From: Eledone cirrhosa
Lineage: Eukaryota
DNA length: 64,000 nt
Assembly: GCA_964016885.1 (NCBI GenBank)
Contig: OZ024742.1
Coordinates: forward strand, 107,508,001 to 107,572,000
Direction: 5' to 3'
Made by a program: the position numbers and the translations under genes. The notes below the pieces were generated by a model. That model did not search any database and was not told the origin of the DNA. It saw only the letters and a list, made by a program, of their open reading frames with translations. Below, piece by piece: positions 1 through 64,000 of the stretch (positions are counted from its first letter, which is position 1; the number at the start of each line of letters is the position of its first letter).

Positions 1-544
1 GACTGATCAGGCTGAGCTGTTGTGGCTTACGGTAGAGAGAGAGGGAGATTGGGCTGAGTTGTGTTTTACAGGAGAGTGATGTAGGGAAGGCACTTCATCT
101 AGGAGGGCATTTACTCTGAAAAAATAAGACTGCACAGAGTAAATAAGGGCTCTATAAGCAACGACGGAGGCAGCCCGACTATGAGGGCAGTTACTCCAAA
201 TAAGCATGACTGCACTGGGCAGATGTAAGACATAGTGAAGGAATCTGTCACTCTGAATAAAAACTGATATAGGGTAAAGTGAACCCTTAGGTCCTGTCAG
301 ACAACTCTAAGGGTGGTCGCATGAAAAAAAATGCACCCAGTTCATGCTCTAAAGTGGTTTGTGACTGGGAGGTTATCTAGCTAGAAAGGTTTTCCAAAAA
401 CCTTGACTGGCATAGCATATAACATTAAAAATAATTGTGTATACAGGGCTAACACCAATCATGTTAGTAGGGAAGTGATTCACCTAGCTATGTGCTAGAA
501 CCCTTCGAATGTCCCCAAACAATTGGATAAGCACTGTTCCTTTC

Positions 545-1560
545 AGTGTGGAGAAGGCCTTTGACAGAGTGCCACAATCTGTTAGCTGGTGGTCCTTAAA
601 AACTGGGTGTAGAAAAGTGACTTGTGAGAGCAGTGCAAGTTATATATAGAAATGCGATCAGCAAATTGAGATTTAATGAATTTAGTGAGGAATTCAAACT
701 GCAGGTAGGGGTTCACCAAAGCCTAGTTTTCAACCCCCTCCGTTTATTTTAGTCCTCCAGGCCATAACTGGAGGATATCCAATGGAACTGCTATATGCTT
801 ATGACTTGGTTCTTATTGCTGATTCTGGAAGAGCTAGAGAAGTTCCTACTATCAAAAGTACTCAGAATAAACCTAGTAAAGACCAAAGTTTTAGTAAGGT
901 GGAAAGAAGACAAGACTCGGGTCTTATTAAGGAAGTGACCATGCTCAATATGTAAAGGAGTCGATGGGAACTTAAAAATGTTTACAATGTAAAACATATG
1001 TACACAAAAGGTGTAGTGTTTTAACAAGCAAATTAACAGAAAAGGTAGATAGATGCACAGGGATGGTCAATAGTAAGAGCGCCTAGTGTAATAAACTGTC
1101 TGCAATCCTGGGAAAACTTGTAGTTGATAGCTTCTGTTATGTAGGTGACCAAATTAACTGTGGAGGAGATTGCTCAGAGAGCATAGTGGCTAGAATAAGG
1201 GCAGGCTGGAAAAAGTTCAGAGAACTGTTGACAACAGGTTTTTTCTATGAATGAAAAGCCGGCTTCCTGATGCCTGTGTGTGAAGTGTAATGTAGCATGA
1301 AAATGAGATATGGGCAATAAATACAAAGGATATGCAGAGGTTGGAGAGAAATGAAACAAGGATGGACTGAGAGAAAACTTGGGTATAAGAGGAATTGAAT
1401 GTAGTGTGCAAGAGAGAAGACTGCTGATATGGACTTGTGATGTGTATGGATGATGATTGTTGAGTGGAAGGAAACTGCAGTAGAGGAAGGCCAAGGAAGA
1501 CCTGGGCAGAGCTGGTGAAAGTAGATCACAAAGTACTGAACCTGTCAGAAATGGCAAAGG
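545..1560 (+). mobile_element. Decayed RTE-clade LINE reverse transcriptase fragment
   Basis: Broken frames give EKAFDRVP (~551), VGVHQ..., ELLYAYDLVLIA (YADD-like, ~785), LRINLVKTKV, SFCYVGDQ and ARIRAGWKKFREL. Confidence 0.85.
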
Positions 1561-2519
1561 AACACAGTAAAAGCAGACATAAAAGGATGGTGATTATGAG
1601 ACACTAATGAGAATTCTGATTTGGTAAACCAAATCTGAAGCTCGATTAAAACCTTCGTGCCTTTTCAAAGAGTATTAAAACCATTTCATTTATGTTAATA
1701 CTCTTTGAAAAGGCACGAACACCACAAATTTCCATTTCTCCCATGAAATTGTGAATTCATTCTTGTGTAAGAAATAATTTTTTTTTTTACAACAGGCACT
1801 CGAAACAAAGCTGGCTTCTTGTAGGAATTTCAATACAGGCAATGAGCAACCTTGTAGTGGTTTGGTAGCTAGTGGCAGCCCTATTAACTCACCACGGTTA
1901 GTATTCTACTCTAGTTTTTTAATGGATATCTAATTATTTCCTCTGGTCTGTTTCTAACCAATTTATGTTGATACACAGAGACCTTTAACAGTTGGGGTGT
2001 GTGTGAAATGTTGGCTATTATTATCACTGTCTATCTGAATGTAATTGTTTGGAGAATTGTGGAATCTTACCTGTATGTCGGCTAGCTTGCCATTGTCTGC
2101 TATATTTTGGCAGTTGAATGTAATACAAAAAACACCAACAATACCTACTACCTCCATAAACACACACACTCCATGACTAATTAATGTATTACAGTATATA
2201 AAAAATATATTACAAACTGTACCACCTTCATTGGTTCTTGGTTGCTAATTAGTCCTGAGATTGTGGCACAAATCCAATGTTTTTATTTGCAGGTTGTTTA
2301 AAATTTAAATATTGTATGGGAGTGATAGAGTGCAGCTAAAACAACCATGAAGCCTGTTTTGTGTTACTCAAATAAATATGTTGGATAGTTGAAAACTCAG
2401 TATTCCTGGTTGTATATAATAGGAGTTGTTTATTTCAGATAAATAATGGCTGAGCATGTTGTGTTCACTGTGAAATATGCTATTCTGAGAGAACCAGTTT
2501 GGGTCATGAACTCTGTTAA

Positions 2520-2722
2520 TCCATCAGCATTACACTAAAGTAACTATTATATTTTTATGGTAAAGTCTTTACTTCAAATAATTATCTCAACATAATATTG
2601 AATCTATAAGATTTTGATGTTATTTATTTTGAGAACAATATTGTATCAATATAAGCAGCCGGTTTGAACAGAAAGAGGTGAAAGAATTCTGGCCGGATAT
2701 GGCCAGTTTAAATGTTAAAGGG
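2520..2722 (-). mobile_element. piggyBac-like MITE (TTAA flanks)
   Basis: TTAA on both sides and an ...AAAGGG|TTAA end; reverse-complement homolog of 9744-9932. Confidence 0.65.
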
Positions 2723-3892
2723 TTAAAGGAAAAATGAGAGTAATTATGTTACTGGATTACTCTGAGATTACCTGAGTCACAAGGTATTACTGAATCTGAT
2801 ACTACAGTAGAAGACACTTGTCCTAGATGCTACACTTTGGGTTGAGCACAACTACATGTTTGTAAAACAAATGTGTTAACCGCACATCCATGCTTGTCTA
2901 TATAGTTACCTGTTAATATCCTGTAATGATTTAGCAGAAAATTTTAAAAAATTATCTTTAGTAGTGTTGAGATTGCTGTGAAAACTGTGTTAGAGCAATG
3001 TGATGCAGTCATAGTGCTGTTTTATACTTTTCAAGAATGTCTTTGGAACTTTGACTGTGTGGATTTTAATAGAATACTAAATCTTATTTCTGGGTTGAAA
3101 CTATATTTAAAATGAAACATTAATCCTTTTATTACCAATTAATAACCAAATATTTGGAGGACTTTAATAAAAAAGCTGATATTAAAAATATTACTTATGA
3201 ACATTTAAAAAAATAAATTATGATGGAACGATATAAATATGAATATTTTAAAATGAGCAGTTTTGTACCTATCCATGGCAATTTCAGGCAGTTTAGTATC
3301 AAAAGAAATAGAAAACAACAAACAAAACAAATATTATTCTGCCTGCTACTCTAGATATGCAAGCTCATCTGTTGGTTTATGATCATGGCAGATGTCTATG
3401 ATGGTGATATTGGTTTGTTAGCAGAGGTGTTTGTTGTGTGTTTCTGATTTCTTTAATGTGTATTTTTGTTTTGAAACCTGTATGTGTGAATAGGAAGACT
3501 GATGCCTTATAATTTTAACTGATATTTCTATATTTCAGTTGGGGGTTCTATAGTATTCTGATAGTATTTCACTGCAACTGTTTTTAATTTCAGCAAAATA
3601 AATTATCAATTTAAAAATATTAATTTTTGTTTGTCAGAGATAACAACCTGAAATCAGCTGGGGCGGGGTAATTAAAAACAACTAGCTTTTTAATAATGAT
3701 CACCTCTCTCTCTCTCCCCCCTTCTGTCTTTCTTTCTCTCTCCTTCACACACATACCGACAGCTCATACAGTTTGAAAAGTTTCTAATCTGTGGCAGTTA
3801 GATATATTGTGTTGCAGTAAACCATTATTATTAATTCTATTAGATGTCAGGTAGATTACACTAATATATGATTCAGCTATTTAAAATAGTTG

Positions 3893-3956
<64 letters not shown>

Positions 3957-5364
3957 GTCACATGGCTCAGTGATTAGTGTTGGATTCACAATCTGAAGAT
4001 TGTGAATTCGATTTCTGGACTAGGTAAGGTATTGTGTTCCATTGATCATACAACTGGAACACTTGTCGCTGGAACCAATGAAGATCCAGCAGCAACAGCA
4101 GCAGCAGCAACAACAACAACAGTGGTGAAATTATGAGGTTATTTTATAGTGTCCTTTATTGTAATCCTTCATATGTACCAGAGCAAAATTGTACATCCTT
4201 CTACTAGATTACTTGGAATATGCTAACTTTGCGGTTCAGGCTGTGATTGGTATTAAAAGCATGGGCATATATCATATATACAGTTGCAAAGAGCTAAAAG
4301 GTTAAAGGTTGAAATCTATCCACAACCTGGAAGTTCATCAGGCCAGAGCTTATCCTGGTTTCATTGGCATTAAGTGACTGAGAGTAAAAGCCTTCCCCTT
4401 GGACAGGATATCAGTCCATTACAGGGTTCAATCCCTAGCTATTGTTAGTACTCAGTTTTGGTTGAGTTGACTGGAGTAACATGAAATGAAGTGTTTTGCT
4501 GAAAAAATACAACCTGCCACCTAGTTCTGAAATTGAACCCATGACATTACACTTGTAAGACCAATATCCTAATCACAAAGCCATGCCCCTTTTAAGGAAC
4601 TACCTTCAGCTAACCCATGTAGGAATGGATACAAAGATAAGTCATTAAGGATAGCATATTGGTCTGATAGTTAATTTAAAAATAACTTTTCTCTGCTTCC
4701 ATTCTTCTCCTTTTAGTATTTTTGATTTAATTTTTAATTTATTTTGATTTATTTTCCTACTGTGGTTGGGTGGGGCAATGATAAAATATGGCAAAGGTTC
4801 TCTGTTCCTCTTAAATATTAAACAAATGAAGTGTGTTGAAGTGTCGGATCTCCAACCATTATATATCGTCCAAAGTGTGTTCTCCCAATAGACTTGGATT
4901 TTTAAAATTCAGTTTTTTTTAAGCCTTCCTTGGGATTTGTTTGACAGCAATGCTGGTATTTTACAATAGCTTAACTGTTTGACTGTTTACAATTGTATTT
5001 CTAGTTTCTATTGCTAAGCTACTCTATTCAAGAACAACTGTTACATTTGAGCTTACGTAGTAGCATTTATCCAGTCACTCGGCCTGCTAAAATAGCAACC
5101 AAATGTTTCTGAAATCATGCCCAACCACCTTTAAATAGGAAGTCAGATTTAGAGGGTGCTATATCTATATCATGGATGGGCGAGTTGAGTTGTTGAATTT
5201 TGACTTGTTGAATTTTGACGAAAGGAAATGTTTAGAAATTATTGTTGCTTTTAACACTGACACAAATACAGACATTGAAACGTTGACAGAAACTTTTCTG
5301 TTCTATCATTTTTCTTTGTTACAGTTGCAACCATATTCAGTGTGTGTGTGTGTATCTGCATTTG

Positions 5365-5530
5365 GCTCTTTGCTTGATGGAGTAAGTTTCCCCAGTCAAG
5401 CTCCTCTTGGAGACCCTTGGTTACTTGTGCAGTATAAGGACGGGCATTATCATAATGGAGAACCATCCCATTTCTGTTTGCTACAGATAGACATATTTTT
5501 GCCTGAAGCTGCTTTCAGACACCAAAGTTA
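5365..5530 (-). mobile_element. Mariner transposase relic
   Basis: VLHYDNARPYTAQVTKGLQEELDWGNLLH matches the mariner HDNARPH...LGWE.LPH motif. Confidence 0.8.
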
Positions 5531-7296
5531 TTACCAGTAAACTTCAGATGTGATTGTTTGATTAATGTTTAATAGTTTATATATATTTGGATATCCCATC
5601 ACACACTTGACAGGATCTTCCTTGGCTGCTGAGCAGGTTTTCAGCACAACTAAGCCACTAACAATGGTGCTTAATATTGTAATGATTCTATCCAAAAAAG
5701 TTATTTATGTGAGGTGATTCTTTACAGACAGGTTATGTGGGGTCCATTTTTCAAGCCTTTTCAATCCATATAGGATACCAACACTAGGTTATCATGTTTC
5801 AACACAGCTGAAAATCACTTGTTAGAGTGCGGGAATGTATGTAAGCAAGATGCTGATCCCCAACTCATTTGAGAGGTCAGTAGTTCACTTAAGGGCTGAC
5901 TTGGTCTGTGACAACCCGTCCAGCCCTTGCAGGCAGGGAAAGCAGATATTAAATGATGATGATGTTAGGACAGTTATATGGCAAACATGGAAGAGACTGC
6001 TGAGTTCGAAACCATAATGGCAAGATTTGCTGCAACAGCTACTTCTGGTGCTTCTGAATTGAGCTCGTTTAAATAAATGGTCCTCTCTTAGCTTATCCTT
6101 TAAGTTGAAGTCTCCATTTCTGAAAGGGCTAACTCACCTACATGTTCTTTCACATACTGCATCAACACCATAAGTGCTCTGGATGAATTTTGCTGCTACA
6201 AATGCATGGTCTTCCACTCATGAAACTTGTACAGTATAATATGTCTAAAGGTGTGTTTTAGTTGGGTCAAACTTGGGGGTAAGTTGAAAGCATTTTTGTG
6301 AATGTCTCTGTAAATCTGTAAGCCATTTATTACTTCCGGTGGCATAATTAAACATTAGATAAGGATAGAACTTTAATAAATCTTGTTTGACATTTGGCAC
6401 ATAAATTGGGCCACACTTTTGTTCAAACTTATATATATATATATATATAGTTAAAATAGGGGTAAAATTCCATACAAATCAAAGATTATAGTTAAAATTA
6501 TAAAAGGGAATTTAAAGAATCTTTTTTTTTAATCCAACAAATATTTGGTACAGTTATACCCCCCCCCCCCCATACACCCACACCCACACAGTGGGAATAG
6601 TTTTTTCTTGGAAACGTGATTATGTTGGAATTTTGGAGTTTAATCTTTTGCATCAAAGATTTTTTCATCTTTCCTTAATCTTGTTTAGTTTGGAACAAAA
6701 ACATTCCTAAGTTGAGTAACATTTCATAACCCGCCTGGCTCTCAACATTTGAATTGGTATTCATTATTTACAACATTATTCCTATGGTTCTTTGCTGCCT
6801 ACTACTATATTGATGAGGTTGAGAAGGTTTTGAAATGTTAAAAAAAGTTTAAAATTTAAACACAATCATATTTTCAATATAACACATACACATGCATGTC
6901 CATGTATACATTTTATTATTATTAGTTTTATATCCACTTTTTCATGGGTTTGGTTTGGATGGGATGGTTAGAGACAATGTTTTACAGCCAGATATCCTTC
7001 CTGACATCAATCCTTTTAGTCACTTCTTACAACACAGGTGTACAGTATATCTATTCTATAAACTGGGACACAAAATATCTATATAAATAAAATATCTATA
7101 TAAATAAAATATAAAATGAAATGTATACATGAACATAATTCTAATTTGATTGAATTTAGGTCATCGTTTTCATTGATGACTTGTGTCATAGTTTTTTTGA
7201 CTACTGTTAATGATGACAATACACCTGGGTAGTTAGTCTTTAGTAGTATATTCTACAAGTACAGCTAATAATTTAATCTTTATTTACCACTTTCAG

Positions 7297-7352
7297 TATC
7301 AGAGCCACCACCCAAGCATAAACATCATGGTCGTTGTTTGAACGTCACTTAA
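7297..7352 (+). CDS. Candidate alternative terminal exon of unidentified host gene, (V)SEPPPKHKHHGRCLNVT*
   Basis: Pyrimidine tract plus TTTCAG acceptor, phase-1 frame to TAA at 7350-7352, AATAAA at 7355. Confidence 0.4.
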
Positions 7353-7610
7353 ATAATAAAGTTGCACTGAGTTTTTCTTCTAAATTTCTTCAGTGAGACA
7401 GTACAGTTCATAGTTGTTTCTATCACTCCTATCATTGATTTTGAAGGCATTTAGGTATAGGGTGAGGAACGACAAAACAAAACAAACAAAAAAATCATCA
7501 TCTGGGATACAACATCCCCTATTTTCTATAATTCCTATTTCTGAGTGAATTAAATCTGTGAAAATAAGCAAGTGTCTCACTCTTTGCACTGGTTTTAACA
7601 TTCAGTTTAG

Positions 7611-7700
7611 TGTCGCTGGCACCACATAAGAGCAAATATCAAAAGCTGACAAGAAACTCCATCGACCAGAACACTGTATATATTTGAAAGCATGCAGCAG
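7611..7700 (+). CDS. Candidate stop-containing exon, (V)SLAPHKSKYQKLTRNSIDQNTVYI*
   Basis: AG acceptors at 7604-7605 and 7609-7610, CAG|GTGAGG donor at 7700/7701. Confidence 0.3.
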
Positions 7701-8210
7701 GTGAGGATTCAGTACTCAATTGTACTGTTTCATATTTTGGTACTTTTAAAAAAAACAACTTTTTTTAACTTTCTAATACTAAACTAGGAATGTAAGCTAT
7801 TCGAAGTTACATTTGTTTTCAAGAGATAGATTTAGAAATAGTTTTTTTTTTGTAACATCCTAACTAATATTTCTGTGTGTTTTAAAATGTTTTGCATCTA
7901 ATTTTCTATACTAGTGTGGATGGGATCTGTTTCTGCAAATTTTGATATTTACACGTAACTGCCTTCTTCAGTCTGACTAGCTAACCACAGAGCCACAAAG
8001 CTGAGTACCAGTTCATGGCTGACTGAATAACAGATGAAAGTATGTCTAGTTGTTACTAGACAAACTTTACAAGAAAAAAAAAAAAAAAAAAATGCAAAAT
8101 ATCTCATCCTGCAATGTGCAAATACCATCCCACCCAGTCTAGTATAGAAAGGCAGATTTATAATAGCAAATGAGTTTTTAATATAACACACAACACACAT
8201 GCATGTGTGC

Positions 8211-8242
<32 letters not shown>

Positions 8243-9743
8243 CCATGTAAAAAGTTTCTTGTATAAACTAATACAAATTTATGCTTGTAATAAATTATTA
8301 AAAGCATAAAGTTGGTTGAGGTATAAACATTGATACTCTTGCATTTAGATTGATTTATATTTGTTTTGAGGAGTGTAAAACTAATTTTTGGGGAGGGGAA
8401 ATTTGATTAAATCAACCCCAGAACTTGACTGGTAATATATTTTATTTACCCTGTAAGGATGAAAGGCCAAGTTGATTTTGGTGAGATTTGAACTCAGAAA
8501 GTAAAGAGCAGGAACAATTGCTGTAAAGCATTTTGTCTAATGCTCTAACGATTCTGTCAAGCCACCATAATGCCATTGAAAGAACAAACTTATATAATAG
8601 TAAGCTATCCATATTTTTTAAAATTTAATTTTAATTTTTTTTTTTATTGGTCTGGTTTAGAAGGTCTGAAAGATTGACATGGTTAGATGGCTGTATGGAA
8701 ATCATAGGCAAAGATGGAATTTCAGAGGAATGTTCAGTGGAAGAAGTACTAGATAAAGAGTTATTGCAGGTTTTGTGGTGTGGGAACTAGATGGGAGAGG
8801 AGTAAGTTGGAAGTGTTTGAGTGGAGGTAGATTGAGCTTTGAGTAGTTGAGGTCATGATAGTTGTAGAAAGGGCTGAGTGAGGAAGCAACATGTCTATAG
8901 GCCAGAGGTTAGATTGCATTGCTCAGATATAATCAACTATTCTGATTAAGATTACTTATCAATTTGGTATTAAGAATTAAATAGATTGTCAAACCCTTGC
9001 TAGCAGGGAGAACGGATGTTAGATGATAATGATTGGATTTTATTTTGTTTAGAAATTCTGCATTTGATCCAAATCTTAGTGGAAAGTTTGATTATTTTTT
9101 TCTTTGGGGTCTATTAAAACATTACTGGCAGTTTCTAGTATTACCATTTGGTTCTAGTGAACTTAGGGCTAGCAATAATGATAGAATTTTCAATGAATCT
9201 TGTTGAATGTTTTTCATTCAGGTTATGCCACTGTGTTAGCGCTGTACTAGAACATGTAGTTATATGTATGGTTGTTGTTCTGCTGTAGAAAAATGGGTTT
9301 GATTGTAAACTGAAAATTTATTTTGTTAGTAAGTTAGGTACTTGAATCTATGGTATATAGGAACATGCACGAGGAGTGCTCTACTTCACTTTCCTGTACT
9401 CTCTCGCTCTCTCTTCCCCTCTCTCTCTCTCTCTATCCATCCCCCCCCCTTCCTCCCCCTCACATCCTATAAAATATCCAATCTAAACCACTACAGAATT
9501 AAGTTACTGGACAACTTAATTTCAGGAATTGTAATCCCTTTTTTGTGTGATGTACAGTGCATGTTCAATGGGGGTCATTATGGTGGGTTCTAAATTTAAC
9601 AACTCTTTAACACCAAAGGTTTCTTTTTATATTGAGGTGTCATAAGGGAGCATGGAAAAAAAACAGTTAAAAACTACCACCCTAGATAGTAAACACTCCC
9701 TGTCTAAACAGTTAGTTAGCCACAGGAAGAGAATATAGTTTAA

Positions 9744-9932
9744 CCCTTTAGCATTTAAACCGGCCATATCTGGTCAAAATTCTGGTCACTTATACCGACG
9801 TTAAGGTAATGTTCTCAAAATAAATAATATCAAAGCCTCATAGATTTAATGTTATGTGAGATAATTATGTAAGGTAAAGCCTGTACCATGAAAATACAAT
9901 AGTAAATATAGAGTAATGTAAATGCCAACGGG
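9744..9932 (+). mobile_element. piggyBac-like MITE
   Basis: TTAA|CCCTTTAGCATTTA ... TAAATGCCAACGGG|TTAA. Confidence 0.75.
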
Positions 9933-10044
9933 TTAAACACACTGGCTTTGATAAGTTATATGTAAATACCCATGTTTTTTTACCTACATAGAATGCAAAA
10001 TATATGAAAAATTGTAAATTATGATTGATATATAATATATATAT

Positions 10045-10668
10045 CATCATCATCATTTTACGTTCGCTTTTCCCTGCTTGCAAGGGTGGGACGGGAACTG
10101 ATTCTGGCTTGATTTCTACAGCTTGATGCCTTCCTAACACCAACCTCATTTACAATGAGTGCTAGGTGCTTTTTTTCCGTGGCGCCTACACGTCCACTTT
10201 ACAGTGTGGGCTGGGTGCTTTTTTGCCGTGGCACCTCCACGACCACTTTGCAGTGGAATGATAGGGACCCCAGTCCTATCATCTCATTTCTACAGCTGAG
10301 TAAACTGGAGCAATGTGAAATAGTGTCTTGCTCAAGGAAACAACACATCACCCGGTCTGAGAATTGAACTCACAACTTTCGATTGCAAGGCCAATGCTCT
10401 AACCACTAAGCCATGTGCTTCTATATATATAAAGCACCCAGCCCACACTGTGAAGTGGACGTGTAGGCGCCACAGAAAAAAAGCACCCAGCACTCACTGT
10501 AAATGAGGTTGGTGTTAGGAAGGGCATCCAGCTGTAGAAATCAAGCCAGAATCAGTTCCCGTATTAGCAAAACAATGTTAGCCGACCAGACACTGCCCAC
10601 AACAGGACAACCCGTCTAACCCATGCTAGCGTGGAAGAACGGACGTAAAACAGTGATGATGATGATAT
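10045..10668. mobile_element. Inverted pair of (GAT)n-tailed SINEs; the minus copy has a tRNA-like head and CORE-like box
   Basis: 10091-10222 is a near-perfect reverse complement of 10431-10561; tRNA-like head TGGCTTAGTGG...GTTCAATTC on the minus strand at ~10360-10420; same composite at 24445-24785. Confidence 0.75.
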
Positions 10669-11222
10669 ATATACATAAAATCATCATCACTGTTTCATGC
10701 CCATTTTCAATTGCTTGCATGGGTTAGATGGGTTGTTCCATTCTGAGTCCAGACATGCCATATGACTATCTCATACATTCCATTTTTGGCTTCCTAACGC
10801 CAACAACTCCATGTTGTGTTTTAACGTGGTACTGGCACTATCACCCAAGAAGCTATGTGTATGTACACTGTAGTTGAATTGGACGGGTACACTTTCTTTA
10901 AGTCATTCTCCAATTAGCTATTTAGTTGTACCCCCCCCCCCCCCCCCGTATTAGTGTGGTGTGTCACTTGTTTTCTCTTAATTTTCACAGCCATGGTTGT
11001 AAAAGTGTTTGTTTTCCCAAAGCTCTTTTTTCTTCTAGTTGATGACATTATTTTTTCAATATGAAGAGCCCCTAAAAAAAAAAAGGAAAAAAAAAAATTC
11101 TGTCCAACATCAAGCTGTCAGATTTTATTGTTTTCATTTACAGATCAACTTTCTGGGTATTGAACTTTGCTATCATTTTTTAGTCTTAATGTTATATGGT
11201 TGTGATATTGCTTGATTAACAC

Positions 11223-11282
<60 letters not shown>

Positions 11283-11809
11283 ATATGGGGATGTCAGAGG
11301 TTATGAGACAATATGTAATGGATCTGTTGGATGTGTTATGTATTTGTTGTTGGTAGTATCAATGGTATGTTAACTGAATATTTTGTTTCTGTCAGTTAAT
11401 GTTGTCACAGATTGTGTAATACAGAAGTTTTTTTAGAATGATAAGTAAGTAGTATCTGTTGTGAATACTATTATTGATATTAGATGTTTTAATATGTCCT
11501 CACTGAAATATATTAACTTACATGTACTTGATTTCTGTAGGCTGTACATTACATAAGTGATCAGAATTGCTCATTGTCTTTCTTCTCCGTATTTCTTTCT
11601 TTACATCAAGTTTCATGCTGTAAGATAATTTGTAATTTTGATTCTGGAAACTTATCCGATTTTTCTACAGGTCTGTGCCTAGCCATATTTCTGGATGTAG
11701 AGGGTAGGAACAAGGCTTATGTATCCCTGTTCTCGCTTGATTCTGCTTTGTCTAATTGTGTCGTTATTTATGTCATTTGGTAGGTCTTCATTTGCTGTCC
11801 ATTTGCTAG

Positions 11810-12003
11810 TGTCCCCGGCTTCTCAGCCAGATAAACAATGCATTGAAAGTCTTCAGCGAATGTTATTTGATGCTGTCAATAAGTACCCCGAATTATTGAA
11901 CTGTACAGCACGCCTTGTCTCTACCAGCCATCTTCGACCTATCAATTGCTGGACACATGGATGCAATGAAACAAACAGAAATACAAGACGACCAGTCGCT
12001 TGA
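11810..12003 (+). CDS. Candidate alternative terminal exon, (V)SPASQPDKQCIESLQRMLFDAVNKYPELLNC...RRPVA*
   Basis: TTTGCTAG acceptor, 64-codon complex non-repetitive frame with retained CpGs, possible donor CAG|GTAGG at 12043. Confidence 0.4.
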
Positions 12004-14232
12004 ACTACTCAGTGAATTAGAAAAAGGTTTTTCATATTGACAGGTAGGCCCGACATGCACCTCCACTGCTCCGATGACACGCCTTCCAATCGACACACCT
12101 TAAGCTTTAACCGTCAGCCAACACTACTGTATTCTCTAATATGCCTACTGTTCTGCAAATCAACCAAGATATGCTGAGATTATGCTCAGATCTTCCAAGA
12201 ATTGAGGTCTGGTCGTCAGTGTTTGTTAACTATCATTGCTGAGCACTACTCAAATCCATCATTCAATCACTGATTAATGACGGAAATATTAATTTAGCAT
12301 CATCAAGAAATTGACCAATTTAGTCGTTAGTTTAACTAAATTATTTCTACAGGAGTTTACACTAGTGAAACTAGTGCAGATTTGAAGCTGAAATATGATG
12401 TTGCACATTGGCTTAGTTGACAATGTTGTTATGCATAGTGAAAGATTATCAGTTGAAATATTAAACAAAAAGTGTTGCATGCTGGTTATAATGATTGAGA
12501 GACAGGCAAGAAAAAGAGTATCTAATCAACCCCCCCATCCTTCAACCGATAGTTTCTTTCATCCTTACCTTGTTTGCTTTACCAATCCTTCAGTCTCTCC
12601 CATCATTGTAGAAGTAATAATGTAATAATTGTTGTTTGTTGTTTCTCATTCTGTTGCTTTCTTTTGTGATGCAAGTATGTGTTGTTTATTGTTCTCAGTG
12701 GCATTTACATAATTTCATATCTTCATGAAGCTGTTCACATTTTTTACATACTGTCAATGAGTTTTTATTTTTATTTTAAAATTTCATGTACATACATACA
12801 CACAGATGTACATAAACACATTTCTATATTTTGATTCTACAGTGCATTGTGTGTTTGTGTATATATACAATGTATTTGTATGGAGAATTGAGATATTTTC
12901 TTAACATTTCTTGTGGGGATATATACAAAGTATGTAAGGCGTTATTTTGTCATTTTAAACGTTTCTTGTGTTTTAACTTGAATTTCTAACTTACCTTTTT
13001 TTTTCATGTCACTCTCTTGTTTTTATTGTTGTTGCTCCTTTTGTCAGTACGTTTCAAGCTCGAGTGCATACCCTGGCAGCAACTGTGTTTCCTTTTTTTA
13101 TTTCCTCTAAATTCTATCTCAATGTTTTTATCCCTGGCCCATGTCACATTTGCTTATCCCTGCTGCTATTGTCAATTGTGCAACTGGTGCATGTGTGTTT
13201 GTTATGTGTTCTGTTGTTGCTTCTCACAGGCAGCAGCTCCTCAGTGCCACCACATTTTCTGATAGAAGGCAGTGGAAAGGAAGTATTGGTGAGGACTATT
13301 GCATCATTATATGCATACTTTTTCTTCTACTCGGCATCTACTGGCTCTTGCACATCTATGTATCTCTCTTTCTCTCCTGCTTGCAATATGTCACATTATT
13401 TTTTTGTTAATCACGATCCTTAGTTCTTTTTTATCATTAGCCTTTTTTTTTATTTTAGTTAAACTTTTGTTTTCTAAATAGTAATTTCCATATTCTCTTT
13501 TGATGTTAGTGATTGTTTATGTGGCTTTATTTCCTGTTTGTTTCACCACCATTATTATGCTTTGTGGCATAGTTATGGCCCTTTACATTCTGAGTTCAAA
13601 TCCCGTTGAGGCTAGCTTTGCCTTTCATCCTTATGGGAGGGTCAATGAAATAAAGTACCAGTAATGCACTGGGGTTGATTTAATCAAATTTCCCCATCAC
13701 CCCAACATTGCTGTCCTTGTGCCCATATCAGAAACCTTTATTGTCATGTTTAAGTTTCTCTCAAGCACCCCCCTTGAAGGTGAGTCAAAACAATAACCAA
13801 AAAAATATAACTTTATCAAACACAGCACAATGGTCTGATATATTACACCTGTAATTAATTACTAATTAGGATCTAGTTGTAGGTAATTCAATAGTTTAGA
13901 TACCTGCTCTTGATAAAACAGTTTACTGTTGATGGTTAAACATTTTAATGAAGAGATGGAAAAAAATAAGCAGTGGGGTTGATATGATTGACTAATTCCT
14001 CTCTAGCCCCACAATCTGTGACAAAACGTGACAATCTGTCTAACCCATGTATGAGGGGAAATAGATGTAAAATGATGATGATTATGATGATACATCACAT
14101 TAAGAGAATAGGAATAGCCCAGGATATGGCACAGAACCAACTTATAAACTAGATATCTCAGGATCTCTATCCCCATCCTTAAAGATGTTCAGTAAACTCA
14201 CCCCTCTAACCATTGTGAATGTCTTTTGGTTT

Positions 14233-14380
14233 GTCATTGTTACATATTCTCACAGCACTTTCCTATTTTATCTCTCTCTCTGGCTTATGGTGTACTAATT
14301 TCTTTTGTCATTGTTACATATTCTCACAGCACCTTCCTATTCTATATCTCTCTGGCTTATGGTGTACTAATTTCTTTTGT
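14233..14380. repeat. Two-copy ~73 bp tandem duplication
   Basis: TGTCATTGTTACATATTCTCACAGCAC...GGTGTACTAATTTCTTT repeated directly. Confidence 0.9.
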
Positions 14381-15130
14381 AAATTCCAACATTGGACCAC
14401 AGTTGTTTGTAATCGTCTACTAAAGTTCTGTGTGTCCCTGTATCAACTTTCCTCTACCCTTTTCTATTTCTCTGCATGTTATGGAGGAGCCAAGTAGATG
14501 TAAACATTCCACACCAACATATAAGGAAGAATAGGTGGCAAAATAAATATGATGATATCTGCTAATAACAAACTGTCTGGAGCATGATGAAAATTAAGTT
14601 TTGGAATTTAGGAATATTACTTTTGTTCTCTTTCCATCATCATCATCTTTGTCTGTTTTCTATGCTGGCATGGGTTGGATTATGGGTTGTTACAGTCTGA
14701 GACCAGATGGGTTGGAGTGACCATTCTTGCTCATTACATTCCATATTTGGCATGAGTTCTACAGCTGGATGCCTGTCCTAATCCCAATTGCCTTACAGGG
14801 TGTAAGGGAGTTGGCATTAGGAAGAGTATCCATTTTATTATGTGCTATTTATGTTTTATAAAATTCTAAATTACTAACCTTGTGGAAGTGATGCAGAGGG
14901 TCAAGTTGGTATGGTGTAACTGATAACCAAAACTGAGAGATCACCACCCATATTATTGTGTTTTGTTTGGCTAAGACATAACTCTCATTGGTCCCATTAA
15001 TCCAGCTGTAATTAGATGCCATTGAGTAGCAGTACGATTGTAAAGTTGACAATTAGTTTGTTGCAGTCAAAGTCCAGGTCCTGCTGTAGGTCTAGTGAGA
15101 CCAATGCTGCACCATTCCTTCACTATAGGT

Positions 15131-15400
15131 GAGCAATGGTGAGCTATTGTTATGTATGTCTACAGAGAGCAATGGTGAGCTATTGTTATGTATGTCTACA
15201 GAGAGCAATGGTGAGCTATTGTTATGTATGTCTACAGAGAGCAATGGTGAGCTATTGTTATATATGTCTACAGAGAGCAATGGTGAGCTATTGTTATGTA
15301 TGTCTACAGAGAGCAATGGTGAGCTATTGTTATGTATGTCTACAGAGAGCAATGGTGAGCTATTGTTATGTATGTCTACAGAGAGCAATAGTGAACTATT
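15131..15400. repeat. 36 bp minisatellite, ~7.5 copies
   Basis: Unit GAGCAATGGTGAGCTATTGTTATGTATGTCTACAGA. Confidence 0.95.
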
Positions 15401-15504
15401 GCTGTATAGCAGTGGGGAACTACTGTGTATGCATATTCCTCCCACCAATTACTATATGGCAACAAACCCTTCAATGGCACTCTAATGATCTATGAGAGTG
15501 AAAG

Positions 15505-15612
15505 CACTACTATTACTACCACTGCTGCTGCCACTGCTGCTACCCCCCGTGCCGCCACTACTACTACTACTAACCCCCCCCCCCCCCGCTACTACTACTA
15601 CTACTACTGCTG

Positions 15613-15671
<59 letters not shown>

Positions 15672-15712
15672 GCTAACAATAACACCACCACTAAATACTA
15701 CTACTACTACAA
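15505..15712. repeat. (TAC)n microsatellite
   Basis: Directly visible. Confidence 0.95.
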
Positions 15713-16886
15713 TAGTAGTTTATTGTAGTGACTAGTTGCATATTTATTTCATTGGTAATTTACGTTTTTTGTATATTCTCACCTGTGTGAGTTAACCTAA
15801 AATCAAAGGATGGACTTTACTTGTAATTCAAATTACCTGTCTCATTGTTTCTAACATAAGTACTTTTGGGGGAGGGGGAAAGTCAATTAAATCAACCCCA
15901 GTACTTTATTTTATTGACCGTAGAAAGATGAAAAGCAAATTTAACCTAGGTGAGATTTGAACTCAGAACATAAGGAGCAGGAAGAAATACAGCAAAGCAT
16001 TTCGTCCAATGTCTTCACAATTCTGCCAATTCACTGCCCTTGTTATATTAATAAACCAGGCTCGCTAACATAAGCAATGAAATTATCTTTTCTTTACACG
16101 CCATGGGTATGGTTAGGAATTTTGCTTCACATCCTCATAGTCCTGGGCTTAGTTTCATTTCCTGGCACCTTGAGCAAGTGTCTTATGCTATAGCCTTGGG
16201 TCAATCAATACATTGTGAGTTAAATTTGGTTAACTGAATCTGAGTGGAAGCTTGTGTATTATATAGAGCATCTATTTTCAATGAGTGTTCCAGTTGTTTC
16301 ATTAACCTGTTTACCTACTCATTGAGCTAGAGATTAAGTGGTTGAGTATTCCACATACATTTGTACCCTTAATATAATACTTATGTAGACAGTGAGCCAA
16401 GGCTGGTTGTCTGAATTACAAGTACAATCCATCTAATGAATAAAAAGAAATTAAATACATTTTATTAAAATGTTACCCACTTCATCTTTATCTGCCAGCA
16501 ACATTTGTTATGTCAGTACAGGAGACAAACTAGTGAGGCACAGAAAATCTGATTATGACTTATTCCATATGAGCTCTTCAACCCTCAAACCCTTGCTCTT
16601 CTTCACACACTTTGGTGGCTGATGTATCCCTATGTTGTACTTCATGTTAAAAATATTAAAGGGAGCTTAGTTCCCTGAAAGGTGTTAATTGAGAGTTAAA
16701 AATTGTTAAAAATTTTAGTTTTATACATCATATTGTGTCTAAGCTAGAATGTTAGCTATATACATATAGGTATATATACCAAAAGTTAGTGTTAGGTATA
16801 TACATACATAGTGTTGCCCTTTTCATTGCAGTCATGGGTTTTTTTAATGTTCTATTTTAAAATATATTATTTTGCTTTTCTTATAG

Positions 16887-17010
16887 GTCATCCCGTTTGA
16901 AGCGAGGAACAGTCCATCAGCGAACCCCATTGAATGTGACTATGTGACAACCAACATCTCCAGGGAACACAAGCACAGCTGTCACAGCCAGCAGAACACA
17001 GCATATTTTA
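16887..17010 (+). CDS. Candidate last exon of host gene (phase 1 gives GHPV*), followed by probable 3' UTR
   Basis: Strong acceptor TTTTGCTTTTCTTATAG|G followed by repeat-poor unique sequence; frame and end uncertain. Confidence 0.4.
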
Positions 17011-19049
17011 GGCAGTTTAGCACATGTTCATTAAATGTGCTGGGCATTTTACCTCTTTGCTCTCTTGGTTATGTTGGATATCTGAGTTTGGTTCTCTTGG
17101 AAGGAACTAATAGCATGGTTGGGAATGAGTGTGAAACATGGATGGGAAAAACTGTGCCTATCAGATTAATTCATGCCCTTCTATCTATCACCAGGCACTT
17201 TGCTGCTAGCTGTGTTGCTTGACACCACCTCAAGTTACTGCTTTAATGCTCTATTCAAACTGGAAACTAGCTATATCTTAACATCTATGCTCCCAGCTAT
17301 TCTTTACTGTGTTTTAAACTATTTTCTTTACTAATTGCTTTACTGCAAAATGGTGGTCTATTCTTTACAACTGGAGAGCCAAAATACTTTTTGGAGTTAC
17401 TTTCCCTTACATCAAATCATTTGTCAACACAGTAGTTGGCAGAAAATAGTTTTTTTTTTCCTTTCTTTTTCTCTTTCCTTTTCTCTTTTGTCATATTTTG
17501 TTCCTAAGGAACAGCCATTAAAACATTTGTAATAATACTTCTGTAGCTGAAACTATTATACTCAAACTACGCACTCTCATTCTGAAGAGTACTACCAGAG
17601 TAATTCTTCAGCTTCTTCACAACTGCTCACTCCTCCTCCTTCTTCCATTTGTCTTCTATATTCTGTCTAGTCCTTGATTCTACCAATATCTCATCTCTGC
17701 TGATAGATTCCTGGCATAGTTATTGTTGACTTTGTGTCTACAAATCAGAAAGAGTTTGAAATATATTATCCCCTCTCTTATTTTTACAACTCCATCTCAT
17801 CCACTTCCTATTTCTCAATTTTTTTTCATTCTTTTAGACTTGGAAACATTCACTATTATTTAAATTATTTCTTGTTTTAAATTAATTTATAATTTTCTGT
17901 TTAAGTTTTTATATAACAGAAGAATGACTTCACTTGTGTAATATTAACTTGTAAATACTATTTTGCATTATATTATTCCAAAGTATCAGAATTGTTAAAA
18001 CTATATCCAGGAAGCTCGTTTCTTTGCTGAGTGAGCCTCCACTTAGTTTTTCAGTTGTTTCTAATGTCACATGCTTTTCATTTATGCAAATCATAAGGTT
18101 GTTTTAATGTTTTGTCTAACATCAAAGATAGGCTTCTACCTCTTTAGAGCCTGCTCTTTATAATTGATTCCATCATCTTTGTTTAGGCTGTTACATTGTC
18201 TCCATTAGCCCAAGTTGCTTTCTACATTTCCCCAACACCTCACATCATAAGAACCCTTTACTAGAAATGAAGCTGAAGTTTTATTACCCACTTCATAAGG
18301 CTCTGGAATTGTCAGGTTTCAAAAGAATTGATCCAAATTACCAAACACACTCTCATGCACATGCATGCACACTCTCTCTCTCAAATACAGTTTCTTTTAA
18401 TTTAATGAACCAGTCATCATCATCGTTTAACGTCTTTTCCATACTAGTATAGGTTAGACAAGTTGTCCCATTTGAGTCAGGTCCAGTGACTGTGTTTTGC
18501 TCATACAGAACTGTTTCTGGCTTGGTTTGTACAGCTAGATGCCCTTCCTAACGCCAACCACATTTACAGTGTGCGCTACCACTTTACAGAGTGGACTGGG
18601 TGTCTTTTATCGTGGCACCATAACGACCCCTTTTCAGTCGTGGCACTAAAACAACCACTTTAGAATGTGGACTGGATACATATATATATAATAAAATAAA
18701 ATAAAAATTCCTTCATAAAAAAGCCTTGAGAGACATGCAAAACATTTACTATGACTAGTGGTCACTGACATTATTTAATATTAGTAGTAGTAATGACAGT
18801 AAATCCTCAGCTTTGAATGAATAAGCTCTATTACATGTAGTGAGAACTTTTACTCATTCTTTCTATATAAAAGCTTGTGTATGTATACACATAGAATGAC
18901 ACACAGCATACACATACTCATTACCTTCTACTGAACTTTGAAAATTTCCTACTACCTTATTCTCTCTTCTAATACATGCCCTATACTTCATTCGATCTGT
19001 GCCAGCTCTGGAGCAGTGTTCATTTCTTATTTTTATTTCTTGTAAGGAT

Positions 19050-21935
19050 GGTGGAATCATTAGAAATTTGAACAAAATGCTTTGCAGCATTTATTTTGGC
19101 TTTTTATATTCTGAGTTCAAATCCTGTTGGAGTCAACTTTTGCCTTTCATCCTTTTGTGGTTGATAAAATAAAATACTAGCTAAGTACTAGGTTCAATAT
19201 AATTGATTTAGCCCTACCCCTCAAATTTGCTGCCCTTGTGCCTGTGTTAGAAATAATTTCTTGTAAGTTACGCTCTATTTGGTTATTTCTTCAACAACAA
19301 CAGCAACATTTGAGATGTGTGGACATTTTGTTTTGTTTTGATTAGAGTTTACCAGAACTTGATGATAATGCTGTTTGGAAGTTAACACCATGACCTTCCT
19401 GTCATTAAGCGCTGTGCATTTGGTTTGCACTGTTGCTGTGTGTCTTTCCAATCTCTCTACTCTCTCCTCAGCAACCTGATGTAATATTAGGTTTTATAGT
19501 CATACTCTCTCCCCCTCTCATTACTTACAGCACAAGCCTGCATATTTCTTTGTGCACATGAGCATATGTGGATGTGTGTGTGTGTTATTGTTTGTTGTAT
19601 GTATGTAGTCTGTGGTTGTGTTGCAATTCATTTATGACCGTGTGTATGTGTAATGGACAGATGTGATTGTGGTTATGATTGTATGTGGGTTATGCAAGTA
19701 CTTGTCCCTGGTCATATTCATTTGTATGTATATATATATATATATCTTTTTGTAATTGTCTGAGATAATACTAATATTCTTGTATGTATTCATCTTCTGT
19801 CAGCTTCACTTGTGTCAACATCAGATCATAATTATATTTATTATTCGGTGGATTGGCAGTATCGGTAGAGAGTCGCGCCATGCTTTCCAGCATAGTTACG
19901 TCCCTTTACGGTCTGAGTTCAAATCCCGCTGAGGTTAACTTTGCCTTTCATCCTTACGAGGTCGAAAAAATAAAGTACCAGTAATATACTGGGTAATTGC
20001 TGGCCTTGTGCCAAAAGTAGAAACAATTATTACATGAAACAGAAGCAACTAATTTGAGATAGACAAAATTGTAGGCCCTGTGTAGTGGAATCACAATAGG
20101 GTCACTCAGCATGTGATAGATACTTGGTTCAAGTCCTACCAGTTGGCCTGTTACTCTTTTTCTTTCCGATTGGTGCTTATAATGTCTAATATCATTATAT
20201 ACCAGCATGAGGGTGGTGTATTGGCCGAATTGTTAGTGCTTCAAATAAAATGAAAGGAATTGCAATATTTTGTTACAGCCCTCTATGTTCTCGTTTTAAA
20301 TTCTGCTGAAGTCAACTTTGCCTTTCAATGTTCTGGGGTTGATAAAATAAAGTACCAGTAAAGAACAGGGGTCGATATAATTGACTTTACTCTTCTCTAC
20401 AAATTGCTGGTCTAATGCCTACATTAGAAATCATTATATACTAGCATGGAGAAACTAATGTAAAATGATGAATAGTATTATGTTCTGGCTCTTTATGTTC
20501 TGAGTTCAAACCCAACTGGAGGTTAACTTTACTTTCCATCCTTTCTAGGTTGATAAAATAAATAACAGATAACTATTCCAATTGCTAGCTGTGTGCCTAA
20601 ATTAAAATTTATTTTATTTTGGCTCTTTACATTCTGAGTTCAAATCCCACTTAGGTCAATTTTTATCTTTCTGACACCTGACCTAGCACAAAGCCAGGTT
20701 GGGTGTAAGAAAGATAAAAATCTTGAGGAAGTTCCTGACTTTAATTTTTCAGAAGTCAATAAAATATGTATTCTGTCAAATTCTGGAGTCAGTTTCTATT
20801 GGCAGTACCTCTTCCCCTAGAATTGGGCATTTATGCCTGTTAAAAAAGGTTATTTAAAAAAGCAGTGGATGGATAGAATTAGAACTTTGGACAAAAATAC
20901 CATGTTGTATTTAGTTACATCCATTTACATTCCTATTTCAATTTCCACTGGGGGTTGACTTTGTCTTTCATTTATTCAGGACAAGTAAAATATGTATCAG
21001 AATTAGTGGGGTTGATGTGATCTAAAAAATATTTTGGCCTGGTGCCAATGTGAGGAAATATTAAGCCGGAAGAATTACAGAAAACTGGAGAGCATCAGAT
21101 TAAACAGTGTTTAAGAAGTCTCTATTTTCTCGAGTTCTAATCCTGCTGAGGTCAACTTTGCCTTAGATCCCTTATGGGTTAATAAAATAAAGTACCAGTC
21201 ATGTACTGGAGTCGAATAAACCGACTACCCCCCCCCCCCCCCCGGCAAACAAAACAAAACAAACTTTGTGACCCTGTGCCTGCATTAGATATCTTTATCA
21301 TTATTATGGCGTTAGGGTAGTGGTTTGGCAGAATCATAAGCATGTCAGACAATAACTTTGCTGTATTTGTTCTGGCTCTTTACTTTCTGAGTTCAAATGC
21401 CATTGAGGTCAACTTTGCCTTTCATTCTTCCGAGGTTGATAAAATAAAGTACCAGTCAAGTACTGGGGTCGATATAATGGATTTTCCCCATTTTATAATT
21501 TGCTGGTCTTGTGCTGAAATTAGAAATCATTATTAGAGTGGTGCGGTGGATTGGCAGTATCGGATATGGCGGTGGATTGGCAGTATCGGATATGGCGGTG
21601 GATTGGCAGTATCGGTAGAGGGTCGGACGCCATGCTTTGACGCATAGCGTTATGGCCTTTGCTATTCTCAGTTCAAATCCCGCCGAGGTTAACTTTGCCT
21701 TTCATCCTTACGGGGTCGATAAAATAAAGTACCAGTAATACACTGGGATAATTGCTGGCCTTGTGCCAAACGTAGAAACTATTATTACAGTGGTGCATTA
21801 GCAGAATCGTTAGTGTTGGAAAACATGCTTTTATTTATTCTTGGCATTCCGAGTTCAAATCATACTGAGCTGAACTCTGAGTTTCATCATTCTGGGCTTG
21901 TTAAAATAGAGTACGAGTTAAGTACTGGGATTGAT
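19050..21935 (+). mobile_element. Cluster of about 10 co-oriented tRNA-derived SINEs with a Nin/Deu-like domain
   Basis: Repeated TGGCAG(T/A)ATCG A-box-like, GTTCAAATCC B-box and GCCTTTCATCC...GGTCGATAAAATAAAGTACCAG; many more copies elsewhere (e.g. 8385, 13560, 15870, 32352, 49660, 50610, 57140, 60285). Confidence 0.85.
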
Positions 21936-23162
21936 TTTAGGGTTCAAATTTTGTTGAGGGTTAAGTACTTGTATGAGAAACAAAAGCATCTCTGAGGTAA
22001 TTTCAATTCATTATAGGTCTCCTTGCATAGGAAAAAGATATTTTTATGGTGTATTCCACCATTCTCTTGTCCTTCTTCCTCTTCACATTATTATTGCAGT
22101 TTGTTTAACTCTAACATGGTTAGCTGAAGAATACTCAGTAAAAGGACGGAGCCAGTTATTCAATATGTATATATATATATATATTTATGATTCACTCTTT
22201 TAGTTAGGCCACATAAGTCCAAGGGGATTGGTTGGCAGTGAGGGCTCATTTCACAGTCAAGTTTCCCTTATTTATTGCAAATGAGTTCAATCACTTTCTC
22301 CACAGCTCCCTATTTGGTATAAATGACCATTTATAAAGAATACATTGTCAGTCTAGTTTTCTTATTTCACTATATCAGTTCAACAGTCACCCTTTCTTTT
22401 AAAAGCTAACTTCCATACAAAGGTCTCCATCATCTCTACCCACATTGTTTATCTATTATTAATATTATTAAGTATTAAAAGGATGATGGATTGCAGCACT
22501 TAGTTGTAACCCTTTACGTTCTGAGTTCAAATTCTGCTGAGGTCAAATTTGCCTTGTGCCTAAATAGGAAATCACTATCATGGTGCAGTAGTTACAATAG
22601 TAACACTCTACTATTTAGTTAGGAAAAGAAAGGCAAAATCCTCTAACTTATTGAGTCATAGGGGCATCATGACACACACAGCTTGCCATGGGAAATTTAA
22701 ACTTAGTGCATGCAGCCCATTCTTCTCCATGTTGGAAACTGCTGATTTCTTCTAGAAAAAGAGAGAGAAATGAGAAAGTGATAAAAAAGTGACCACACTT
22801 CTGGGCTGGTAATTTATTGACCTCAAAAGGATGAAAGGCAAACGTGAAGTTGGTGGGATTGTGAGTCTGATCAAATAGCGAAGGCATTTAATCTGATGCC
22901 CTAACAACTTTGCCAATCACCACCTTATTTAGTTATTTTCCTAGGATTCCATCAGGAGTTCAGGATCTATACATACATACATTAGTTGCCTCTCAGCTGT
23001 GGTTGCCATCAACAGGCCATGCTTAACTGAGTGACACTCACTGCTCCAACTGGGCTGCAAGACAATTAGATACAAGCTGATGGGTTGTCACGAAAAAGGA
23101 GGATATGATTGATGTGACTGTGTGCTTGTTCTGACAGGAGGTGAGAATATGTTCATGTGTGA

Positions 23163-23206
<44 letters not shown>

Positions 23207-24090
23207 GTGTGTGTGTATGTATATAGATGATGTGTGTGTGTATGTATATAGATGTATGTGTATATGTATATAGATGATGGATGTGTGTGTGTATATGTAT
23301 ATATATGATGTATGTGTGTGTGTGAGATATATGTATATAGATATGCATGTGTGTGTGTGTGTATATATAGATATACTATGTGTAAATATACATATATATA
23401 TACATACATATACGCACACACACACACACACACACTATGTATATTTCTGTGCGAGATATGTATATGTATATCTATATATGTATATCTCTTTGTATATATT
23501 GGTATATCGCAGTTGGACATGACTGATACAATCTATTCATGAAATATGATGTTATGGTTTTCAGGCTGCCTATTTTGTTATTTGTATTTTTGTTTACTTT
23601 CAACTGACAAATAAAATATAAAACCTGAATTATTTGCTACTTTGTCATCAACTGTTGATTTTTGTTTTATTTAATAAAATTTAGTGGTTTGTCAGAAACG
23701 TTAACATGTCAGACAAAATACTTTACATTATTTAGTTACAGACCTTATGTTTTGAGTTCAACTTTTGCCGAAGTCAACTTTGCCTCATATTTTTCAGGTA
23801 TCATTAAAATAAAGTAGCAGGGCTGATATATTTGACTTTGCTGAAAGTTAACAAAATTGGAATTTGGTTTTTTGCTTTAACATAGCAGATATGTAAATGT
23901 ATTTGTGAGTTTTATATCTAATAATAATAATAATTGAATCGGTTGCAAGCAAATGGCCTCATTATGCAATGTTTTCTTTTAAAGACCACTCATAAAATCA
24001 CTCGGTATGCAAATAAGGCTAATCAGCCGATGTATACTTTAGACAATACTATATATTCTCAAAAGTTTGTGAGTGACAGAAAAGAGACAC

Positions 24091-24137
24091 ACAATCTTGA
24101 GAAAGGGCAATAACCCAGAAACAACATTGTCGGTTGT
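24091..24137 (+). ncRNA. Type I hammerhead ribozyme, U3-A8 core
   Basis: ACAAUC-UUGAGAA-A-GGG caauaa CCC-A-GAAA-CAA ca UUG-UC^GGUUGU; 6-bp stem I. Confidence 0.75.
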
Positions 24138-24789
24138 TTCTCTGTGCCACCGCTAGAAAAGGATGATGATGGTCATTTAAAAGAAAAGAGTAATGAGGCT
24201 GTTTGCCTGTAAATGAATCGAATATTATTATTATTTGTTATGGCCCTTTCTGAGTTCAATTCCGCCGAGGTTAACTTTACCTTTCATCATTACAGGGTCG
24301 ATAAGATATAGCACCAGTATTACACAAATAATTTCTGGCCTTGTACCAAAAGTAGAAACATTATTTGATATAAAACTCACGAATATATATATGTATATAT
24401 ATATATATATATGTGTGTGTGTATGTATATATATATATATATATATCATCATCATCATCATTTTTACGTCCACTTTTCCTTGCTTGCAAGGGTGGGACGG
24501 GAACTGATTCTGGCTTGATTTCTACAGCTGGATGCCCTTCCTAACACCAACCTCATTTACAGTGAGTGGTGGGTGCTTTTTTGCCGTGGCACCTGCACGA
24601 CCACTTTGCAGTGGAATGATAGGGACCCCAGTCCCTATCATCTCATTTCTACAGCTGAGTAAACTGGAGCAATGTGAAATAAAGTGTCTTGCTCAAGGAA
24701 ACAACACATCACCCGGTCTGAGAATTCAACTCACAACCTTTCGATTGCAAGGCCAATGCTCTAACCACTAAGCCATGTGCCTCCTGTAT

Positions 24790-25472
24790 AATGTATATAT
24801 AAGTATATGTATGTGTATATATATATAATGTATATATGTATGTGTGTATATATATATATAATGTATATATGTGTGTATGTATATATAAGTGTATGTGTAT
24901 ATGTTGTGTATATATATATCTATGTATATAAATATGTGTATGTATGTATATGTGTATGTATGTATATGTGTATATATATGTATGTATATGTGTATATATA
25001 TGTATATATATATGTGTATATATATATATATGTGTATATATATATATATGTGTGTATATATATATATGTGTGTATGTATATATATATGTGTGTATGTATA
25101 TATATATGTGTGTATGTATATATATATGTGTATGTATGTATATATATATATGTGTATGTATGTATATATATATGTGTATGTATGTATATATATATGTGTA
25201 TGTATGTATATATATATATATGTATGTATATATATGTGTATGTATGTATGTATATATATATATATATATGTATGTATATATATGTGTATGTATGTATATA
25301 TATATGTGTATGTATGTATGTATATATATATATATATGTATGTATATATATATATATATGTATGTATATATATATATATATGTATGTATGTATATATATA
25401 TGTATGTATGTATATATATGTATGTATGTATATATATATATGTATGTATATATATATATGTATGTATGTATA

Positions 25473-25508
<36 letters not shown>

Positions 25509-25586
25509 TGTGTATGTATGTATGTATGTATGTATGTATATATATATGTATGTATGTATGTATATATATATATGTATGTATGTATG

Positions 25587-25622
<36 letters not shown>

Positions 25623-25930
25623 TGTATATGTGTATATGTATGTATATGTATGTATGTATATGTATGTATATGTATGTATGTATATGTATGTATGTATGTA
25701 TGTATGTATATATATGTATGTATGTATATATATGTATGTATGTATATATATGTATGTATGTATATATATGTATGTATGTATATATATATATGTATGTATA
25801 TATATATATGTATGTATATATATATATGTATGTATATATATATATGTATGTATATATATATATATGTATGTATATATATATATATGTATGTATATATATA
25901 TATATGTATGTATATATATATATATGTATG

Positions 25931-25964
<34 letters not shown>

Positions 25965-26101
25965 TATATGTATGTATGTATGTATATATGTATGTATGTA
26001 TGTATGTATATATATATGTATGTATGTATATATAAGTATGTATGTATGTATGTATATATATGTATGTATGTATGTATGTATATATATGTATGTATGTATG
26101 T

Positions 26102-26135
<34 letters not shown>

Positions 26136-26523
26136 GTATGTATATATATGTATGTATGTATGTATATATATATATGTATGTATGTATATATATATATGTA
26201 TGTATGTATATATATATATGTATGTATGTATGTATATATATATGTATGTATGTATATATATATGTATGTATGTATGTATATATATATATGTATGTATGTA
26301 TGTATATATATATATGTATGTATGTATATATATATATGTATGTATGTATATATATGTATGTATGTATATATATGTATGTATGTATATATATGTATGTATG
26401 TATATATATATGTATGTATGTATATATATATATGTATGTATGTATGTATATATATGTATGTATGTATATGTATGTATGTATGTATGTATATATATATATG
26501 TATATATATATATGTATGTATGT

Positions 26524-26585
<62 letters not shown>

Positions 26586-26922
26586 GTATATATATATATG
26601 TATATATATATATGTATGTATATATATATATGTATGTATATATGTATGTATGTATGTGTGTATATATATATATGTATGTATGTATGTATGTGTGTATATG
26701 TATGTATGTGTGTATATGTATATATGTATGTATGTGTGTATATATATATATATATATATGTGTATATATGTATATAAATGTGTATGTATGTATATGTATA
26801 TAAATGTGTATGTATATAAATGTGTATGTATGTATGTATATATATATGCGTGTATGTATGTATATATATATATGTGTATGTATATATGTGTGTATGTATG
26901 TATATATATATGTATGTGTGTG
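24790..26922. repeat. 2.1 kb (TA)/(TATG) compound microsatellite
   Basis: Directly visible. Confidence 0.97.
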
Positions 26923-27209
26923 TATCATCATCATCGTTTAACGTCCGTGTTCCATGCTTGCATGGGTTTGGACGGAGGTTTTTCCCACTTGAGGCAAGAG
27001 TGGTTATCTTGCTCGCATAGGACTGTCTGGCGGGTTTTCTACAGCTGGATGCCCTTCCTAACATCAACCACATTTACAGTGTGGGGCTGGGAGGTTTTTA
27101 CCGTGTTGCCTACACGGCCACATTACAGCGTGAACTGTATGTATATATATATATATGTATGTGTATGTATATATATATATATGTATGTGTGTGTGTATGT
27201 ATGTGTATG

Positions 27210-27240
<31 letters not shown>

Positions 27241-27291
27241 ATGTATATATATGTATATATAAATAAATTATCGGAGAAAGCTAATAGCGAT

Positions 27292-27335
<44 letters not shown>

Positions 27336-28065
27336 GTATGTATAGTATATTTGGCAATATACCATATGTTTAATTAAAAACATTTAGAAGACCATACACT
27401 ATCAGTTTTAAAGTAGTCACTATGTCACTTACTTCTTTTCGGCAAAAGAAGGGAGAGAAGCTGACAGTCTGTTTTACGTTGGCTGGCGTTCATCAGAGCC
27501 ACGTACTCCTCCTGCTTTCGTTGAAAATTATGGAAGCTGGATTCTTATAGAATTCCAGTAACAACCAGGAGCTGATTATACAGAGCAATTGCTGGTCCTG
27601 CAAAAATTAGGTATTAGGATTGGTACTCTGAAATAGCGATGTTTACATGAATGTATACATCGCTCTATTGAACGCTGGTTGGCGTTCATCAGAGCCACGT
27701 ACTCCCCTGCATGTAAACATCGCTATTTCAGAGCACCAATCGTAATATTTAAAATACCTTTGCTGGACCGGCAATTGCTCTGTATAATCAGCTCCTGATT
27801 ATTTCTGGAATTCTATAAGAATCCAGCTTCTGTAATTTTTGGCGAAAGCAGGGAAGTACGTGGCTCTGATGAACGCCAACCATCGTAAAACAGACTATCA
27901 GCTTCTCTCCCTTCTTTCGCCGAAAAGAAGTAAGTGACATAGTCACTACTTTAAAACTGATAGCATATGGTCTTCTAAATGTTTTTAATTAAACACACGG
28001 TATATTGCCAAATATACTATACATTCATTCATGTATACATCGCTATTTCAGAGCACCAATCCTAA
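27336..28065. mobile_element. Fold-back non-coding element (~320 bp unit) with an HHR-like motif in each arm
   Basis: 27340-27650 is inverted relative to 27710-28025, and the unit restarts at ~28030; motif GGCU-CUGAUGA-ACG..CGU-AAAA-CAG a CU(G/A)-UC^AGCU at 27459-27500 (-) and 27862-27903 (+). Confidence 0.8.
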
Positions 28066-28430
28066 TACATATATATATATATGTGTGTATGTATTACTCT
28101 TTTACTCTTTTACCTGTTTCAGCCATCCGGCTGAGGCCATGCTGGGGCACCGCCCTTGTGCTGGGGCACGTATGTATATATATATATTTCGTTTCTTAAT
28201 TTGTTTAGCAAGATTCTTTATCTGAAAACGTATCTTGAAACCGATATTGTTATACTTTGGGAGGGTCATATTGCCAATAAGAAACACACGCACCAGTAGC
28301 TTTCACTCCAATTTATTATAAATTAAAAACATTTAAAAAAAAAAAAAATTTTCTTAAAAATTTTACTTTTAAAGTTTATAAATTTCCGGTTGGATGGTTG
28401 GTTCCACAACCGGACGGTTGTTCATATATT

Positions 28431-28473
28431 GTCAAAGTTCTTTCGTGACACATTCTGTGACCTCTTCAGTGAC
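28431..28473 (-). ncRNA. Minimal type I hammerhead in element 28188-28660
   Basis: GUCA-CUGAAGA-G-stem II-GAAA-G aa C-UU^UGAC; stem II is imperfect here and perfect in the 31284-31326 copy. Confidence 0.65.
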
Positions 28474-28923
28474 TGGGGATTCTTTTCTTTGTTTTGTGCC
28501 TCTCCTTTGTTCTGTCCTATGCCATCTTGTTTTTGTGTGTGTTGTGTGCTTAGTTTGCGCATGTGTTACATCCAGGTGTCTGTGTGTGTTTTTATTTGTT
28601 TATTTATTTGTTTATTTACATGTTACCAACCAACCGGAAATTTATAAATTAAAATAAAAATTTTTAAGATGATCTTTTTTTTCTTAAACAATGTAAAGAA
28701 TACATATAGGGAAACAAGTATTGTCATTCAGATAATTTTGGTCGTTTGAACTGCTGCTAATTCTAGTAGCAGGACATTGACCTGTCCGCCCTGCCTTTTG
28801 TCTTTACACACGGCACTAGGCAAAATTGTTTCTTTCCTCATTCACTCTCATTCGGGAACAGTTTTGTATGGCGTATGTTTGTGATTTGAACTCGGTAATT
28901 TTATATTCTCCGAGCGAGAAGAA

Positions 28924-29005
28924 CCTTCTGACGAAAGTCCCCTTTTCAATAGAAATCCGCTTGGATTATCTGTTTATTTTGGGATTTGAAACCGCGCGGT
29001 AAAGG
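28924..29005 (+). ncRNA. Type I hammerhead with palindromic stem III
   Basis: CCUU-CUGACGA-AAGUCCC...GGGAUUU-GAAA-CCGCGCGG-UA^AAGG. Confidence 0.85.
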
Positions 29006-29077
29006 CACATATAGTAAGTACACCAAACTTTTTAAAATTGATTTTAAAACTTTTTCTTTATTTGCTAAACCTTGATT

Positions 29078-29246
29078 TTATATATATATATACGTGTATA
29101 TATATATATATATATATATATACGTGTATATATATATGTATATATATATATACGTGTATATATATATGTATATATATATACGTGTATATATATATGTATT
29201 TATATATACATGTATATATATATATATATGTATATATATATACATG

Positions 29247-29281
<35 letters not shown>

Positions 29282-29592
29282 GTATATATATATACATGTA
29301 TATATATATATATATATATATGCATATATATATATATATACATATATATATATGTATATATACATATATATATATGTAAATATATATATGTAAATATATA
29401 TATATATGTATATATATATATGTATATATATATATATGTATATATATATGTATATATATATATGTATATATATATGTATATATATATATGTATATATATA
29501 TATGTATATATATATATATGTATGTATATATATATACATATATATGTATATGTATACATATATATGTATATATATATGTATATATATACATA

Positions 29593-29645
<53 letters not shown>

Positions 29646-29668
29646 GTATATATATGTATATATATATG

Positions 29669-29699
<31 letters not shown>

Positions 29700-29808
29700 G
29701 TATATATATGTATGTATATATGTATATATGTGTATATATGTATATATATATATGTATATATATATATGTATATATATATATATGTATATATATATATGTA
29801 TATATGTA

Positions 29809-29859
<51 letters not shown>

Positions 29860-29920
29860 GTGTATATATGTATATATATATATCTATATATGTATATATA
29901 TATATATATGTGTATATATG

Positions 29921-29952
<32 letters not shown>

Positions 29953-29966
29953 TATGTGTATATATG

Positions 29967-29998
<32 letters not shown>

Positions 29999-30140
29999 TA
30001 TGTGTATGTATGTATATATATATATGTGTATATATATGTATATATATATATGTATATATATATATGTGTATATATATGTATATATATGTATATATATATG
30101 TATATATATATATATGTATATATATATGTACATATATATG

Positions 30141-30178
<38 letters not shown>

Positions 30179-30239
30179 CATATATATACATATATATATA
30201 TACATATATATATACATATATATATACATATATATACAC

Positions 30240-30270
<31 letters not shown>

Positions 30271-30626
30271 CATATATATATATACATATATATATATACA
30301 TATATATACACATATATATATACATATATATATATACATATATATACACATATATATATAATATACATATATACACATATATATACATATATACACATAT
30401 ACACATATATATACATATATACACATATATATATATATACATATATACACACATATATATACATATATACACACATATATATACATACATATATATATAT
30501 ACATATATACACACATATATATAACATATATACACCATATATATATACATACATATATATATACATATATACACACATATATATACATACATATATATAT
30601 ATACATATACACATATTCATATATAC

Positions 30627-30697
<71 letters not shown>

Positions 30698-30702
30698 TAT
30701 AT

Positions 30703-30755
<53 letters not shown>

Positions 30756-31080
30756 TATATATACATATATACATATATATATATACATATATATATGTAT
30801 ATATATATATATGTATATATATATATGTATATTATATATGTATATATGTATATATATATATATGTATATATATATATGTATATATATATATATGTATATA
30901 TATATGTATATATATATATGTATATATGTATATATGTATATGTATATATGTATATATGTATATGTATATATATATATATGTATGTATATATATATGTGTG
31001 TATATATGTATATATATATGTGTGTATATATGTATATATATATATATGTGTATATATATATGTATATATGTATATATATA
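29078..31080. repeat. 2 kb (TA)n-based compound microsatellite with internal polarity switches
   Basis: TG-interrupted to ~30150, CA-interrupted to ~30790, then TG-interrupted again. Confidence 0.95.
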
Positions 31081-31283
31081 TTTCGTTTCTGAATTTGTTT
31101 AGCAAGATTCTTTATCTGAAAACGTGTGTTGAAAGTTATACTTTGGGAGGGTCATGTTGCCAATAAGAAACACACACACCAGTTGCTTTCACTTCAATTT
31201 ATTATAATAAATTTATAAATTTAGGAATTTATAAATTTCCGGTTAGTTGGTTGGTTCCACAACCAGATGGTTGTTTATATATT

Positions 31284-31326
31284 GTCAAAGTTCTTTCGTC
31301 ACACATTCTGTGACCTCTTCAGTGAC
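31284..31326 (-). ncRNA. Minimal type I hammerhead in element 31081-31410
   Basis: GUCA-CUGAAGA-G-GUCAC agaaugu GUGAC-GAAA-G aa C-UU^UGAC. Confidence 0.8.
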
Positions 31327-31490
31327 TGGGGATTCTTTTCTTTGTTTTTTGTGCCTCTCCTTTGTTCTGTCCTACGCCATCTTGTTTTTGTGTGTGTGTT
31401 GTGTGCTTATATGTATATATATATATATATGTGAAAAAATGGGGAGAAGAATATTGCATGGTTGCACATGGATAACATGTTATAAAATGA

Positions 31491-31561
31491 GTCCCTCATC
31501 AGTGATTTACCAACGGTCATAGGTATTTCATTGCATTAAAAATCATATACCTCACGTTGGC
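31491..31561 (-). ncRNA. Non-circularly permuted hammerhead with kink-turn
   Basis: GCCAACG-UGA-GGUAUA^UGAUUU-uuaaugcaau-GAAAUACC-UAUGAC-CGUUGGU-AAAUCA-CUGAUGA-GGGAC. Confidence 0.7.
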
Positions 31562-31933
31562 GTAATAATAACTAAAATAAGTTATTAGGACAATTAAAAC
31601 GCGTAAAGCGAGTGAGACAAGTAAACAACACAGAGGAAAGCTAACCGAAGATAGGAAAGACACAAGCTACATAGCTATTCTAACAGTATAAGCTGTGTGA
31701 ATATATGAACCACCTGAGAGAACATTAGTCTACGACCTCTTTTATACCATTAACGTGGTTCTGTCTTTGCGCGTAATTGTTTTTCACCGCTTCTATTAAT
31801 GACGTATTATATTCGTTTTTTTCCGTTCTTTGCCAGCGAACGTTTCCACGAACCAAAGTATCGTCTTCCTGTCTTCCTCCGGTTGCAACGTTTTTTGAAA
31901 TATCCACTTCTGCGTTTACAGATTGACTTTGTT

Positions 31934-31984
31934 AGTTTCAGAAGATCCCGTTAAGGGTGAAAGCAGCGATTCTTTGCTTAAACT
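31934..31984 (+). ncRNA. Type I hammerhead, core mutated (CAGAAGA)
   Basis: AGUUU-CAGAAGA-UCCC guuaa GGGU-GAAA-GCA...UGC-UU^AAACU, with AATAAA ~15 nt downstream. Confidence 0.65.
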
Positions 31985-32143
31985 TTAATCTGTTATTTTA
32001 ATAAATATTTGCTCTACGGTTCTTATATATTTGATATATATTTATCCTTATCGAGCCCTCTTTGGATTTTAGTCTTCAAATTTATTATTATTACTATATA
32101 TATATATATATGTATATTTAATGTATGTGTATATGTATGTATA

Positions 32144-32318
32144 GAGGTAAAATTCCGTTAAAACGAAGACTATTATGACGAATTTTTCAGTATAACGAAA
32201 TATTTTTAAATCCCCGGCCACACGCTCAATGTGTTAAGTAGATCTCGTTATAAAGAATTTTTCGTTACAACGAATTTTTTCTATACCCCGTGAATTTCGT
32301 TATAAGGGAATTTCATTG
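32144..32318. mobile_element. Tigger/pogo-like MITE
   Basis: TA flanks, imperfect TIRs, internal (T)CGTTATAA/TATAACGA repeats. Confidence 0.6.
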
Positions 32319-33113
32319 TATTTATGTGCATAAACCGTTATTTTACCATCAAGGGCGGTGGATTGGCAGTATCAGTAGGGAGTCGGACGCCATGCTTTGC
32401 AGCATTGAGTTACGTCCCTTTACGGTCTGATTTCAAATCCTGCCGAGGTTAACTTTGCCTTTCATCCTTATGGTGTCGATAAAATGAAGTACGAGTAATG
32501 CACTGGGATAATTGCTGGCCTTGTGCCCAAAATAGAAACTTTTATTTTACCATCAATGTCCATAGTCGCAGCTAAACTAAAAACAAAGGGATGTAACTCC
32601 CAAATTCATAAAAGTATATTTTTACACAACTATGTAGAAGGAATGAGGCGGCGAATTGGCAGAGTTGTTAGAACGAGAGAGAGAGAGAGAGGTATGCCAA
32701 AAATTAATAACACGGGCGGTGACAAGGGAAAAATAAATGTACAAAAACACAAACAAACAACACATTAAAACAGGTTCATAGGTGTTAGCAATTAAAAAAT
32801 AAAATTAATGAATAACTTGGAACATTTTGCAGTTTCAGACGTCGAAGAGTGACAACTCTGTAGTTCTCTGTTTTACAGTCAGCTGCAAAATTTCGCTATA
32901 AGTTTGAACTACTCTTCTTATATAGCTATAGTATTATTGAAAAACCTACGAATATTTATAAGATGTTCCAGGGGATTTTTTTTTTGTCTCGAGGGTATCA
33001 GTATAACTTCGTGTAATCTCAGGTTTCGCGGCTCTTATGGAACGTTCTAAGTTTTCACGTCAAATTAAAGAATTTATCTACTTACGTATGTATACGCACG
33101 CGCACGCACACAC

Positions 33114-33179
<66 letters not shown>

Positions 33180-33344
33180 GTGTATAGTGGTAGCTATGGT
33201 GCTTCCATAGGCGGTATGCCAAAATAAGCACTCGATATTCATCAGAGTAGAGTGTAGATATTATAAAGAAAACGAAAAATCAGTGATGCATCTGGACTTA
33301 GTTTATTTCGTGTTACAAATGTTTCGCCATCATATAGCTCCTTT

Positions 33345-33632
33345 TGTACTGTCTCAATCCACACTGCCTGGTCATTATGTTTCACACCCTGCTCCCATAT
33401 TCCTCTCCAGAATGTCTTAGTTGTTCCGCCCCAGGGATCAAGTCGTTGCCTCTTTCTTTCCCTTCAAGCTGTCCAAACAACATCTTCTGGTTGTTGTCAA
33501 ACATGCGGTTCTGTCTATACTGACTGACTCTGCTCTCGTATCGCCTAATTTTTGCACTCTTTGCTACAATGCGTTGCTTCAGTTCCTCTATGATAATATC
33601 TAGCTTTTTCCTCCTAGTTTTGTACTTTATAG
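33345..33632 (-). mobile_element. R4/Dong-clade non-LTR retrotransposon fragment (region N-terminal to RT)
   Basis: LKQRIVAKSAKIRRYESRVSQYRQNRMFDNNQK motif. Confidence 0.7.
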
Positions 33633-33705
33633 CTACATGTCGGCGAAACATTTGTAACACGAAATAAACTAAGTCCAGATGCATCACTGATTTTTCGTTT
33701 TCTTT

Positions 33706-33788
<83 letters not shown>

Positions 33789-33978
33789 ATACTTTGGGAG
33801 GGTCATGTTGCCAAACAAATTCAGAAACGAAATATATATATATAGTTATGTAATAAACAACATAAGATAATTATTTCATTTACCAATGGTTTCTTGAAGG
33901 CAGATACTTATGTCTGTCTTCATTCACCAGAAAGAATATTTATTATATATTATAACATATTTACACACACATACACAT

Positions 33979-34058
<80 letters not shown>

Positions 34059-34548
34059 GAACTTATGAACGAAAGGTGGGTGCGTGCATCGTTTGTATGA
34101 GTGAATTATATCGTTATTTATTTATCTAACACAATTACTTCATCCAGCCCCCCCCCCCCCCGCAAAATCCTTAAAAGGTACAAAAATAAATAAACAACGA
34201 AAGAATCTGTAAGGGGAGATAACACATAACTTGATCAGGTCAACTGCTTTGTTTACGAATTGTTTTATAACAGGATCAGAAGCGTTTATTTACTCTAGCA
34301 TAGATTTACTTAGTCAGAGCTAGGCTGGTGTGTGTCAAGAGATTATCCAAGCAATAAAATTTAGTGAAGTCTATCTGATTTAACACGCACTCGATTCAAG
34401 TATTGGAATTAATTATTTTTCATCCTCAGTGTACTAAACTAAAAAAAACAAAAAAAAAAAACTCATGAAGCCAAGGGAAATAACTCATATATACAGACAA
34501 GCTTTATTCTTGGCCTTGAAATAAGCTGTATTATACATTGTAATTTAG

Positions 34549-34810
34549 ATGACAGCAAAATTCTTGTCATCACTGGCGGCTCACCTTACTGAGGTGTCAG
34601 GTGATGTTCGTGAGGGTGCTTGGTTATTTTAGCGCCTTAGCCTCGCCATCGCCCGTGGTAATGCTGCGAGCCTCAAAGTGTCTAGTTAATCGCTAAGATG
34701 TGATGTACGGCCGATTGTCGCACTTGGTGGTGAATTGCCCTCCGCTCTTTTTCTTTAGCATTATTGTTCAATGAGTTATATAAATGCTATTTTCAAAGTA
34801 AATAAAAGTT
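34549..34810 (+). mobile_element. CRE-like retrotransposon 3' end (restriction-like endonuclease C-terminus plus UTR)
   Basis: FLSSLAAHLTEVSGDVREGAWLF*RLSLAIARGNAASL, then AATAAA at 34801. Confidence 0.7.
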
Positions 34811-36842
34811 ATACAGCTGAACTTAGAAAACTACAAATGCAAAGATACACGAGTGTTGATTATATGGATCGAGGATTGATGAAAAGTAGGATTTGAACTT
34901 AGGACATAATGTTGTTACAAGAAGTTTGGTCTGGTACTCTAGCAATTCTGCTATCTACCGACTTGACTACAACTGCAACAACAACAACAACAACAACTAC
35001 TACTACTACTACTACCAACAGGCTGAAAGGCAAAGTTGACCTCGTGGGATTTAAACTCAGAGTGTAAAGAAACGAAACATATACCACTACTCACTTGTCC
35101 GATGCTTTAACGACTCTGCCAATACACTCACCGATAATAATAACATTAAGGATTTCTTTATTAACCACTAAAGGTTCACGCGACGAGAATTTTAAGTACG
35201 ACACAGGACAAAACATTGTTTGTGCGTGTGTGTGTGTTGTGTTTGTGTGTGTGTGTGTACGCATGCGCATGTGAGTGTGTGGGTTTTGCGTTTAAACAGG
35301 TACGGGAAAAAAAAAAGAAGGTAACTATAAAATTATAAAGAAAATTCCCCAATACTTCCGAGGTCCACTCGTGCAAACCCTCCACAAAAGCCATGGTTAT
35401 CCTGACCGCTATGGCACGTGCTATCTTCCAGTTCTTCTGCTCCGATTTACAGATATATACTTATGGTAGGCCTCTCACCCGGTCCATGCTCGTCACTCTA
35501 GTTCATATTTCAACAAAATAGTTGGAAGGTAACATTTCCCTCTCCACCCCGATTTTCCTCTTCAATTGAAACTTGAAAAGGTTAATAAAAGCTTGATAAA
35601 AGAAGAAAGTGTCTGTCTTCAGCCCTTTCATTTGCGCTCACTGCACAGCCTCATTTGCCATGCCACCAGGCCATGAAAATGCACCGAGTACACGCTGTAG
35701 AGTGGTTGGTGATAGGAAGGACATCCCACTGTAGAAACTAGACAGAAAAGGATCGAGTAGACTCTTCCGTTGTGTCAACGGCGCAACAAACTGTCTTATG
35801 TTTGGCCATTTACACGATAAACGCATCCAGTACATGCTGTAAGTGGATGGTGATAGGAAGGGAATCCAGTCGTAGAAAGCTTGTCAAACAAAGGGTCAGG
35901 AGGGATCTTCAGTTGTGTCAAATACATGACAATCTCCCAAAGACCCCAAAGTCGGAAAAAAGTTGACAGCTACGCCTTTAGGACTCACACACGCCATATG
36001 CTGGACTGCTGCGATCCCATTACACCAACGTATGGCTTAACACCTGTCATTTTAAAGCTTTATCTATTGGACAATGGATGTAAATAATCGATCGTATTTA
36101 CGAAGCGTTGAGCAAATTAGGCTTTTTGACTATGAAAAATAGTTTAACAAAATGAGAATATAAGCCCCCAGAGACGGAAAAAAGTGGACAACATCGCCTG
36201 TGAAAATCAAACTCACCCCACTGTATGCGGACGGCTGCACCACCAAAGCATGACTGGCTGCTTACCCGCAGGCAGCTTGTTTGACTACTTTTCATAGCCA
36301 AAAAACTTGCGTTGAAACAGCTTACTTTAAACTAACATACTTTCAAAAATTCATAACTTGTTGAACGCTTTTTAAGTACAATTGATTATGTGTATGTGTC
36401 TCCCCCTCCCTCTGTATATATAAACATAGAGTGCTCAACCGGCATACCGCCTATGGACGCATCCAAGCAACCTTACTACAAATTATATATGTATATATCG
36501 TTCTCTCTGTTTCCCTCACCTTCTTTCGCCCCCTCTGTCAGTTACACTTTCTCTCGACTGACCTCTTCCTCGCACTTCCACTCACTCACTCTCTGTTTCT
36601 CCCCTTCTCACTTCTTCCCGTTCGTTAGTAGTGGGATTCTTTCTTTCTCACATCTCATTCACGTCGGACGGTCTGTTTTCTGACCGCTCATGAAATTCAC
36701 CCAGCTTATGTTGATCGGATAACCATCATGTTGCTTGCTTTTTTCCTACCTTCGGTTTGCTTTTCCTTCTATGTTGTTTACTTGTCTCACTCGCTTTACG
36801 CGATTCACTTGTCCCAATAGCTTATTTTAGTTATTGCTCGCA

Positions 36843-36912
36843 CCAACCTGAGGTATATGATTTTTAATGCAATGAAATACCAATGATGGTTGGCAAATCA
36901 CTGAAAAGGGAC
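36843..36912 (+). ncRNA. Second, diverged copy of the permuted kink-turn hammerhead (core CUGAAAA, probably inactive)
   Basis: CCAACC-UGA-GGUAUA^UGAUUU-uuaaugcaau-GAAAUACC-AAUGAU-GGUUGG-C-AAAUCA-CUGAAAA-GGGAC; ~36690-36980 is homologous to 31420-31715. Confidence 0.65.
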
Positions 36913-36971
36913 TAATTTTATAATATGTAACCCATGTGCAACCACGCAGTTTACCTCTTTCTTCCCATGTT

Positions 36972-37070
<99 letters not shown>

Positions 37071-37140
37071 GAAAAAGAGATGAAATCGAAAATGCAACTG
37101 AAGTCTTATTTAAAAAAAAAATATATATATTTATTTGGTT

Positions 37141-37178
37141 CCTTTACCGGTTTCGCAGTTCTTCTGCTTTTCAAAAGG
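37141..37178 (-). ncRNA. Minimal type I hammerhead, U3-A8 core, palindromic stem III
   Basis: CCUU-UUGAAAA-GCAG aagaa CUGC-GAAA-CCGG-UA^AAGG, followed by AATAAA. Confidence 0.8.
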
Positions 37179-37353
37179 TGAGTTGAGATGGAGGGTCTGT
37201 GGTTTTTCTCACATCATTTTGTAAAAAAAACCTCACTTTCTAATATATATATATATATAAGTATATAAGTTAAAACAAAAAACAAAAACAATAACGAAGA
37301 ATGCAGTACAAAGTGTTAGTATTAGGTTTACACTTGAGAGTGGAGGTGGGGGA

Positions 37354-37383
37354 CGACGTTTCGGGCATACGCCCTTCATCAGG
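37354..37383 (-). ncRNA. Minimal hammerhead at the 3' end of the Penelope-like element
   Basis: C-CUGAUGA-A-GGGC guau GCCC-GAAAC-GUC^G; stem I reduced to 1 bp. Confidence 0.7.
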
Positions 37384-38593
37384 AGAAAAGTGGGAAGGAA
37401 AAGTGTGAGGGGAAGTGGTGGAAAGACATTAAAAGGGGGTGGATTAAGGGGAAGGGAAACAAATTCAAAAGAGGGTAATATTAAAATGAAACAAGTGGTG
37501 AAAGGGTGAGGCGTGTGGCGGTGATGGGTGGATGGAGGGGGGGGGGAAGGAAACAGGGAGTTCGAGCGGGGAGGGAGGAAGGTGGTGTGTGTGTGTATGT
37601 GTGTAGGTGTACGTGTGGATGTGAATGTGAGAGTTTGGGGAAGAACGAGGTTCCATGTTCGGGTAATAGGAAAACCAGTGTGTACATGAGGTGGGGGTGT
37701 AAGTCAGTGTGTGTGCGCGCGTGTGGATGGAGAGGGGTCAGAGGGGTGGAGGAGAGGGGGCGTGCGGAGTCCGGAGGCCGAGTATGTGTATGTGAGGATA
37801 CGCACGTGTGTGTGTGTGTGTTTTTGTGTGGTGTGGATACGTGGGAACGTATGGTTGCGTGTGTGTGAAAATAGTGTAAGTGTTTGTGTGTGTGTGTGTT
37901 CCTGAATGTTTTCCCACATATGTGTGTGGAGGTGCGGTGGACAGGAGAGAGGTGGGTATGTGTGAAAGGTTGAGGGAGAGGGTAGTGGGGTGTGTGTGGG
38001 GGTTTGTTTGTATATTAGTGGAGCTGTTAGTGGGATGTGTGTGTGTGTGTGTAGTGGGGGGTGTGTGTGTTGGTAGTATGGGGGGAGAGAGAGAAGGTGC
38101 TGGGGACAGTATGAGTGAGTGTAATGTACTGGTGTGTGTGCGTGTTTGGGTACGATTGTGTGTGTGGTAGGGTGGGTGTTAGTATTATTAGTGGTGGTGG
38201 TGGTGGTGGTGGTGGGAGGATACGGGTGTGTGGGTGGGGGTTAGTGGTGGTAGTGTGGGTATGGAGTGGGTGGTGTATCGGTGTGTACGTGGGTGTGTGT
38301 TCGTGTGTGTGTGTGATGAGGGGAAGGTGGGTTGGGGGGATGTTTAGTATTATTAATGGTGGGGTGTTCATATGGGTGGGGGTTACGGTGGTAGTAGGGT
38401 GCGTGAATAGTGTGAGTGAGTGTATACATGTCTTGGTGTGTGTGTGGGTGCGCATGTGATAGGGGGAGGGGGTGGGGCTGTTCGTATTATTAATTGTGGG
38501 GTGGGCCAAGGGGCTGGAAGTGGAGGAGATGGTGAATCTTGGAAGTGTTTTAGTGGTGTTAGTAGGGTGTGTGTGTAGGGAGGGGGTCTAAGG

Positions 38594-40550
38594 CTAAAGG
38601 AAAAGGGGTGGAGAGTTCAGGCCGGGAGGTGTGTGGGTCTGTAGGGTGAAGATGGTGTGTTGTTCGACCCTATGGCGGGTTGCGAGGGTCCCATGGCATT
38701 CGATCAGGCCACAGACGGTGAGGTTGTAGGCAGAATGTCCAGGGGAACAAAAGTGGCGGGCGATAGGGGAACTCCCTCCGAGACGAATATCTCGGAGGGG
38801 CTCCGTGAACTGATCCGCCAGGCAACGTCCGGTCTGTTCGACATAGGTTGCAGTGCAGCGGAAGGCATGCCGGACAGAGAGAGAGAGAGAGTGGCTGTTG
38901 GGACTCTGGAAGGTGGTGGTGTTGGTAATGTGGGGGCAGGTGTAGCAGCGGGGTCTGGAGCAGGGAAGTGAACCGGGGGAGGGACAGGGGTTGAGGGTAG
39001 GGAGCTGCGGACGAGGAGGTTGAGGAGGTTGCGCGCGCGTTTGAAGGAGAAGCGAGGTGGGGATGGGAAGATTGAGGAAGTGGAAGGGTCGGACTGGAGG
39101 CGTCAGAAGAGGCGGAGGATGGTGCGGTGGAAGGGTAGGGTGGAGAGGTGGTAGGTGAGGGGGAAGAGGAGACAGTGGGTGAGGGCGCGGGGGCATGGAC
39201 TGAGGGCGGCGGACTGAGCCGACACGGGTGAGGGTGGTGTGGACGTGGGAGGGGGAGGTAACCTCTCCGGATGAAATGGCTGACCAGAGACAGGGTCTGA
39301 ATCTCGAAGTCAGTATCTCGGCTGCAGAGGCGGCGGATCCGGAGGAGTTGGGAGTAGGGAATGGAGTGTTTGGTGTGTGTAGGGTGGGAGGAGGTCAAGT
39401 CGAGGTAGGTGTGGGAGTCGGTGGGTTTGAAGAAGGCAGAGGTGCGAGGGAGCGGTGGGAGGGGTCGATGACGACGGAGATGTTCAAGAAGTGGTGGAGA
39501 TGGGTGGTGGAGATAGAGGTGGTGAAGTGGAGGGAGGGGTGGAAGGAGCAGAAGAAGGAGACAAAGGAGTGGAGCTGTTCTCGGGTGAGGGTCGTGTCTC
39601 CTATGCAGTCGTTGATGTACCGACCGTACAGTTCGGGCGTGGGGCCGGTGTACTGGACAAAGATTTGGGCCTCAACATGGCCAACGAAAAGGTTGGCATA
39701 GTTGGGGCCCATTCTTGTGCCCATGGCTACCCCAGTGACCTTCTGGTAAAATTCACCCGAGAAGGAGAATCAGTTAAGGGTGAGGACCAGCTCGGCGAGG
39801 TGAAGGAGGGTGGGGGGGGGAGGGACGGGGGAGGGGCGAAGGTCGAGGTAGTGCCGGAGGGCGTGTAGGCCGTCGGCGTGGGGGATGACGGTGTAAAAGG
39901 ACTTAATGTCTAGGGTGAAGAGGAGAGGGCGTGGGCCGGGTGGGAAGGTGAGGGAGTCAAACAGGCGAAGGGCATGGTTGGTGTCGGAGATGTGAGAGGG
40001 GAGGGCGATGACGAGGAGGGCGAGGATGGAGTCGAGAAAGGCGGAGATGAGTTCAGTGGGGCAGTTGCAGGTGGATTTAATGGGGTGGCCTGGGTTGTCG
40101 GGTTTGTGGATCTTGGGGAGGAAGTAGATGGCGGGGGTGCAGGAGTGCCGACGATGAGATGGGAGGCGGTGGGAAGGAGGAGGAGATGAGGTGTTGGATG
40201 GTGGAGGAAACTTGTTGGAAGAGGTGGGTGGAGTGGGCAGGTAGCGGGCAGTAGAAAAGGGGGTTATGGAGCTGTCTGAGGGCTTCGGCCGTGTAGAGGT
40301 CGGCGCGTCACACCACCACGGCGCCGCCCTTGTCCGCGGTTACGGAGGGAGCGGAGAGCGAGGAGTTCGACCTGTGAGATGTTATTCCGTTTGGAGAGGT
40401 GGCAGAAGTCGAAGCGATTTACTGCGCTACGACAGGCGTCAACGAACGCGTCCAGGGTGCTAAATTGCCCGGGTGCCGGCGTCCAAGAAGATAGTCGTCG
40501 GCCCAGGGCAAGAAAGCGGTCTGGGGCGTAGAAGTGTGCCTGTAGCTTGG
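38594..40550 (-). pseudogene. Frameshifted PLE RT/GIY-YIG ORF
   Basis: [86 protein letters not shown]...IARHF...PPGLN. Confidence 0.9.
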
Positions 40551-40611
40551 TGCGTATATATGTATACACACACACACACATACATACACACACACACACA
40601 TATATATATAT

Positions 40612-41290
<679 letters not shown>

Positions 41291-41308
41291 ATATGTATAT
41301 ACATATAC

Positions 41309-41339
<31 letters not shown>

Positions 41340-41405
41340 CATATACATATACATATATATATACATATACATATATATATACATATACATATATATATAT
41401 ATAAA

Positions 41406-42792
<1,387 letters not shown>

Positions 42793-43110
42793 GGCATGTA
42801 TTGAGTTACAAACTCAAAATAGTCTCATTACAGTAAATTAGCTCTAAGAAAGAGGTTTTTCGAGCCGTATAGTATAACTGAACATGTAGCTCGAGTCATG
42901 GTCCTTGTATGGATCTGGCTGATTCTACTTCTGCGGGTTCTTTCAGACACGGGTGTTACGTCCGGGGCAAATTTTATCACGAAATAAACTAAGTCCAGAT
43001 GCATCACTGATTTTTTGTTTTCTCTATAATATCTACATTCTACTGTGATGAATATCGAGTGCTAATTTTGGCATACCACCTATGGAAGCACCATAGCTAC
43101 CACTATACAC

Positions 43111-43178
<68 letters not shown>

Positions 43179-43614
43179 TGGAATTGAAATCTAAATTTAA
43201 TCCCAAAGAGGAGAAATCGGAACATTATTCTCTGAAAGTTCCTTATACTCTAAAGAAGGGAATTTCCAAAATATTAGGACGAAAGAAGAAAAACCCAAAA
43301 ACAAAAAAAACCCAAAGACAAACAAACAAAAAACAACAACAAACAAACAAGCAGACAAACAACAAAACAAACAAAACAAAACAAAGATTACCAGGTAACT
43401 TACCTTTTCGTTACCTCATCTTACCGTCCATTTTGCATTGTTTAGCCCTATATCTTCTTCCACATTATATATCATATACAATGCTTTAAGCAAACTGCAA
43501 CATTTTATTATATATATATATAAGCAAAAGAGATATTCAATTTGTTGGTAATTCAACAAATAAAAAGGATTATAACTGATTCAGAACACTCGACAAGTTT
43601 TCTGGAGTATAATA

Positions 43615-43875
43615 TACAATGATATTAAATAAATGGAAACTATATTTATAAAACCATATTTATTCTATCATATATATTTCAAGGGTACCAAAACTTTGGT
43701 ACGCTTTCATCAGATAAAATACAAAGTTTGTTTTATAAATTTTGACATAACCAAGAAAAGATGCCTTAACGGTTGAACCGTTAAGGTGTCTTTTATTTTT
43801 AAATTTATAAAACAAACTTTGTATTTTATCTGATGAAAGCGTACCAAAGTTTTGGTACGCTTGAAATATATATAA
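43615..43875. mobile_element. Fold-back element with an HHR in each arm; right arm continues at 46901-46952
   Basis: UAUUUUAU-CUGAUGA-AAGCGUACCAA aguu UUGGUACGCUU-GAAA-UAUAUA-UA^ at 43822-43875 (+) and 43661-43721 (-); third copy at 48351-48414 (-). Confidence 0.85.
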
Positions 43876-44247
43876 CTAGACCTGAAAAATGCGCAAGCTC
43901 AAAAGAGCCACAGAATGTTTTAATAAACCTTCAAAAGTGTGGGATTAGAGTTGTTGCTCAAAAATATTGTAATCATTATCTATCGTACATTCTGTGGCAT
44001 CCTTTTATAAAAAAGAGACTCATAACGAACTCAAGACGACACGATAATTATTTAAATGAATTTATAATATAGAATTCGGTTTAAGTGCATTTCGTATTAA
44101 TCATTACTAAGCATCTAATATGAGATATTGAACATTAGCTTAAACCAACCATGCCTTTCTTTTTACACTATTTCACTTAGTTCATTCTTAGAGTGTAACA
44201 TAAAAATATGATTTACAACTATAAAATAAATAAATTATTATAATAAC

Positions 44248-44333
44248 AGGGCTGCAGAACTGAAATTAGGAAATAATGGAGTATCGGATCCGGAGTTGGA
44301 GCCAGCCAATTTTTGGCCGACTCCGCAGCCATG
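44248..44333. mobile_element. Tiny hAT-like MITE remnant nested in the Helitron
   Basis: CAGGGCTGCAGA ... CCGACTCCGCAGCCATG termini. Confidence 0.45.
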
Positions 44334-45049
44334 TATAATACATTTCATATTAAAGTTATTAATAAACCTATTTTACACTGCATGCAAATTACCATGAGAT
44401 CATGATATTACATATAAAATACAGCCGAATATCTACATCTGTAATAGTACGAAAGCGAAGTAATGATAAGTGGCTTAAGGTAATTCCAATATGAAAGTTT
44501 GCAGTGATAAAAATTTGATGACACAATACGATTGTTAATGTTATAGTTCGATGAAAATGTAACAATATATAACTAAATTATTTTAATATTAGTATATTTA
44601 TAAAATTATCATTATAGATTTGATCGTTCATATAAGCATCATATTAATTTTCAACACAATTATTTTGTTACTATGAGCATATGATAATAATATTACGTAA
44701 TTATTTATAGCTGTTATTACATTAAACATAGATGTATTTATTGTGATATTTTTATAAAGGATGCCACAGAATGTACGATAGATAATGATTACAATATTTT
44801 TGAGCAACAACTCTAGTCCCACACTTTTGAAGGTTTATTATAACATTCTGTGGCTCTTTTGAGCTTGCGCATTTTTCAGGTCTAGTTTAATATTTTTTAA
44901 GGCAACGCTTGTAATAACTCTAGTTAAACATGATATATATTAATAATAAATTATCGTTGTAAGAGCACACAGAAAATTGCGCATACCAACGGATCTGGAG
45001 AACACACTCTGCACGTGAATATGTGCCTCCTTGCGAAGATTGGTGTCGA

Positions 45050-45709
45050 TTATTGTCTTTTTATACGACTTAACAAATCTGTGCACCAAGATCTGATGCT
45101 GCATCCGGAAGTCAAGCATTTTTTCTGGTTTCCATATTCGATGCAAAGACCGCTTACGAAGAACATTTTTGTTTTATAGTAAGCTTTATGATAAGACTGT
45201 ATATTATCTTTATTGACAATTCTATACACAGCCTTTCTTTGCAATACTTTATCTCGCTTCGCAGATCTGTACTCGGCCTGCTTTTTAGCCAACTCGGTAC
45301 GTTTCCTAGCACTACGCTCGGCTTGTTTTTTTTAGATATAACGACTGAATTTGCAGATCTATACTCGGCCTGCTTGTTTGCCAACTCATGCTGTTTTGAA
45401 GATCTATGCTCGGCCTGTTTTTGCTTTATTTTAGCCGAATTCGCAGCTCTATAATCGGCCTGTTTTTGTCTCAATTTCTCCCGATTCCGCATCCGGTAAG
45501 CTGCTTTCGCGTCCAATTTAATACGCCTGTCTGGCAGATTATTGGCACAGCAATGCGAACAAGCTTGTGGGACCGCATGATTGTAAGAAGATGAACTGCC
45601 CGCAACATCAAGACTCAATTCACAAGTCCGGCACTGCTCATTCACATCGGCAGTGGGGACACCAAAATCGATGACGGGTCCCGATTCACTTGCGGGATAC
45701 ATCACGAAC
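45050..45709 (-). pseudogene. Helitron-borne frameshifted exon: Cys pairs plus 15-aa KQAEYRS repeats
   Basis: Acceptor TTTGCAG|G at 45710, CRTC and CSHC motifs, about 7 repeats across ORFs 45154-45705 and 45050-45292 (frameshift in an A-run). Confidence 0.7.
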
Positions 45710-46732
45710 CTGCAAATAAATACTTATTAGTAGCTTAAATAAATACAAAATAAGAGGAAATAACATTTGTCATACTTATGTTCAGATATAAATACGCCAA
45801 TTTGCGATCGAATATATTAATAATATCAAAATTTTTAAACGCACGTGACACCTGTAGTTGACTATCATAGTAAACTAAGTACATTAAATTAAAAATTGAT
45901 ATTTTTGCGCACAAATTTCAAAAATATGAAATTTTACAATTACAAGGTTATTTTAGAACACAATTTTACAATTACAAAGTTATTTTAGATCAAAATTACA
46001 CAAATTTACAATTACAAAGTTATTTTTGAATCAAAATTACAAAGTTTACAATCATAATATAACTGCCAGATCACTATAAATTATCAATTTATTATTGAAT
46101 ATACGCTATCTTGGAGTGTTTTAAAATTTTTTACAAACAAAAATTTACAAACTTTTGTAAAAGCGATAGTTTTAAAAATATTTTTACAAACTTTTACAAA
46201 CAAAATTAAAAAAAAATTATTTTTACAAATTTTTACAAACAAAGTTTTTAGAAAAATTATTCTTACAAATTTTTACAAAGAAAGTGCAGTTTATATTACA
46301 ATCCGAACCTTGCCTATATTCCATTACACTATATAAAGAGGAACAAGATACAAAGATATTAAATAAATATATTTTACATAATAATTGTTATAGTTGAATT
46401 AATAAAAATTAAATATTACATACAAATAGTCTAACATAATAATAAAAAAATAATCTAATATAATAATAATAAAATAATCTAACATAAAACGAACAATAAT
46501 ATGGACAATAAATATGATACAACCAACATTATAAGCATGTTATAACGAACTGAAAAAAAAATAGTTAATATAAATTTAAAAAATCATATATAAATTAACA
46601 ATATAACTTACCAAAACGAGAAAAATATTTTGATGATAAAACGACAAAATACAGGAGAGAGATTCGAAAGCGAAACGATAAATAAACGTGCAAACAAAAC
46701 GCTTTTGAGCAACAATTACTCTCGTTGGTTGA

Positions 46733-46770
46733 TTAGCCAATAAGACGATGAAATTAGCCAATAAGACGAT
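46733..46770. promoter_or_regulatory. Tandem CCAAT boxes near the Helitron 5' end
   Basis: TTAGCCAATAAGACGAT occurs twice, ~130-170 bp inside the TC terminus. Confidence 0.35.
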
Positions 46771-46949
46771 ACATTACAAAACATGTTTGGAAGGAATCGC
46801 CACGGCCAGCGATACCCCTTGAATCTTTTATTCACAAGCTACGCATATATTGTCAGACAACATGCAGACTTAAAACATTCTGTTGTTAGTCACTAACAGA
46901 TAGAATAAATATGGTTTTATAAATATAGTTTCCATTTATTTAATATCAT

Positions 46950-47127
<178 letters not shown>

Positions 47128-47240
47128 AAGGCATGTATTGAGTTACAAACTCAAAATAGTCTCATTACAGTAAATTAGCTCTAAGAAAGAGGTTTTTCGA
47201 GCCGTATAGTATAACTGAACAAAAAAGATAAACGAACACA

Positions 47241-47315
<75 letters not shown>

Positions 47316-47317
<2 letters not shown>

Positions 47318-47530
47318 CTTCGCCTCGCCGAGCTGGTCTTCACCCTTAACTGATTCTCCTTCTCGGGTGAATTTTACCAGAAGGTCACTGGGGTAGCCAT
47401 GGGCACAAGAATGGGCCCCAACTATGCCAACCTTTTCGTTGGCCATGTTGAGGCCCAAATTTTTGCCCAATACACCGGCTCCACGCCCGAACTGTACGGT
47501 CGGTACATCAACGACTGCATCGGAGACACG

Positions 47531-47532
<2 letters not shown>
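47316..47532 (+). mobile_element. Isolated PLE RT fragment embedded in (TA)n
   Basis: Near-identical reverse complement of ~39592-39807. Confidence 0.9.
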
Positions 47533-47620
<88 letters not shown>

Positions 47621-47633
47621 GTATATATATATA

Positions 47634-48232
47634 TCGCGGGGAGAAACAGGACAAAGAAACATGCAAGTGAGTAACCGTGAAAAAATAGGATAAGTAAGTT
47701 ATCGCAAACCTGGTAGACATAAGCCTGGTTGGGTGTATATATATATATCACTTCCGGTTTCCGTGTCTCTCTCTTCTACGATGGAGTCAACATGCTAATA
47801 CCGTCCTCCTGTTAGCACACCCAACCAGGCTTATGTCTACCAGGTTTGCGATAACTTACTTATCCTATTTTTTCACGGTTACTCACTTGCATGTTTCTTT
47901 GTCCTGTTTCTCCCCGCGATGGGATCTGTTCACCTGTTTTTTTCTCTTTTTTCTCTTTCTTCCTCTCTCCTCACCCCATTCCCCCTTTGTTCTTCCTCTT
48001 TTCCTTCTTTTTCCTTCCCTTTTCTCTTCTTTTCCTCCTGGCCTTTTGATTAAGAAAAGGCCTCGGGCACACCGCGGATCGCTACAGATGTCCTGTAAAT
48101 AAGCGCCGAAACATCTGGATCGCGGATTACAGCTGACGAAGGATTCTTTCTTCTTTTCTCCTCTTGTTCCGTCCAAACCACCATCCTAAACCTTGTTTTT
48201 AGTAACCATACAGCTCCTTTCGTTTCTTATGA
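47634..48232 (+). mobile_element. pLTR-like element with a ~100 bp inverted 5' segment and a permuted HHR
   Basis: 47634-47736 is the reverse complement of 47817-47920; microsatellite flanks. Confidence 0.7.
48072..48144 (+). ncRNA. Non-circularly permuted hammerhead, second family
   Basis: CCGCGGAUC-gcua-CAGAUGUC^CUGUAA-auaagcgcc-GAAACAUCUG-GAUCGCGG-a-UUACAG-CUGACGA-AGGAU. Confidence 0.7.
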
Positions 48233-48234
48233 TT

Positions 48235-48309
<75 letters not shown>

Positions 48310-49469
48310 AAGATATTAATAAATGGAAACTATATTTATAAAACCATATTTATTTTATTATATATATTCAAGGGCGACCAAGCCAATCTTGGTGCGCTTT
48401 CATCAGATAAAATACAAAATTTGTTTTATAAATAACGACATACCCATGGAAATCAACCTTAACGGTCAGAAATTCGCTGGATAGTGGAAACTTATTAGGG
48501 GTAATTCAAAGTTATGTGTGAATATGCAAATGAATGTATGAAAATATAGAAAAAACAACCGTTTATTTAAATTACGCTGGAGAGAGATAGGGAAGAAAGA
48601 GAAGAAAGAGAGAGAGAAAAAGAAATTACTGTTATGAGATAGATAGAGAAATAGAGAGAAGAAAGAAATTTATCAGAGGATGAACTCATGTAACGTAAAT
48701 AAGTCTTAAGTTTATATAAAGTTTATGCGTAAATGTGCATATAAATTTACACATTTGATCATAAACCTATGTAAACATGCCAAAAATACGAATTTCCCTG
48801 AACACTTTCAATCGATTTTCGGACCAAATTGGGTCCCCATTAGAAGGTATAAATATCGTTTAATCTGTGTATAGCAGTTTATTGGGAGGAGCGTTCCTAT
48901 CTTTAAGTGGTATACATAATGTACGAAGTCGGCAGATTGGCAGAGTCGTTAGGGCGTCGGACTAAAACGGCTCCGACACTCTGTACTCTCGGTCCAAATC
49001 CCGATGAGGTCAACTTTGCCTTTCATCCTTTCAAGGTCGCTAAATAAAGGACTAGCCCAGGACTGGAGTCGATTCTCTTTCGCTAAAGAAGAAATTGGCT
49101 GTATTCCAGCCTGTAGAACGATGCTCAAGACATGTCATGTATCATGACGGCGCCCCTTCCCCCCATGACTCAACCAGGAGTTAAGGTGTCTTTTACCTTA
49201 TCCAATTAATGTGTCGCCTCGTTTAACAACCTCCCTCTGACGCTTGTGTGTGCCTGTAACAGACTCTATGATGTTATAAGCATACGGAGCCAAGTATCTG
49301 CTCCAGTGATAGCACTCTCTCCATTCACTCGTTTTAGAGAGTCTGGTAAATACCACGAGTGCTGTGTTTCCTGTGACTTGCTATAAAATTGTGAGTGAAA
49401 GTGAGCTCAAACATCGCTACCCCAATGATATGGACTCAGACGGCGCGAGGGAGCATTTTCTGGCGTGTG

Positions 49470-49630
49470 GTAGTCTAGGAAGTGGTCGCCTCAGAATAGA
49501 GAAAACGTTGTCCCGGAAGGTGGCGAGGGAGACGCGCGCGTTGGAATAGCTATTCCAGATCACGGGGCTCTCTCATGCGGGTGGCCAACTCCGTCCCGAC
49601 AGTAATGTGTAGGGAGGTGGTTCGAGAGCC
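49470..49630 (-). mobile_element. CRE-like endonuclease C-terminal fragment
   Basis: FQRASPSP-type frameshifted FQR...FRDNVFSIL, homologous to 59880-60190. Confidence 0.55.
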
Positions 49631-50856
49631 AAGAAAGTTATGTATTATGAGAATACAATTAATAATTCTTTCTACTTTAGGCACAAGTCCAGCAATTTGA
49701 AGAGAAGGGGAAACTCGATTAAATCGACCCCCAGTGTGTAACTGGTACTTCATTTTATCGACCCCGTAAGGATGAAAGGCAAAGCTAATCTCGACGGGAT
49801 TTGAATTCAGAACGTAAAGAGACGTAACTATGCCGCGAAGCAGGGTGTCCGACGCTCCACCGATTCTGCCAATCCACCGCCCTGATAGTACAATTAATAA
49901 TTGTTTCTACTTTTGGCACAAGGCCAGCAATTACCCAGTACTTTATTTTATCGACCCCGTAAGGACGAAAGGCAAAGTTAACTTCGGCGGGATTTGAACT
50001 CAGAATGGCAAGGGCAATAATGAATGATATATTTTTTGGCTCTCACATTCTCGTTACGATTTCAGTAAAAACTACTTAACTATGGTGGTACTTATATGTT
50101 TTATACTCACCCTCTCTCTTCCTCTCACTATATCTCTCTCACTCTTACTATTTCTCTCTCTCTCTCTATATATATATATGTCTATCTCTGTCTTTCTCCC
50201 CCTCTCTCTCTGTCTGTCACTATCTTTTTTACCACTCTCTCTTCCTCTCTCATTTGTTTTTTAATACCCCATTCAACCTCTGCCTTTTCTCTTTATAATT
50301 TCTGTCAAAATTACTGAAGCAATTCTTTAAGTTTTACCTATCCTCACCCTCACTGTCTATTTACCTATCTATCTGTCTCCTTCACTCTCCTCCTCTCACT
50401 TCCCCTCTCTTCTCCCTCTCCTTACTTCTCTCTCATTTCCATTCACACTCTCTCTTTCTCTCTCTCTCTGTTTATCTCTCATTTCTTGTATTTCATATAT
50501 ATTTCAATCTCCATCTTTTCCTTTCTCTCCTGTGTGTTAAGACATTTTCAAGGTAAATGTTTCCAAAATAATCCCTTCACTGCCACCGTGTAATGTTATG
50601 TAATGAACAGTTACAGCCATTTATGATCTGAGTTCAAACCCCGCCGAGGTTAACTTTGCCTTTCATCCCTACGGGGTCGATAAAATAAAGTACCAGTAAT
50701 GCACTGGGTAATTGCTGGTCTTGTGCCAAAAGTAGAAACAATTATTTTATAAGTATTATTTATACTACAGAGAATAGTATTTTACACGTACTGACAGGTA
50801 AGTCGTCTGGTCTAAAATAAGACTGCTATAATACTACACCAGACTGTACATAGCAC

Positions 50857-51026
50857 CAGACCTGTCAACTTTCCCTACCCGACGGGGAGATCTTCCACCC
50901 ACTTTGAAAATGGGTATAGATGATTTCATTATGTAAAATCTCCCCATTTTGCCTCATTTATCCCCGTTTTGGGGCACTTTTTTTCATGGTACTCCCCAAT
51001 TGAGGTTTTAGAGGTTGGCAGGTCTG
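50857..51026. mobile_element. MITE, TIR CAGACCTGYCAAC, 6-bp TSD
   Basis: Flanks TAGCAC/TAGCAT. Confidence 0.85.
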
Positions 51027-51717
51027 TAGCATGCCTGAATTGTTTAGAAGCTCACTTTGCAATCATCAGGCCCTGGGTTCGATCCCTCTGCGTGACATCT
51101 TGGGCATATATTATTTACCATATCTTCGGGTCGATCCATACTTTGTGAGCGAAATAGGGTAGACAGCAAATGTTTGGAAGCTCATAGGATGGATTGCAAT
51201 TGTAATTTCAAAGACCAGCCTTGTCACACGCAGTTATGCGAAATCCCCCTAAAGATTACGTTAAAGAGTAAAGGTGTCTGTGGAGTGCTCAGCGGTTCCT
51301 TTGATTGAACAACGTGAACACTTATCGTCAAAACCGATGGAGGTCCATTCCATTCTATTCCATTCTACTACTCTAGAGATATTCACCCAAACGCCAATAT
51401 ATTGCCTGCAGGCATGGTCCCTGATTTCGTGACAGTGTGAAAGGGGCGCCGCCGTGAAATACGGCGTGTTTTGGATATTTTAAGCCCCATCACTCTCCAA
51501 GTCTGAACACAACCAATTTCTTCTAGAGAAAACGAAAGAGAAAGCAATAGAAAGTGAGAAAGAGATAGAGAGTAAGAATCGAAGCGAGTACTGAACCGGT
51601 AGTTTATTGATCGATCTGGAATGATTGAAAGGCACAGTTAACTTCGGTGGGATTGGAACTCAGAACAATGTTGTGTGAGAACAAATACTGCGACGCATTC
51701 TATCTGACGCTCTAATG

Positions 51718-52251
51718 TAGCGTTTCTCAACCAGTGTTCCCCGGAAGCCTCGAGTCCATCAAGTGGTCGCTAGTGATTCCGCGAGAAACAGTGATAAATA
51801 AGCTAATGCATTTTTGAGTCATTTTTGTTTAATTTTATATTCGTAATTTAACTATACACATACGTCATATTGTTGGAAAATACTTGGTTATTATAATAAA
51901 GGCTTCAAGGGCAATATCGGTAGAGGGTCGGACGCCATGCTTTTGAGCTTAGAGTTACGGCCCTTTATGATCTGAGTTCAAATCCCGCCGAGGTTAACCT
52001 TGCCTTTCATCCTTACGGGGTCGATAAAATAAAGTACCAGTAATGCACTAGGGTTGATTTAATCGACTTTCCCCTCCCCTAAAATTACCGGCTTTGTGCC
52101 TATATAAGAAACCATTATAATAAAGGCTTTAACCTCTTATATTAAGAGATAGATATTAATAACGACATATAACAATTTTTATGCAAGGGTTCGTTGAGAC
52201 ACGAAAACTATTTCAAGGGTTCCACAAGAGTAAAAAGGTTGAGAAACATTG
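51718..52251. mobile_element. hAT/Charlie-like MITE with a nested SINE
   Basis: TAGCGTTTCTCAACC ... GGTTGAGAAACATTG; degenerate 8-bp TSD CTCTAATG/TTCTAACG; inner SINE has TSD ATTATAATAAAGGCTT (51890, 52114). Confidence 0.8.
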
Positions 52252-52653
52252 TTCTAACGTTTCTGCCTCATTTTGCCGTCTTCGCACACATATATTAATT
52301 ACATATATAATACTAATTCTGATCATGCTGAAGCCATCACTCACAGTTAGGGAGATGCAGATGAGACATGTCAAAAGCAGGCGGCATACATGATGATATC
52401 TTGTTCAAAACTGAGACGTAATGAAATTTGATTTAAGTAAATGGGAAATGAAAAACATATCCATAAGAAATATATATGCTGAATAATAGCAATATCTTTA
52501 CACTTATCAATTCGTATTTATTTACAGTTAGTGTTTGTTTACAACCTTCTCATTTAATATGTGTCTTTTGTTATGCATGGCTTTTAATATTTTTCTTCTA
52601 AAGTAGGCAGTGGTATACCAGAGAAATCAATATATTGTCGGGGAGTAAATCTA

Positions 52654-52687
<34 letters not shown>

Positions 52688-52716
52688 CATATCTATTTAT
52701 ATCTCTCTCTTTCTCC

Positions 52717-52789
<73 letters not shown>

Positions 52790-53513
52790 TATAAATATAT
52801 GCACATATTACGTTCTGCGCTAAGTAACCGAGGCATATGATAAAATTATGTCTGCATATATACAGAATAGAGGTAAATGTATATAAAAATATACTTATTT
52901 TTACTATATAAAAATGGAAACATGTCAAATGTACGTACTTCTCAGGAAATTGAAAAACATATAATACCGTAAGCGATTTTCCAACCTTGTTGGTTTTTCA
53001 ACAAAGATGTATATATATCATCTATGTATATATATCATCTAAACAACCACAAGGAAATATGCAATCAAGGGGCTTATATATCTTATCCAATGAAATCCCA
53101 ACTATGTTCGAAACATTTACAGGGAAGTACGAATATAATACTAAATATCTGTAAATTTATATACACATTTACGCAGACTCGGTTCCCTGTATATACCGAT
53201 ATAACTTTATCATTTATATATATTCGTGTTTATCGCTTCTTCTTTCTCTCCCAAACATCCAAAGCGCTTCTCCAATTTTTCTGTCTTCTGTTTAAGGACT
53301 AGCGTCCGAAACATTCAGATTCTTTTCTTAATATATCAAGCGTTAAACTAATATACCATCAAGTATATAGTATTGTATTGTACTGTTCTCCTGTGGTGTC
53401 CTTACTCGTTGACTTTTCTCATATATATATATGCATATGTATGTTTTTATATATATATATATGCATATGTATGTATGTATATATTCATACGTATGTATGT
53501 ATATATGTATATA

Positions 53514-53601
<88 letters not shown>

Positions 53602-54848
53602 TAGATAGATATTGGCAAACACACTTTATAAGTAAGATATTATTAGTGAGAATCACGTTGTTTTGCAGTCATCATTTTTACACAGACAAAAATGTGACAT
53701 TTTAAGAACAATGGATATTTTAGTAGCTTTAAGTTCACAGAAGTTATTAGGATTGGGAGGAATTCGAGAACGACTGAAAATAATTGAAAGAGATCAATTT
53801 CAGGCAATGATATCTTCTGAAATGAATTTCATAATGTTTTCTGTCATATTAGTGATCGAATTTCTTTTAATATAGCTCTGAAGGCGCATGGGTTGGTGTT
53901 TAGTGTGTTTGCTACTGCTAGGCTGATGAACTGTTACGACTGTAAAAAACATGTATACACCGTTCTTTTCCTGATTCAGATGTAGCTAAGATAACGAGAC
54001 TAAAATATATTGAACCTGAGACCTAATGGTTGCGAAGCGAACTTTATAACTGTTCGCCCATGTTGAGTCAACAGTCTATGGTGATAGGAATATTGGAATG
54101 GACTTTATTCAAATCTGGGACTGTAAGGGTTAACTACTCAGAGGTGAGATTCTTAATCCAGTTCTTCAGGCGATTGTTGATATTTAAAGATGGTTTATAT
54201 CAACACAAGTTGGGTTTCCGTGACTCCCATTGAAAACCACTTGACGAGAAAATTATAGATTCTACATTTTGACATATATCAATATATAAAAAAATGTAGA
54301 ATTAACTATAGTAAAATTCCTGTAGGAAAAATTCTATAGATAAAGAATATCCATACCTGTAAATATTTTTAAAGAAAAGTTTCTATAAAAATGCTTGCGG
54401 TGATATTTTTAAAATTCACAAATATATAAAAAATAAAAAATGATAAATAGAAATATTTTATTTTTGAATTGCATAGCTATAAAAGTTGGGTAAGAGTAAT
54501 TTACGCTAACTAGTTTTAGTCGAGGTTAATAACAGAAGGTATAAATACATTTTTGTTTAAGTTAACTCTACAAACATAGCAGTTAGTATGGCGATCTCTA
54601 TATTCTCTGCATAACATGGGTATGACGAAGGCCAAATCTCATCCCATTGTATCCAACTACCCGAGTTCAATTATTTATATTACAACCAAAGGGCATCTGG
54701 TATATATTTTCATAAAATACTGTTTGAGGGTTCATAGCTATGTCTCTGTTGTAAAAGTACTTTCCAAAGGCATACCGATTAAACAGCAAGATTAGGTAGA
54801 TATTTAAAAAAGTATATAATATTTCATATACAATTATAAAAATATTTG

Positions 54849-55041
54849 CAGACCTGTCAACTCTTTCCCTCCGACGGGGAGATCTTCTATCCACTTTGGG
54901 GTGGATGAGAGATGTCTTCTCTAGTGAAAATGGGTATAGTTTTCACATTGTAAAATCTTCACATTTTGCTTCATTTCTTCCCGTTTTGGGGCTCTTTTTT
55001 CATGATACTCCCCGTTGGATTTTTAGAGGTTGGCAGATCTG
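54849..55041. mobile_element. MITE, same family as 50857
   Basis: Same TIR; flanks TATTTG/TATTTG. Confidence 0.85.
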
Positions 55042-55559
55042 TATTTGGTCCATTCTAAAAAATTATGTTACTGAAAAACGTAAATCAGTTTTGAAATCCC
55101 CATTAAATATATTTGTTGATCAATCCTCAATATTTGGTTTGACCTTTGTAAGTGTAAACAGTGGCAGCCTGTGTTAATGTGCTATAATAGATATACTAAT
55201 GGAATCCGCTGTAATGGAATAGAATGGACCTCCGTTGGTTTCGACCATGAATGTTCTAATTGCTTCATCAGTGTTTTGTTCACTAACAAGTTATAACTGT
55301 TTGTGTAAAGCAAGATATCAGCCATGGAACAGCCTATTCGGGAAATTAACGTGTGACTGAGCGTGCCATAGACACTTGTAGCCATGACGTAATTCTCGAT
55401 GAGATTCAATGTGTTACGGTGTGTGACAAGTCTGACCTTTTGATTTTCAGGTACAGTTCATTCGATGGGTTTTCAAATATTTTCCTATTACCAAATTCAA
55501 CTTACAAGGATTGAATCGAATCGACTCAAGGCTATAATAAATGACACATGCCCCCAATG

Positions 55560-55753
55560 CAGACCTGTCAGCTCTCCCCGTCGGACGGGGAGATCTCCGA
55601 CTCACTTTGGGGTGGGTGAGAGATGTCTTCTCTTGTGAAAATGGATATAGCATTCATTACGTAAATATTCACCATTTTGCTTCATTTCTCCCCGTTTTGG
55701 GGCACTTTTTTCATTGTAATCCCCGTCTGGGTTTTTAGAAGTTGGCAGGTCTG
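55560..55753. mobile_element. MITE, same family as 50857
   Basis: Same TIR; flanks CCAATG/TCAATG. Confidence 0.85.
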
Positions 55754-56236
55754 TCAATGCCACACAGTGGGACATCAGTTGTATATCTGTAATTATGAAA
55801 TGTAATATTCTGTTTGGCATCCTGCTGGTTTGAATAATGAAAGCATTTCAATATTAGTGATGTTCAATAAATAATTGTTTCTACTTTTTGGCACAAGGCC
55901 AGCAATTATCCCCGTGAATCAACCCCGTAAGGATGAAAGGCAAAGTTAACCTCGACGGGATTTGAACTCAAACCGTAAAATAAATAATGTTGATTTTCTT
56001 ATATATTAGATTATAAATAATCACTGGACACCAATTATCTGTCTTATAGCTGAAATTTCTAGCAAATTAATTCCGAACAGCAGGAACTATAATTAAGTAA
56101 CCTACGTAACCCATGTGTCAACGGATTGAACGAATCAGTATTTATCAGTTGATGCTAAAGCACAGTGTTTCGGCTCATGAACATGGATATGTGTAAATAA
56201 GTACGTGTAAGTAAGAGAACAAATAAGAAAGATATA

Positions 56237-56434
56237 CAAGGGTCGGCTGAACATTTTATAAGCTGACTATGAAAGAGTGATGCTAGCGCTGTGAAATCTT
56301 GTATGCAACAATTTCAACTCTTTTCATTAATAACTGCATTGTTTCTTTCTAGGGACTATGTTGAAAAATAAACCTCATTTGGTCATTCAATGAGAGTATC
56401 TTGGTCAGCCTATGAGTTTTTTAGTCTGCCCTCG
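56237..56434. mobile_element. Mariner-type MITE
   Basis: TA|CAAGGGTCGGCTGAA...AGTCTGCCCTCG|TA. Confidence 0.7.
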
Positions 56435-56544
56435 TAAACTTGTTTCTTATGAATCTATTTGCACGTTTTCGATTTATACAATAACAGTTTCTAATTACGG
56501 CACACGGCCAGCAATTTTGGGAACAGGGTCTTTGGAGTAATATT

Positions 56545-56780
56545 ACTCGTAGAGTGCGTAGCTCGGAGATCAGAGAGTCACTCCAGATAGAGTCGCTACT
56601 TCTCCAAATTGAGAGATCACAGCTCCGATACTGTGGGCACATGGTTAGAATGTCCCAGGAAAGAATCGCGGGACAGATTTTACGGGCAAAACCAACCGGC
56701 AGGAGACCCAGCGGTAGACCTCGAGCAAGATGGTTGGATAACATCCCATGAGCTTGGCTAGTCTTGCGTCTGAAGAAGAA
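56545..56780 (+). mobile_element. RTE (Rex3/Expander-like) LINE 3' fragment
   Basis: IERSQLRYCGHMVRM...GRRPSGRPRARWLD, ends in GAAGAAGAA. Confidence 0.85.
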
Positions 56781-58745
56781 GGGGAAATTTGATTACATTG
56801 AACCCCGCTACTTAACTGATATTTTATTTTATCAACTTTGAAATGATAAAAGACAAAGTTAACCTTGGTGGGATTTGAACGTAACTGGTCGTAACTAGAT
56901 ACTTGAAAACACGTGGTGCGACGCTCTAATGATTCTGCTATTCCACCTCCATGAGTAACTATATTTAAAAAATCTATCCTAAAAAATCACTATTCACAAA
57001 GAGAAAACTTTATATTTATCAATATTAATAATACGAAAGATGCATATTTCGATTACCCGCAGGCTTTGTTTTTCAATTGTTTACCTTGCCAAGGGTATTT
57101 TATCCAATTTATTCAACTATTGTTTATAACTATTAACCATTATTGTGGTGGATTGGCAGTATTGGTAGAGGGTCGGACGGCATGCTTTGCAGTATGGAGT
57201 TACGGCCCTTTATGATCTGAGTTCAAATCCCACCGAGGTTAACTTTGCCTTTCATCCTTATGGGGTTGATAAAAATAAAGCACCAGTAACGCACTGGAAT
57301 AATTTCTGGCCTTGTGTCAAAAGTAGAAATAATTATTATAGTTCTCTGTATTGTGGCAACTATATTTTCAAATAATAGTAATAATAATATACATGTGAGT
57401 ATCTGTGAGTGACAATTCCCCTTACTTATTTCCACCTGTTTACACGTTATTAGCTTTCGTTAAAATATCTGAATCTTTACAACTTATATTTTTTCTTTGT
57501 CGTTAAATGAAATATAAAAATTATATTTTTCTTTATTGTTAAATGAAATACAGAAAAGAATAGACATAACGTTAAGCACGTATTGATTTTTCTTCTCCAC
57601 CACTATAGCAGAATGCGGTATGTTATATTTTTCAGTGAACCAAATATACTTAGTTATGTCGACATATTATCTTCGTTTGTTTGTTTGTTTTATCTTTCTT
57701 TCTTTCTTTCTTTCGTTCGTTCGTGTATGTATTCTTCTTCTATGATATATCAAGATAGACTTTTTAAATAGTCACATTTCAGAAAACAACTTCACTGAAA
57801 TTTACAATATCCTTCAAATCTTCTATGACGTGAATATTCTATTTTTGGTTTATTTATATATAAGTTAGGATTTTTCTGAAGTGAGGAAAAAAAATGTATA
57901 TAAGAAGAAAGTAAACACAGTTTCTTCCGAATACAAGCAAACGCGATAGATTTTTCTTTTTATCCGTATATTCATAAGAAAAAAAAACTTTCTATTTTTG
58001 CTTCTATATCAATTCGCCAGTTACAATTCATGGCAAACATTGTGAAAACATGTCTGCTGCAATCGAAAGTCTCCTTCTAACTTTATTTTACTGATATTTT
58101 AAGAGTTGTGAAGGCGCGTGGTTCGTGGTTTCGATTCTTGGACCAGGCGGCGCAATGTGTGCTTGGATAGGTTACTTTATATTACGCTGCGCTTTTCTTC
58201 TTCTTAGAGTTATGACCGGTAGATAGAATCAGAATTGGAATTACCAATAGAAAACATTGCTTTTTTGGTCCGAGTTCACGAACGGTTCCTTTCCTTCCCT
58301 CTGCAAGAAGCTACAAACGACAGGAAATGTGAGCAACGGAAAAACTAATGGGAACGTTTTTTCCATCTGTCCGATCTGATGATAAGTTCCCTACGTCTAC
58401 CAAAAGATACGACTGACAAATAGTATTAGCATTGGAAACATGGTTTACATGGTCCGATCTGACGATCAATTCCCTTCTTCTAGAAGTGGTGACCAACAGA
58501 TAGTATCAGTAATGGAAATATTATTTCCTTGGTTCGATCAGCTCCTTTTCTTCCATCTCACTATTTCCACTTCTATGGACTTGCTGAGACCGTTGACACC
58601 TTTCACTAACAAAACAATAAAAAAAGACCTTCACAAGCTTGTCACCTTTCACTCACAAAAAGACCTTCATAAACTGAGCCCGTTGAAATTCCAAGTAATT
58701 AGAAACTATCACCAAGTATTAAAGAACAATATGTTATTTTATAAG

Positions 58746-58826
<81 letters not shown>

Positions 58827-59879
58827 TACATACATACATACATACACACACATACACACACATACATACTAAAATTGTAGGGACCTCGAACACGGAAATA
58901 GCTTCAAAACTGCCAAAGAGTCGAGTTAAACAAAATGAACGGAAGAGATAGATAGATAGATAGATAGAGAGAAAAAGCGAATGGAAATGATAGACCGCAT
59001 AATGTTGACATGGAGAAGTAAGAATGTGATTGTAGAGGAGAAAGTAAAGTTGAATAGCATAAAATACCGAACTAGAGTGTCGGGACCTCTTCAGCTTCCT
59101 TGAAGCTACATGATTTCGCGCGATCAAGAAGAATCACGTATTTAAGGCTAGCCCGCACAACAGAATCAAAATTTCTGTAGGTAGACAAGACAAAACAAAA
59201 CAAGAGAGTAGTAGTAACTGGGCTGCGTCAGGCAGGAAAGATGCATTCTCGTATTCTGACGGAAGAAGCAGCAGCAGGTGAGATGAGAGCGGAAGTAATA
59301 GCACTCGTGGCAGTTTTGGGGGAAGATGGGCGACAGAAAAAGAAATAATGAGTTTCAGAGTTATCTGTCCTTGGCATGTATACACACAAACACACACACA
59401 CATATAAACATGTGTGTCCGTAAATACACATACACATGTGTATGCATGCAAACATACATGTAAAGAAACATACGATCGCATGCACACGCAATGTGAATAT
59501 ACAATGAATCTAAATATGTTGAGTTTTCAGTGCTTAGAAAGGAAGAAAGAAAGAATTTCATTATTGAAATAACCAAGCCTCATACGAATTCTCACACAAA
59601 TATTCACAAGAATATTTTTACACATATAATTATATATACTGTCGTTGCATCTCTTTGTTTGAACCTCTTGTTCATTCGTCCCACATATTTAATTTTTTTT
59701 CGTGTTTAACTTAACTACTTATTGCTACTGTAACACTACGCACTCTTTCTTTGATTTTTGTTTCGACAATATATTTATTTATTTGAGTGTTTAAATGTTT
59801 TCACTTTCTTACTAATCATGCTTATGGAAGTAAATCTAATCTACATGCTACCACCATAAATGAAACTTACGGGTCAGTC

Positions 59880-60190
59880 CGCTTCGTGGTTCCAGCCGAC
59901 AGGATAGAGAAGACATTGCCCCGGAAGATGGGGAGGTAGAAGCACTGGAACAACCATTCCATCTCGTGGGGCTCGCAGCCAACTTCCCTCCGATAGCAGT
60001 GAAGAGGGATGTGGCCTTGGGGTCAAGAACGCTGGAAGTCTACACTGCTACAGGCTCTACAATACACCTATCAGAGAGCGACCGATATTTTGAGAGTTTA
60101 CTTTCTTCGGCTTGGCGAGCAGCAAAACCTGGTCTGGTAGCTGAACACACCAGGTTGCTGCTAGAGAAGATGTTACAACATCCTTGAAGG
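59880..60190 (-). mobile_element. CRE-like restriction-like endonuclease fragment
   Basis: AEESKLSKYRSLSDRCIVEPVAV*TS...EPHEMEWLFQC...IFRGNVFSIL. Confidence 0.75.
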
Positions 60191-60543
60191 GACGCCTGCA
60201 CCGAAAACGCCATGTTTTATGATCTCGTTGAGAGCAGCATGACGTGGAAGGCGGCCAGCACTATAACGACATGACAGTAATATAATTGTTGTTACTTTTG
60301 GCACAAGGCCAGCAATTACCCAGTGCATTACTGGTACTTTATTTTATCGACCCCGTAAGGATGAAAGGCAAAGTTAATTTGAACTCAGAATGGCAAGGGC
60401 CGTAACTCTATGCGTCAAATCATGGCGTCAGACCCTCTACCGATACTGCCAATCGAATAATGAATATTGTTTTGGAAGTGTGCGTTTTCTTGTTTGCAAA
60501 TACTGATGTACATATATAAATATATAGAATATGTCCCTTAAAT

Positions 60544-61315
60544 CTTCTTCTTCTTCTTCTTCTTCTTCTTCTTCTTCTTCTTCTTCTTCTTCTTCTTCTT
60601 CTTCTTCTTCTTCTTCTTCTTCTTCTTCTTCTTCTTCTTCTTCAGAGGCAACCTTCGCCACTTGATCCGGCTAGATCCCCAAGAGAGACACGTCGATATG
60701 ATGGATTTTATACAACCATCTTGCTCAGGGTCTACTCCCGGGTCTCCTGTCGGTTGGTTTTTGCCTTTAAAATCTGTCTAGTGATTCTTTCCTGCGACAT
60801 TTTAACCACATATCCCTAATATTAAAGCTGTGGTCTTTCATTTCGGAGTAGTGGTTCTACCTGGAGCGACTCTGTGATCTCTGAGCTACGCACTCTATCG
60901 AGTAACCTTACTTCAAGGACCCTTCAGAGGAATTACATTTCATCCGCTTGTATTCGGCATCGTATTCTTTCGGTTATTACCCAAGACCCATGACCATAGG
61001 TAAGGCTTAACACAAATACCGAACTGAAGATAGCGAGTTTGGCTTTTACACCTACCTCTCTTTCTCTAATGAACGAATACTGAAACTGGCGCATTACTGC
61101 AACAGTTCCTATAATTCTTACACTTAATTCAATCTCTTGTTTTCCCACATTCGTGAACACGGCCCGAGCTTCTCCACTAGCTTCAGTGGAACTCTATCTC
61201 CATGCTGAGTGCACTGCGTAGGCTTCTTTTAGAGGACGAGTATCTCAGTCTTCGCAGCACTGGTTTTCATTCTAGTCGTGTAGCACTCAACAGCAAACCA
61301 ATCAAATGCATGCTA
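60544..61315 (-). mobile_element. RTE LINE 3' fragment with an expanded (GAA)n tail
   Basis: KAKLAIFSSVFVLSLTYGHGSWVITERIRCRIQADEM; homologous to 56545-56780; (TTC)n at 60544-60643. Confidence 0.85.
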
Positions 61316-61783
61316 ACTATAAGTGAGATTAAAAGACGTTTTTTTCACGACCAAAGCAGCTGAGCTCAAGAACTATCTTCTGCACGCACACAAAATGTTT
61401 GAAAGTGATAAATGCAAACTGTTTACAAATATTAATAAAATAAGCTTCAAATTTGCTCAAAAATTCCTAGTTAAATCTTATTTTGAGTTTGAAAAATAAA
61501 ACAGCAAACTGGTGCGTTGACATAAAAAAAAAAAAATTCAAGCGAAACTAATATGTTTTATATAAACATTTTATACAAATTTTAAACACGAAAACAGATT
61601 AAATGTAATATTGTTGTATTTTATTTTTATTCCGATGTTGGTGGTGTTAAGAGAGAAGAAATGTTATATATATATATATATATAAGAATTGAAATACTAG
61701 AGTGTGTTGGAGTTAGACACCCTCTTCGTATTATAGAAATGACAGTAAAGGTTTAGCTCAATGTAATTAAACAGAGCCGAAGA

Positions 61784-62157
61784 ATTATGAAAATAAACCA
61801 AAGAAGCCTTCAATACATCAAAAGTCTTTATTAGCCAACAATGTTTCGTCCTATTAAAGACTCATCAGGGCAATTAAAGCTATATGAAGCACTATCGGCC
61901 AATACAAGCCGAAAACTCAGAAGAATATGGAATGTACATAGATTAAATCATAGGAAAATAATCGGGTAAAAATTATCAAGTAAAAAATTATCAAGTAAAA
62001 AATTAACCGGAGATTATCAATTATATAATTATATAGCTTATTATATATTTTATGCTTACTTTTAATCATTTATTTTTCATTTTATACTGTAAATATTATA
62101 TGTATTATATTTTAATTTTATTTTCATTTGTATTTTTCATTTGTATTTTTATTTTTA

Positions 62158-62234
<77 letters not shown>

Positions 62235-62737
62235 TATATTTAAACTCTTAATAAGGGTTAGTTTGTGCTTCTATTGATGGAAATGGGTATTGATATATAT
62301 GTATATAGGTGTACATATGTATATATATATACATGTATATTGGGCCTTTTAACATTATTATTATTATCATTATTAATTATATTATATTATATTATATTAT
62401 ATTAGATTATATATAGTACAATAATTCCCGCTCTATATCACCACCTCTGTTTTAGCTCTAGTTTTTGCATTGGACTATATTTGTAATATGGTTCAAAATG
62501 TTACTTACTTCCTTAGCAATTTTCACTTGATAATTTTTTACTTGATAATTTTTACCCGATTATTTTCCTATGATTTAATCTATGTACATTCCATATTCTT
62601 CTGAGTTTTCGGCTTGTATTGGCCGATAGTGCTTCATATAGCTTTAATTGCCCTGATGAGTCCTTAATAGGACGAAATATTGTTGGCTAATAAAGACTTT
62701 TGATGTATTGAAGGCTTCTTTGGTTTATTTTCATAAT
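61784..62737. mobile_element. Fold-back element, ~220 bp arms, HHR plus AATAAA in each arm
   Basis: GCC-CUGAUGA-GUC(C/U) uuaaua GGAC-GAAA(C/U) auu GUU^GGC-UAAUAAA at 61834-61871 (-) and 62650-62687 (+). Confidence 0.9.
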
Positions 62738-62748
62738 ATATATATATA

Positions 62749-64000
62749 TCTAGTGGGTCCGGGTATGATTTTACATTCATTTAAATTATTGACGTATTGT
62801 TTTATTGATATTTTTTATCTGTTTGGCCCGAATCTTCCTTTATCGATTTTAAATCGTATGGTTGATTGTAGACTTGTTCTATATGTGACGGTATTTTAAC
62901 GATAGTTATAGCTCTGATTCATCTGAATTATTGAGCCCTCTGCCGCTCATATCGAATTTCGTTTTTCGTGAACTCGTGCGCCGATTTTTCGATACTCGAT
63001 CTTTCTAATATATTTAGCTCTGGACTTAGCTATCCACCAGTTAATTTTATTGCTCATTTTTTGTCGATTCTATTGAGTGATGAATAGCTTTTGTTTTATT
63101 TTAACATGTCTATTGAGCACTCTAATTCGATATGTGTATTTCCACATTCACTCGAATTGTTTTCGCGGATATAGGGGTCATCTCCCTTGTCTAATGCCAT
63201 GTGCGTTTTTCACCGCTAGTTGACTCCTCTGCCGCCAGGAAAAAACTCGTTGACAACGTAAACTCCGTTCCACTTATTCTAGTAGGCTTTTATATTTATA
63301 TGTGAGCTGATAGAGTACAGTCTAAGGATTTACAGAAACCCATGAAGCTAGATTTAACACCTTTCTAGTGGGTCCGGGTATGATTTTACATTCATTTAAA
63401 TTATTGACGTATTGTTTTATTGATATTTTTTATCTGTTTGGCCCGAATCTTCCTTTATCGATTTTAAATCGTATGGTTGATTGTAGACTTGTTCTATATG
63501 TGACGGTATTTTAACGATAGTTATAGCTCTGATTCATCTGAATTATTGAGCCCTCTGCCGCTCATATCGAATTTCGTTTTTCGTGAACTCGTGCGCCGAT
63601 TTTTCGATACTCGATCTTTCTAATATATTTAGCTCTGGACTTAGCTATCCACCAGTTAATTTTATTGCTCATTTTTTGTCGATTCTATTGAGTGATGAAT
63701 AGCTTTTGTTTTATTTTAACATGTCTATTGAGCACTCTAATTCGATATGTGTATTTCCACATTCACTCGAATTGTTTTCGCGGATATAGGGGTCATCTCC
63801 CTTGTCTAATGCCATGTGCGTTTTTCACCGCTAGTTGACTCCTCTGCCGCCAGGAAAAAACTCGTTGACAACGTAAACTCCGTTCCACTTATTCTAGTAG
63901 GCTTTTATATTTATATGTGAGCTGATAGAGTACAGTCTAAGGATTTACAGAAACCCATGAAGCTAGATTTAACACCTTTCTAGTGGGTCCGGGTATGATT
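62749..64000 (+). repeat. 615 bp tandem repeat (2 full units, runs off the window), one HHR per unit
   Basis: CTAGTGGGTCCGGG at 62750, 63365 and 63980; units appear identical. Confidence 0.95.
63245..63379 (+). ncRNA. Type I hammerhead, U3-A8 core, spanning the repeat junction (also 63860-63994)
   Basis: ACUCG-UUGACAA-C-GUAAA c UCC...GGA UUUAC-A-GAAA-CCCA ugaag CUAGA...UCUAG UGGG-UC^CGGGU. Confidence 0.75.

Follow-up and report, generated by a model that had tools for sequence, protein, structure and literature searches.

The window analysed here, a whole stretch of 64,000 nt from the genome of Eledone cirrhosa, contains a 5′-truncated copy of a non-coding repeat, designated family A, next to an inverted fragment of the same unit, and in this copy the components of a hammerhead ribozyme occur in an altered order. 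Two other copies with the same order lie on the minus strand, one in a sister family (family B) and the other, decayed, in another family (Table 1). All three were recovered with a descriptor specifying stems I and III of at least 5 bp each and the block order S-G-C, where block S consists of a stem III strand, UH and a stem I strand, block G of GAAA and a stem III strand, and block C of a stem I strand and CUGAnGA. It yielded 3 matches in the window (48085-48139 on the plus strand, ~31496-31552 and 59088-59136 on the minus strand) versus 0 in 150 dinucleotide-resampled windows. The decayed copy can form 6 pairs in stem I, 8 in stem III and 6 in stem II with an upstream strand.

Rfam hammerhead models gave no match to the window at E<=10, and the Rfam matches among those listed were microsatellite-driven miRNA only. 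The folding energy of the single strand is unremarkable (z of -1.06 and -0.15), as expected, since the folding program cannot model pseudoknots. Elsewhere in the window, a large microsatellite array gives rise to large inverted repeats and spurious Rfam miRNA matches, and a separate near-perfect inverted repeat is embedded between microsatellites.

Table 1. Coordinates of repeat copies, motif parts and neighbouring features in the window.
Feature	Position	Strand	Remarks
TA/TG microsatellite array	24800-31000		~6 kb, internal strand switch
Family B copy, same architecture	31491-31591	-	tandem unit ~530 nt; 588 and 630 in other subfamilies
Near-perfect inverted repeat	40630-40737		~108 nt, between microsatellites
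RT fragment	47330-47536	+	another family
Inverted partial copy of family A unit, 5′ side	47633-47736	-	100% over 104 nt; Penelope-type inversion
Family A copy, 5′-truncated	47765-48234	+	non-coding unit ~750-820 nt, partial tandems; CA/TA microsatellite at end
P0 5′ strand, UCCU	48033-48036	+	partner 48140-48143; alternative register 48036-48039
8-bp hairpin	48040-48062	+	between P0 and stem II 5′ strand
Stem II 5′ strand, GGCAC	48066-48070	+	detached from CUGAnGA; one A-C mismatch here
Helix I 5′ strand	48072-48080	+	stem I/II interaction helix of Eckert et al.
4-nt bulge, helix I to stem III	48081-48084	+	family B: k-turn-type motif at same place
Block S	48085-48098	+	stem III 5′ strand, GUC, stem I 5′ strand; predicted cut after 48092
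Stem III 5′ strand, CAGAUGU	48085-48091	+	pairs with 48111-48117, 7/7
Cleavage triplet, GUC	48090-48092	+
Stem I 5′ strand, CUGUAA	48093-48098	+	pairs with 48127-48132, 6/6
4-nt linker and block G	48099-48117	+	stem II 3′ strand, GAAA, stem III 3′ strand
Stem II 3′ strand, GCGCC	48103-48107	+	part of block G; then GAAA 48108-48111
Stem III 3′ strand, ACAUCUG	48111-48117	+
Helix I 3′ strand	48118-48125	+	pairs with 48072-48080
Block C	48127-48139	+	stem I 3′ strand and CUGACGA
Stem I 3′ strand, UUACAG	48127-48132	+
Core, CUGACGA	48133-48139	+
P0 3′ strand, AGGA	48140-48143	+	its GG: alternative pairing with CC 48106-48107
Third copy, decayed, another family, same order	59080-59160	-	core CUGAAGA; resembles L165, L194

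Strand order and relation to known hammerheads

In the window copy CUGAnGA, GAAA and UH are all in place, flanked in register by stems I and III, which also show covariation, and the core blocks follow each other as S-G-C, not as the CGS, GSC or SCG of types I/II/III. The linker from stem I to GAAA measures 9 nt, and AGGAU directly follows CUGACGA; the corresponding features of the family B window copy are a 10-nt linker and GGGAC. The original prediction had placed both stems, the GUC, CUGACGA, the 9-nt linker and AGGAU exactly where they occur, and its permuted order is borne out at 48085-48139; the other family to which it compared this motif is most likely represented by the minus-strand copy at 31496-31552. 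It was too narrow in extent (48072-48144), as the element begins near 48033. The pairings CCGC/GCGG and GAUC/GAUC next to stem III, which it had described as an extension of that stem, do exist, but they correspond to helix I of Eckert et al.

Hammerhead types SGC and CSG were defined and validated by Eckert et al. 2023 (PMC10085705; this and the other published sources are used here in part) in terms of blocks C, G and S. Both cleave in vitro, and SGC requires helix I, in which the strand after the stem II 5′ strand is joined to the strand before the stem I 3′ strand. The authors took CUGAnGA to be inseparable from its stem II strand, and the parts of their paper considered here report neither type from the genomes of known organisms, one GCS candidate apart, and SGC only from metatranscriptomes. 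The present motif resembles type SGC, exemplified by HRIMA-1, in its S-G-C order, in the short linker between stems I and II, in a helix I that joins the other sides of these stems, and in the very short link between stem III and helix I (PMC10085705). In type SGC, however, the stem II strand follows CUGAnGA and the molecule ends between helix I and S, whereas here the stem II 5′ and helix I strands lie upstream of S, the ends belong to an additional helix (P0), there is a hairpin as well, and a bulge or kink-turn joins helix I to stem III. An intact block C of the SGC kind failed when tested here, with only the first one or two after-core stem II pairs formable. Type CSG, which comprises two unique soil-metagenome sequences, has the same circle of strands, a helix I and, on the strand that serves here, a short connection between helix I and stem III, but it is opened between G and helix I, keeps A9 contiguous with stem II, and contains neither P0 nor the hairpin (PMC10085705).

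As sequence and comparison show, the strands follow one another as P0 - hairpin - stem II 5′ strand - helix I - S - G - helix I - C - P0. If the common fold is drawn as a ring, C > II′ > Ia > S > G > Ib > C, type SGC opens it between Ia and S and type CSG between G and Ib, while the family A and B elements would open it at or just after the A9/10.1 junction, where P0 and the hairpin were added. As judged from sequence, the motif is best read as a hammerhead of the SGC/CSG class opened at A9/10.1, with two extra helices, residing in repeats mobilised by Penelope-like elements (PLEs). The S-G-C order was already known; novelty lies in where the fold is opened, in the added helices and in the elements that host the motif. 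The openly accessible literature yielded no description of a split block C, of the P0/hairpin junction, or of non-circular hammerheads in animal genomes or PLEs; the consulted part of PMC13725137 (2026) mentions unnamed hammerhead variants with additional helices, and that of its source, PMC10162972, gives length variants only.

Insertion at this very junction has a precedent in the minimal type I PLE hammerhead, in which an extra base between positions 9 and 10.1 is common (PMC4209133), so that the junction tolerates insertion and may accommodate two helices. The PLE context is a further similarity, while the minimal type I motif differs in its C-G-S order, palindromic stem III and dimeric nature (PMC4209133). 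It is also present in this genome, in a Neptune-like family.

Fold and covariation in families A and B

We consider it probable that the repeat RNA of the window copy would act as a self-cleaving hammerhead of rearranged order, in both fold and function, with the upstream strand likely completing stem II. The modelled fold was evaluated on 67 family B copies (alignment A2; 7 of the 77 rows were dropped since simple repeats had replaced their 5′ part, along with 3 non-B rows) and on 44 family A copies (alignment A3; 7 of 51 rows, truncated, upstream-deleted or near-duplicate, were dropped). In family B, 92.8% of the cells are paired, in counts that tally related copies rather than independent events, and 19 of 32 pairs show two-sided change; none of 500 shuffles scored as high, and slid registers reached 25-44%. 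Four or more helices covary around the core in this family, including all 7 pairs of helix I, each with two-sided change, and P0 (G-C/A-U/U-A in 55/6/2 copies). In family A, 89.8% of the cells are paired, and covariation is weak: 8 of 38 pairs show two-sided change, a number reached by 116/500 shuffles (17/500 for cells). Here pairing amounts to 84.7% in P0 (U-A/C-G 28/3 and U-A/A-U 41/1), 93.6% in the hairpin between P0 and the stem II strand, 81.7% in helix I, and 95.3% in stem I/block C (A-U/U-A 36/4).

A kink-turn consists of a 3-nt bulge followed by tandem G-A and A-G pairs. Both GA steps are found between stem III and helix I in 56/67 family B copies, and they are absent in family A, as the original prediction had it. 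On an alternative view, the same helices would be active only in a head-to-tail dimer or in trans: the S/G loop of one unit would bind two parts of a second unit, its stem II 5′ strand and its block C, and no sharp turn from stem III into helix I would be needed. Both strands indeed link stem III to helix I by short linkers (0-1 nt and 3-7 nt), the linked positions are far apart in the crystal structure (PMC10085705), family A has units in tandem without the kink-turn, and minimal PLE hammerheads are thought to act as dimers (PMC4209133); covariation, moreover, cannot separate cis from trans. Nevertheless, the GA steps are kept exactly at this junction in the large majority of family B copies, and single-unit SGC and CSG constructs, with a 0-nt and a ~2-nt link, respectively, were cleaved during transcription (PMC10085705). 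An obligatory dimeric or trans mode therefore appears unlikely.

As to stem II, in family B the upstream strand, ~20 nt 5′ of the cut, pairs with the strand before GAAA in 93.3% of cells (C-G/U-A 43/19, U-A/A-U 63/1), versus 40.0% for the after-core strand in its direct version; the number of covarying stem II pairs (2) was reached by 194/500 shuffles. A distal stem II built from the after-core strand (CAUU/AAUG, CUU/AAG) was rejected, as its 58.6% pairing lies below shuffles. The base before GAAA is an exception, pairing with the base after the core in 57/67 copies (U-G 26, U-A 22, A-U 9) versus 24/67 with the upstream base. Judging from these pairings, the first stem II pair of family B (10.1-11.1) is formed by the base right after CUGAnGA, and the remainder by the upstream strand. 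In family A, where the stem II 5′ strand reads GGCGC in most copies, the upstream strand is paired in 88.9% of cells versus 54.5% for the after-core strand, with two-sided change in one cell only. Since covariation in this family is weak and a GG/CC pairing is formable, its stem II assignment draws on complementarity and on the shared architecture: with the upstream strand, stem II abuts G12 in both families and covaries in B only.

The GG/CC pairing was the stem II put forward in the original prediction (48141-48142 with 48106-48107), and it does hold as an alternative register, with the two pairs present in 42/44 and 35/44 family A copies. An after-core stem II is therefore formable in its first pairs, but its overall pairing in either family falls well behind, and the assignment was probably wrong. 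The further suggestion that GGAU pairs downstream is not upheld, as its partner lies upstream, at 48033-48036. One could nonetheless envision family A as a plain type SGC hammerhead with a 2-bp stem II, GG after the core and CC before GAAA, including the usual PLE extra A after the core, in which case the upstream GGCGC would represent an off-state or a switch. Such a stem II would fit with the Neptune-like element of this genome, which uses CUGAAGA-A-GGGC...GCCC-GAAAC, with the additional base that PLE hammerheads typically have between 9 and 10.1 (PMC4209133), and with the after-core base in the 10.1-11.1 pair of family B. It does not extend, however, since after-core positions 3-4 pair in only 2/44 copies each, whereas the upstream strand provides 5 pairs and runs straight into helix I like the stem II strand of Eckert et al. 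(PMC10085705); and in those Naiad records whose 6-bp upstream helix is perfect, C11.1 has no possible partner in the after-core base when read by eye (PMC8557442). We regard this alternative as quite improbable.

Across both alignments C3, U4, G5, A6, G8, A9, GAAA and U16.1 are invariant, in part owing to row selection; position 7 varies between U and C, and position 17 is A, C or U wherever tallied. The cleavage triplet of family A is GUC in 40/44 copies and GUU in 4/44. A conserved RNA structure that retains hammerhead parts without catalysis, such as an RT-binding or initiation element, could account for triplets in family B that are not GUC (AUA 47, AUC 18 and GUA 2 of 67, under a search pattern that admitted only A or G at the first position), for the poor in vitro cleavage of minimal PLE hammerheads (PMC4209133), for the absence of a 5′-end excess at the cut in family B (one exact and one ambiguous end among 41 internal starts), and for the fact that most genomic arrays run through the predicted cut site (26/30 in family A, 28/30 in family B). 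Against it stand the invariant core and the helices covarying around it, and read-through arrays are expected from circular or uncut templates, with which they fit; a non-catalytic role therefore seems very improbable. Finally, that CUGACGA belongs to an ordinary type I hammerhead completed downstream, which the original prediction had named as the competing possibility, or that the motif arose by chance, has next to no probability despite the many ordinary-order C...G motifs in the genome, because CGAAA follows within ~130 nt after the core in 0/44 family A copies, Rfam hammerhead models find nothing, and the resampled windows contain no match.

Repeat units and their mobilisation

Families A and B consist of non-coding tandem units with one hammerhead motif each, and same-strand spacings of family A copies (753, 783, 795 and 819 nt) reveal partial tandems. 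Together with an inverted 5′-truncated copy, a fixed 3′ end and a (TA)n target, these are marks of the Penelope type. The 3′ ends of family B lie at +116 to +125 in 30/30 loci, within a TA or CA repeat, and most of those of family A at ~+100 or at +143 to +170. In family A, about 8 of the 5′ ends lie between +3 and +11 relative to the predicted cut, versus 1-5 per other 12-nt bin (the bin holds 9, one of them an alignment artefact, with 43 internal starts among 119 copies), an excess that is suggestive only, since one query began at +1 and thereby biased the comparison.

With regard to a mobilising partner, no PLE-protein match was detected inside family A or B units, and no same-orientation PLE reading frame was present in the 8 kb upstream of any of 13 copies. 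A Naiad ORF, with its N-terminal GIY-YIG, CxC motif and C-terminal RT, was likewise not found in the units or beside these 13 copies with probes derived from non-Naiad PLE proteins, which decayed Naiad frames could escape. The RT fragment near the family A copy belongs to another family (7182 first-look candidates, with long copies at L073-L082), which is probably Neptune-like as judged by its C-terminal endonuclease and cysteine linker, the clade label following PMC8557442. It was rejected as the parent, as its long-ORF relatives (L062-L082) have no 3′ sequence in common with family A, and the four that were inspected by pattern all terminate in a minimal type I hammerhead of the ordinary kind. 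The 3′ region of the long Neptune-like copies spans ~1.4 kb and has this minimal hammerhead at its end, where an additional A follows the core.

Non-LTR retrozymes, which have been proposed as non-autonomous partners of PLEs, are likewise built of non-coding tandem units that hold a single hammerhead (PMC7229834; bioRxiv 10.64898/2026.07.22.740005). Retrozymes, however, whose RNA is expressed as linear and circular monomers, carry a type I hammerhead in units of ~170-450 nt (Cervera and de la Pena 2020; Li et al.), whereas the units described here measure ~530-820 nt and their motif is non-circularly permuted and not type I. In the latter, P0 and the hairpin would form a four-way junction with stem II, and the bulge of family A or the kink-turn of family B would bend the rod and allow closure in cis. 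Assuming hammerhead chemistry, the RNA would be cut after the GUC ending at 48092, once per unit, so that tandem read-through transcripts would be reduced to unit length. Ligation of unit-length RNAs by RtcB has been shown for type I retrozymes (PMC7229834), and by analogy the units might be partly circularised by a host RtcB-type ligase. An RT/endonuclease of the Penelope-like group, with the Naiad clade as its most likely source, would then copy them in trans into (TA)n, starting at a fixed position 100-170 nt beyond the cut (PMC11167929; bioRxiv 10.64898/2026.07.22.740005), and copying of this kind could yield the 5′-truncated, inverted and more-than-unit copies.

Distribution in the genome and in Naiad retrotransposons

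The genome assembly comprises 3.0 Gb and is rich in (TA)n. We searched it with patterns that fixed nothing but core bases and two pairs of stem III, using the backwards pattern as a control. One S-G-C pattern produced 191 matches versus 27 for the control, and a second one 21,620 versus 733, a total that includes overlapping matches, those listed being mostly family B relatives; with RGGAY after the core, 193 matches were found versus 0. Family A alone accounts for 1476 first-look candidates, 40 of which were scored. Of the 191 matches, the first 90 were examined for stem I, which the pattern leaves free: 38 have at least 4 of 5 positions paired, as compared with 13.2 (maximum 23) when partners were shuffled 2000 times and 3-17 when the register was slid, bearing in mind that copies within one family are related and not independent. 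These 90 matches fall into several unrelated families with differing stem I sequences. The enrichment over backwards controls agrees with the original prediction of a real structural class extending across unrelated families.

The upstream stem II strand was also assessed without regard to its position, with one natural copy from each of 13 families, and the outcome was marginal (4.23 versus 3.69 +/- 0.30, reached by 90/1844 swaps and 183/3000 shuffles). Old families C, G, D, J, F, H and I displayed no per-copy preference for the upstream strand. A hairpin just 5′ of this strand is predicted in most, not all, of 11 hand-picked copies. One family (L138, L155, L164, L168) fits the S-G-C pattern and has a good upstream helix, without a clear stem I. 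A search for type CSG gave 3821 matches versus 583 for the control, but those listed look like ordinary C...G motifs with a long stem II, and the search says little about CSG. They seem to include several families with a branched stem II of 45-55 nt, some in tandem; C1:14214059-14214120 and C1:30666821-30668000 are examples of ordinary-order C...G motifs.

Outside this genome, three weak S-G-C matches occurred in 120 loci from viral contigs, none of them convincing. In metagenomes, of which 2 of 64 parts were scanned with a pattern omitting block C, 2 of 120 loci (L249 and L350) possess stem I and CUGAUGA, and the other 118 do not complete the motif. L249 also has a 9-bp P0 and the hairpin, and both loci are close in sequence to a coral Naiad end.

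Naiads lack canonical hammerheads according to the portion of Craig et al. 2021 (PMC8557442) consulted, in which some are marked ‘HHR_core’ and eight ‘HHR_half_core’. The following readings were made by eye, from passages of its consensus file S5, and give no proportion of the 54 consensuses. The ends of Naiad_Amil, Aacu, Obim and Ovul, names which were assigned from following headers, show a perfect 6-bp upstream stem II ending before GAAA, as do three records placed by position (Bfor, Morbakka, and one near part 19), and Naiad Anas has the same helix with one mismatch. A hairpin lies directly 5′ of the upstream strand in all these ends, and P0 is clear except in the two octopus records; hosts with the same fold thus include a ctenophore, a coral, a box jellyfish and an octopus. 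The record preceding Naiad_Hcon and three more, in the nematode range, could be read as type CSG with helix I. Families A and B resemble Naiads in that the ends of the latter contain either this fold or CSG and in their (TA)n targets, partial tandems and inverted 5′-truncated copies (PMC8557442); they differ in encoding no protein and in having no linked Naiad ORF among the copies searched, and the consulted text on Naiads gives no fold. The link to Naiads, for which these supplementary sequences and an 8-nt hairpin loop common to family B and Naiad_Obim/Ovul are the basis, is accordingly suggested rather than firm. A Naiad_Obim-like pattern found 10 matches at 6 places in the present genome, none of which is the published sequence.

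We are inclined to view these elements as an unrecognised class, in which the SGC/CSG circle is opened inside stem II, which would be standard in many Naiads from ctenophores to molluscs, and which in this genome would drive non-autonomous circular-RNA retroelements numbering more than 20,000; SGC, CSG and the present opening would represent three cuts of one ancestral circular fold, and the soil CSG orphans may be Naiad fragments. Such a form would have been missed earlier because the CSG descriptor of Eckert et al. and the core descriptor of Craig both require contiguity of CUGAnGA and stem II. If this is true, non-circularly permuted hammerheads would no longer be confined to anonymous metatranscriptomes but would also occur, in very many copies, in animal genomes, and CUGAnGA could no longer be taken as inseparable from its stem II strand. 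It would also provide an answer, in the form of a predicted ribozyme, to the puzzle of Naiads that have no canonical hammerheads yet possess ‘half cores’, which bears on whether PLE transposition needs ribozymes, and the many natural variants with and without a kink-turn would make the unexplained SGC geometry testable.

The CSG motifs of the nematode-range Naiad ends (PMC8557442 S5, parts 13-16) look perfect, and two of these ends share a short helix motif with the soil-metagenome sequence CSG-1 of Eckert et al., a hint that the orphan ribozymes may derive from Naiads. In records of the spider and ostracod range (S5, parts 17-19) G precedes C in differing layouts, and one of them may be S-G-C, containing a long insertion and having its stem II strand 3′ of the core.
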